From positions 1 through 64,000 of the forward strand of contig DF237322.1 of NCBI GenBank assembly GCA_000708835.1: a DNA stretch of 64,000 bases, read 5' to 3'. The translations under genes and the position numbers were made by a program. The notes under the pieces were generated by a model that saw only the letters and a list, made by a program, of their open reading frames with translations, did no database searches and had not been told where the DNA came from. How positions within the stretch are numbered: position 1 is the stretch's first letter; every line of letters starts with the position of its first letter. The DNA is from Klebsormidium nitens. Taxonomy: Eukaryota; Plantae; Klebsormidiophyceae. Below are positions 1-64,000 of the stretch, in pieces.

Positions 1-121
1 ACGATTCTTTCCTCCCGATAGTCGAGGCTGAGTGCCGCAATGGACTCGCCGGCGCAGGTCTAGGTTCAATGGATGCAGCTTGGGGCAATACATGCGGTAG
101 GCACATCGCCTGCAGGAGTTG

Positions 122-3100
122 ATGTCGCAGCTGGCGCTGAGCGCTGGCCAGGAGCTGATCATCATGGCGCTAGCAGCTGCTAGTAGTGTGGAGCTAGCAG
201 GCTACAAAGCTGCAGATCCGGATGTGGATGATAGTTCTGGTGTGCTAATAGACACTGCAGACGAGAGGCGGAAAAGTTTCGCTTCCGAGGGCAGTGAACC
301 TCAAGGCGAGGAGGACAAATGGACGTCCATTTTCAGCTCCGGGCAAGAGGACCCGCAGTGGGCTCGTCTGGAGAGAGGCATCATCCATCCGCACAGCAGG
401 AAGTGAGTCAGGTTCATTTGGCAATTCTGGGTGCATCTTTTGCTTGTACCGAGGTGCTAATCAAGTAGAACTCAAAATTATTTCAGGAATTGGTAGGCAG
501 ACAGCGGTAACATGTCTGCTTAGGAAGTGTTCTGGACATTTGAGAAAGTAAGTTGCTAGAGCATGAAATTGATAGTACGAGCCAGCTAATTATCCGATCG
601 GGGCACACAAAAGAGAGCCCGTCAACTGCGCTATCATGCTTCTCAAAATCTGCCACCATTGAACAAACCCGTCAACATCAAATTCTCAACCGAATCGGCA
701 GAAGCCTTGAAAAGGTGCATTGGGAGCTAACGGGCAACACAGTGAAATGCGCCTCACCTTGCAGGTACACCATCTGGTCAGGAGTCAACGCGGTGCTTGT
801 GGCGTACTGGACCTTTGCAAGTAGGCATCGGGCTCCACCACTCATTCCCAATCTAAAAGTAGACGCACCGACACAAGTGTGGCGCTTGTAATATAGCTGC
901 CTCATCAAGCTGAACAGCTTAACCTGTTGATCAGGGGGTCACTCATCCTGGCACACTAAGGTGGATCCCTGTGGATAGCGCACTGCAGAATTACAATTGG
1001 GGAAAACAGTATCACGCTGGTAGAATCTCATGAAACCCATCACTTTTTACTTGATATTACTTGGATGAAAATTGATCGGTCTTGCTTTCAAACTGCAGAC
1101 TGACAGGTGCACATTTTCAATAGCTGACAGTCAACGTTGTCCCCTATGCAGCCTGGCTCATCTGGGGTTTCATTGGCCGGCCCTCCCTTGCGCTGGTCGT
1201 GGTACAGGCCGTTATCTCATGCTTCTTTGGACTGGACATCTTTGTCCGCTTCCGCGTCTCCTACTTGGACACCAAAACATTGACATGGGTCCAGGACCCC
1301 AACAAGATTGCTAAGAGGTAAGCGGAAGAGGAACTAGCGGGTTCGCCAGGGCCTCCCGAATCTTACGTATATCGAGAGTCATTGCGTCAATTGGTGCCAC
1401 CTGCGCAGATTGCCTGACAACAAACTCCGTACTTGGTGGCTGTATTACATTGCATTACATTACGCTTTCCCTTGGACCTTGGTCTGGACAATTGTGCTCT
1501 GGTCCGATGGGTTGATATATCACCCTTGGCCCCTCGAATTGCAATCGGAGGTCTTTTTATTGTTGCAGGTACCTGTTGCGGGGCTTTTTGTTTGACGCCC
1601 TGTCCATCCTCCCCATCGACCTGGTGTTTTACATTGCCAGCAGTCACTCCGCGGAGGGCTACTTGGGGGACTGGCTGCGCACCCTGGCCCTCCTGCGCAT
1701 GGTCCGCCTCACCGACACCTTCAACTTCTTTGCCAGGTCCGTTGTCATCGCCACATCCTTTGATAAAAAGAACCTCACTAGCACCAGAACTCTGTCCTCT
1801 GTGTGCTTCAGAGGGCGCAAATGGCTGCTTAATGAGCTATGCTGGTCACCCTGCAGCCCCTTGAAGATTCAACTGTTGGCAGTACAAGCCCCAAATTGCA
1901 TGCCGGTGACGAGTCTCCACTGCTAACGACTGTTTGTTGCTATAGAAGTTTGTTGCCCTGCCACTATCAAGCTTACTACAAGCTATCTGTGCTAATGAAA
2001 GCGCTTGGAATTTGCAGGTTCGAGAAGGATGGGCAGTCCGTGTACAAAAGCCTGAAGTTTTTCAAATTGGGAATGGTAAGCTATTTGTTCCATTCAACTC
2101 AACTGCCAATCCTTAAAGCTTGCCGTATATCACGGCCAGCCAACACACCGCCGCTCATTGTCAAGCCGATGTTTCAGAGGCCAAGCGTACAAAAATGAAA
2201 AGACCACTGATGATCTCTGGGGATCTGTTGCGTATTGACAACGTGCATCACCCTGCGCTTATTGCTCTTCGCCCTTCCGCTTGGCTGATAAGCCATCTCC
2301 TCCAGAGGCCCTCCCGTTGCATTCTCGCTTACCTTGCTCCTCCTTTTCCCAGCTGGTATTCCTATCCGCGCACATTGCCGCGTGCATGCTGTGGTTCATC
2401 TGTCGCCAGGAGGTGCGCCACAGCGGCGACCCCACCGGCTGCATGTTTGGCGCCACGAGCGAGGACTGGCAGCAGTGGCCGCTCTACAAGAAGTGGGTCA
2501 CCTCCTTCTACTGGTCCGTGCTCACCGTCTCCAGCATCGGCTACGGGGACTACATGCCAGTGAGTCAAACACTCTGCCTAAGCTGGGGAAACTTAAGCAG
2601 CGGTTCACGCTTCTGGAATGTCCCTCACTTGTGGAGAGTACTGCCGTAGACTCGAAGAGCTAGGCGTCTTGCGAGTTTTATTGCATCCCCCTGTTCTTGT
2701 ATGGTGCACCAGAATGTAGCGTGCTGCACGTTGCTGGCGAGGCAAGAGCCAACCAACTCAGTCGCTTGCTTTTTGTGTTTGCAGGTCACCCAGTTTGAGC
2801 GCCTCGTGGTGTGCGCATATGAGATCTTTGGGCTGGGAGTGGTAAGCGATGAAACGGCCCACGTGCTCCCGCTCTTGCGTAGCCTCGTTTGCACCACAGA
2901 CGAGTTACAGCGCAACCAAGGTGGCTATGAACGTCTAGGCAAAACCTCGTCACCTTCGAATGATGCAATGTGTCTCTGCTCGAGACTTTTGGCTACAAAG
3001 CAGGCGGTGCGGCCATCCCGTTTGCGATTCCAGCAGAGTCATCACCGCATAACGTCGACTGACTGACGCAGTTTACCCCGCCCCCTGCAGCTTTCGTACT

Positions 3101-6100
3101 GTTTGGGCTCCATGGAGGTGATGCTGGTCCGAGAAACGGACAGGACGGGCCGCTACGTAAGGCTGTCCATGCCAATTCAAGGCCTTCAGATGTTGCAACA
3201 CGAGTCCCTTCGTAGGGTCTGAGATTTGAACAGCCCTGCCGTATCCATTCCGCTGGGAAAGAATGTGCCGAACTTTGTTGCGACATCAATGTGCGATTTG
3301 GGATATCAGGGTGTATTCTGCATCCAGCTCTCCATTCGGCTGTTCAGCAGTTCGAGCAACGCTACCATACTGAGTCGTCAAGCCGACTCAAGGGGTCGAA
3401 GCACACTGCCCTTGCAGGGGCTTCCACAACAACGTGCCCTCTCACAGGGCTGACATCACCTTTCTCTTTGCTGCCCAGCACGACAAGGTGCGCGCGCTGA
3501 ACGACTACGCGCTGCGCAAGTCGCTGCCGGGCGCGCTCAAGGGCGCACTGAAGCAGCACCTGGTGCTGGAAATGGCAGTGGACAAGGTGCGCCCCGACGT
3601 GCTGAACGCGTTCCCGCACCACCTCAAGGCCAAGGTGCTGCGCAGCCAGTACAAGGACCTCGTCGCGCGCACCGCGCTCTTCCACGGCACCTCCCCGCAA
3701 TTCCTGGACCAGGTGGTGAGAGCACAATAACGAAATCCCCGAATGATTCGCCCCTGGAAGCAATGAAAGGTCATCAGCGGGCTTCGCGTGTTTGTCTGGC
3801 GTTGCGAGCGTGACGAAAATGCTCAGAGGGCTCTTTCAACGCGTCGAAGAAGCGAGTCTGCAAGAAACGAAACTCTGTGAGTGATGTATTGGCTTCAGCT
3901 TCGATGCCTTCTCACAGGAAGCCCTTGATCAATGCCCGCAGCAATGTCTTCGCCTCTTCTATTGTCAGGGGCGTTGTATACCTCGCTGAAGCGTCACTCA
4001 CCAGCGTTGGTCATCTGTGGACGCTAGTCGTCACATTGACCAACCCAAAGGAGCCTTCTCTCTTGCGCTGCTCCTTCCCGTTGATCGACCTCCGCCCCCG
4101 GTTGCTGTGCGCCAGGTGGGCGAGATGTCGTTGGAGATCCAGCTGCCCAACACGGCGGTCGTGACGGCCGGGGACGTGGCGGAGAGCCTGTACGTCGTGG
4201 TCCGCGGGACACTCACCAGGGAGACCGCCGCGGGGCAGCCCGTGGTGAGATGCGTGGGCACAACTTTGTGCAACCCAGCCTTGCTCAGCTCTGTCAGAAA
4301 AGTTCGCCGTCACCGCTTGTCGTAGCTGTGTCCAGAGATGGGGCTTCAAAATACACTGCTGAGATTGTCAGAAGTGAACTGCGTGTCTCTGTTTTCGAAC
4401 CTCCGGCTCGGGCCCATTGAAAGCAAGGACAAACACGTGCTTTTGGACGAAGCGTTCGATACGTCCCTGCGTGGTATCTTTGAAACCCGTAAAGTGCGCA
4501 CCCAACGCATTGCCGACTGGCGCTGCAACATGTTGACCCCGCTTTCAAATGGGCCCGAGCGGAGCTTCGTTTATCCACTTGCATTGCATTTCTTCTGGGT
4601 TTTGCGTTCTTGAGCGACCCCGCACCTTTCCCTGATGCGAATGGCGCCACGTGGCAGGCCGGCAGCGGCGCGCTGGGCGCGGGCGGATTGGTTAGCATTT
4701 GAGAACGGGTTGGAAGGAGTGCGCAAAGTCTTCATTTTCTTAAATCCTTCCGGTGCTTCGCAAATCAACTGTAATTTTCCTTTCCTTTTGGGTTTCCCAT
4801 TCGTGGGCGAATCGCAGCCTCCCCTGATGCGATCGGCACGACGTGGCCGCAGGCTGGCGGCGGCGCGCTGGGCGCGGGCGGCGTGTTCGGCAAGGTGGCG
4901 GTGCTGTACGCGGTGCCGCAGGTGGCCACGGTGCGCACGGCGGAGGTGTGCGAGCTGCTGCGCGTGGACAAGGCCACGCTCACGCGCATCCTGCGCGCGT
5001 ATCCCGAGGACAACCGCCACATGCTCGCCAACATGACGCGGGTCAGCGCCGAACGGGGCAGGAACTCAGGCTATACTCTGGTGACGTCGTCGTTGTCATT
5101 GATTGGAAAGGGTCGCAGGGACCGTCTGCAGCCAAGGATTTTGTAGTATGGGCTGATACCATGTTCATATTGAAGTGTTGGCACCCAGGACTAGGGGTTT
5201 GATCTTTTTACCCGCAGATCGTGATTGAACACACTTTTTAGTCGACTGCTCTACCGACCATCGTAGACAGCTTTCAGCGATTTGATAGTTGACCGCCGTC
5301 AATGGGGATTCGTCTCTCCACTCCAGGCGATACCAAAGGCTGCTTGTCCCCGGAAGTAAAACTTACGGAATGGGCTGCAGGAGTCATGCGGTAAGCGGGG
5401 AATAGCCCACGGATTGTCGAGACGGGTCCCTGATCAAGCCCACCCTGTCAAGGCACAAGAATATGGCTGATTGGTCAGCTCAACTCGCTGTCAATGCAAG
5501 GCGATAATGACATGGGTCCATTCAGACAGGGACTCAGACAGGGACTCATACCGGCTTCACATGCTGTCCACTTAACAGCATGCAACGCGCTCGAAGCAGC
5601 ACGCACCCTCTGACGCATCCCTTCCTCGCGTGCAGCGTGCGCAGGCAGCGCGCAGCGCGGGCGACGGCGCGCAGGGGCTCGCGGTGGAGCTGAGCAGCGT
5701 GCTGGAGGCGCAGGACGCGGAGGTGACGCGGCGGCTGTGCAACACGGCCGCGCGCGGCAACGCGGAGCGCCTGCGCGAGCTGCTCGTGGCGCCCGGCGCG
5801 AGCAACGGCGCGGACTACGACGGCAGGGCGCCGCTGCACTTCGCGGCGGCCGCGGGGCACGCGGGCTGCGTGGACGTGCTGGCCAAGGCGGGGGCCGACG
5901 TCAACGCGCAGGGTGAGCGGGGGTATTGAGAGTTAAGGAGGACACGTGCGTCATGGGCGGGTGCTTCAGCGGCCGCGGGAGCACGTTCTGTGCTGTTGCA
6001 TGTGTTCTACTGAGATTAGCCGCCTCCAAACTGGATGTTCCTTCTTTGAAAGGAAACACTCGCACGTCGAGGACAATCGTTGCAGCCCGCTAGTCGTGCC

Positions 6101-6840
6101 ACATCGTTGGGTACGTTAAGCGGTCGCCGTTTTCCCTGCCTGTTTGAGTCTCCCTGACTGGTTCCCTTCCCTTCGTCGCTCTCAGACCACCTGGGCCGCA
6201 CCCCGCTGTTGGAGGCGGTACTCGGTGGCCACGTGGAGTGCGTAGCCGCGCTGCGGGCGGCAGGGGCCGGGCTGAACCTGAAGGAGCCGGGGCGCACCTT
6301 GTGCCACGTGGTGGCCACAGGGGCCACCGTCAGCCTGGCCGCTCTGCTGGAGTGCGGCGCGGACCCCAATGCCACCAACTACGACGGGTGAGATTTGGAC
6401 AGCAGAGTACCTGGGTGGAAAGGTTGGGAAAAACGCTGCTTTGCTGAGCGCTACAGCAATTGAGTAGAATCGTGAGTCTTCTTGTTATCGGATTTGCCAT
6501 GTCAAGGGAGAACGGACTGCAGAGTAGGTCAAAGCACTCTGGTCGCTATTCGCTCTTATGCGAACGCGTGTGAGTGGAGGGCAACTTTCGACGAAACCGC
6601 GCTTAATCTCTTACTCGGAGATGCATTACTCGTCCGCTGTGCAGGCGGACTGCCTTACACGTGGCAGCTGTGAAGGGCGCGGAGGAGGCAGCCCAGCTGC
6701 TGCTGCACGCTGGGGCGGGTCCCCACGTGGCGCCAAAGGGAGTGCCGTCGCCGCGAGAGGAAGCCGAGGCTGCGGGGCAGACCAACCTTGTCCGTCTGTT
6801 CGATCAGGCAGGGGCCGGAATCGCTGCGCTTTCAGGTTGA
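122..6840 (+). CDS. Plant Shaker-type (AKT-like) K+ channel: 6 TM, pore, CNBD and ankyrin repeats; no KHA domain seen. The 5' start may lie upstream of the window.
   Basis: Exons joined at GT-AG sites: ~122-402, 765-820, ~1151-1317, 1569-1737, ~2018-2075, ~2353-2559, 2785-2841, ~3091-3156, 3479-3715, 4116-4244, 4853-5041, 5645-5912, 6186-6387, 6645-6840. Motifs: GIIHPHSRKYTIW, FFGLDIFVRFRVSYLD, S4 LALLRMVRL, pore FYWSVLTVSSIGYGD, C-linker, CNBD (FGKVAVLYAVPQVATVRT), and ankyrin repeats DYDGRAPLH, DHLGRTPL, NYDGRTALH. Confidence 0.93.
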
Positions 6841-8193
6841 GGCGTCTTGACGACGGAAAAAGCGGAACGAACTCCGAGCCAGACTCCCCTCATAAGATTC
6901 GTGAAATGCAGAGATAGATTCTACGGAACTCTTCGTGATCCAGCTGTAACCTTATTGTCTCATAGATTTTTGCACTGAGTGTAATCTAAAAGGGAAGGCG
7001 AGTTCGCCGTGTGTCACTTTTGATTGTTGCTTTGAACAAGCAATTGAAAGGCATTGAGCCTTGAGCCTCCAGGTTGCTGAAAGGTAGAAGAGCTGCATCA
7101 GCAGACAATCTAGACTCTTCGACGAGTCTGCCCTTCACAGACGAGCAACTGCTGACAAACTTGCTTTAGCACGTTTATCGGATAGCAGCATCTCGCTAGT
7201 TGATGATCGACTTTAGGCGTTTTGTACTGTAAACAGACCTGGGCCAGTTGTTCAATTCGCTGATGGAAGCGGCACGTGCATAGGCAGTGCAAAGCAAGTG
7301 ACAACGTGCATGTGTATATTTTCATTTTACAGCGCGATCTTAGAGCGAGAATTAGTCCTCCCAACTTGGAATATGCATTGATCATCAATCTTGTCTGTAC
7401 CAAGCTCCACGATGAGAAGCTGCTAACAATGATCGATGCCAGTGGGGTTGTAGCGCTATGCAGAGTATCATATCGAGCGCGAATGATTGGTACTCGTGTC
7501 AAGCATACAGCTATGCAATTGAAGAAGAAAGGTACGACCAAATGCAGCTCAGTAGTACATATCACGCATAAGCACGTACACGTACAGAACGACTTGCGTT
7601 CTGATTAGCTATAGCTACATATACCAACCAGAGACTCGATCATGTATGCCATGAATTGTAGCCTACGGCTGAAGATATACTGTAAGCGAAAAGACCTTTA
7701 TCTAATTACTCGATCGAGCTAGATCATGCATCATGGGTTGCTAGCTTGGCGGCTGGCAGAGTAGACAATTTTAAAACTCTGCCCTCGATCTCCGCGAGCC
7801 TTCACTTTCGTACCCTATCGTATTTGTATGAGGCTGGCGATCAATGCGCTACACAGAATCATGACGAACATGAGTCACCAATGCAGCAGTCACTGGAATG
7901 AGCGCAGCAGCCTCAGTTGGGCGCGGTCCTGTTTCAGACTTGTATCGAGTGAAAGTCAGATAACGTCGCGGAAAGGACATGACAAATTCAGGAATGGTTC
8001 TGTCAATATGCGAGTGAACGCGGAGCTCTTTGCATGCCGCAAACGGCCAAATTTGCCGTCATCAAAGAATTAGCTGGCTGATAAACGTAACAAAAGAATG
8101 CAATATCCTGCATGTTGATCCAGTTATGGTACATCTTTCTCCTCGCAAGATAAATGACCATTCTAAGCAACCATGGCGAAAAAGTGCAGTTAC

Positions 8194-11100
8194 TCATAAG
8201 TCATGTTTCTCGAAAAATTCTCGAACCTTGTCTAGCGCTCTTCTTCTGTGAGAGATCTTGTTCTTTTCCTCCTTTGGCATCTCAGCATACCTGCAAGCGA
8301 GAAGGCAGGGGCCCGGAGCATACTACACGTTTAAAAAACAGAAAGTTGAGGCGCCTCTTTCTAAAACCCCTGAGCTTTCCGCTTCTGTGGTCAATACCGG
8401 CGCCCAAGTCAAGCTTGTAAAGAGATCTTCGAGGTTGAATGAGTCAAGCTTGGCGCTCTTTGCCGTCGTTTCTAGACAAAATCTCTGAGCAAGGCGCAAC
8501 TTGGAGCACGTCTGCAGCAGCCCTTCTCGTTGAAAAGGGCCCCATGCTTCCTTTATGGGCTCGAACCGTTCACGGCGGCTCGAACTCGAAAACCATTTTA
8601 ACCAGTCTCGAACGTTTATCGAACATGGTGCAGCCCCCTTCCGTTCCCAAATCACAGACTACCTTTGCATCCAAGCCTGCATCTCGGTCCTTACTGAAAT
8701 GCGCCCCCATGTTATCGAGAGTTTTTGTGGTAGTTCAGTGAGAGGATCGATAACGCGACTCGGTATCTTTCCAGCATAACCGACTGGCTTCCTGATGGAT
8801 TCCTGACGTCGAGTCATCCGCGTCGGCATCGGTCCATTTTGAAGCCAAGGGCAACTTACGTGAGGTCATAGCCGTCGGGTTGGAAGATTGGGTCCCATCC
8901 AAAGTCTCCTGGTCCCCTCGCTGGAACCACGACACCCTGCAGAGCACATGTTCCTGTGAAGCGACCTCGAGGCTCAAGCAGTTGAGCAGCTCAACCCCAT
9001 ATCCTTCGATGACTATACACAACGACTTGCTGAAGCGGCTTGTCTCAACACGACTTGCAGACGTCATTCACTTCAATGTTTGCTCAAGTCCTATCTACCA
9101 CGAGCTGTTCTTCTCAAATACCTTTCCCTCCTCCCTGTTTCTCTAACTAAAACAAAAGTGCCACAAGGGGTGGGGCCGAACTTTCCTCAGATGCTCACGT
9201 GCGTTTTGCCGGTGAAAGTGATGGGTTCGCTGTCGGCGTCCATTGCGAAGGAAAAGATGCACATGGCGTAGGCGGATTTGTCGTCGTATGCCAGCAATAA
9301 GTTGTTCAAGCCTGCCATTCACCAGAAACAGATGGGGTAAGCGGCGAGACTAGGTCGAGGCAGGCGCCTACGAACATGTGACCCTACGGAGAACAAGCGA
9401 GGAGAAAACGCCAGCACTTTGGCGGGGCTTGAATGAGTAACTAACCTACGAATCCTACTCGAAAACGTACAACGGTTTCGAGACTTTCTTGCCGTTTTTC
9501 TTTCACCCTCTTGCGGTTGCTCGCAATCAAGTATTGACCGACGTCTGGAAATTCGAACGACAGAGTGTTTGTGCAGGAGCCCCAAACACCAGCGGCCCGA
9601 ATGACCGAATTGAGGCATCGACTGGACTTTTAAGCCGCTGAGGATGTCTCTGCAACGCAGCACGTCCTTCGCAGAATGTCTTGACATCCGACATGCCATG
9701 TCAAAGTTCAGCAGCTCGGGAAAGGCAATGACTCGGTTCAAAAATCGAGGCGTTCGTTTTCAAAATTTCCTGAGAACCTGTCCATAAGGCCTGCTCGACA
9801 GTTTTCGTAAAGAAGTGCAGAGCCACATGATTACGACCGGGTAAGCTCGAAAACCAAGCGATATTTGCTTTTGCAAGGATTCGCAAGAAAAAGCCGATTT
9901 TTGAGGAGGTGTTCAAGAGGAGAAGGCGGATGTGGGTAGTCCGATCAGAGTCACATCTTTCTGCCTAAACGTTGAGCTTCGCTTACCTTCGTGACCGGTC
10001 TTTTGTAGGAACCATTTACTGCACGGTCCAAAGCATGCGTTCAGAAAATCGAAGAGACGTTTGTTAAGGCAGAACGTTTCTACATCTGATACCACTAGCA
10101 GCTTTTGAGCTGCTGCTTTTCAAAGCAACCATGCTGTGGCACCTGGCGGAGAGGAGACCACACGACATGGTAACACTGCTTCGATACTTCCAGCACATAC
10201 TTGTGAACGCTTGAGCCCAGCTTGATGGCCCTACGCAGGTCATGCAGAGCCCGTTCGATTCAAGACAGAAGTGGCAAGCGGGACTCACACATACGGGCCA
10301 GGCAGACCGTTCAGCGCGTTGTAGCAGAGGCATGTGTCCTCTACCAGGGTGGGACCTTGCACCTGCTATGGAGGGCAAACCAGGGAACATAAGCTATGAA
10401 CATTTGATTGCATTCTGTGCCATGTATACTAGTGCTATGTCAAACCTCCCTTTTCTTTGTTTTGAGCTTTCCAGCTGTGCGGCACGGACACCACGTACTA
10501 TGACTATGTGCAGCCGTACTATACACATGGATTGTATTGTTTTATTGTACGTGGTGTCCGTCGCAGTTAGTTGTTTCCTCCGAGTAATTGTAGTTCAGCC
10601 CGATGATTCTCGCACCTTCAGCTTCAAGATTCGCTGGAGCAGGCAGAGGGCAAGCAGGAGAGGGGTAGCACATCCTTCAAACTTCATCAGCAGGGAAGAA
10701 CGCAACTTCCCAACCGCCTCCTGTGGTAAGAAGACTCTGCAAGAGGGAAGGAAGTCTAGCCTACCTGCCTAGCGGCGATTCTACACTTTTCCTTTGAGAT
10801 CTCCTCAGGTTCGCCCTGCAACTCTGGCACTGCAGCAAGAAGGCACTGAAGAAAGTTCAGGGTCCACCAACTACTCCTCAAGATGGAGATTCAAAATAAT
10901 ATGTCAGACATTGAGAGTCATGTTGATCACTAACAAAATAACAATCTTTCTTGAGAAGACATCAGAATCCTGTCACAACAATACAGTGACGAACTTTGCA
11001 TGTTCTCGAACTTTTTTGCCCCGAATTGTTGTCTTCATAACCTGAACCTTGCGGGTCCTCCACGTGTTACTCAAAATAGGAATGCCCGTCTAGGAGAATT

Positions 11101-11480
11101 GCAATTTACATGGATCAATGATCAAGCTTGGATCTTTCAATGGATCACCGACGAAGGATCACTCAGGGAAGGCTCAAAAGGACGACTGCCCATCTGTGTG
11201 TATAATCTTGATAGCCAGACATATCACATCTTGCAATCAAACATCCGCACTCCCATCGAATTCAAATGCTGGACTCACAGTCCAACTTCACGCTCTTGAA
11301 GGGTATCTTTCCCCCAATGATCGCCTTGACTTCCTCCAGTTTCTTGGCATTGCCCGTCACAAACGTCACAGGTTGCGCCAATTTGGCGGAGATGATGCGA
11401 TCTAGTGATCGTGTGGCCGTTGGCAGACTGGGTGCAGAGCCAAGTTTGCCCACCAGCTGAGCGCTGCTAGAGGCAGCCAT
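8194..11480 (-). CDS. ITPA: Inosine triphosphate pyrophosphatase (Ham1 family)
   Basis: Seven exons (11480-11279, ~10838-10766, ~10363-10286, ~10020-9988, ~9312-9198, ~8939-8865, 8290-8194). They give [79 protein letters not shown] and [15 protein letters not shown], which are diagnostic ITPase motifs. Confidence 0.96.
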
Positions 11481-12383
11481 GCCAATCGCTGTGCACCTGC
11501 ACCTGTTGCTCCGTGTTACCCTATAGGTGCAATGCTGAGGGCTGCAGAAAGCGAAAGTGCTGCAGAGGATCAACACACCAACTATATAAGATGAGATCTG
11601 AGTACCAGCAACTTTTGACAAGGACTACTTAGGTTGTAACGCCAATGGCTGTTTTTCAGCACTTCGCACATAAAAGAGCAAACTAACAGGTCAGAGCTTT
11701 TGATTGTCCCTTGCTAAGTTGGTGACGGCTGCGTTTATCTAAGCTGTAGTACAATTGAAATGGCATCTACTTCAGCCAAGCGCATGTCCTGCTAAGCATA
11801 CTCTGCGGCGTTGTTCGAGGAAATCAAGCTTTATAAATTCTCGCTTATACATGAATGATAAAAGAGCACGTATTGCATCTAGCATTCAAGATTATGTTGT
11901 AGCTGCAGCTCCTGCAATGCCAATGAGCGAAGCTGCCTGATGTTGATTCTTTTTGTGCCAGTCTGCAGCTGATCGACAGCTGGCAGGCTAGCTGGGTATC
12001 CAGGCTCGGACGGGCGGCCGCCCCTCGGCCGCGTATCGCTAGATCGCTATTCCTGAAGTCAACTGCTGAGCACTCCCTCAAGAAGTTGGGCCAAATGCGG
12101 CGCATGGGCATGATCATCAGATCACATGATGCAGTGATGGAGCAACTCTAACTTCCAAGGTACCAAGTCTGCTAACTCGAGTCCCATTGAATTGTCAAGA
12201 ACTCTAAGAGCTCTTCCAATGACATCCTGTGATAGGATCCTTGCCATCTTTTAGTCCCCTTTTAGTTCAAGTGGTAGTCAGCAGTCAGGAGCCAGCACAC
12301 AGCCAGCACAGCTTCCACCGAAGTGCCTGCAACTTTCCGGCACTAGTGGGCAACCGTTCACCAAGAGTGTTAGAGTGTTAGCA

Positions 12384-12671
12384 ATGGCGACCAGCTTTGT
12401 CCTGAACAACGTGGCCAGCGTGGACAAGTTCGTGGAGGTGTTCACCTCAGACGCTCATGACAGCTGGCGCAAGGAAAATGGCATCACGTCGTGGCGAATT
12501 TTCAAAGTTGCAGACGAGCCCAACAAGATTGCAATCATGGCCGAGTTTTCCAGCGCAGAGGCGCTCAAAAAGTATAGAGCCAACTCCAAGACCCGGGAGC
12601 ACATGGCCGGCGTGGGCATGCAGGGTCCGCCCACGTTTCTGGAGATGGAAACAATCAAGAAGAGCTCCTAA
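12384..12671 (+). CDS. Intronless 95-aa protein resembling bacterial dimeric alpha+beta barrel (ABM/'cyclase'-like) proteins
   Basis: ATG at 12384 and TAA at 12669-12671, with GC3-rich codon usage like the neighbouring exons. The pattern V..F.EVF......WRKENGI..WRIFK..DEPNKIAIMAEF.S.EAL..Y......RE.MA..G..GPP..LE matches my recollection of bacterial ~95-aa barrel proteins (not searched). Confidence 0.8.
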   Translation: MATSFVLNNVASVDKFVEVFTSDAHDSWRKENGITSWRIFKVADEPNKIAIMAEFSSAEALKKYRANSKTREHMAGVGMQGPPTFLEMETIKKSS

Positions 12672-14041
12672 GGGGCAGTGTTGAAATGGCGACGTTTGCT
12701 CGCACCTGGACTCATATGTGAGCTATATCTGGTACAGCGTCTCCATGTGCAACGTACATGGGGAGTTCTTCAGCCTTTCTCAGTCCTTGTGTGCAGCAAT
12801 TTGCACTTCCTGTAGGGCAACTTATGCATTCTTGGGCTGGACCAGCATCTGCGGACTACTAGAGTGTTTGGATAGTACTGCCTCTGATCAACACTTAGCC
12901 GCTAGGTGTTACTGTAATAGTAGCAGTCACAAAAGAATGCGGGTACGTCCTTTAGATGTGCGGCAATCACGGTAAAGCCGCGTTCCATGGGCTGGACTAG
13001 CACCTAAATCAATACCAGGAAGATGAGCCTACATCATACCAATTCAACTTGGTTGCCGTGGTGTGTCAAGGAGGTCTAGCTTACTCCACTTGGAGTATCA
13101 AAGTTTCCTAGTCTTTCTTTGTCCCTACATGGCAGCATTGTGTGGGACAGCCACGTGACCTCAGTTTTGGACAAGACCAACACCTGTTATGTTTGATACA
13201 AAGGAACCAGGTTCTCAACCTGGTGACCGCAATGATGCCGTTCAACTACTTGCTCTTGTTGAAATTGCAACAATTGATTGCTGCGTGACAATCTTGATAT
13301 CAGCACTACTTTCAGCTGCTTGCAAGCTATTGAAATTGCCGGGCTCACTGCAGCCTATCACGTTCTTTGCGTTCACTATCAATCCCTGGGGTAATATAGT
13401 CTTATAAGATATCTGATATATCCCCAATTAGTTGAACGCTTATTTTATAATTTAAGCATACTATACTCTTTCGAGCTTTAGTAGAGCTAGCCCATGATGC
13501 ATGAGCACGCCATGAGTCGATTGATCAGACTGCAGACTGCGTGCAATTTGAGGACACATGATTGCGCCAATGTTATATTGTTATATACCCTCATGTGAAA
13601 GACTCCTTAAGCTACGACGTATATATTTGATATGGGAGGATATTGAAGGCCCCCGGGCAATGTGTCTCCGATCTTTAACAAACACCATCCGCTAGCCCTA
13701 TAAAACACGGCTGCAAGCAATCATTCGTAGTGGCTTATTGGTCCTGAAGACTGTCTGAATGTCTAAGATCGTTCAAAACCCCAGTCACTCGCCAGTAGCT
13801 CATCACATCAATGAGCGGGTTCTGAGCGTTATCAGCTGTTAACATTGCCATGAGAAGCCTACGGCCACGCTGGCTATGGCGTTACGGAGATAGGCCATCC
13901 TTGCAGTTGCTTGCAAAGGTCAAGGCATCGGGTAGGGCAGAATTGGCTCCTCGAACTAGGTAATAAAAAGCAGAATAGCTTGATCTCGGTCATTGACGGT
14001 CAATCTGCACGACTGTCTTTTCGTAACAATCAAACGACTTC

Positions 14042-17000
14042 TTATCTCAGCTGCAAAAGTTTGCTCTCTATGCCGGAAAGCAACGGTTGATATCTGCAAG
14101 CGATGAACATAATATAAGCATCAGTGAATCGGTCTCCGTTTCGTATTTGTTGGACCAAGCAAGGAGCTCGAAGAAGCTACACAATTAGAGCGGCCGCAAA
14201 TATTCATGAACAGGGCTCGGAACTTACGCGCGACTCAGGTTCGCCATGGCGTGCGTTACTTGGTTGTAGTCCGCCGACAAGCGCTCGCACTGCTCTGCTA
14301 ACTCTTCGGCCTTGGCCAGGGCCTGAGCCAACTGCTTCTGCACGTGGAGTAAGGCAAGGCCCGTTAGGAACCGTCGTGAACGGTTGTTACGAGGTTTCTC
14401 GACAAGGACGCCTAGGCTCGGAAAGGCTCAGGTGCCACCAGAAAAAGGAGGGTGCTCATTAATCCTAGAGCTACGCAAAGCGCTTGTTCCTACCTTAAGC
14501 TTCGCCTCCCGCGCCCTGGCTTCTTCCAGGTCCGAAGCTGGCACCATGCCTGCCTGACCCGGACTGTCCTGCACTTTGACGTCCTCGGCCGTGCTCCTCG
14601 CTTCTTCTGCCACCCGCTGCTCTTCTCGAAGCTGCCGCAGAGCTGCCCGCAGCTCCTGGTTCTGGCCGAGCAACTCATGCACCTGACCAAGTAATAAGCG
14701 CTTCAATATACGTGCAGAAGAGGAGCAAGCAGAGCAGTCGGTCCAGATAGCAGATACGGGTGGTGATATCAATCATCTTATACCGCTCCTTCGCTCGCAA
14801 GCGACTGAAAAAAACGAAAGTGGTGGGACGGGGCTCCGCTAAAGGCTGCAGCGTCAGCATCGTCTACGAACCTGCTGCTCCCAGCGTGCCGCAATCGCAG
14901 TATACTCGTTCAGGCCTGCGTGTAGGCCGGCGTTCTCTCCGAACAAGCGTTCTATCTCGAGCGACTGCGAGTCGATCTGCAGGCAGGAAGGCGAAACACA
15001 TTCGCGATCTCGACAAAGAAGCAATGTTCCACGATCATACATCGAACAGAGAGTGAGTGCAAACCGATAGAGAACAGAACAAAAGCAATACACGAAGGCG
15101 TCCACCGTCCACTCTCCGTTCGTATTTGCCCTTCGTTAAGAAAGATTATCTCTGTCCTGCTGCGGGGAACTGACCCACCTCGGTGAGGAGCTTTTGGCGG
15201 CCCTTCTCCTGCCGCTCCACCATCATGGCCAGCTCCTTGCACCGCCCTTCCAGCTTGCGCTTCTCGTCCACGAACCGAGCAGCCGCCAACTCCAACTCAG
15301 CGCGCTCCGCATCGTCGGTCGTGCTCCTGCTCTGCTGCAACAGAAAGGGCCTTCATCGAAACACAGCCAAGTGAATTCACAAGTACGTTCGCGTCATGGA
15401 CTTCTAAGAAACGTCTCGATTGCAATGGAATCCCCAGAGTGACAGTACAGAAACTTACTGCCTTGACCGAGGAGTCGGAGTAGCTGTGATGGGCTGATCA
15501 AGCACGACGTGCTTACGGATGGTGCACGGCAGCCTTACCTCGGGGGTTCGTGGGGCAAGAAACTCGGCTTTTGACTCCGCTTCTCGCCTTGCTTCGGCCG
15601 CTTCTAGCCTTGCTTCCGCTGTCGCTTCCTCAGCTGCTGTGGCCCGAGCCTGGCTGGCTCCGAGCTGCTGCCGAAGCTCCTGCGAGAGAGACGACAAGGA
15701 TTAGGGAACAACGACTTGCATTTGCAGTCAACAACGACATCCAGCACCTCACGGGTCGACCACAAGTTAAACTTGCAAAGCACCGAGGAGGCACTCTGGT
15801 CACGTCAATATAAGGGCGACGAATGATAATATTGAGGCATCTTTGATGCAAAAACACCATTGAAGAAGGCAAGAGGTTCTTGCGCCTTTACCTGCAGCTT
15901 GTCCCTAGTCTGGGTAAGGACATGCTCTAACTCGTCCTTTTCCGAAGTAACTTCGGCGAGTCGAGAGGAGAGAACCGCTTGCCTCTGCCTCTCAACTGCG
16001 ACGCTCTGCTGGGAGCTTTGGAGCTCAGTAAGCGTCATCTGAAGAAAAAGGAGTAGTGTCACTTTCGTGTCATTATGGATTCAGGCCTCACGTTTCTTTA
16101 CGGGATGCAGAAGAAAGGGGAAGGTATGGACAAGCTCAACCTGTCTGCGCCAGATTCCGGCACCCCTTATTTGCTCAGGTGAAGTAGCCTCTTACCTGCA
16201 GCTCTGCTCTTGCTTTGTCCAACTCGTTCTCCGCAAGCGGAATCTCCTGGCTGGGTCGCCGCACATGGCCGTGTGATAGGGCCTCCAGCCGCTCCACTTC
16301 AGCACGCAGAGCGGCGGTGTCCTCCTCTGCGCGGTATTGCTCCTCCTCTGCTTCCTGAAGCCGGCGTCGGGCCACCCGCAGCTGCGCTGCAAAATCTTCC
16401 TACAAAAAAGGCAGGAATAGATAGCATCTCAAAGCTGATGAACGCTGGTCAGCCGATTGATCGAATCGCTCCCAGTCCTTGCTCATGTGTTATTTCGATG
16501 CGTACTTCAATGATTGTATCACACCCAGACACACCCTGACTCTGGAAAGGAAACACTTACTTTGGCAGCAATGGCTGCGTTTCTCTCCCCAGTGATTGTC
16601 TCGATGTTTCTCCTCAAGGAGGAAGCGAGCTCCTCCGCCTGCAGAGAAGACAAAGAGGAGGAACAAATCAGGGTGGAATGTCCCTGCACCTAGCTTATTT
16701 CATCCTCCTTATGGACACAACAATATGAGGCAGGCTATCTAGCAGAGTATATACCAACAACTTCCATGCTTTACTGAACGCAGCTTCAGCCTGTCAACGG
16801 GTCATGACTCCATGTCTCCCTACCTTCCGTCTCTCTCTCTCCACTCGTTCAAGCTGGCTCTTTATTGAGCCAGTATTCTTCTCAACTTGCTGAACCTGGA
16901 CAAAACAGGTGGGTCATACGAGGTGAATTCAATCTCATATGGATCTGCTTCTACGATCCTGGCTGCGTTGGTACTGTTCTTTCAAGTAGACCACAAGTCA

Positions 17001-17953
17001 AACGGATTGCAACAACATGTAAGGCAAGGCATACATTATCAACATTCCTGTAGTCTCACTAAGAATGTGACTAGCAGTGCCGGCGTGTGACTTCCCTGGA
17101 CTCTTAGAATGAACACATTTGCATGACCCCATTGGCCAGGTGCTGTGCTATTAGCCGAGTAGTGCATACCTGAGTCTGCAGAAGAGCCTTCTCTGTCTGC
17201 TCTCGGAGGAGCTCAGCTTGCAAGCGCCCAGTTTCGGATCGCAAAGTGTTGATCTCATTCTGAAGTCAAATGGTGACATATATGAGTACAATGAACGGAG
17301 GTCAGGAAATCTTCCACCGCAGCTTACTAGTTCGGTGTTTGTGTCCTAGCTTTTAGATGCGCCATGCTTCAGCATTGCCTACTTGTATTCTTGCAGCTGA
17401 AGCGACAGATACTTCTGGTTAAGAAGAAGCAGGACGGAGCATCGCAAAACCCTTTGAAGCAATGCATGGACGGTCAACAATCACCTCAAGGGCTCTTCTC
17501 CAAATGTTTGGATCTGGTCTGGCCTCCTCGTCTGTGGCTCCATTCTCATCCTCCTGGACTGGTGCAGCGGCATGTGCTGACTTATCCTTCTTCTTCCTGA
17601 ACTCTTCTAGCTGCATGATCCATGCAAGAGTACATGTAAGTAGAAGAACTTCAAAGATTAAATTGCTGCCGCTTGAAGCGGTCAGTAGCCAGCCGCCAGT
17701 GCGCAAGGAGTGAAAACTACATGGAGGACAGCGCTGATCAAGGTTCTACCGCACTCTGAATCAGCATAGCGCTATCAGCAATGACACATCATGTCTGAAC
17801 AACAGATAAGTACACATGGCCCTACAAAATGCTCTAACCTCCTGGTCTAGGGCTTTGCAAACATGCCAAAGATGGCGCAGCGCCCTGGAGCACAGCAAGT
17901 GTATATCCCCTTACCTTCCTTTTGCCCGCAGCTGCCAAATCTTGCTTCTTCAT
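14042..17953 (-). CDS. Long coiled-coil protein (golgin-like / plant 'myosin heavy chain-related' type)
   Basis: About 12 GT-AG exons: MKKQDLAAAGKRK | LEEFRKKKDK... | NEINTLRSETGRLQAELL | VQQVEKNTGSIKSQLERVE | AEELASSLRRNIE | EEEQYRAEEDTAALRAE | ... | KLLTE | IDSQSLEIERLFGEN | ... | ANLSRA | YQPLLSGIESKLLQLR*. Heptad-rich throughout. Confidence 0.8.
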
Positions 17954-18802
17954 CCTGGTGGTGGTGCACTGGTCGCAGTGGTGGATCCGAAGCTCCCACC
18001 CTGCACCGCCACTGCGCCCAAGTAGCGGACGCCGGCGACCTCCCTCAGTGTCACGGCTGAAAACATCCATGAGCCCCGGGCCGAGACTCAGAGCTGAACC
18101 CTAGAAACGGCTAGCTCAGGCTGCAACTAGAGCGGGGGCAAGTTGCTTCAAGCAGTTCAAGTTGAATGCGTGCCATCACGAAGTTTGGCGCGAAGTTTTC
18201 GAAACATGGGGACGATCAACTTGCAAAGAAGGCGCAACATTTTGATATGCCGCATTCAGCTGCATCTTCATTCTGTCACTGTCAATTGCAGCGCCATAAG
18301 TGGTGCAGAAGCGAGGAGTCGGGCAAGAGGGGACCTCTTGGCAATTGCAGTTGCAGATAGGTACAGTTCCGATTAGAGCGGCGCAAACAGAATCAACTTC
18401 AATACAGCATCCCGACCGAAAAAGAGTAGTTCGTGTGATTGTTCAAAGAGACTTGGTGGTGGGTGCATTCTGCAGCACAGGCGAGCATCGCAAATTTGAG
18501 GATCTCATTCTGCGCTGAGGTGGCAAGTTGCCGAAAGCAAGCAATTTGACCAAAACTAGCCTATCTGATATAGCAGCTCCAGTCAGTGTAGGTTGTAATC
18601 AGCAAGAATCTAGAAAATCACAGCGCCAATCGCAAGCCAAAGGTCTTCGCAAGTTACCTGTCGTGGGGCCAAATAGCACAAGCAATTACCCAACCTTTTG
18701 GACCCATTTCTGCGTCGCTCTAGCCTAGAGTCAGCTTCTCAGCGCTATTGGGGTCAATCTGGTAATTTTGAACCCATGCTGTTGATGGCGCAGTGAGGGG
18801 AG

Positions 18803-19916
18803 ATGATGGCAACCAGTGCCTCCCCTGTGCGGTCCAGCTTGCTCTGCGGGGGACTCCAATGGGCAGATCGCACCAGCCGTTCAGACTGTGTGGGAGACCG
18901 GGCAGGAAATTGCTTTGAAAATTTACCATCAAGTTCGGCTAAGACCAATGAGATTTGGGCACCACCACTCAGGCAACTGCGCTTTCAATGTACTTTACAA
19001 GGGAACACATGTCGGCCAAGCACACAACTTTTGAGCCATCGAATCCCTCTGGCACCCCCCCAATTACCGCGCAAACAGAGGTGTGTGCGCCAATGCGTAG
19101 CCAGGGGTGGCGCATCCTCCGCAGAGCCTGCTGCCCTAGCGGGCAAGACTGCGGCTGGATCGCACACGCGGGTCGTGGTCATTACTTCTGGGAAGGGCGG
19201 GGTCGGGAAGACGACCGCGACTGCGAATGTGGGCATGTGCCTGGCGCGCATGGGCAAGGAGGTGATCCTGATTGACGCAGATGTGGGACTGCGCAACCTG
19301 GACCTGCTGCTTGGGCTGGAGAACCGCGTTCTGTACACGGCCATGGAGGTGCTCGCGGGGGAGTGCCGGCTGGAGCAAGCGCTCGTGCGCGACAAGCGCT
19401 GGCCCAACCTGAGCATCCTGTGCTGCTCCAAGAACCGCCAGCGCTTCCACCTCTCCCAGGACCACATGCGCATGATCGTAGACAGCCTGCGCGCGCGGGG
19501 GCCTGACTTCATCCTCATCGACTGCCCCGCCGGGATTGACGTTGGGTTCCAGAATGCGGTGGCGCCGGCGGAGGAGGCCATCATCGTGACCACGCCCGAC
19601 ATCACGGCCATCCGCGATGCGGACCGCGTGGTGGGCCTGCTGGAGGCGTACGGGTACCGCGCGATCAAGCTGATGGTGAACAAGGTGCGCGAGGACATGA
19701 TCGTGGAGGACAAGATGATGAGCGTGGAGGACGTGCAGGAGATGCTGTGCATCCCCTTCCTGGGGGCCATTCCCGAAGACAAGGAGGTCATTGTGTCCAC
19801 GAACCGCGGGGAGCCCCTCGTGCTACGCCGCTGGCTCACGCTATCAGGCAAGGCGTTTGAGGAGACCACGCGCAACCTAGTCAAGGGGGATGATGGGGAT
19901 GCGGGGGCGCAGCAAG
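18803..19916 (+). CDS. minD: Plastid-division ATPase MinD with an N-terminal transit-peptide-like extension. Single 1114-nt exon, either spliced to the downstream permease or read through to the stop at 20005.
   Basis: Ser/Arg/Ala-rich ~120-aa leader, then VVVITSGKGGVGKTTATAN (deviant Walker A), DADVGLRNLDLLLGLENR, DFILIDCPAGID, VTTPDITAIRDADRV, STNRGEPLVL. Strong donor CAAG|GTGAGC at 19916/19917. Confidence 0.95.
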
Positions 19917-20229
19917 GTGAGCAAAGGCCTTCGTCTAGTCACTCCTTGGGTCCAGGCTTACCATGTCGGTGCGCAGGGCATGGGGAGGCGCCTAAGAGGC
20001 GTTGACGACCGTTGACTGTTCATAGCAATGGGGGCTTGTGAACTATGAAACTCAAGCTGTGCTCTCCTGCTTTCTACCGACAGAGTGAAAGACTCTGAAA
20101 TGCAAGGCTGATCGGAGCTGCAAATCTTTGCACAATGCGGTGCACATGGGGTCTCAGGAAACCATGAGCGCAACTTTGCAGACCAAGGGCGGTCCAGATC
20201 TCGAGGCCTTTCCGTTTTCCTGCCCGCAG

Positions 20230-22652
20230 CGCTGTCCCCTGTGTCCGTGAGCAGCCCCGGGTCCCTCTGGGCTGCGGTGGGCCTAGTGATGGGCACCGCT
20301 GTCGGTCCCGGCATCCTGGGCCTGCCCGCTGCCGCGCTGCCGGCGGGGCTCGTCCCATCCACGGTGGCCATTGTGGCGGCCTGGGCGTATGTGGTGGCCA
20401 GCGTGCTTCTGGTGGCGGAGGCAACCATCCAGGTCATGCAGGAGACGGGGGCCAAAGAGGTGGGCGCTCGTGGGCATTCACAGAGTGACACTACGGTGCT
20501 CACCATTCTGGTGCGAAATCTTGAAGCCTGCAATTACCCGGTGTGGGCATAACTGCATCGCCCAAGTTAGCGATCCGGTAGGATTGGTGTCAAAAGGCGG
20601 TTTGAAAGGGCACCAACATTCTTCACAATCGTCCTGGATGCTTGGAGCACGCGCGAAGGCCAAGCATCATCTTCCTCTGCTTGTCACCACTGCACATGGC
20701 CCTTTGTGTGGAGCCTATTTTGTGTCCTCAGCTAGGGGAAGCGTGCTGACTACACCCCGTGCCTGGTGCTGCAGGTCAGTTTCACCGGCCTGGCCTCGCG
20801 CTCGTTCGGTCCCGTGGGGGGCCAGGTGGTGGCCGTGGTGTACGCTGCCCTCAACTACTCGCTCCTGGTGGCCTGCATCGCGGGCCTGGGGGAGATTGTG
20901 GGCAAGGTTCTAGGCTTGCCCCCAGCAATCGGCTGCGCCGCCTCAACAGGTCAGCGAGCTAGAGCCCTCCACCGTAGACAGCTGTAACGGGTTGGCTTTT
21001 GCACTCCGTTTCTCGTCTCAATGACGAGGACGAGGCTACCTCTGAGTGCTGCCAGAATGTACGTGACGAGAGTCGGTCGCTCAAAACCGCAATCCTGAGA
21101 TAACACGGACAGTTCCTGAACCTGTTCTTGCCAAGTCGGTGAAGTCGTACACAGGGGATGCAACTGGCTGGACAATCTGATCCGAAGGTGCAAAGTCGTT
21201 TGGCCCTCCCGCCGCTCCTCACCTTGCCGGCCTCTCGTGCAGCCCTGGTGGGCGGCGCCGTGCTGGCCGCCCCCTTCCCCGTGCTGGACCTCTCCAACCG
21301 GGGCCTGTGCGCACTCATGCTCCTCTCCCTGGCCGCGCTCACCTCCTTCGGGCTGCCCCACGTGGCCCTGGGCCCCGCCCTGCAGCGCACCGCGTGGCGC
21401 GAGGTGCTGCCTGCGGTCCCGGTCATGGTCCTCACGCTGGGCTTCCACGTCATCACGCCCCTCATCTGCAGCGTGCTGGGCGGCCGCCCCGCCAAGATCC
21501 GGCAGGCCATCCTGGTTGGAGGGGCTGTCCCGCTGGCCATGGTCCTCGCCTGGAACACCATCGTGCTCGGGCTCGCCAAGCAGGTGGGCATCGGGCTCGT
21601 GCTCGGGCAGCCAAGGAGTGACGGGGCCGCCGAGCGTCAACGAAGAGCTTGAGTTCCTATTTGCGGACCCGGATATTGGATTTGAGGCTTCGGTGCGATT
21701 TGAGAAATCTGCCCAAGCTGTTCTTGTAAGGACAAGGGCGATCGACTAGTCGCGTTCGCTGGAAAAAATACCGAACAGAAGGGGTTAACAAAGCGTCTGG
21801 TTCGACGTCACTTCTGATGATGGTTCTCGCGACATCCGTGGTCCTCTTCGTCCGCTCTTCACTCACGGGCATGTCTTTCTGTGCTCTTGCCAGGCCTCCG
21901 CCAGCGCCAGCATCGACCCGATCGCCCTCCTCTTCTCCCTGCGCAACTCCGCGGCCCCGGCGGTCCAGGCATTCGCCTTTGCGGCGCTGGGCACCACTCT
22001 GATCGGTTACTCCCTCAGCTTCCCCCGCCAGCTGGCAGACACGGCCGCCATGCTGACTGGCAGGGACCCCACCCAAACTGGGCCCCCACCGCAACTAGGC
22101 GGGGGGCCGCTCAGCCTTGAGGGATCCCTCAACGATGACGTTGCACCGGCCGTCGAGGAGGCGGCTCCGGGGCGGACGGGACCCGTTGCTCTGCTGCTGA
22201 CGTTGCTGCCGCCGCTGCTGGTGGCCGCAACGGTGCCGGCCGCCTTCGCATCGGCAGTGCAGTTTGCAAGCATCTATGCAAACTGCTTCTTGTTCGGGGT
22301 GATCCCCCCGCTCATGGCGTGGCAGCTCCGGAAAGCGGCTGGGGACAGGTGAGATCACACCAGAATTGCTGTGCCCTGCTGATACCCGCCTTAGTAAGTC
22401 GTAGCTAGTGCCCAACGGGAAGATGACCCACCGTCAGATCAATTCGTGCTTCGTGGTCAGCTGACGTTTGGGTTTCTTTAGAAAGGCCGTTCGCCCGAAT
22501 GTCTCATTGATGCATGTCTCATACAACCCTGCAGCGCTGATGGCGAGCGCCCCCGCTCCAAGGTGGAGACACTACTGCCGGGGGGAGCTCCCGTGCTGGC
22601 GGCCCTTCTAGTGGTCGCCCTAATACTGGGGGTGTTCCCACCACGGCGATAG
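20230..22652 (+). CDS. Tryptophan/tyrosine permease family (TyrP/HAAAP) multi-pass transporter domain; no independent start codon found
   Basis: Exons 20230-20459, 20775-20949, 21243-21583, 21894-22348 and 22535-22652 have mutually consistent phases. Motifs: PGSLWAAVGLVMGTAVGPGILGLP, GFHVITPLIC, DPIALL, AFAFAALGTTLIGYSLSFPRQLADT, YANCFLFGVIPP. Confidence 0.9.
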
Positions 22653-24126
22653 CGGGACACACGTTGCGAGGTGGAGGGGCCAACTCGTTGCATGTCAAGC
22701 GGATGACAAGGGTGCAACAAAGAGATTGGAACGGTATGATGGTGTGTTTGGTGTGCGGCCGAAGTTGAGTTTTGTGAGTTCCGCAGAGTTCGAGGATCAT
22801 TCTGCTTTGCACCACCTGGATTACTTTGCATATCTTGGGTCCGCGGTCCACTCTCCTGAAGGCAACATTGGGTTTCGGCGAATATGAGTCAACAAGTGTC
22901 GTGATGCTACAAGCAATCCGAGTCGATGTGAAGAGTCCGATCTTGAAATGCTCATTCAAAGACACGGGTCTTCAATTCTGATTTTGCCTTGTTGAGCACA
23001 TATTGCATGCATGATGGAAAAGCATCACCCTTGAACAGCGTGCATGCCAAGAGTGGTTGCGGCTAGATCCCATGCGTAAGACATTTGTGCTCTTATATAC
23101 AGCCCTAAAGTTTCTCCATATGAATCGACTAGCCTACATGTGAGGATGTTGGTGACATTTCTCAAGCTTGAGGTTCCCAGGAGGGGATCCGATGTAGTCC
23201 CGCGGCCTTGATTTGAACTTCTGCAGGAGCCGAACCTTGACGTGCTAGCTTTAAGCTCTATTTGAGGCCATCTAGCTCTAACCGGCTAGGTTCATGATCC
23301 GGCCGCGTGAACTATACTGTAGCCAACTACATGCACATGAGGATCGCGAGACTGCAAGAAGATCGGATGGGGCGACATTCTGCTTCACGTGCTGTTTGGT
23401 GAACTTTAATAGTACGGTATCCATGACATGAATGATACATGCGAGCTGGCATATGTGCACAACGGGCAAGCTGGTTGCACCTGGAGATTTAATGAATTCA
23501 GGGTTTTCTCGAATACCCTGAGCAGCAACCGTCTCGAGCAGTACATGATGGCGTTTGCTCAATAGCTAGATGCATTGAACGAACTGACCTGTTAAAAGGG
23601 GAGTTTGATTACGCGTAATCACCCGGACGGTAGAGGGTCGCGGCAGCCGTCGGTCACAATCTGTCAAGCCGCGGACCGTCGATCTGAGGGCGCGAGAGTG
23701 AATCGACGGAGTGACCTGGAGCTTCCGATTCAGCGACCGGTCGAAGTTATCGAGCAACAGCGTACGGCAGATTGCAAACGCACCGAGTCCGAGAGGAGAG
23801 CCACGGCCAAATATCAGATCGCTGTGAACTTCATGGGACCAGCGCCGCAGAGCGCCTGAAAGTCCGGGTCGTACACCATTTAGGTTCCTAGGTCCATGGA
23901 TTGAATCTTAGAGTGTAACGAGTGCACTTCGTGGGAAAGCACTGTGAATCGATGTGCGCCAATCTGCGGGGTACACAAAAAGGACGTAAAAGAAACGTGT
24001 TGAGCCGAGAATCGATCCGCGGCTTTTGGACATGCGGGACTGCACTCTGCGACTATGCTAACCCGGAATCCCCGGGCACTATCTAGTCTTGGGAAAAGGG
24101 GTCTTATAGGGGCACGCCCTGTTTAA

Positions 24127-24876
24127 GGTGGTAGGACGGTAATTCAGGTTGGATTGACCCTAGTTTACGTTCTGGTTCATAGAATGTTCAAAACTAAACC
24201 AAATCAGGTTTCGTCTTCTCCAATGGCTTCGAGACACCCTCGGGGTCCTCTCGAAGCTCCTCTAACCACCTCGAAGTAGTTTGGGTCAGTCTGAGAAACC
24301 CTGCCAACTCCAAACAACCTGGTTCAAAGGGGTATTTCCATTGGATTTTCTGCCTGTCAACTGCCACGATAAATTTCCTTCGAACAAGAGGAAATCACCT
24401 TCGGGGCAAGCTGGGATGTCAAAAACATTTTTCCAAAAAAAATCTGACGGAAATGTGCACCGCCAGGGGGGAACATACCTGGTCAACAACCTGAGAAAAA
24501 ACCATTTTGAGCATATAAGCTGGGAGTTTTGACCATTAACGGTGCACATTTTCGTCAATATTGTGATTTAACCGTTCGATAGACATCCCAGCTTGCCCCG
24601 ATTCAGTTTTAGGGGGGTCAATGAGAATTCTATCATTTCGTTTTTCTGACGGCCAAGGGTTCATGTAGGGGGGTAAATGTTCAAACTTCCTCACTTCAGA
24701 CTTTCCTCGACAAGTCGTCAGTGAGTTCGAGGTGGTCCCAGAGTGCTCGAGGGGGCCTCCTTGGTCCCCCCCGAAAGATGCAAAAGACGGGACTCGATTT
24801 GACCACGTTATGACCAAGTTACGCCCCTTCAAACCCTAGAAACCCTCTTTTCTGGCTGAATTACCGTCCTACCACC
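24127..24876. mobile_element. 750-bp non-autonomous foldback MITE with 21-bp perfect TIRs and a TTAA target-site duplication
   Basis: TTAA (24123-24126) | GGTGGTAGGACGGTAATTCAG ... CTGAATTACCGTCCTACCACC | TTAA (24877-24880). Internal mirror blocks: 24265-24275/24726-24736, 24402-24420/24582-24600 and 24451-24462/24540-24551. Confidence 0.88.
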
Positions 24877-25077
24877 TTAATGCAGCGACAGCTTGAGCTT
24901 TCATAGCCAAGGAGAACAGGGTTTTATCTAAGCAGAAACATGGTCGTTTAAGTACTTGAATGTCTATCGCCACAGGTTCAGAGGACTTTTCTTAGAATGC
25001 ACGAATATGCAGACCCTGATTGTGATCAATCAAATGTAGCAGCTATCCACAAACCTGACGGAGGCAGGAGGGCCATC

Positions 25078-28000
25078 ATGGCTGAGTGGCATTCGCAGGT
25101 GTTGCACCTGTTGTACGAATCCTTTGGGTGGATTGCATTTTTGTCATGGTCAGTAAGTTTCTGGCCACAGGTGTTGTTGAATTACAAGCGAAAGAGGTGA
25201 GCGCAGAACTCTGTGCATATGCTCCGCCTGATTCCTCAGATTCACCTGGTTTGGAGGATGTGCAATGCTGCGGCGGCATCTCAGATTCCTGCCATGGTCC
25301 GAGGCAGGGGCATCAGCTAAGGACTTGCATCCCGGAAATATTTCTGACATGAGGGCACAAGGGGACTGGGGCAAATTGGTAGTCATGTGGCTCAGTGCTG
25401 TCCTGCTCGACCAATCCCCCCTTCTTCAGTGTCCGGCCAGCTATTGACCTCTTTCTGTAGCAATTCGAAAACCCTTTGATAAGTTTGGTGGGGCGACTAT
25501 GCTGGCGGCTGAGCCCAATGTTCTAGGCCCCCATGGGGCACTCTTCCTGGGGGCATTTGTTTCTCAGACGATGTGCTTTATCTTTGATTGACGATGATAC
25601 TTCCGATGCGGTCGTGAGTCCCGCTCGCTGGACCCGCCCTGACACCTCGCCTGCTTGTTGCCCTCAGTGTGGTTGGCCTCAACTTCGATTTCGTTGTCCT
25701 CAACTTCACCAAGCACTCGTCGTACCTCGTCTTCAATGCCGCCATGTTCTTCAGCCCCACAGTGCAAGCGCAGTACCACCGCAAGTACGGCCCCGACGAG
25801 GTGAAGCCCCGCGGCATACACAGTGTCCGGCAGGCTCTTTGTGATGCCTCTATTCCAGAATATTCTCAACTCTTGATTCTTAATTTTCATCTGTGGTTAC
25901 AAGGCCTGTCGATTCACTGCTCAGGCCTTAGCTTCTGTGATGGGACTGACAAGGAGCCCGCCTGTCAGCTGCTGTTGGTGGTACAAGACGGTGATGTGTG
26001 GCCTGCTGTGCCTGCAGCTCATCCCGGTGGCGCCCAGTGACGTTGCCTTCTCAGTGCATGCAGTGGCCCTCACGGCAGTCACACTTGTCCAGCTCTGCAT
26101 CTACCAGGTCAGAATTTCTGCTGATAGCTCCTGCCTGCAGAGGCTCCAGTTCTTTACTTTCTGCTTGCCATGTATTCCCTTTTTTGGGCTGGATACATAG
26201 TGTTTGGGTCTTGGAAAACGGGTAGCTGATCTGGCCCCGCTGATCCGCCGTTTCCCAAAGCCTTATCTCGCAAGGGATAAACGCCTCAATCTGCTCACGA
26301 ACGACTTTAAATCTCTTGTGCTTATGAGACAAAAGGAGCCCCGTTTCACATAAAACGGGGCCTGCTTTGCAAAGCGCCGCTCAAGTTGTTCATGCTGCTA
26401 ATCAGTGTCTGTGTTTCTCCTCTCCAGCGTGGGGCCCAGAAAGTTTCTTTCTCCGCACGCGTTATCACAGCGCTCGCCTGGACGGCTGCGGCAGTGTTCC
26501 TGGTATGGCAGGGTGCCGCACACCACCGTTGGCTTGAGGTCGTCACCTTCTTCAAGTGAGGGCCGCCGCGCTTCAGAAGAGTCGCATCCAGACCCGTCGT
26601 AGAGACTCTGATCGATTGGCCCGGCTTTGACAGTCCAGGTACTTCGGAGCTTCGAAACTGCTTGAAACCACAACATCCGCTTGAGCGTCCCTACCATCAA
26701 ATGCCTGATCGGAAGCCGACTTCTCCCGCTACTTTGATGGGTGCTGGCTCGAACTTCTAACCACGTTTTTGGCTTCCCTCAGCGATGTTTGTGCTTACAA
26801 ATCTTCTCATTCGGAGTTGCCTGCCGAGCTGCTGGTTACTGTCAAACCCATCGTTAAGACCCTGTCCGGTGCGTGCCTTTGCAGCTACATCCAGTTGGTG
26901 ATGACCAGCATCAAGTACATTCCGCAGGCCTGGATGAACTACCGCCGCAAGAGTACCGACGGCTGGAGCATTGAGAGTGAGCGAGCCACGCCAGCCCCCT
27001 TGTCATTTTGATTGAATTCATGAAGGGTTAGCGCCGTGACGGGTAACTGGGGCGGGTGGGGTTGGCTAGGGGGTTAGGGTGGGCACGGATGTGGAGCATG
27101 TTAACCATTGGTTTAGGTTTTAAGTCCAAGTGTTTCTGTTACCCTCCATGGAGCTTGCCCTTCATGAATTGAGACTTATCCCCTTGTCCCGTGTCTTTTC
27201 CAACTGCTCTTACGAAGCAACTAAGTAGCTGCAGGTCTGCCTCTCGCTGCTGCTCCTGCTGACGCGGCAGCTGCGCACTGTGTGCAGACATCCTGCTCGA
27301 CTTCACGGGGGGGGCATTGTCGCTGGCCATGATGATCCTGCAGTCAGCGGACCAAGGTGCGGTGCACGCACCGCGCACACCCGTCTCGACTGGAGAGTGC
27401 CAGGGAGACGCTCTGCTTGCTGTTGTCTTTCATACGCCACAGTCCGATCCCCTCGTTTTTGCTCCTGGGGGTCCGCTTTGTGGCTACCCATCCCGTCCAT
27501 CTGATTCGTGTTTCGCCGTATTGGGAGGCGTGCATAAGCAAGCGACCCAGTACGTTGTTCCTTTGAACAAGCTCGCGTGTCCAATCTACGACATACCTCC
27601 CGACGAGTCGAACAATTTGTCTCTCTAGCCGCGAGGCTTTATCCCTTCCCATTCGTTTAGGTCTCCATCTTTCCCTCTGTCCATCTCTCCAGGATCACTG
27701 CAAAACCTCGTGGGCAACGTTGGGAAATTAGGACTTTCTCTGGTGAGTACTTTTCTTGGAGGCGCAGCTGCTTTCAAACTTTTGGCTAGGCCCGGCTGGT
27801 TTCTAAATCACCGCAATACAGAAAGCCTTTCAGTCATTGGCCTCTGGTCGGCAAGTTCCTCCCTGGAATGTTAAGCTAGCATCCAGCCGAGGTTAAATGT
27901 CCAGATCGCCTCTGTCGATTGTCACTTCAGTTTTCCTCTATGTCACCCTCATGTAAAGCAAGGAATCTTGGAGTGTACCGAATCAGACCACGGGCGCCAT

Positions 28001-28231
28001 CCTTTGCGATTTTAGGCAAGCTTTCGTGCGACACCCGCTTTCGCATGTTTTCTTCAACCTTACAGACTACCATTGCTTATCATTTTGCAGGAGGTGATGT
28101 TATTCGATGCGTTTTTTATTCTCCAGCACTACGTACTGTATACGGATAGAAGCAGCCGCACTGTAGAATCGGCAGCGCCTAAGGTTGTAGAGAAGAGCGA
28201 ATACCGAGCCGTGGATGTGTCAGAACATTGA
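25078..28231 (+). CDS. CTNS: Cystinosin-like PQ-loop vacuolar/lysosomal cystine transporter
   Basis: Eight exons giving [82 protein letters not shown] and FDAFFILQHYVLY. Stop at 28229-28231. Confidence 0.94.
27025..27083 (+). repeat. G-tract cluster (potential G-quadruplex) in a cystinosin intron
   Basis: Eight runs of at least 3 G in 59 bp, including GGGTTA and TTAGGG telomere-like words. Confidence 0.55.
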
Positions 28232-29497
28232 CTAGGAACGAGTCGGGACACAATTGGGACGATTTTCAGTACGTTCGCTGGAAGCCCCTGCGTCGCTAAA
28301 GTGCTCGGCCAACAACCTACTCGTCATCATAAGCGGCATGCATACTCAAATTCATATCAAGCTTGCCCAGCTGGGTGACAACCAAGTGTGGATCAGCCGA
28401 TCTGTATACCGTGATGATTAATGCTTCTGCATGCTTAATGCTTACAACCGGCTACAAAAGGGTGTCATGCATGAATGTCAAATGTCAATTTCTTATATGA
28501 CTTGTATCTTGCATCGGACATCCATATATGGGGTGTGATACCTTATATGATCGACGTACGGTTGGCAAAAACATGGTGCCAATATGCATATGATCGCAAT
28601 CAGGACAGTATGTAGGAGCTAGAGATCCCTCAATAGCCTCGGTGGCCCACGTATTGCAACAAGATTGCAGTGGACTCCAATGCATGATGCATTAGAATTA
28701 AATCCCACAGCATATGGTCACGTACTGCATGTTGGAGGCCACGCGCATCTGAAAGAAATTATACGGACAATTGCACAAATACAGTTTGTTATACAGTCAT
28801 TGATGATACGTTTCTGCAATTGCATGTTCAACTGGATGCAATTTGAATTTAGATTGAGTCGCATCGAGATATACATGTGTAAAGCTGGGTGTAGTTATAT
28901 GGTGAACGAGTATACTTCTATGGAATTCATCATTCATGAATTTATGCACTGAATATCGGAACAACGATTTCTTTGCAACGAAATACTGCATTAAAACACC
29001 TCGGTTTTGGTCACTAGATTATCAAAGTTGCACAACTTCCTCCGCATGTCAGAAAAGTAGCGAGCTTTGCTGTCGAGCAGCTGCATTTTTTTCGAACGAA
29101 AAAAAAGGTTTCAAACACCAATAGCGAGATCACCTCCATGTCAACAGCCCAAGAAAAACCCATGGGCCACAATGGAACACAAGACATACCAATGTGTAAT
29201 ACGAAGTTCAATTACTTGTGATGAAGAGCGGAAAGTGTCAGCACAAATGTAGCAAGTTCGACAATGTCATATCCTCATATGTGAATATGTCAGATCAGTG
29301 CCTCAAAATTTTTTGATCGCCCTCTGACCTGTCCTATCCTATCCTCGTAACATGACATGAGCAGCACCTGAGGCTGGCCGGATGTTCCCGAACCCTGAAG
29401 TTGCTCATTTTAGTCTAGCCTCTGGATTGATTACATAAGTAGAAAGAATGTACAATGCTCCCCATCCTCCTATGGTACTGTTACAGACTAACTCTCA

Positions 29498-30638
29498 TCA
29501 CTTGTCTGAACCCTGGCTCGCACCCTCCCTTGCTCCGCTGACGGTCTCTTTCAATCTGCTGCCAGTCTCCTTTGCAACCTTGCTCACCTGCAAGCACAAG
29601 TTAATCAAGAGTTGGGCATTCAAGCAAAACATCTGCGGTCTTTCATAGAGTACCGCGTGTGGCCGCATTCACTAAGCCCTCAGTTTTGCTACCAACTGTA
29701 GCCAAGAAGGTGAGCCGTCAATATGCTCGGGACACGACACTGGCTTGCTTCTAGAAACTCATGATACCTATCCAGTTGGAAGTTGACAGGCAGAAACCTT
29801 TGCCCAACTGGTTAGTCTCCAAAGGTTGCTACACATAGCAAACGATGTTACCCACCTTCCTCCCTGCCTCCGACAGACCCTTTGCCATGTCACTGAAAGC
29901 GTTGCCAGCCTCATCCTTGGCCTCCCTGCATAACCGTCATGCGCCATCAGTGCCTTATCAAATTGAACAACAAATGTTGATTGGTCCCATGAGGATTGCA
30001 TGCACTTGCTGGTCACCTCTGGTCACCCTCTGACCTGATTTCAATCAAACTCTTTTGCACCAATCCGGTAGATCCTTAAACAGAAGTGTGCATCCGACTT
30101 GGTGCATGCAAACTCTATTTCAAGGACTTACCCTGGCTTGCCTTCTGCCGCTTTCTCTGCTACTCGTCTTCCATCTTCCCGGGCCCTCCCCTTGTTGGCT
30201 GCCTCACTAGATTCTGGGCTAGGTACTTCAGACTGTAAAAGGAGCATGCATGCACGCGATTCATTTGAGGAAGGTAAGCTCTGGGGTCAATCCAATCCTT
30301 GAAAGCCTTGTAAAACATCACGATTACGAGCTTGGATGCACAACAAACCTCGGATGCACTGCAGGAACATGCCCTCGCAATTGCAGAAGAAGGTTGAAAT
30401 GAAGACTACTCATTATGCAAATGCTGCTTTGAAAACGAAATCATGCACTTTGCTTCCAAAGGCATTGGATAGTGTCTGGAGGCGCCTATGTGCAGCAGCA
30501 AACTTGACCCAATGCATGCAGGATGATGAAGAGAAAGGGCATAGCAGAGAAACCTTGGTGTCTTACCGAGGCAAAGCTTCTGCTGCTGGTTCCCCAGGTT
30601 GCCGCCGCTGCCCTCCGAGCCACTCTTCCTGCAAGCAT
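29498..30638 (-). CDS. Small (110 aa) hydrophilic LEA-like protein with a mitochondrial-type presequence
   Basis: Four phase-compatible exons: 30638-30567, 30232-30132, 29925-29856 and 29587-29498. Product: MLAGRVARRAAAATWGTSSRSFAS SEVPSPESSEAANKGRAREDGRRVAEKAAEGKPG EAKDEAGNAFSDMAKGLSEAGRK VSKVAKETGSRLKETVSGAREGASQGSDK*. Confidence 0.75.
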
Positions 30639-31857
30639 GGTAGCGTCTGTGCGAAGGAGCAGGGTCACACCCTCCATGAGTGCCATATTTTCGAGATGCG
30701 AACAATCTCAGATGCGAGGTCAACAAGGGCTGATAGCTTGCAAGGCGTCTAGAACGGATCGAATAGCTAGCAATGTGGTCTGCGGAAAAGTTGAGAATAT
30801 CGCAACCTGCTCCTCGACTTTTAAGCTAGCGACGCGTTGCGCAGCTCTGCCAGTACCTACTGCTAGCACTAGCTGATGGTTTGCGTTTGATGCAGAGTCA
30901 ATCGCAGCGCTAGACACGACAGATCACGAGTGCCACGTCAGGTGCTCGCTTTTGGTCCTTTTGACAAGTGTCCCCTTGTCCACGCAGCAAAAGCTAAGGG
31001 GCTCCCTCGCGGTACAGACCGCTGACTAGTTGAGCATACCGGGTATCGGGCATCAGCCTCTCTGTGCCGCTGACCCGTGTTTTCAGGGAGTCGGGATGGG
31101 ACTTGGTGGTCAAAAGCCCGCAAGGCAGAGTCGGCTGCTCCGGCCCCGGGCACTCAACACACAAGTTACAAGTTACAACGGTGGACCGTGGGACCGATTG
31201 CTAGATAGTTTCCCGTAGTTTACCGTACCGCACAGGTTGGCAGTTGCCCCTGGCCAATGCGGCACAAATCAAATTTACATGCTTCAGTCTGACCGGTGCC
31301 CGGGCCGGGTCCACAGGGGTGCCAGATGGAGGGTTTGAATGACTGCCTAATTCGGGTTGTGAGCATTCACACTACAGGCCAGGTGCGATGTACCGACTGC
31401 ATGTGGCACGCCGCTGACCATCATTGAAAGAGAAAGGCATTTTAAAACGTTTTTAAATTTGCAGGCTTCCTCATGTCACAAATTACGTATATATGCAGGA
31501 TTTTGCAGGGCGGGTGGCTGCTCCGGACGCTGCTCCTCAGTTCGCCACAGGTTGTTGTTGAAAGGCGCTCCCGCGAGAGGCAGGTCCTAAGGATGACTTT
31601 ACTAGACAGCAGAGTGTTGCGGCCTTTCGTATTGGACTCCAACAAGTGTGTCGCCTTACATCAGTAAAGAGTGGAGCTCAGGGAAGAAAGAAGAATTTGC
31701 GAAGTTGTCAAGCTCCGGAACAGGGGTTTAGGGCAATTTTGCAAGAGTATCAAGCTCCTAGCGCTTCAGTCCCCGGCACAGCAATAAGATCAGAAATACG
31801 GTACCGTGTCGTGTCATCTGCATCAACAACTTCTGGGGTAGATCGCACTTATACAAC

Positions 31858-34800
31858 ATGTCGTCTGACGTCAGACGGCCGCTGCTTTCAAGAAGCGAAA
31901 GTTGTCATCACTTGGGCGCACATCTAGATCATCCGTCGGACCATCACCATGGTAAGATACTCCAAACAAAGTCCTCCTCTGTCTATTGTGCTTGTTTTTG
32001 TTGAAGAAGTGAAGTGCTTGTATGGCAGTCCCATGCCGGAAGGCAGCTTCTCAGACCTTGTGTGTTACATGCAGGGTTTGGTGCCAAGAGCATCTCGTCC
32101 TGGGGGTGAGCTCTTTTAACCGCTCTTCCTTTTGACCAGTTCCATCTGTTGAGGCCTCTGATACATGCCTGGTCTGGATTGCTTCATCAGCTTCTGGTAA
32201 TTTTGTTGATTCTGTCACCAGAGTGCATCTCAGTCACGCTAGCTCAGGTGTCCTTGTACTCACGGCAATTATACATTTCAGGTCAGCTGCTCTTATCTAC
32301 AATGGCGCCACTGGCACGGCGATGGTGGTGTTGCCCCTGTTGTACCAGCAAGCAGGCTGGGTGACCCCCACCATGGGCTTACTAACCATGTACATTCTCA
32401 GTAGCTTTGCGGCTGTAAGTACTCATGAAACCTTTGTTTTATGTCTTCCTGTTCCCTTTGACTGGTGCAATTTACAGCTTCTGAGGCAGAGATCAGGGCA
32501 CTGGACGCAGCCTGGTGCAATGGTACAGCAACGATTGTGGTAGACATGCTGATGCCTGAAATTGCATTGGGCAGGGACCTGCATTGCATCATCTGGAAGC
32601 TGATTTTTTCTTGTCTTGTGTGCAGTCCATGCTTTGCGAAGCCATTCAGCGCATTCCTGGAAACAAGGGGTTCAGCCGCCGCTGGGAGTACTGCAATGTG
32701 GTCAACCATTATTTTGGGTCTGCCGCGTACATGGCCGCCCAAGTTGGATTCAACCTCACCCTCCAGGCTGCAAACATTTCGGCGATGATTGTCACCGCCC
32801 AGGTACAAGATCAACTAACAGTTCGCTATATCATTTTTGGCGCTGACAAGAGCATTAGCAGTCAGAAGAGATCATTCAATCATATTATGCTCGTCCCTCT
32901 GGCGCCAGTCAAGAGCTCTAGTGGTCAAACCCTGGACCCCAGTCGTCGTAGTCGTCCTGGAGATTTTCAGGGCAATGTAGAAGTAGAATCTCCAACGTTT
33001 GTTAGAATTCATTCTCAATCGTTGAGTATTTGACAGGCGCAAAGGGCACGATATCTGCAGCATTGTGTTGCTGGAGCAGTGGTGGAAGCGCGGAAAGTCT
33101 TTGTGAAGCGAACCCCCTGAGATTTCTCTTCCACAGAGATGCATAGCGCATTATGCCTGCAGAATTGTGCTTTTAATTGCCTCTAGGCCACACCAAGCTA
33201 ACACGTTTCGGCATACGTCGGTGGTAGGAAGTACAGAAGACCCCCCTCCTCAAGAACTCCCACTTTACAAGAAGGTGTTTCTGAACTTTGTGAGTGCCAA
33301 AAGATTCCGTCCTCTTAGCCTTGTGACACAAGACTTTGTGCTTGTTTTGGCACCACCGTCATCTGCGCAAATGCTTCCTCCAGGTAATGGACGGCTTTGT
33401 GAGGGACCAGGTGGGGGCCAGCTATGCCATCCATTATGGAGCCTGGCCACTCAGCTTTGTGCGCTCTGCCTCGCTGGACTCAGGCTCCGCCTGCGCATGG
33501 GGCGAGCTGCCGGGCGGCGGCTGCGACGCCAATGTTATCTCGCTTGGGTGAGTGCCTGCCACAACTCCACTCGAAGCCATGCTTGGCTGCACGGCAAGCC
33601 GATGTTGACTCCGTGCCTGATGCATACAGATGATTGTATTCTCGTACTTCGGGTTTTGTGAGCTGTGGCCCAGCTTTCTCCTGTTTCATTGAATGATTTC
33701 GCATGCCTGTTTGCCACTGCTCAACCTGCTAGAGCTGTCCCCCTAGAGCTGTCCCCGTCTCGGGCGCTGACTGGCCTCCGTTTGTGCGGTGGGGCAGGTT
33801 CGTGCTGTGCATGGCCATCTGCATCCCCTTCGGCTGGCTCAACCTGGAGGACAACATGGGCTTCCAGTGGCTGTCGTGCATCGGCACCATTGTGTTCACC
33901 TTCGAGTTCATGTACGAGTTTGCAAAGCGCCTCATCCCTGGGGCGCCCCTCTACTGCCCGGGGAACGGCCCCTCCCGCACCCCGCCCTTTTTACTCCAGC
34001 AGCACCAGGTGAGGGACAGCACGTGGAAGTGACTGAGCGCGAGGACCAGAGCGTGTGTTTTCAACTGTTTGCCCGAATGAGAATCGTTGTGAAAAGTTGC
34101 CGTTGGTCGGTGCAACGTAGGTGCTGGCTGACCCGGTTGTGGTGCCGTTGCAGGTGTTGGGCATCTGTGTGTTTGCGTACAGCTACGTCTGCACCGTTCC
34201 ATCCTGGCTCAACGAGAAGCGCCCAGGCGTCAACGTGAACCGCTCGCTCTGGCTTCCAGTTGCGGGCGCGCTTGTAACATCCCTGGTGAGTTTACAAGCC
34301 TCTTGCCAGCGCTGGATTGCGAGCCTTCGCAGGCAGGCCCTGGCCCCTCAATTTGTCTGGCTTCGGGCCAAACCCGTCGACCAGGGCAGTCATCTTCGAC
34401 ACGCTTCTTCAACGTCATTCCACCTCCAGCTCAGTCGACGTTCACCACTTCGCTCTTGTGATGCCTCCACTTCAAGGCTGACTCGTCCGGCACCACTTCG
34501 AAGGCGGCTACCCGCATGTCCGGTCGTTTCTACTTGCTTGTATCTGGAAAGTCTTCTGTTTGTGCCAGGAGTTTCAATGCGACCGGTTTCCACGACGACC
34601 GGTAATTGCATGGGCACCCGAAACGTGTGCTGCTCAGCTCGGGCCCCTTTCTGCGCACTTTGTCGCTGATGCGCTCCCGTGGTCGCAGGTGGTGGGTTTT
34701 CTAGGCGCCTGGTCGTATCAACTAGTGGACGTGGGGGGACACGCGCTGAGCGGCGCGGAAGACATTCTCAAAGTGCTGGATGCCAAGGCGGCCCCCGCCA

Positions 34801-36248
34801 CGAGTTGCCACTGGGTGGCGCCGCAGCCGCTGCTTCAATACAGTATCGTGGGGTGGTCCTTCCTGGGCTTCGTGCCGCAGATCCCGGTGCAGGGCATCAA
34901 CGTGCGGTACAACCTGCAGAGCGGGGGCATCTGCGGGCCCGAGACGGCGTTCTTCTGGGGGGTCGTCGCGCCCTGGATCGGGACCGCGTTCTTGTATCAA
35001 CGAGAGGTGAGGCCGCGACACAGCAGGGGAAGGGAGAGATGACGTCTTGTGGGGCCGTGGTTTACCGGTTTACCAATTCCTGGCGGGCTGCGGCTGCGCT
35101 GCCGAAGCTAGGAAAGATTTTGGTACTAAGGTCGAACAGCACCCTTACGTGTCGGACTCTAGATCCGAGGTTCACCTCACTTGTAGCGCTGCAGCCCTAG
35201 CTGCATCTGGGGACGAAGCCGGCAAAGGATGCCCTGAAGCTTCTTCAAATTGCGATGTTGCAGTAAGTAACGGCAAGTAACACATTGTATGTGAAGGGTC
35301 CGGTTCGACCAGGCACGAGGCACGGTTTGTGAGCCTTCAGACCCGGACTTCAGCTCGTGATCGCCGGCTGGCTGCGACTAAAATTGCCCCAATTTTTCCC
35401 AGAACTGGCTTACTAATATTGCCGACAGCTCACGAACATGGAAAGACATTTACCGACACGCTAGGCGCTGCTGACGGCGCCCCAGTAGTCCGCTCTCGTG
35501 CCGCGTGCCGCCGTCCCCTGACGCGGCTGGCGTGTCCGTCGCAGGTGCTATCGGTGCTGGCCAACTGGACGTCCATTTTGGTGGGCACGTTCATCAACTT
35601 CATCGTGCCGCCGTTGCTGTACCGCGCCGCGTGCCGCCGCTACCCGACCTTGGACGATGAGGACGACGAGGAAGCCCCCGCCGAGGACGCGCCCTGGAAG
35701 CTGCCGTCCGTGCGGACAGGACCACTCGAAACGGTGGTCAGTGGGGTCGTGCTGGGCGAGTCAGCCCCCGAGCTTACGTGAGTGGTCCGTAGTCGTCCAC
35801 AAACACTGCAACGCATTTGTTGGTGCATGCGGTGCGGTTGAGCCTTGCTGGCTTTGGCTGATGCGAGCTGCCGCTTTTGCGTTCATTGGCAGATCTGGAG
35901 GCGGCGTGCGGTAAATATGTTGTACAGCCTTGCGCTTTTGGTCACTCGGTCGTCCGTTCATGCAGCAATGTTGCGGACCCTGAGGAGGTGCCTCCGCGGA
36001 GAGATCAGCGGGCACGGAGGCGCGATGCCAGCTGGGGGGAGGAGTCCATCGAGAAAGTATGCGGGATCTGCAAACGAAGCGTCTCGTTTGTTATACGTGC
36101 CTCGCATTTGGACGAGCCAGCCGTGGATGCAGTGCCGAAATGGCTGCGAGTGAAGCCTCGACACTTGGTGACCGGCATGGTGGTTCTCTTGGCGATCTTG
36201 ACCTCAAGCGGTGCTGTCAGCTCGCTCGTGTACAGAGTGCAGAACTAG
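31858..36248 (+). CDS. Amino-acid transporter, Aa_trans/AAAP family
   Basis: Multi-exon. Motifs: GFGAKSISSWGSAALIYNGATGTAMVVLP, MLCEAIQRIPGNKGFSRRWEY, GWLNLEDNMGFQWLS, FAYSYVCTVPSWLNEKRPGVNVNRSLW, RYNLQSGGICG, ANWTSILVGTFINFIVPPLLY. C-terminal micro-exon boundaries are approximate. Confidence 0.88.
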
Positions 36249-37046
36249 TGTGTAAGGACTCCTCTACCGGGGAGTCCGTTGATGTGTTTGCGAAAGCAGT
36301 TGCTAAACTGCTTCAATAATCTGCTTTGCGGTAGAAAGTGCCGCGCAAGCCAAAAGTTCAGGGCTGCAAAGGGCTGCAAGCGTATACCGTGTCTGATATT
36401 CAGAAACTCGATGAATCGAGGGTTAATGTATATAATCGTCCGCTTATGCTTTGGCGAGACTTTATTTGCGCCTGAGCAATTCAGCTAGCTAGTCAGAGAC
36501 CAGGAGGACTATTCATAGGCAGTTTTCTACAGTTTGCAGTTGAAACTGATTGCTTGAGGTCTCACTGAGATGACCATTAATGATTTTACTCATGTTCGTC
36601 CAGCGACGTTTCTTAGAATCACAACCGATATTTTCAAGATTACAAGGGCGTCAATATACCTTTGAAGACATGCGAACAAGTGCATGCATGGTTATGCATC
36701 TCATTACGACTTTATATGCAGCGAGAATAGTATGAACCCTACTCACAGGTGATACAATTGCGAACAGGATTAATGCATAAAGTAGCAAGCTGCCCTTCCT
36801 AGCAGGAAACGAAGGTGCCGCTATAACCTGCCTGAAGCAGCCTGGCCATGTTATTGTACATGTCTGCATGGGCATCATCGTGCATTCAATCTTGCACTGT
36901 ATTATCTGATTCTTCCAGGTCGGGCCCCGAATAGGGGGCTCGAACATCTCCAAGCTATAACCAGGCCTCTGTGACAACCTGATACCATACTGGTGAATCA
37001 AAGAGTTTTTCTCTTGATCTTGCTCAGTGGATCGTGTCACGCATGT

Positions 37047-38469
37047 TCAGTGTACTTGCAAAGCCGCCAGCTTTGCGAGCAGCGCCTGCTCCCGCTCTTG
37101 CATCTTCTTTTCTAGCTGCCCTCTCAGCTCGGGCAGCTGCTGCTCCAGAGCCAGGCGCACCTTTTCGGTCACCTCATCTGGGATAGCCGCGCGGTACGCT
37201 GCCTCGATCTCCTCTTGCCGTGCCCTTTCATCTGCCGCCTGCTTCTCAGCCTGTATTCAAGGTTGCATCCTAAATAAGTTCGTTTATGCTGGAAGGCAAT
37301 CAGTCAGCCGTTGACAGAAGAAGGCCATGCATGACTGATAGTACAGCACCACGAAGTGTGAGCAAAGTGTGCTCCTACTAATTCGAAGCTCAACTCTGTT
37401 GATTGCGGTATGGATATACCATGACCAACGGGCTGGACGTGTTCCAAAAACGACAAAAAACTGTTCGAACGTGTTCAGGCTCCAAACTTCGGTTTCTTCA
37501 AAAATGACACCACGCCACTCTTTGAAGGCAGAGTTTCTGGTTCTGACTCACCCGCAGCTGATTTTCTCTTTCTTCTGCTTCTTTCCTTGCCTCCTCTAGC
37601 TTGAGGTCCCATTCAACCTGGGACATGGCCTCAGCCAGAGGCTGCAACAAGGGTGCTTCCTCCAGGCCATCATCGAGCAAGCTCGTGCAAGCGATTGTCA
37701 GCGTGCATCGTTGAGTGAAGGCATATTGGTATAACCTGAAGGGAGAAAAGCAATTGCCAGCACCTTAGAGGCCATCTGAAAGTGTTGCCACCCGCCCTTC
37801 ATCGACATGGGGGCAAGACTTTGCAAAGGACCAGGAGGGCTCGTAGAGCATCCACAAACGTCACAGCAATTGGAGTCCAAGTTTTGGAAAAGTCGGCTGG
37901 CCCCAGAACTGCGCTTGCTCTACCCCAAGACAAAACAAACCAGTAGCAGCCGTTCATGAAAGCCGCTGCTCCTTTAGACACACACATTGACAAGCAGAAC
38001 GTCTTTTGCAGCATGTTCACCAGTACCAGCTGCATCATCAACAGCTAGGGCCCGATCCTTCATCTCACTTGTAGTGCTTAAAGTAGGTCCTGATGACGTG
38101 CTCGGTCAGCAGCTTCACGTGCTCCAGAGGAAGAATGCCTGCACTGAACGGTGGCCGCTGCACGCTGTAGCCCAGGAGCAGGGACTTGAAGTACGCAAAA
38201 CTTCGCTCGGGTGTCAAGCGCTCGAGCACAGATCGTTCATGAGTGGCCTTGACAATCTTCAGCACTGCCGAGGTTTGAGAAGGTTCCAGGCCAGCTTGCG
38301 TACAGAACTGAAAAAGGTGAAGGAGAAGATCAAGTGCGATGCTTTCTGTGCTCCCTGATCCCGTCTTCTCGTCAAACCCTAAAATGGAGGCCAGGCACCT
38401 CCTCCTGTCGGACAGCGAAGAATATTGAGCCACCTCTACGACTTGCTTACCCTCCATTTGCGGCAACAT
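37047..38469 (-). CDS. CFAP119: Flagellar central-pair C1a subunit (C1a-32/CFAP119/CCDC189-like); start codon uncertain
   Basis: LFQFCTQAGLEPSQTSAVLKIVKATHE...SFAYFKSLLLGYSVQRPPFSAGILPLEHVKLLTEHVIRTYFKHYK|LYQYAFT is typical of this family. It is followed by a coiled-coil tail exon. Confidence 0.78.
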
Positions 38470-39209
38470 TAACAACTGCAACGCTCTTAGCTCGCTCTTA
38501 GCAAGCGTACAGTGGACGAAGCAATAGCTATGATAGATTTGAAAAGGCCATGAAAAAATGAATGTTCATCACTAGCTAGCTGGGAGTCTGGGCAGTTTGC
38601 GCTGTGCGGGAGGCTGGAGCGAACGCGTTTGGCTGCGCACTTGTGCACTGTAACCGCCCGGGCCCTGCGGCGTATACTGGCTCGTTTTTGGGGAGCACAT
38701 TAGGCATGGGGACAGTCTCCGGTCGGTTAAGTCCCGCAGCTTTTGCGTGCTGGAATGCCCGGTAGGACAAAACTGGCCTGTTGCTTGTGGACAAGGCCCC
38801 TCAAGGCCCCTCGAGCAGGCCCCTAGCTGCGCCGCCGCAAGGCCACATGATGCATCAGTCATGCAGATGCCAGGTCTAGCGGCGCTAGGTCCTAGATCAT
38901 GCAGGCAATGATGCATCCCCCGATCCCCTATCTCGGTCTTTCTCATAGTCAGATGGTCGTCCTCAACTCGACGCTAGCTACAGTAGACCCCCTCATCAGC
39001 TTGCTGTACCTATTCAAGGGGTCTGGTGAAAGGTCGTGAGACGACCGGGCTGGAATTTTGCTGTCGCTCCGTCCCCTCCGGCAGATTTGTTAACCGCACG
39101 GCTGCATGTTTGTGTGGTTGTTTGACTTGTCCAAGGATCCTCGGGACCCTGCGTCGACTTCCGTTCTGGATCAGCAGCATTGTCAATCCGGGGATTGGAA
39201 TAACTGCCT

Positions 39210-41153
39210 ATGGAAGGAGAAAGGATGGGGACATGGGAAGATCTGAGGAGAGAGGTCAGCCACCAAACGTAACCCTGACTATTACGCAAGCTGCATATCG
39301 AAGTTGCGCCCAAAGATCTGAGAATTTTTTTGCTGTTGTCAGGTTGGCAGTTTCAGATATCCCACAAGTTTCACCTAGCATACCCGCCAGAATTATCTAG
39401 TCTGCATCAATCTCTGTATTGCGAGCTGAAGACAGTTCAAAGGGGCAAAGGCCACTGTGTTTTCAAATGCGGAACAGGTTGCTGATTCTGCTCACTGTCC
39501 GGGCGTGTTCAGCTTGCTTTCACATGGTCATTATTTGTTGCAGGCGCGAAAGGTTGAGCACAGCTTGGACATGAAGCTGGCCGCCTACGCAAAAGCTGCT
39601 GATGATGGGTCAGCTACCAAGGTAGGCCCATCATCAGAGTCCTCTCAGACTTCTGAGCAACATCTCTGCAAAGCTTCATATGTCCTAAGTTGTTTTGACA
39701 ACTTGTGATCTTGTGGAAACTCTCGGCTTGGCAACAACCACTGCAAAGCAAGTGATGGTGTTCGAAGGTCACGCCTCCACCGTCTGCAGCTGCTCGAGAT
39801 TGAGCACCTCCTTCAGCAACTTGGCGATATCAACAGAGCCTTGGTCAACATCCAATCAAGGACAGACACACATGCTCACGCCCTGGCAAGGCATCACAGT
39901 ATCCTTGAGGATTTCACCAGGGTGAGAGACAGCTCGCATTCCCACCATGGTCCAACATTGATGGCTGCACCATTGACCATAGCTGTTGGGTCATACCCAG
40001 TGCATTAGATGCCGCTTAGGTGGTCTGTTGCACTGACGTCCTTGAGCAGCCTAAAACATAAGAGGCACTTTGAGTTAGGAGACTGACTTGAGGTCAGAAT
40101 CCATTCTGAGGGCCCGGACCAATACAATCATCCTGCGTTCCTTTAAGAGGTGGTGATGGTAAGATCCTCAGTCGTCCTCAGACTTGCTTGATTAAGCATC
40201 TCGTCATTGGCAGTCAGTGCTTGAGAAGTGTCTGTAACAGCAGTCTGCACAGACAATTGCAAGAAGGGTCGCACACGCCCATGCTCGCTCAATTGTCACG
40301 CATTATCACCTGTGTCTTACATATGTGGCAGGAGTTCAGGCGCATCCAGAGTAGCGTGACCACCAGCCGCGAGCGTGCTGAGCTGGTGGGAGCCTTCCAC
40401 TCGGTGAGAGAGGAGGACTTGGCCGGCTTGGGGCCCGCTTCGAGAGGGGCACAAGACTCGGCTCTCCTTCGAGAACATGGGGCAATCTATGGGAATGTTG
40501 CACAGGTGGGCCATTGAGGTGTAGCGGTCATCTCTCAAGCCCTCATACGTGCCATTCGTTCAGGTGAAGGGCGAACACAGATCCAAGTTGGGCTGCAGGC
40601 CTGATGCTTATAATCTCCATCGCTCAAAGACCAGACCTCAAAAGGAGCGGAGCATGCCATCTTTAAGGGTTTGTGAAGGCTGCAAGCAATTGTTTCTGTG
40701 GAGTCGGCCAATGTTGGGATTTTAGTCTGATCTGCTTTTCCTTTCCGCTTACAAGATTGACGAAGTCTTGGGACAAGCCCAAGAAACCTCCAACGCACTG
40801 TCGGCTCAAAGGGCGTTATTTTTGGGCATCAGCGGAAAGGTCAACAACCTTGGGGCCCATACCTTCCCTGCGGTAAGATCTCAACGAAATGCTTCATGAA
40901 GAGAAGTTTCAGTCTCTACTACAATGCATTCTCTAAAACCTTTCCGAACCAGAATGATTCAGATTCTGCATTTTTCCTCTCTGCAGTAAGTGTTCCAGTG
41001 AACTTGCGACAACGTGCATTGACTTTTGCTCTCTTGCAGGTCAATAAACTGATATCGGACATCCGGAAAAGGAAGTCGAAGGACACGCTCATCCTGTCCA
41101 CTACGATATCAATATGTACTCTACTAATCATCCTCTACTGGCTTTCAAAATGA
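39210..41153 (+). CDS. GOS1: Golgi Qb-SNARE GOS1 (GOS11/GOS12/GOSR1 family)
   Basis: Six exons: WEDLRRE | ARKVEHSLDMKLAAYAK | LLEIEHLLQQLGDIN...LARHHSILEDFTR | EFRRIQSS...LLREHGAI | IDEVLGQAQETSNALSAQR | VNKLISDIRKRKSKDTLILS plus a C-terminal TM anchor. Confidence 0.92.
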
Positions 41154-42219
41154 GCAAGACTTGCGGTTAGGGTGTTGAATCAACATATTGGTGTTTATCA
41201 TTAATGTCGTAACTCGTCGTTCAATGTAGAGCTAGGATAGCAACTGTCCATTATACTGCAAGTGTGAGTGAGCCTATACAGCTTATCATATCTGGTTTCC
41301 TGAGGTCGGGACGATCGACATGTATATGTAGGTGGAAAACCCGAGCTTCTGAAAGCATATGTGTCATTGACATATATACTGCATCCGGATAAATTTCAAC
41401 GCCCCCGAGATAATATGCTGAATTGAGTGCATGGCACCGGCCCTGGCTACCACGAGCACCATGGTTCCGATATATAACAAGTAACATCTAGAATTAGATC
41501 AGAGCTCAGTGCAGAAATTCCTTTAAAACACCATAAAATATGTAGTAGAAGCATAAGTACAGCTAGCCGGTGCATGCAACCATGTGCAGATGCAGCCGGC
41601 GGCAGTGATATTGCTGATCAACCGAACTGATGCCTATGCAGGAATGTGACCGTAGGACGGCCGTCCATGCTAGGCAAGTAGAAGCTCCCTCGCGATCTGC
41701 TGTTCTCAGTTGAGTGCAGCAGCACACATGGCTTGTCTAACACCGGCTCGGGAATTAGGAGAACTTGGCACTTCCGCGAACGAGGTGAAAGGCAATTTCT
41801 CCTTTATTTACGCCCTTAATAAACATCAGAGCAATCAGACGTGCCCTTCAGCACTAGTCTGCCGACCTTCAAAATACTGACAACATGTCCTCCTCTACAA
41901 GCAATCCACAAAGCCACTGTTGCCAGCTAGGAGTCTGTCAAGACGCATGTTCCATCCGCTTTTAATGTACACATGTAATCTGCAACACTGCTCGCGAAGC
42001 AACAACTTTGCCAAAGACCTTAATATGCAGTCTGTGGACGCCCGGTAGCAAACCAAAAGAGCCCACACCACCTGCGAGCACGCAAGGCTTTGCAGAATGA
42101 GACGGGTCGCTATCCTCGCCTCAGTAATTTTCACGCCACGCCCTTGAATCTGTACACCCCATTGAGAGACAAGACTCCGCCAAGCGACCCATCTTTGCTG
42201 GGTGCCCCCGCCGCGCGCG

Positions 42220-45200
42220 TTATTGGTAGTGCAGCAGCGACCAGTTCTGGTACATGATGGCCACGCACAGCATGTTCCCGGTGTCGTCCAGCACCTTCCA
42301 CATCAGCGCCTTCTCGTACCCCACCGACTGCCCTTTGCACGACAGAGTGACCCCTGGCGGCAAGTATGCATACCCCTGCAACCAAAGCAGGCAGAAACGA
42401 ATCACACCGTGTTCTTTCAAGATGAAGTCAGGAAAAACTTTGCTGCGAGCCCGGCCTACCTAGTACGGAACAGCGATTCGCAAACAAACTCTTGACGAGA
42501 GCAAGGGCGGTGCGCGCTGCGTCGGCTGACCTGCTGCAGGACTTGTGAAGAAGCGGCGTAGACGACCTTGCGGCCGTCCTCGTCCATGGACTTGTTCCAG
42601 TCGACGCCCGCCAGCTCGTGGATGGACGTCCCCAAAATGTCCAGCCCCGCCTTGTTGGCAAAGGTGTACTCGGGGCTCGCCTGCACCAACCTCGCCCCTG
42701 TCAGTCATTTCCCCCCCGGCGGAACCAGTCCGGCCTCAGAGCAGCGACTGAGGCAGCATATGCCTCTGCCTGGCAGCTTTTGGGAGGAACTCGGCATTGC
42801 TTCACCCGGTACATCAAAGCGGCATCTGGCATGTCTCTAGTTCAGAATACTTGTAGACAGCCTCGTGCGCGCCAACTTGACGAGTTCTTCCTGGGGCGCC
42901 GCGCGGTGCGTACCTTGACCACCCAGCACAGGATGGCCGCCGGGTGCAGCCAGAAGGCCTTGAAGACGGCCTCGGAGGAGGGGTCCTTGTCGTCGCACAG
43001 GTCGCCGCCCATGTGCAGCTGGTAGCTCGACACCACGCGCTTCGCCAGCAGCAGCGCGTCCGGGCTCGCAGGCGGGCTGCGCGGACTCGGGGCCAGCGCC
43101 TGCGCACACCCCAGCAGCACCACCACGCTCAGGCGCTGCTCACCACGAGGGAGCGAGGCAGCCAAACACACAGCAGGAGGGAAAGGGGGCACTCGGGACT
43201 GGGGACCATGCATGGGCCACAAGCTTCTCGACAGACCCCCGGTGATGGGCTATGCCCCATGATCCGACGGAATCTTTGCGTACTTGCTCAACAAGCTGCT
43301 ACTCAATCCAGCGGCTGGGAGTTTTGCAGCATGGGAGTTGGGGGCAGTCACCTTGATGCACGTGGGCGCGAGCGCCATGGCGACCCGCTGCACGCTGCCG
43401 ACCACGCTGCGCACGTACTGGCGCGCCACCGCCGCCACCGCCTCCTCCGAGTGCGGCTCGTACGCAAACTGGAACGCGATGCTCAGCACGGACTTCCAGC
43501 ACTGCGTCACGTCGTCGCCGCTGCCCACCGGGTCGATCGCGTGCGCATCCAGGCTGTTCTGGCCGGCACGCCCGCCGCGCAGGCCGTCCGCCTTCTGCAA
43601 CAGCACGGCAGCCCGGCAAAATCAACATTTGCGGGCAACATGGGTCCACACCGCGGAACAAAAGTGGCAGAGGCTCAGCGTGGGACCTGAAGCCAAAGAA
43701 GAGCGCCAACGACGGCCTCAATCTGCCCGAGACACGTCGTGTGCTTCCGGAAGAGCACAACATGGTGCGCACATGGCAGCCAAGGAGGGAGAGTTGCCAA
43801 GGGACACGGCCTCGTCTGCTGTGCATTGCAGGCGGGAAACGCATTTGCTGGACGGGATGCGCGTTGGCCTCACCAGTTCTTCGGTGTCCACGGGGATGAC
43901 CCGGAAGCCGGAAGGGAGGAGGGGCACATCCGCGGCCGCTGCCGCGGCGTCGACGGGTGCAAAGACGAGCTGGGCGGCGGCGGCGGAGTGGACGTCGGGG
44001 CAGGTGCAGAGCTGCAGGAGGAATGTGTCGCCGTCCTTGGAGTACGAGTTGCGGCCCTCCAGCTTGACCAGCTCCAAAAACTCCTGGTCGTCCATGGCCA
44101 CCGCCAGCGGGATGTCGCTCGGGAGCAGGCCCGCCTCGCCCGCCTTGCGCTGCCGCCGCAGCGTGCCCTGGATGGCGGCCGCCGTGGACGCGTCAATGTC
44201 GGGGTCGGCCCACTCGGCGCGGTGGTCGTGCATGAAGCGCACCAGCGTGGCGGGGGGCACGATCTGCAGCAGCATGCTTGCGCGCGCGCATAGCACGCCC
44301 CCGCTGCCGGCGCCGGCGTCCTTGGCACTGTTGGCGCGCGCCATCACGCTGACGTCGTCCATGCCGTCGCTGGGCAGGCTGACCCACTGCTCGTCCGCAA
44401 ATGCGTTCACCGCCTCGTTGAAGCCCCTGCGTGCGAGAGGACGAGGTCAGTGCACTCCCCCTGTCAACTCTCTCTGCAATGGATCACGTCCTTCTAGGGA
44501 CCCATGTTGCTGGAGCGTACAAGTCCCCTGCCTGGGTTGTCTCGAAGTTCCTCAGAGCGTTGGATATGCGGCTTGAGTTTGACAAATACGATGGAGCTTG
44601 GATACCTTCAATCCAGCCACAAAACAAAGAACTTGTCAACCCCTTGAACGTGCAAAGGTTCTTGACGTGCAAACTAAGCGTTCAGAGCACATTGCAGTGT
44701 CTACCAGTTGGAGAAACAAATGCAAAAGAATCATCTTCCAGTTAAGCGCGGAGCTCGTGGCTGGCCTACCTCGCTAGGCGCTCGGTGATGACGCGCCAGG
44801 CGGCGGGCTGGTGCGTGGTGCCGGTATCGGAGTCGGGCCCTTCCTCCATGGCGACCCGCTTGAGGAAGCGCAGGGAGGAGAGCGTGTCGTGGTGGGCCAG
44901 CACCGCGCTCGACGAGTACAGCGGCTTCAGCACGTCCAGCACGCTCCACGGCTGCACCGCATAGGACCAGGAGAGTGAGCGGCGCAACCAGACCCGAGGA
45001 CCAGCGTGGAGATCACAGTGCCAGCTTCAACAAGTATCGTCTTGTCGACTGTCTGTCCAGTGCTCGGCGGTCTTTCTGAGCATAAGAAACGGCTGTTCCA
45101 ATATTTTTCTATATTCCACGTAAGGATTCAGGGCGGCACCAGCAGTGCTGGCCTGCGGCAGGGTGGCACGTGGAAGCGCACCTCGAGGTCTAGGTGGTCC

Positions 45201-48200
45201 ACTGCAATCAGGATGCAGCCGCCGCCGTCGCATGGCCGCAGCAGGAACCCCCCGGAGAACACCTCGCCGCGCACAAAAGCAGGGGCGGCAGGCACACTGG
45301 CCTCAGTACTGGCCAGTGACCGCTCGCAAATCTGCACACATGAGGAGAGGGGCTGAGCAAAGACGCCCGAAACGGCACCCTGGAAGCGATGAGAGCCCTG
45401 AGGCGCCGAGCCTTGCAGCAAAGCTCTCCATGTCGGTTGCTGCTGGCACCACACTCAGCCAGCGCACAGATGGTCCACACAAGAAAGACCCCGTGCAAAG
45501 GATAAGAGGGGGGAATAAGCGACTGACCACAATGGCCCCATCATCCAAGACAGTGGTGTAGCGCACGGTGCAGAAGTCGCGCGGGGGTGCGAGGGTGGTT
45601 GGTGCGTACATCTGCACGCAGCGGGGGAGGCACTGAGCAGTAGCCATGCAGCGCAGGCCAGGGCAAGCTGGAGTCGCAGAAAAAGCACCGGGACGCCGGC
45701 CATGGACCAGCTTTGCAGGCCGAACGGCGGCCTTTTTGGGGCAGTAGCTAGCACAGCGCTAGGGCTTCTGGGCGACGCTCAAGGAAGCAGGGTGCTGGTG
45801 TTTGACAAACTCCTCCAACGCAGCACGTCTATCGCACACTGACAGGCAGGAGGCCTTGCCGGATGCTGCCCTACCTGCGTGTAGAGCAGGTCCACACGGC
45901 CGGCCCCCGCGGCAGTGAAGCCCCCCAGCACCTCGCATCGTCGGCAACCCCGCAGCCAGGCCGCCTTGTCCTTGAGCAACTCAGCCGCCTGCCAGAAGCA
46001 GCACGCACTCAGCAACCCAGCGCTAACTCGTTCCGACAAGTGCACTGCGCTTCACAGCGCTCCCGAAACAGAAGGAGTAAGACCCACCCAAGCGGTTCTG
46101 ACAGAACTGGAGGAGGGAGAACATGGACTCCCGAGCCAATGTAAGGGACCCCCTCTCTAAGTATCACCCCCTAAGATCAACAATCTGGGTTGATTGGATC
46201 CACTGATTGACCATCGATCGAAGGGGTTGAACAGCAAGGGGGTCCCTGGGGAGTCCGCGGCAGTCCCAGTTCTCCTTCCCTTTCTTTCAGATAGCAGAGC
46301 GTGTTGCGTGCTCACCTTTGAGGCTGGCAGAGAGACCAGTCCGCAGACGCGTGCGGCCACCCCGCGGGGCCCCTGCGCGATAGACGTGATCCCCAGGCTC
46401 TCTGCCCCCGACTTGAGCAGCGGCAGCTGCGTCCACTCCACAGCCGTCCCCGTCGCCTTGGCCAGAAACTCTTGGCACGCTTCCTGGGCGGACTGCAGCA
46501 GCCTGCATCCGCGGGCACAGGCAAAATCGTCACAACCCGCAGGGCCGACGGGCCACGGCACCCTTGTTCGGGGCAGCTGGGTTCAAGGCAACATGGGGGG
46601 TTTCCACCACCACTTCACCCTGCCACAGAGGGGAATGTGCCGTGTAGTTTGGCGGGGAGCCAAATCTTGCTTGTGCTTGTGCTTGTTGCGAACGCCAGCA
46701 GCTGAGGGTACCAACAACCACTACCGGCTGTGCATCTTTGCTTGTCCCAAAACGAGCTTGACCTTCTCTCACCGGTCCACCGTCTAAAGCGGGTAACGAG
46801 ATTTGCTTGTCGATCTTACCAGCAACACCGCACGATTACCTTCCCAAGATGCATACCCTGAGATTTAAATGTCAAGTTTAACAAGAAATCGCGCTACCAG
46901 CAGACAACCCGGCTGGCGCCGGGCCCATCTTGCCAAGATTACCGGGACTGTGTTTAGGCGGGCGCTCACCCTGCGGTGTTGGAGGGAGTGCGCGTGGCAG
47001 CAACGGGTGCTAAGCCGGGCTTGATGTGCGCCAGCCCGAGCGTTAGCAGGGAGCCCTTGGCAGCGGCGTCCCCCTCCCCGTTGATGGTGGTCCCTGCGGA
47101 GTCGTCGGTGGGCAGGCTGAGCGAGGCGGACTGCTCGAGCGCTGCGTCGGTGAGCTTGCGGATCTGGTCGGGGAGCGCGTCCTCGTTGGGGCCCGCCAGC
47201 ACCAGGCTCAGGTTGGGCGCCGGGGCTCCCTGCACCACGCAGCACACGCCTCACGCACAGGAGCAGCAAACTGGAGGCTGAAAGCAGGCCGCGAGATGAA
47301 GCACTTGGGTAACTTTTAAAGAAACATACCAGGAGCTGCTCGACTAGAGGGTAGGCGGAGGAGAGACAAGAAAAAGCGGACCGTCTGCAGTCAAAATCCT
47401 TTGAATGGCCCAAACCAACCTAGTCGAAGGCAGACCCCCCGGACGACTGCCCTGATATACCTTTGAGCACTGCAGGGGTGGCAGAGTGGCAGGGGGTCTC
47501 ACATTCTCGAGCTTGGGCAGGGCCTGGTTCATGGACTCGAGGCGGAGCTTGAGGAAGCGGTTCTCGGAGGAGAGCTGCAGCGCCTGCTTGGTGAGGCGGT
47601 CGTTCTCCTCCAGCAGCAGCTTGTTGAGCGCCGTCAGCTTGGCATTCACGCCCACCAGGCGGGAGCTCTCCTTGCGCTGCTTCTCTCGGCATCTGTATTC
47701 AAGCCAAGGGAACGCTTCACACAGCAGAACAAGGTCTGGGGCTGCAACCCGACCACGTGCAAACCGCACAGGCTGTGCAAACGACTTTTTGTTGTCGCTT
47801 GGCTCAGGGCACCCAGTGGCACACCAACCAAGCTCCACCCCCACTTGCGAAGGGTGGGAAAGTCCGCAATGTTGTAGGTCTTGTCATGCTTTACTAGAAG
47901 AGCTCTGAAAGGCCAGCATTTCAAAGGTGGAGCAAGGTCACAAGCTGACAATGTCTTTCAGGATTTCAGCGAGCTGCGCTGGAACAAATAGGGTTTTGCA
48001 CTCCGGTGCAATATCCAAGACTGCAATGCTACATTGCACATGCTTGCAGACCTGCCTGAAGCAAAAGCAACAGGTGATCGAGGGGCCGCACACCCGTTGC
48101 AAAGTGCCTCTGCAAAGATCATTCTGCTGCTTTGTGTGCTACACAACTGCAAGCGGCACCCATCGCTGCACAATCTCATCAGCGAGCTTGTCACACTCTG

Positions 48201-48661
48201 CACAACGGCTGCTCATCTGAAAAGTTGACTATTTCTTGCAGAACGAGGCGATGCACTGAACCAAACGATCAACCAACTCTCTGTCCAACAAAGGCATGCA
48301 ACAGCCTTCACGTCCACTTGTGTTTTGTAAGATCCCAGTGATTGCAGCCCACCAACCCTTGAGGCTGCCTTAACAAAAATGCTGACAAAAAAGATTCGAC
48401 CCAAAACTCAGGATGCATGTGCATGGTAAGCTGGCAAAAAGCTGTGGCAGGATCCACGCAGACTTACCTTCTGTTTTGAAACCAGACTTTGATAGACTTG
48501 ACATCGATGCCGGAAAGGGCAGGATAATCCTTGACCAGGGCCGCCCGCTTGGCAGCACTTGGCTTAGGGCACTCATTATACTCCTTCTCAAGGATTCGTA
48601 ACTGCTCGCTGCTGTACTTGACATATCGGCCCCCTCCACCGGTCTCCTCGCTGCCCCCCAT
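42220..48661 (-). CDS. C3HDZ: Class III HD-ZIP transcription factor (homeodomain, leucine zipper, START, SAD, MEKHLA)
   Basis: RYVKYSSEQLRILEKEYNECPKPS...IKVWFQNRR|CREKQRKESSRL...LLEENDRL; START domain (KATGTAVEW, AARVCGLV, MYAPTTLAPPRDFCTVRYT, LRPCDGGGC); SAD (FADEQW, LPSGFRVIP, SIAFQFAYE); MEKHLA (EYTFANKAGLDIL, GYAYLPPGV, YEKALMWKVLD). Confidence 0.96.
46144..46247. repeat. 104-bp hairpin / mini-MITE-like element in a C3HDZ intron
   Basis: AGGGACCCCCT (46144-46154) and AGGGGGTCCCT (46237-46247) are perfect 11-bp inverted repeats, with an internal GATCAAC/GTTGATT stem. No TSD seen. Confidence 0.4.
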
Positions 48662-49726
48662 GCTTGCGACAGAGGTAGGACCGTTATCCTCTCATACTCT
48701 GCCAGGAATGTCCCATTATCACTGTCAGCTGCTTTTCCCTGATTATCAAACCAGAGCACTGGCAGCAATCTAACAGCTTTCAACACAGCTGCCCGACCTC
48801 ACTCCCTTAACCCAACTTATCCTTGCAACCATACAATTTTCATAGCACGCTGCGGCTCAATCTCGCTGTCATCCAACCGCTCCCGCCATCCTGGCTTGAG
48901 CAGATGTGAGACGGTTGCCTCCGACCATGGAGCTTTTGCATTGCCATAGACGTTCCAAAATCCGCCGTCAAATGATGCCCTGGCAATCGGCAACCTTTCT
49001 GCATTTCCTCCACATGCCAGACTGAAGCGCAGGTGCTGTGGCGGCTCGCCCTGGCCAGGCTGCATCAGAAGACTCCAGCAGCCAGCTAGGTAGATCATGC
49101 TCCTCCCTGAACATTAGAACGTGGGGTCATCAAACTTACATTTAACCTGGCCGGGGGACACGCGATTTAGCTCTGCTTTTACCGTCCAACCTGTTGACGT
49201 TCAATTACTTGACGGTTCCGATTGCTTCTAACAAGGGCCCGGCTCATTTGACCCATGGTCCCTGACGGGCCTGACGCCGGCGGAGAAAGTAGAGGCTAAA
49301 TAACCTGAGGATGTTATTATTGTCTTCCAAGAGTTCAATCCGTACGCGGTCTTCGCATCTTCAGTGTAGGAGCAACCAGTGTGCGAGGTTGATGCGCATT
49401 GCGCGCTCCAAGTTGCAAATGAGCACCATCGACTATGGTACCGCACTGCGCAGTCTAATTGTGGATATGCGCAGTGCTGCGCACTGCAGTGCGCAACTTT
49501 TAGCAACGAGTTCACTGAAGCAATCATTGCCAAAATCAAACGAATCATAACCGCAAATCCAGGACTGACCAACATCATGACAAAAATTGACGTAATCACT
49601 TTTTTGCCTAAATCCGGTGCACCGTAGATGGATCATCATTCTACGGTGCTGAGCTTGGAGTGCAGTACCATTTAATACAGGTACACTTTGAAGTGTACGG
49701 TTCCCCATAGATACACTGTACAGTAC

Positions 49727-50227
49727 TGGCAACTCCCTTGTCTCACATTAAGGCCCAAGGGTACGTACCGTCACTTTGAAATGCGCATGCACCCCCTTAG
49801 GTATTCTGTTGAGAGGCCCGGGGGCTTGGTTTGCTCCCGCCACTCAAAGGTGGGGAGGGAGGGGGGGCTTGAGGTATGTTTTGGCTTGGGGCGAAGCCCC
49901 AGCCGAATTTCAACTGAAAGACATGCTTTTCATGCTGATTTATCATCTTTTAGACCACGGGTCCGAGATTCTAGACCATGAATGCAACAAAGAAGCACTT
50001 TTCAACGTTAAAAAGGGGCGAATCTATGCATACGACAGTGCTTTCGTCCAAAAGGTTTGCCCGGGTGGTGGCTATGTGGACCCGGGCCTTGACCTTATCT
50101 GTGAAGACAAGGCCGGGAGGGGGGGGGGCTTGAGGCCTTCCAGGCTCATGTGCCGGCCTCTAAAATACCTAACCGGGGTGCGGTAATTGACAAAGAGTGA
50201 CTTGTCCTTGTCTCGAGGGAGTTGCCA
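49727..50227. mobile_element. 501-bp degenerate inverted-repeat element upstream of C3HDZ
   Basis: TGGCAACTCCCT (49727-49738) and AGGGAGTTGCCA (50216-50227), plus subterminal mirrored blocks GTCACT, GCACCCC..TTAGGTATT..AGAGGCC. No clear TSD. Confidence 0.6.
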
Positions 50228-52390
50228 CAATCGAATCCCCAGGATCGATCAGCCAGACTTTATAATGAAATACGGTACCGGCGTATTGCCCCGGTCGGAC
50301 GGACCCGCTAGACCCGATCTCCATCCGACACTCCCGAAAGCTGACCAACGAGTCACGGCGACTCACGACTCAGCTCACGTCCCAAGAGCAAACCAAGCGA
50401 ACCGGTTCTGCAGCAAAACTCTGTCACTTTCATGGTTTTACACGGTCCCATCGGCCGGGACAGACTCATGCTGTGCTCGGCGCTCGCAGCTCGACGACTG
50501 TAGCCGCTGGCCGGTAGTCGGATACCTACCGTGTATTGTACCTATGTACAACAAACCGGACCAGGCAACGCCGTTCACACCAAACGATACAGAGTTTAGA
50601 AGGCTCGCATAAGACAAGGAAGTTGCCGTCCGCCCAAGTGAATGAGGATCAAATCGGTACCGGTACCTTCGTAACCATTGGGTGCGATTCGGGTTTGGCC
50701 AGTACAGGGACTGGTACAATATTACTGACTACGGTACCTTGCAAGTTGCGGCCAACTGATAAAGATATTAGTACTGGTACGTTCAAAAGTTCCGAGAGTT
50801 TGCATTCCTCGGAATCCACATTACAAGTCCTTGTGGCCATCCATTGCCAGTTTTTGCAAGACTTTGAACGGGTAAAATTAAGTTGAGAGGAATAGTAGAA
50901 GTCATACCATTCAACATCTACCAGCTCGTCGTGCCATCTACCGGTACAGCGCGCTTGACGGTCGTTCCAATTCCAGATCGGTCAGTCAAAAGTTCCGAGT
51001 CAGTTTACGCGTATACCGCCGCCCGGCCGCGCGTGCCACCTCGGCTACCGCCCCGCCCGGCCCTCACTTACAAAGGGCGGAGAACGGAGAGGCAACTAGA
51101 TTGGCAGCACACTGTGCTGCACTCGGCATGCCATTTGATCGATTTACCATGTACATTTTGCGCCGAGCGGGTTGAGACCGTCGGATCTTAATCTACAGAT
51201 TTAGGTTCCTGATGATCAGGCTTGCAAACTTGACACAATGTAGGCAGGAGCGTTCCGAGGCGACGGTTGTACCCCCTGGAGCGGACTAAAATCGCAGTCG
51301 ACGGCCTGCGACTTTCAATCTCACGTGCGAACCCCCATCGGAGGGCCTGCGACCGTCGGCCGACCTACATGAACCGCATAATACGACAAACACTTATGAA
51401 TACACTGTATCGGTTTCTAGCGTCAGGTACGAGACACTACCCACAAACCCTGCCCGATGCATACACCGACTTTGCTATAGCACTGCGAACCTCCTGGAAA
51501 AAAGGTCGTCCAGATTCTTCTCGCATAAGAGAATCGACGGATTTCTAAGGGTAACAAGGCGGACGAACAAGCGAGGGTCCCTGTGACGCGGTCGCCAAGA
51601 AATTTGCGACGTCGTACTGCGGCATTGGACGACACCATTCCGGAGGCTTTCGCCATTTTCAATAACGCGTACGCTCGCGCGCATCCGGGGCGCACACTAG
51701 ACAGCAAGAAAATGGCATGCCAAAAAAGTGGCCGGCCTAGCTGCAGGCCGGCCGAGGCATTGCAGAGTTGGGGACGAGAGGACTCAGAGGAGGTTTATGT
51801 CCAATCGGGAATCACATGTCAGCTCTTGCGCTGTTGTAGTAATCTCGTTCGCGCATCTGCACGCAATTGCAGGCTCGTGCTATCCAATGCATCGATCTAC
51901 CGCATCGGGCTGCCCATTTGATCATAGCACTTCAGGTGCAAGGCCTCTTGCGCTGTCAGGATCTGTCGATTGTGGAGATTCGTTCATGATCGCAACATCA
52001 GGACCTATACCTATATCACTGAGGAGTTCCTATTCTGTTGCAAGACCAAGTCTCGATCGGAATGGTTCCCCGCCACTCACTCGCCAAAAGCATCACCAAA
52101 AACATTTGTAAGACATAGCCGTTCCAGCACCTTAAGCCTGACATTTTCAATGCTTGATTATGGAGAATCAAGTACAACCTCGACACAGAGCAGCAGGAAC
52201 TGGTTTGGGAGTTCAACTGTACGTGAAAAGCAGTTGCTCTCCGCTTAGCCCTGTGCTCCTATGAACTTTGATATTGCGTATTCTTGCATACAGCTAGACC
52301 ACTAGTCAGTCATCCTACGGCTAGCACTGCTTCCGCATGAACGCAGAGCTAACAGGGAGTATCGACTGGCATGAAGAACCTGCGGGATGC

Positions 52391-55300
52391 TCATAGCATC
52401 GTCTGCAGGTCCGCATCTTGCTTGGCGAGTTCTAGAAGCATGGGGTCGTCGAAGAACTTGTTGATGCTGACGTCCTCGCTCATGCCCTTCCTCCTCCTGG
52501 TCTTGACCATGAATTCGCGCGCCAGCGCGTTGGCGGGGGCCGGCTCCAGCGGCCGCAGAACGATGGACTTGTCGAGGGGGTCGCCGGGGACGACCTGCCA
52601 ATGGTCAAACACGGAGAGGCAGAAAGCCTGCCCCTGCGTGTGGTACCGCAGGTCTGTCTCGAAACCGAAGGACTCGATCACGGGAAGGAGCGCCTGCAGG
52701 TGGGACAACAAAGGGGGCTCAGACGAGGCAAGAGCCTTGCAAAGGAGGGCACCCGCAAAGAGCAGCAACGGCCGCTCGGAAACGCCCAAAAGATGACACC
52801 AGGAGCCATCGATATAGCGATCGCTCGTTGCTTGCAGACAGAATCTGACTGACCTGAACGACGTAGAAGGGCGTGCCTGGCTTGGGCACGTCCTTGGTGA
52901 CGTGGCCACGGCGGCGCAGCAGGACCGTGTAGATAGCCTGCATGCAGTCGGCGGGCGTCTGGATCTCGCAATAGTACACCGGCTCCATGAGGCGCGGCGT
53001 GGCCAGCAGGAACGCGCTGTACGCCACGCGCCGGGCCGTGGGGATCACCTGCCCGCCGCCACGGTGCAGCGGCTCGGGGGCGATGGTGGCGTCAATGATC
53101 TTGAACTTGACGTTGCGGATTGGCTCATCGCACAGGGGGCCCTCCCGCGTCCCCCACTGAAACCTGCGCACAAGCAGGGGCGGGGTCGGATCACAGATGG
53201 CAAACTCTCACGCAGGGAGGCTGGGGGACCGGCTGCCGAGAGGTTGAAGTCTTCTGATAGTTGCAACTACGGATGACGCTGCGTTAAGATGTATCAAGTC
53301 CAGCCCTGCAATGAATTGCTGAGGGCTCGACGCATGCAAAAGGGGACGCGCAGTGGACGTGCCCGGATTGCCAGCGCTCACCCTTGAACGATGGAGTCCT
53401 TGACGGCGGAGAGGAGGCCCTTGTCGACCTCGGACGCGAGCGTGTCGTCCAGCAGGATGTTGGGCCCCTGGCGGTCCGGCCCGAAGGCCCACACGGCGCG
53501 CGCGGCCAGCAGGTCCCAGTCGTACTTCTTCTGGAAAAACTCGCCCACCTTGCGCTTGGGCCAGTCGAGCGACACGGCGCCGGCCTCGATGTCGTCCGCG
53601 AGGCCCGCCTCGAGCGGCTCCGCGATCATGGTCAGCTTGTTGCGCTTGTTGGGCGTCTCCGCAAAGCACTTGAGGCTAGACGTCTCCACCGCGGTCTCGC
53701 AGAAGGCGACGCCCGGGTCGGCGACCTTGACCTCCACCTCGCTGTACAGCTCGCGCAGGTCCTTGAGCATGCTGTCCAGCGCGAGCTCGCCCGTGCCGCA
53801 CACCGTGTGCTCGCCGCTCTCCTCCACGCGCGTCACGGCCAGCGGGTAGCTCTTGCTGATCTTGCGCAGCGCCTCCACCATCTTGGGCAGCTCGCTCGGG
53901 TTCAGCGGCTCCACCGCCGTCTTGACCACGCTCACCGTGTTGAACGCCAACGGCGCGAAAATGTACACGTCCTCGTCCACGCCCGCCGCGCACAGCGTGG
54001 CTGCGCCGCGGATGCTCGCGTCCACGCCTTCGATCAGCACCCACTGCCCCGCCCGCACCGAGCCCACGGCCACGCGGTACCTGCCACGCAGCACGCGACA
54101 GGGGCCGCTCAACAGGAGAACGAGCAACAGTCGGAAAATACAGGACCCGCAGAGGAAATTACTGTCATGAGCGTCTGACAAAATCTGCACTCCTGTGTAA
54201 CATTGGGATAGCTCCAGCTCGCTTGACCCAGGTGATAAGAGACGGACCCATGGTTTAACAGCAAGAAGACGAGCAGTGGCTGTCCTCGCACGGAGGATGC
54301 ATATGGACGTCAAGAAGCGGCCACGCAAGACATGGCCCCTTCGTGCTGTCCAGGGACAAAAGCAGAAACCCGTTGCAAGCGGGCAATCGCACCTGGCCTG
54401 GTAGATCCAGAGCTTGGTGACGTCCTTGGTGGTCATGTCCTCCTCGTCTTCGGGCGTGTACCCCTCCCCCAGCACGCGCACCGCCGCGCCCGTCTGCAGC
54501 GTGCCGCTCATCACGCGCCCAAACGCGTCGAACGACGACGTGTCCGCCTTGGGGTACTGCTTCGTCACGGCCACCATCAGCGGGCCCCCTGCATCGCACG
54601 CGCGCATCGCCTCTGCCAGCGCGCTCGTTTGCGGCCCCGTGTACGTGTGCGCTACCTGCATGCACCGACCACCCAACCCTGCATCAGTGGGCGGGCTACA
54701 CGGCTGCAAACACAAGGACCCGTACTACCAGCGTGCCGCACCGGAGCGCCAGAAAGGGCTCCTTCTGTACCGGCTGCTGCCAAACCGGGTGTCGGGGGTT
54801 CAGCGGCCAGAATGCAAATGGAAGAGAGGGGAAAGGGCACGGGGCAAAGAGGGCGGTGGCTGACCTTGGTTGCGGCGCCATCCTTGGGGGACGGGATGTG
54901 GCGCACAAGCATGTCGGCGAACCCGTGAGCGGAGCCAAAGACGGCGCTGCACGCCAGCTTCAGCAGCGGCTTCACGTTCAGCTTGTACGCTGCACACGGA
55001 GGGGGGGGGAAGCACTCAGGCGACACGGCAGGCAGGCAGCAACGCAGGGTAGAAGAAGTAGAGGCATTACTATGGCGAGGTCTTGTCCTATTCTTGTGCA
55101 CTTAATCCTGGGTCCCGTTCCCGCATCTTGAGTCTGGAATGTCATGATCTTGGATCTGACTTTTGGAATATGAACCAAAAAGGACGTTTACCAAAGTGGC
55201 GTCCTGAAGCTACTTAGTACCTCCCCGCTATCCTGCTCGGTAAACCTTGGGGGCACTTTACCGACTTTTCCGGGTTCACTTTCCACGTAGGAACAATTCT

Positions 55301-58300
55301 AACGGCCAGGGTAGATTATGATTGGCATTGGATCAAGAAACGGACGATGCAGACCTGCAGAAAGTGCGTCCTCACTCAATGAAAACTTGCAAAAAGTGGG
55401 ACGCGGTATACGTGGCACGAGATTGGGGTCCGCGGGCTGCCGTGCGGAGGAGTGCGGCTCACCAGAAGGCTTGAGGGTGACGCCGAGCTGTGCCAGGGTG
55501 GCCTCCACGGCCTTGCGGTGCTCCCCGATGATCTGGCTGTACAGCTTGTACAGCGGCTCCAGGATGAACTGCACGAACGAGCGCTCCCCACCGCCCTCTG
55601 GCGGGCGCCGCTTGAATGCTGCAACACACAGGGGCAGCGTTAGAGCACCAAAAACGTACGTATAGCAAACACACTGCCACAAACCAATCCCCAGATAGCA
55701 GGCTCCCTTGCTCCCGTCCAGAAAGCCCGCAAACCTCGTTGCCTACATGACCTGTGGCACCTTCCAAAGGTGACGAATGGTTTCTGAGGGCACACATGCT
55801 GCTTGCCCACAGATGCTGCACGGCAAAGGCTGCGACTCACAGCGCGTGGTGGGGTGGTAGTAGACGTCGCCCCACAGCTTGCTGGCAAATGCGTTCGTGT
55901 CCATGTCCACCCCGTGCAGTTCTGAATAAAGCGCCGCAAACGACTGCAGGCACCACAAGAGACACCAGGATGTCACGTGAGTGACACAGGCCGCCCTCAA
56001 AGGAACTGAGACGACTGCAACCGGTCATCTGCAGCATGGAACGATTTCAATACAATAGAACGTCAGGCACGCCAGGACAAGGTGTGCCCTCCTCCAGTGG
56101 CTGACCTGCCCTCCTGCGCTGCCCGCCTCACCTGCAGCGTGAAGGACCACCCCGCATTGGCTGCCGCAAACACGACGTTCCCTGCTGCGGGGTCCAGCTC
56201 GGGGGTGTCATCAGCGGTGCCGTAGGTGCGCAACAGCGCGTTGACCTCCTCCAGGGTGTGCCGCAGCTTGTGGTACGCGTCCGCGGGGGGCAGCTTCAGC
56301 TCCGTGATCAAGCGGTCCACCTTGTTGATCACCAGCACCACCGGCACCCGCTCCGCCAGCGCGTGCCGCACCGCGCGCTGCGTGTTCAACTGCACGCCGC
56401 AACCACGGGGTCATACGCCGCCCACGCTTTGCTGCAAAAAGACGTAGCAGGCGAAAGAGCGGAAGAAGCTACCGTAACACGTTGTGCAAAAACTTTCCAC
56501 TGCAGAGAAAAGCCTGGCGCTCTGCAACCTGCCTCCTTCCACAACCCACGGCATCTCCAAAGGGGTAGAGAGGCCCTGGCAGCGTGAGTGGGTGGGTGCG
56601 TGCTGACCATGACTCCCTCGACAGCATCCACGACGAGCACGGCCCCATCAGCAAGGCGCAGCGCAGCCGTCATCTCGTCGGAGAAGTTGACGTGGCCGGG
56701 CGTGTCCATGGCGTTGACGAGGTAGCTCTTGCGCGCGCTCGTCTCCAGCACCAGCGACATGGGCACCGCCTTGAGGCTGATCCCGCGCTCCTGCTCGTCC
56801 ACGCGCGTGTCTGTGTACCGCAGCGGGGCCTCAAAGTTCCTGCACAAGGGCCGCCGACGTCAGCGCAGGGACACTCGGGCACTGGATGATTGGAAGAGTG
56901 TCCCATTATCAGCACTTGCTTATGGTAGTCGTAAACCTCATGACTGATGGGAAGCCCTGCGGTGCCACTCTCTCTTCCATAGCCGTTTGACTTGAAATCT
57001 AGCTATTGCCAGAAAGAAATTTGCAAGAAAGTTGGAGAACCAAATGTACAGATCTGTTGTAAGTCTTCTCAACAAATCAGTCTTGACGCAACTACCAGAG
57101 CATAAACCGGAGAAAGAACAGTTCTTAACAGGTTATAGCGCAACTACTCCAGTGCAAAGGGGAGAACAACAGGCACGGCTGCGACAGAGTGCCGGAGGCA
57201 GCTGTGGCGGCCATGGGAGTGTCACCTATCGGTGTGGTGGATCTGGTGCGTCTGCTCCACCAGCATGTCCATCAGCGACGTCTTGCCATGGTGCAGGTGC
57301 CCCACGAGCGCCACGTTGCGGATCAGCGCGGGGTTGCCCGCCAGGCCCACCAGGAACCTGCACACGCAACCACCACCGCGCCATCGCTCAAAACACCGCC
57401 TCGCACATGGGCGTAGTTTCCGCCAATTTACAGAGAATTCAGGGGGAACATCCAACGCATGGATCATAGGCATCAGAGGCTGCCTGCCGCGCGTGCATGA
57501 GGGTGGTGCACGGCTCACTCGGTGGAGACGAGCGTGGGCGGCGCCTCGCGGTGCTTGACCTCCAGCTTGACCTCGCGCACCGGCTTGACGATGGGCACCT
57601 CCAGCGGCTGCGCGTCCTCCTCCATCACCAGCGTCTCCGTCTCCGGACCATACACCTGCAAACGAGCACGCGCCAGCATGGGGCCAGTCAGACCACAACC
57701 AACGGCCGGGAGAAGGTAACGCGCAGCAATATACAAGAAATTTGGCTCCGCTTGGCAAAATCGGTCTCCTAAGGCCCCTGACACTAGACGCGGTGCAGCA
57801 AACCTCAGGAGCGTCGTACCTCAATTGCGGTGGGGTAGTACTTCTTGTCCTCTGCTAAAACTACGGCGCCCTCCATATCGACTTCGTCATCTGCAACAAG
57901 CAAAGGAAAGGCAACATCAGAGGAAAGGCGACCCGATTACGGATTGGCGCAGGCACCAGCAAGCCCTGCAACGGATACAACGGGCACAGTTCTGCAGGAA
58001 GCAGGTACAGGTCTACTGAAAGTGCAGTTGCACATTGCCACCACTTCAAGGATAATGTATGGCGGACAAGAATTAAAAACCACGTTCAAGCAACCAGCCC
58101 TGATGGGTCAGGAACGTGAAGACATATAAATACACCAGGAATGCCATAGCAACTCCGAAAGGCAAGCACGGCGATGAACAAGCCTACTTCATCAAGAGCG
58201 CTTGACGGAACTAGGTGCACTTAGACATGCACCATTACCAAAAATAAGAGTGGAACCTGTCAGGCGCTGTTGCACTCGCCGGGATTGGTGCAGGGCGCAT

Positions 58301-58501
58301 GGCGTGCATACCTTGGACCCTGTCACGGGCCCCGGCCTCTGCCTCGTCCATCCAGGCGTCCTCATCGTCCTCCACCACGCCATCGCGACCGCCCCGCCCA
58401 TCCTGGGTCTCCTCATCCAGCTCTACCTGGTCCTCCTCATCATCCGACTCGATCTCCGGACCAATGTAGTTCCCGAATTCATCATACAAGGAATCGTCCA
58501 T
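52391..58501 (-). CDS. EFTUD2: 116-kDa U5 snRNP GTPase (Snu114/EFTUD2; plant CLOTHO/GFA1)
   Basis: [16 protein letters not shown]; [14 protein letters not shown]; [14 protein letters not shown]; [20 protein letters not shown]; [18 protein letters not shown]; [22 protein letters not shown]; [15 protein letters not shown]; C-terminus [23 protein letters not shown]. Confidence 0.98.
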
Positions 58502-58639
58502 GCCAGCCAGCCAACAAGAACACAAAATACGTGATCAAAGAAGTATTGAGCAGCAACCTTCGAGAAACTACACCCTCCTATCTTGTCCTGCAACTTGCAC
58601 GAGGCAGAGGTTGGCCACCTTTCGATTCGTCTCAATGTT

Positions 58640-58684
58640 GCCAATGGCGCCAATGCCAATGCCAAAGCCAGCGCCAGTGCCAAT
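58640..58684. repeat. Degenerate hexamer array (GCCAAT/GCCAAA/GCCAGY) containing four CCAAT boxes, 5' of EFTUD2
   Basis: GCCAATGGCGCCAATGCCAATGCCAAAGCCAGCGCCAGTGCCAAT, about 140-180 bp upstream of the EFTUD2 ATG. Confidence 0.55.
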
Positions 58685-58933
58685 GGGCAAAGTCAACTGT
58701 CTATTCTGGGCAGGAGAGTGTGTCGACTTTCTGGACATACCCGTGGGCAATTTGCAAAACTACCGTAGGAATCAGGATGAAGAACCCTCAAGAGTCCTTG
58801 ACAATTTCAAAGTGTGGCGAGTCGCGACAGTGTCAGTGTCAGAAGTTGGTTCAGGATAGCCAATGAGAGGGCTCAAAATTTGATCACATGGGTTCCACGT
58901 CGACCAGCCAGATGCACTGCACACTGCTCACAA

Positions 58934-60449
58934 TGTGGGGACCCCGATTACGGGGCAAAAAGTTTCGCCGCGCCGTCCAGCCAAAATTTGACTTGCGGAC
59001 GTGCCAAGGACCAGCTGCGGACGGTCCACGTGGATAGCACTGTTGACGTCATGCCAGCTTCGGAGTGGCGTTCCGTACGGTACGAAATCTGATACCCCTT
59101 GAACTTTAAACCGCCGATCGAAATGTCCGGTCACATCGCACGGTTCAAATCAGCTAAATAAAATCGGGGCGGCCGCGCGGCGGCCGCGCTACTCAGCTCG
59201 CCGCGCACCCCGCACTAGCCTACGTACTATTGGTACTATGCCTATACTACTTTGGGCATAGAGGCATAGACTGAGTCATACTTGTATCATCGAAGGTGCA
59301 AACGCTCAAAACCTCAATATTCTGAATATTATATATTCAAGGCTTCGCTTCCCTGCATCGTTTGAAAGAATCGACTTCCACCATGCACTGACCGGGCACT
59401 GACCATTTGACCATGGTCACACAATGGTAAGTGTTACTACCGACCATGTTCGAATTCTCGAATGCCTTACTATCTTTGAATCTTAGTGCCATTTAATGGT
59501 AGTTTTGCTACCATGAAATGATTCGACGGAAATGGGACCAAAGCCCTCTCACAAATTCCAAGTGACTGGCAAGACCCGGAATTCGTCGGCCAGACTGAGA
59601 GGTTGGTCTGGCACTATTTCTACGAGACTGCAGTATTGAAGCATTCAAACAACTTGTCAAGGGTTGTTACTAATCAGACTAATGCGGACTTGGAACATGT
59701 GAGAGTGGAGTTCCATGCACTTGGGTGGACAAGTCACAGTGGCTTGGTGCTAATTACCTGGGGGGCTCTGGGGCTAACTGGCACTGATCAACCTAGGCGA
59801 TTTTGCCACGATTCTCTGATTTCCTTTCGGCATTTTGATTGCCAAAATGTATAAGCTGCCACTCGAACACATAGCCAGCCACACGGATCCAAACGTAGGT
59901 CCTATGCGGTTTGTCCAAAGCTTCTATGTGGCTTGTGAGGCGTCAAATGCTAAAAAGTGTCATTTTCGGGCCCAAATGGTGAAATTCCACAGCCAAAACG
60001 TCTTCAAATAAGGCGCTGAAAGTTTGTGTGGGTCCGGGCCATCGTAGGGACTCATTTTGGTTGCATCGTTTACAGGGTCATGCCCAACGTCAAGCGTTGG
60101 CGGTCAAAATTTAGGGTTTTGACGTCTTCAAAGACGCACCCACAAAGCACACGCTCTAGCAGTCATTTAGTTCGGGTTTCGACCAAACGATGCGACCAGA
60201 AACCAAGTTAAGGCCCAAACGAGGGCAGCCCCGAAGAAATCCCAGTCAAATCTCAAAAATGGGCTGTGGAAATGGGGTTCAAAAACAGCAGATATGGGCT
60301 TATAGACACGCCGGAAGTCTCACTCGACCGACTCGCACGCGCGACTCGGGCAAATCCGTACGGCGTACGTCAGCAGCCAAAATTCCCGAACTTCTTGGAA
60401 AATGCCATTCGGACGCCGAAAAACTTAGCCCATAATCGGGGTCCCCACA
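58934..60449. mobile_element. 1.5-kb non-autonomous DNA transposon with TGT...ACA termini, 17-bp perfect TIRs and a 3-bp CAA duplication
   Basis: CAA (58931-58933) | TGTGGGGACCCCGATTA ... TAATCGGGGTCCCCACA | CAA (60450-60452). Similarity continues imperfectly (GGG..AAGTTT.CG). No transposase ORF recognised inside. Confidence 0.8.
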
Positions 60450-60785
60450 CAATGCACATGACTGTTGACAGGGCAAGCGTGCAAGCCTGATGCCAGTGAT
60501 GGAAGGAAGCGTCAGGCTCTGCCGCTGCGCTGCGCCTGCACCACCATGCCAAAAATTGCTCAAGGAACACATGCGCGTTCAACCGCCAGTTCTCACCTGA
60601 TTCTCCCTGCCAATGTATGACCATCCTAAATCAATATCTACAGAATTTAGCTTCCTGAGATCGTTGAACACACAAGGCAGGCCTGCCTGGGCATCTCTGC
60701 TGACGACAAGCAAGTGGTGCACGCGGGGGCAATGGGCGCTGCCAGCAGCATGTGGAGGCCTTGTGTTTTGAGGGTTTGATGCTGG

Positions 60786-63409
60786 ATGGGCGAGGATCTA
60801 ATTGAGGAGGACAGCTTCGTAGATTTAGAAGCCGGCCCGGCGGCGCACCACTTACGGTGGGGTCACCACTATCTAGAGCCTCTTTCCATGTCGTCCACAC
60901 CCAAAACAGAGCCTGTGCTGTGGCGCTCCTGGGAGAAGGGCCGCAGGAGCAGCACCGGCAGCCAGCGGGGCGACAGCAGCCCGGGGCCCAGGTGAGGCAG
61001 CCCCACAGCCGCAATGGGTGACAATTAGCTTTCCATGTCCTGACTTTACTGCTAGAAGCAATTTGTTGAGCTGCTCTTCTTGGGACATGTCTTCTCTTTG
61101 TGAAGGGTGTCATCAAAGGTGTCACCTTGACGCCGTGCCAGGACCCATGTTGGCAGCCAATCCATGCAGCTGCACTCTGCCATCATCGCAGTAGGCAGCA
61201 GCTATGGCACCGTCAGACAGGCCCTGCTGAACCAGCTGAGCTGCTAACCAGTGCCACGTTGCTCTCCCTCCCTCTCTTAGGCCGGACTGCACATTGAGCA
61301 GCTCCTTACCCCCCCTCCTCCTGTTCTGGTGTCCAGGCGCTCATTGGATGGCTCGCCGGAGGGCCCCCCCGGCCCAGGCTCCCTGGGTGCGTACTTGCGG
61401 CGCAGCCTGGCGGCCCTCTTTTTGGGCAGCTGGTTCAACGTGCTGCTGCCGTTCCTCCCCGCGGCCATGGTGGCGGCGCACCTGCAGCTGGGCCACGCCA
61501 CCGTGTTCACTCTGACGTGCCTCGCGCTGGCGCCCCTCTCGGAGCGGCTGGGCTACATCACGGAGCAGCTGGCGCTGGTGACCAACCCCACGCTGGGCGG
61601 CCTGCTGAACGCCACCTTCAGCAACGCGCCCGAGCTCATCCTCTCCCTCTTTGCGCTCAAGGCCGGCGTCTTCCGCGTCGTGCAGCTCACCCTCCTCGGC
61701 TCCATCCTGGGTCAGCGCCGCACCCTCACACTCCGAGATTCCTGTTCAAGTCCCCGGTTCGATTTACGGTTGGCCTCTGCATTTGAGAGCTGGCATGCGG
61801 ACAGCCTCTGAACAGGGACAGTGCCTTGCAGGGGCAACCGCTGTTTGCCACCCCTGTTGCTGAAGCTTTCTGGCCCTTGGGGTTGCGTGCAGGTAATATT
61901 TTGTTGGTGGTAGGGTGCGCCTTTCTGGCGGGGGGCGCGCGGCACCAGCTGCAGAGCTTCAACAAGATCGCCGCCACCACCAACGCAGGTCAGCCACCCG
62001 ACGCACCACCCGGGCCCCCCTGGCCACGCGGCTTGCAAGTGGGCCAGGAATAGCCTCTCCATTCACCAGCTCTTCAGTTGTCGCAGGGGGCTCAGTTCTA
62101 ATAGCTGGGGATTGCCTTCGCAGTTCGTCGTTGTCTTGCTTTCAAGCCTTCGCCTGGTCTACTGCGGTGTCTAGCGGTGGTCTCACCCTAGTATGAGGTA
62201 TCCTTTGTTGGGGGATTGGAGCATTCTAGCCATCCGTGCCAGCCATCAGACGGCCCAGGTTCTACCCTTATCTGACGCAATACCGTTTGTCCTGATCGTT
62301 TCGCGTTATGCAGTCGACTTTGCCAAAATGTACATCGGTCTCCCCACCCTTTGGCCCCTGCTTCGCATTCATTGCCGCGTTGCTGCGCGCCTCCCGTTGC
62401 AGGGCTGCTGCTGATGGCGGTGATGTCCATCTTGTTCCCGACCATCCTGGTGGCGCAGCACACCGAGATCCGCGCGGACGCCAGCCTGGCGCTGTCGCGC
62501 ACCACGGCCGTGCTCATGCTGCTGGCCTACACGGCCTACATCCTGTTCCAGCTCGTCACGCACCGAAGCCTCTTTGACGCCCCCACGCCGCCCCCCGCCA
62601 CGCTGGCGGGCCTGGAGACGGGGGCGAGCGGTGATGAGGACGGCGAGGAGGAGGAGGAGGTGGTGCTCGGCTTCTGGGGGGGCCTTGTGTGGCTGGCGCT
62701 CGTGACGGCCGCCATCAGCAGCCTCTCCGACTATCTCGTGGCCGCCGTGGAGGGCGCCGCCGTGCAATGGGGCGTGCCGCTCGCGTTCCTGAGCGTGATC
62801 GTCATCCCGATTGCCAACAACGTGACGGAGCACGCGGCGGCGGTCGTGTTTGCGGTGCGCAACAAGGTGGACATCAGCCTGGGCATCGCGCTCGGGTCGT
62901 CGACGCAGATCGCCATGTTCGTGCTGCCCCTCGTGGTCCTCGTCGGCTGGGGCCAGGGCGCGCCCCTCACGCTCGACTTCCGGGTCTTTGCCACCGCCGT
63001 GCTCTTCTCGGCCACGCTCGTCGTTGCCTACCTCCTCCAGGTGACCCCCGCATGCTGCACATCCTCAACTGACCGCCTGGTCGGCCGCGTCCGCCTTGCA
63101 TTGGCAGCCGCCTCCATTCTGCTTGCCCAGCTGTTCCTTGCCGTACTCGCCCTGGGAGTATCTGCAAGACCACTTTGGTTATCACCGCACCGAGTTTGCC
63201 ATCGCATGCCTCCTCTAAGCGTGTGTCTCTTGCTTGGTGCGCTTGGCTGCGCCATGACGTGGGCGGTGTGCGTGCAGGACGGCGAGAGCAACTGGCTCAA
63301 GGGGCTCATGCTGGTGACCATGTACGTCGTGGTCGCCGCCGGCTTCTTCCTGCACAAGGACGCGCGCCTCCCGCACCTCGCCACGCCCCAGCTGCATATC
63401 GACCTTTAA
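60786..63409 (+). CDS. CAX: Cation/H+ exchanger (CAX, type I)
   Basis: Exons ~60786-60991, ~61339-61709, ~61892-61988, ~62403-63040 and 63278-63409. Motifs: LALAPLSERLGYITEQLA, GGLLNATF, VVQLTLLGSILGNILLV, LFQLVTHRSLF, acidic linker EDGEEEEE, LGIALGSSTQIAMF, DGESNWLKGLML. Confidence 0.94.
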
Positions 63410-64000
63410 TCGCAACCAGGCAGCGTCATCCGGATGACATTGCGCAGATTACCCTCACGAGAGGGGACGAGCAGGTTGCATGAGTGTGTTGTTGCGTAAC
63501 GAACCTTTGACTTGCAGAAAAACAAGGTATCCATAGCGGGCAGCTTTGTTCTGGGAGCAGGTATTGCTAGAACGGGACTTCCGTGAGAGGTTGTGACCGT
63601 TTCGGACGGCTCACTAAGAAAGCTTTTGCAATCCCCGGATGGGATCGTCTTTGATTAGGTGGTGTCACCGTCAGCTTTCTCAGGTTAAGAGCTTATGCAT
63701 AGATGAGATAGGTGTACGTGGTTTGGTACAGGGATGGTATAGCAAGAACGTGCAATTTGCACCCACAAGATTACAACATATGCTTCATGACATGGGCTGA
63801 ATGTTGGCGCATATATCCGTCACTCAGTGCCCATGAGACGTTTCACTACCTGCATAGCGATATACTTGATCGGAGTACATATACAACAAAGTGCATGTCA
63901 AATGGCGCATGACGTACTAGGAAGTATACAACCTAACATGATGTATGTACACGTCCATTCGATCGACCTTTGGCATGCGCCAGGCCAGGTCCACGTGGCG

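Follow-up and report, generated by a model that had tools for sequence, protein, structure and literature searches.

Canonical MinD works by reversible membrane binding (PMC6803595), and the motif of its C-terminal membrane-targeting sequence (MTS) is reported to be shared by bacterial, archaeal and chloroplast MinD (Szeto 2002, as cited in PMC6803595). The minD gene is among those lost from the plastid on the lines to Klebsormidium and Entransia (PMC4877394). Transferred organelle genes have been described within host genes whose products serve the same organelle: mitochondrial rps14 of grasses lies in the nuclear sdh2 gene and uses the promoter and targeting peptide of that host (Kubo 1999 and Figueroa 1999, cited through PMC1543663 and PMC7488351). 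In Passiflora, plastid rps7 has likewise settled in trx-m3 (PMC7488351). The plant and other algal homologues of the permease considered below, proteins named 'tyrosine-specific transport protein' (for example Marchantia BBN18936, Capsella XP_006295609 and Mesotaenium ME000058S08621), all have a separate presequence, 100–180 aa long and contiguous with transmembrane helix 1 (TM1), and lack a MinD domain; the permease of Klebsormidium nitens differs in both respects.

The window analyzed here comprises 64,000 nucleotides of K. nitens (positions 1 to 64,000 of scaffold DF237322.1), and all positions refer to its + strand. This scaffold carries a MinD-permease locus that is likely a single nuclear gene, in which one exon encoding a presequence and MinD is spliced in frame to five permease exons. 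An initial annotation, made from the DNA alone, had proposed such a gene; its proposal gains support from a public gene model that contains the same junction, and from splice sites, phases and a fused open reading frame (ORF) that are kept in four relatives.

Results

The reading frame begins with an ATG at 18803, downstream of a TGA in the same frame at 18794, and remains open through 19916. Six exons (18803–19916, 20230–20459, 20775–20949, 21243–21583, 21894–22348, and 22535–22652) sum to 2433 nt, i.e. 810 codons plus TAG; this total, the phase-1 donor at 19916/19917, the phase-1 acceptor at 20229/20230, and the 313-nt gap between them were all re-derived as first annotated. Exon 1 is composed of an N-terminal presequence (aa 1–120; 18803–19162), a full MinD ATPase core (aa 121–360; 19163–19882), which has Pfam ParA/CbiA/AAA_31 matches, and a short acidic tail, KGDDGDAGAQQ, together with the base that opens the join codon (19883–19916); the membrane-targeting helix of MinD would ordinarily come next. 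Intron 1 (19917–20229) forms the spacer between MinD and the permease. Exon 2 (20230–20459) encodes the linker ALSPVSVSSPGS, then TM1 (LWAAVGLVMGTAVGPGILGLP) and TM2, and matches positions 4–66 of the PF03222 profile; exons 3 (20775–20949) and 4 (21243–21583) match positions 65–110 and 131–241, respectively, and exon 5 (21894–22348), which includes a low-complexity loop of ~90 aa (AlphaFold2 pLDDT <50), extends the match to position 364. Exon 6 (22535–22652) supplies the final transmembrane helix and the TAG at 22650–22652, with a C-terminus (...VFPPRR) common to all four relatives. The splice sites of introns 2 (20460–20774; donor GAG/GTGGGC, acceptor CTGCAG/), 3 (20950–21242), 4 (21584–21893), and 5 (22349–22534) are likewise conserved. 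The flanking genes lie at CDS-to-CDS distances of 850 nt and 2.4 kb, and nothing relevant emerged when the locus was scanned for Rfam families and repeats.

The presequence begins MMATSASPVRSSLLC, is rich in Ser, Thr, and Ala with few acidic residues, and has an ORF that is open, with in-frame indels, in contigs L003, L004, and L001. Its dN/dS of 0.6–0.7 matches the expectation for a targeting peptide, and residues 1–120 are probably a plastid transit peptide, to judge from their sequence. Comparison with the presequences of permease homologues from other species revealed no similarity (best E 0.11).

The remainder of exon 1 matches ParA/CbiA/MinD-type Pfam models and contains, at aa 130–139 of the 810-aa reading, the deviant Walker A motif SGKGGVGKTT with its signature lysine, which is conserved in L001, L003, and L004. 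Residues 3–240 of the MinD core align with residues 3–240 of Aquifex MinD (4V03/4V02; E 2e-67), the core also aligns with residues 2–247 of E. coli MinD (3Q9L; E 3e-55), and the top Foldseek matches of the MinD part are 4V02 and 3R9J. The complete ATPase core is shared, at 40–73% identity, with canonical MinD from E. coli, with the plastid-encoded proteins of Mesostigma and Streptofilum, and with nuclear AtMinD1. In contrast to these proteins, which have an MTS of the KGLLKRVQQFL type, the K. nitens protein has no MTS and is followed instead by a polytopic membrane protein: exon 1 stops 11 aa past the last MinD core helix, and the C-terminal MTS is the only part missing. A C-terminal amphipathic sequence is absent from exon 1, and the tails obtained by reading through the donor are non-conserved and not MTS-like.

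Exons 2–5 score 44.5, 30.3, 80.9, and 46.4 bits against PF03222 (Trp_Tyr_perm; cut-off 22), with contiguous and ordered coverage of profile positions 4–364 of 393. AlphaFold2 places the permease helices at pLDDT >90, and Foldseek matches them to BasC (6F2G), LAT1, AdiC, and LAX3 with target TM-scores of 0.6–0.73; the permease is thus modeled as a polytopic APC/LeuT-type fold and is a predicted amino-acid permease of the Trp_Tyr_perm/HAAAP family. The plant and algal homologues show 47–52% identity to it across the PF03222 domain and share the TM1 motif GTAVGPG(I/M)LGLP. A search for MinD fusions in other taxa, covering 150 representatives and 120 permease homologues, was negative; where homologues were long, this reflected fusion to unrelated domains (integrase/SH3, Sua5) or a long presequence. 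The literature on the Arabidopsis homologues yielded nothing useful. The dN/dS values, 0.034 for the MinD core and 0.156 for the permease, show that each half is a functional gene under purifying selection.

For comparison we used four contigs from relatives, of genomic or metagenomic origin (L001/L002, L003, L004, and L005); L004 and L005 come from a JGI sample. The initial annotation had suggested looking in related algae, and the MinD-to-permease adjacency is indeed retained in all four, as are all five donors and all five acceptors. The fused ORF is intact in each (810, 813, 811, and 811 aa) despite a dS of ~0.5 to the more distant group. The first donor (CAAG/GTGAG) and acceptor (YnCAG/C) are both in phase 1 in these relatives, and the join codon is therefore Ala in every one; since the relatives form only two independent groups, this phase conservation amounts to about one or two observations rather than five.

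At the K. nitens junction the donor CAG CAA G/GTGAGC (19916/19917) and the acceptor ...TTTTCCTGCCCGCAG/CG (20229/20230) create the join codon G+CG (Ala), and the fused reading continues ...GAQQ-A-LSPVSV (junction-spanning stretch ...GDAGAQQALSPVSVSSPGSL...). The donor, AAG/GTGAGC, scores 9.7 versus 9.0–14.4 for 20 other donors, and intron 1 has the same GC content (0.55) as introns 2–5. It is 313 nt long in K. nitens and 359–573 nt in the relatives. Sequence conservation ends 5 nt past the donor and resumes exactly at the acceptor; between the two groups the spacer is unalignable (local score 12 versus 12.2 +/- 1.7 for shuffles), with no conserved element found beyond the splice sites and no Rfam match. 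None of the spacers contains an ATG-to-phase-1-donor mini-exon with a usable donor. A hidden spacer exon, either an MTS micro-exon or a first exon of the permease, is rejected on these two observations. We also rejected the idea that the intron at the junction is ancestral: K. nitens has intron 1 at a place where the Marchantia and Capsella orthologues have no intron upstream of TM1, and the intron position is for that reason uninformative on history.

The K. nitens permease has neither a start codon nor a presequence to itself, in agreement with the initial annotation. Its frame is closed by a TGA at 20109–20111, and from there no ATG occurs until the Met at 20289–20291, which lies in TM1 immediately before the GTAVGPG motif; the remaining ATGs in 19917–20229 meet stops or sit out of frame, and no first exon was identified. 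These features bear on whether two independent neighbors have been wrongly merged, with MinD ending at 20003–20005 and the permease having a promoter in the 313-nt gap and a start that is downstream or non-AUG. Gene predictors do merge neighboring genes, and close genes on the same strand are often fused by them. The searched protein collections yielded no spliced protein among their matches, and the second group has an in-frame Met directly before TM1 (SMWAAVG) while L003 has in-frame ATGs within the spacer; in these lineages each might in principle allow the permease to be initiated separately. Against this, initiation at the first in-frame Met of K. nitens would remove TM1a and leave no targeting peptide, and no candidate first exon is available. 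The acceptor is a sharp conservation boundary, and the 5′ part of exon 2, before any Met, shows coding-type evolution (dN/dS 0.12–0.37, one 6-nt in-frame indel, and synonymous changes). The donor 9-mer is kept amid diverged flanks, an outcome with an estimated chance of ~2% at dS 0.5. The gap is also much shorter than the neighboring intergenic distances, with only 224 nt between the read-through stop and exon 2, and MinD would end in a variable tail without an MTS, at stops that are not conserved (29, 7, and 10 codons past the donor). We consider a false merger of two genes improbable.

The single-gene reading is also represented in the public annotation. GAQ87727.1 (666 aa; 'Tryptophan or tyrosine transporter protein'; GCA_000708835.1, DF237322.1:19235-22652) shares all five introns and the exact 19916^20230 junction. 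It begins at the internal ATG at 19235–19237 (MCLARMGKEV...), 144 codons too late, and so lacks the 120-aa presequence and Walker A; because this ATG sits downstream of the Walker A motif, the model is 5′-truncated. The AlphaFold2 model of GAQ87727.1, built from a mixed alignment, is good for the permease and of poor confidence at MinD residues 149–235, probably on account of the alignment and the truncated N-terminus. The K. nitens annotation was built from mapped transcript assemblies and Augustus (PMC4052687), and GAQ87727.1 may derive from Augustus alone, which counts against the fusion reading. The initial annotation knew of no described fusion of MinD and a permease. Our literature searches likewise found no paper that mentions GAQ87727.1 or discusses such a fusion; the fused model itself, however, is already in GenBank, where it is named as a transporter only and its MinD content and meaning are unrecorded.

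Protein collections were queried with the 400-aa unspliced MinD ORF, the permease part of GAQ87727.1 (match lengths to 1165 aa), and a 201-aa junction piece, and contained no spliced or junction-spanning Klebsormidium protein; their matches are only unspliced genomic ORF calls from Klebsormidium-like organisms and are uninformative either way on splicing. Exact look-ups of window ORFs in a protein collection gave no match, nor did metagenome scans with a junction-spanning protein piece and a degenerate spliced-junction DNA pattern, in a collection that apparently does not include the JGI sample behind L004 and L005.

A second route out of exon 1, from a donor near 19104, had been proposed by which the permease would borrow the promoter and transit peptide of MinD. 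Its GT is in fact at 19107–19108, placing the last exon base at 19106. The donor had correctly been called weak; it scores 2.9 versus 9.0–14.4 for real donors and is absent from the L001/L004 group, which argues against this route. No conserved phase-1 donor was found upstream of the MinD core or elsewhere inside exon 1; the best candidates there are not the same in the two groups and score 2.9–5.5, compared with 9.0–14.4 at real donors. Since the sole strong and conserved donor of exon 1 joins the permease in frame, the predicted product is a fusion, with no supported isoform that skips MinD.

A single transcription unit might nonetheless yield two products, and this reading can coexist with the fusion. 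Retention of intron 1, or polyadenylation within it, in a substantial share of transcripts would release a free, soluble MinD of ~400 aa, and the spliced form would mainly provide the permease with a promoter, start codon, and transit peptide, as a variant of rps14/sdh2 and rps7/trx-m3. Transferred organelle genes that share a host presequence by alternative processing provide precedents (PMC1543663, PMC7488351), an in-frame stop occurs 7–29 codons past the donor in every lineage, and canonical MinD function depends on reversible membrane binding (PMC6803595). The read-through tails, however, vary by lineage (29 codons to the TGA at 20003–20005 in K. nitens, and 7 and 10 codons elsewhere), are unconserved, and have no membrane-targeting helix, and intron 1 has no conserved element. 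A full-length transcript retaining intron 1 would meet a premature stop with four exon junctions still to come, and for this reason would likely decay. Unlike the precedents, the locus also has no conserved donor for a presequence-permease product that skips MinD. On balance we judge the two-product reading possible but rather unlikely.

Discussion

The nuclear MinD of K. nitens is most similar to the plastid-encoded MinD of Streptofilum and Hormidiella (73%), and in a tree it groups, with moderate support only (84/92), with the plastid-encoded proteins of Hormidiella and Streptosarcina. Given the loss of plastid minD from this lineage, the reading we prefer is that a transferred minD settled near the start of a plastid permease gene and is now made as a fusion. 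After leaving the plastid genome within Klebsormidiophyceae, minD would have inserted into 5′ coding sequence of a permease gene that was already present and whose product serves the plastid envelope. This site would have supplied both promoter and targeting peptide, and what lay downstream of the MinD core may then have turned into an intron. The spliced mRNA would be the main product, encoding a plastid-targeted protein of ~810 aa with a predicted transit peptide, a MinD ATPase without MTS, a flexible linker of ~23 aa, and a polytopic permease.

The N-termini of APC-fold transporters lie on the cytoplasm-equivalent side, and MinD is accordingly predicted to face the stroma at the inner envelope, where the imported protein would be held by the permease instead of by an amphipathic helix. 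For K. nitens we infer a fusion at the mRNA and protein level, a location in the plastid, and a role of the permease as anchor. In its full form our proposal, tentative and held at somewhat less than even confidence, is that the only MinD of Klebsormidium is produced exclusively as a protein covalently joined to a polytopic inner-envelope permease that replaces the MTS, giving a Min system with permanently anchored MinD and no ATP-driven cycling, and that it arose by an in-frame landing of minD in the permease gene upon plastid-to-nucleus transfer. Such a permanent tether is at odds with bacterial MinD, whose cycle of membrane binding and release is driven by ATP, and this counts against the fusion reading.

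Cleavage of the 810-aa precursor in the linker after import would part MinD from the permease and let it cycle freely again, and the ~23-aa linker is poorly conserved, acidic, rich in Ser and Pro, and probably disordered. The two groups share no cleavage motif, though, and the released MinD would still have no membrane-targeting helix; to our knowledge, no such linker processing occurs in streptophyte plastid proteins. We regard this polyprotein as highly improbable. In a stronger version of the anchored fusion, the transport state of the permease would also feed into the choice of division site, as conjectured in the initial annotation; hitch-hiking gene transfer, with the permease as the anchor of MinD, accounts for the same facts more simply than a coupling of aromatic amino-acid flux to division-site choice.

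If true at the protein level, the anchored fusion would be a natural experiment on the Min tenet that MinD binds reversibly by a weak amphipathic helix: the MTS would be gone and a permanent anchor present instead, yet the ATPase core is very strongly constrained. It would also provide a clear, datable example, from Klebsormidiophyceae, of a plastid gene becoming a working nuclear gene by in-frame insertion into the gene of a second plastid protein, with its downstream flank turned into an intron. Plastid-division surveys of the K. nitens protein set would in that case meet MinD only within a 5′-truncated 'tryptophan or tyrosine transporter' that has no Walker A.

In general architecture the locus may resemble rps14/sdh2 and rps7/trx-m3: one presequence and no second start are present, which fits a shared 5′ end, although the presequence shows no similarity to those of permease homologues and the plastid location of either half is a prediction. 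The arrangement of the parts is different. In the two described cases, as reported in the cited accounts, an intron houses the transferred gene and two separate proteins arise by alternative splicing, whereas the MinD ORF of K. nitens is continuous with the presequence. The anchored fusion, if correct, would thus extend these systems from a presequence shared by alternative splicing to a stable chimeric protein.

Architecture of the MinD-permease gene and its public model

Translation of the window places the first exon (18803–19916, + strand) in an uninterrupted ORF that starts at an ATG (18803), with an in-frame TGA nine bases upstream, and encodes a presequence of ~120 aa followed by a full MinD-type ATPase. 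The exon ends at a phase-1 donor, CAA G|GTGAGC (19916/19917); 313 nt past it, a pyrimidine-rich acceptor, ...TTTTCCTGCCCGCAG|CG (20229/20230), also phase 1, opens the first of five permease exons on the same strand (20230–20459, 20775–20949, 21243–21583, 21894–22348, and 22535–22652, the last ending at TAG). The permease exons match PF03222 (Trp_Tyr_perm, Pfam) in consecutive order over profile positions 4–364, and the six exons sum to 2433 nt, i.e. 810 codons plus TAG. Donor, acceptor, both phases, the six exons, and the 810-aa product proposed in the initial annotation were thus re-derived in all particulars. Its claim that the permease has no start of its own also holds in the window, where the permease frame carries a TGA (20109–20111) and the first ATG past it (20289) lies immediately 5′ of GTAVGPG, mid-TM1.

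A search of a representative library with exon 4 returned a 100% identical ORF, the 90% cluster of which includes GAQ87727.1, [quoted passage not shown] (666 aa, DF237322.1:19235–22652, GCA_000708835.1). Exactly at the predicted 19916^20230 junction, this model joins MinD to the permease (...GAQQ-A-LSPVSV...), and its four later introns are those derived here. Its start codon, however, is an internal Met (19235, MCLARMGKEV), so that 144 codons from 18803 on are left out, among them the Walker A motif and the whole presequence; three relatives conserve the ORF 5′ of this start, and the indels in it are in frame. The public annotation has no separate MinD gene. The initial annotation knew of no described fusion, and our literature search found no paper mentioning one, but the fused gene model is already public, albeit mis-started and unremarked.

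The gene is flanked by a divergent CCDC39-like gene (5′ end at 17953, public annotation) and, downstream on the + strand, by a PQ-loop transporter gene (25078–28231, public annotation), which separates it from an amino-acid-transporter-like gene ~9 kb downstream (591 aa, from 31858 onward, + strand, weak Aa_trans match); three membrane-transporter genes thus lie inside 14 kb. Near the 5′ end of the CCDC39-like gene is a 24-nt pyrimidine-rich stretch (17909–17932, + strand; ...GCCCGCAG|C), 75% identical to the exon-2 acceptor (20207–20230), a likeness that is probably due to chance or to a 5′-UTR intron acceptor.

Conservation of the junction in relatives

Among Logan assemblies, the MinD search retrieved an ORF of 97% identity, and its cluster led to four further contigs. 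The relatives are genomic or metagenomic (L001/L002, SRR14092359/60; L003, SRR23617307; L004 and L005, JGI 3300060284) and form two groups, {window, L003} and {L001, L004, L005}, with a between-group synonymous divergence of ~0.45–0.55. The adjacency, which the initial annotation proposed to check in related species, is kept: every related contig has MinD upstream of the permease in the same orientation. All contigs compared share the donor CAAG|GTGAG and a YnCAG| acceptor before exon 2, both in phase 1, so the join codon is Ala in all. The remaining four donors and four acceptors are likewise kept, and splicing the homologous exons gives intact frames of 810, 813, 811, and 811 aa with a common end, ...VFPPRR-stop.

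Sequence conservation ends five bases past the MinD donor and restarts exactly at the exon-2 acceptor. Between the window and L003, the nearest of the relatives, the sequence 5′ of the acceptor is unrelated, whereas 3′ of it the differences are mainly synonymous (CCT/CCA, GGG/GGC, CTC/TTG). The spacer measures 313, 359, 573, 508, and 560 nt across the five contigs, its between-group similarity is at the shuffled level (local score 12 versus 12.2 ± 1.7), and its GC content (0.55) is that of the four undoubted introns (0.52–0.57). On a position weight matrix built from 20 other donors of MinD-permease genes (range 9.0–14.4 bits), the MinD donor scores 9.7 bits.

The K. nitens genome was annotated with transcript assemblies mapped by SPALN and with Augustus gene prediction (PMC4052687), and the junction of GAQ87727.1 may or may not be transcript-based. 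We regard a pure annotation artefact as unlikely. The feature is real and conserved, and its most probable reading is that of an authentic chimeric gene.

Alternative routes to separate products

Any spacer ATG running stop-free to a phase-1 GT was considered as a permease first exon. The window spacer (19917–20229), where the initial annotation had envisaged that such an exon might lie, offers none that is usable (best donor score −1.6), and the L003 spacer has no candidate at all; best scores in the other three contigs are −0.9, 3.7, and 6.0. Phase-1 donors in exon 1 that would skip MinD score at best 2.9–5.5, with none common to both groups. The “weaker donor near 19104” of the initial annotation is present, with its GT at 19107–19108, but this site (GGG|GTGGCG) scores 2.9 and reads GC instead of GT in L001 and L004, and was rejected as a MinD-skipping route.

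Without splicing, the one start open to the window permease would be Met 20289, with loss of TM1a and no targeting peptide; plant and algal homologues, in contrast, each have a 100–180-aa N-terminal extension contiguous with TM1. Group {L001, L004, L005} has a lineage-specific in-frame Met in SMWAAVG. In the L003 spacer (~2190–2270) the permease frame is free of stops and holds in-frame ATGs (MDLFEIL..., MQYLILDSPLA) that read directly into exon 2; the window lacks these ATGs, so that only in the L003 lineage is an unspliced start possible. Codons 5′ of the lineage-specific Mets show coding-like evolution (dN/dS 0.12–0.37, one 6-nt indel).

Conversely, some transcripts might retain or end in intron 1 and yield free MinD, extended on read-through by 29, 7, or 10 unrelated codons. 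This is possible though rather doubtful, and would be compatible with the fusion.

Both halves of the chimera

Exon 1 matches Pfam ParA/CbiA/AAA_31, and the MinD core aligns with Aquifex MinD (4V03, core residues 3–240, E 2e-67) and with E. coli MinD (3Q9L, residues 2–247 of 270). Between groups, dN/dS (Nei-Gojobori) is 0.034 for the MinD core, 0.156 for the permease, ~0.3 for the 23-aa linker, and 0.6–0.7 for the presequence, in which every indel is in frame, a pattern typical of a transit peptide. Judged by dN/dS, both halves are working genes.

Klebsormidium MinD lacks only the C-terminal membrane-targeting sequence, a motif described as conserved in bacteria, archaea, and chloroplasts (Szeto et al., 2002, as cited in PMC6803595). 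The exon stops 11 aa past ...RNLV, whereas in Streptofilum and Mesostigma the plastid-encoded MinD has a further ~25 aa beyond the homologous ...RRLVG, running through KG(M/L)(F/L)xR(I/V)QxFL, and ends soon after this canonical helix. Plastid-encoded MinD of Hormidiella and Streptosarcina (P0016, P0009) does not, carrying long, unusual C-terminal extensions (60–130 aa); the MinD C terminus seems, from these sequences, to be in flux across Klebsormidiophyceae.

In an AlphaFold2 model of GAQ87727.1 the permease is predicted with confidence as a helical bundle, which Foldseek matches to APC-fold amino-acid transporters (BasC 6F2G, LAT1, AdiC, LAX3); the N-terminal part matches MinD structures. 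In APC-fold transporters the N terminus before TM1 is on the cytoplasmic side, and plastid MinD acts in the stroma. Were the permease in the inner envelope, its N terminus would face the stroma and place MinD on that side, so that the fusion would make topological sense. Replacement of the membrane anchor by the permease would require fewer assumptions than the coupling of amino-acid flux to division proposed initially.

Origin of the fusion

Lemieux et al. (PMC4877394) count minD among the genes that disappeared from the plastid genome along the branches to Klebsormidium and Entransia. The nuclear MinD has its closest match (73%) in the plastid-encoded MinD of other Klebsormidiophyceae and, in a small tree, clusters with Hormidiella and Streptosarcina (84/92 support), evidence that is only moderate because branches are long. 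Its stem branch is long (0.88 changes per column) and it is near-invariant within the genus (dN/dS 0.03), suggesting a burst of change after transfer or fusion, then tight constraint.

No MinD domain occurs in the permease relatives examined (150 representatives and 120 homologues). In two long homologues, P0136 and P0192, the permease follows domains of unrelated kinds (retrotransposon integrase/SH3, and Sua5/YrdC); both probably reflect wrongly merged gene models in other genomes, so not all long “fusions” in the family are real. The exon-1 presequence showed no similarity to those of permease homologues. No intron precedes TM1 in the permease genes of Marchantia and Capsella, and intron 1 is therefore likely later and lineage-specific.

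In the simplest history, the transferred minD would have inserted into the 5′ coding region of a pre-existing plastid permease gene. Such an insertion resembles that of rps14 in sdh2 in grasses (PMC1543663) and of rps7 in trx-m3 in Passiflora (PMC7488351). Unlike in those cases, no splice route separating MinD from the permease was found: the fusion would be an organelle gene hitch-hiking on a host gene, but with an unusual outcome.
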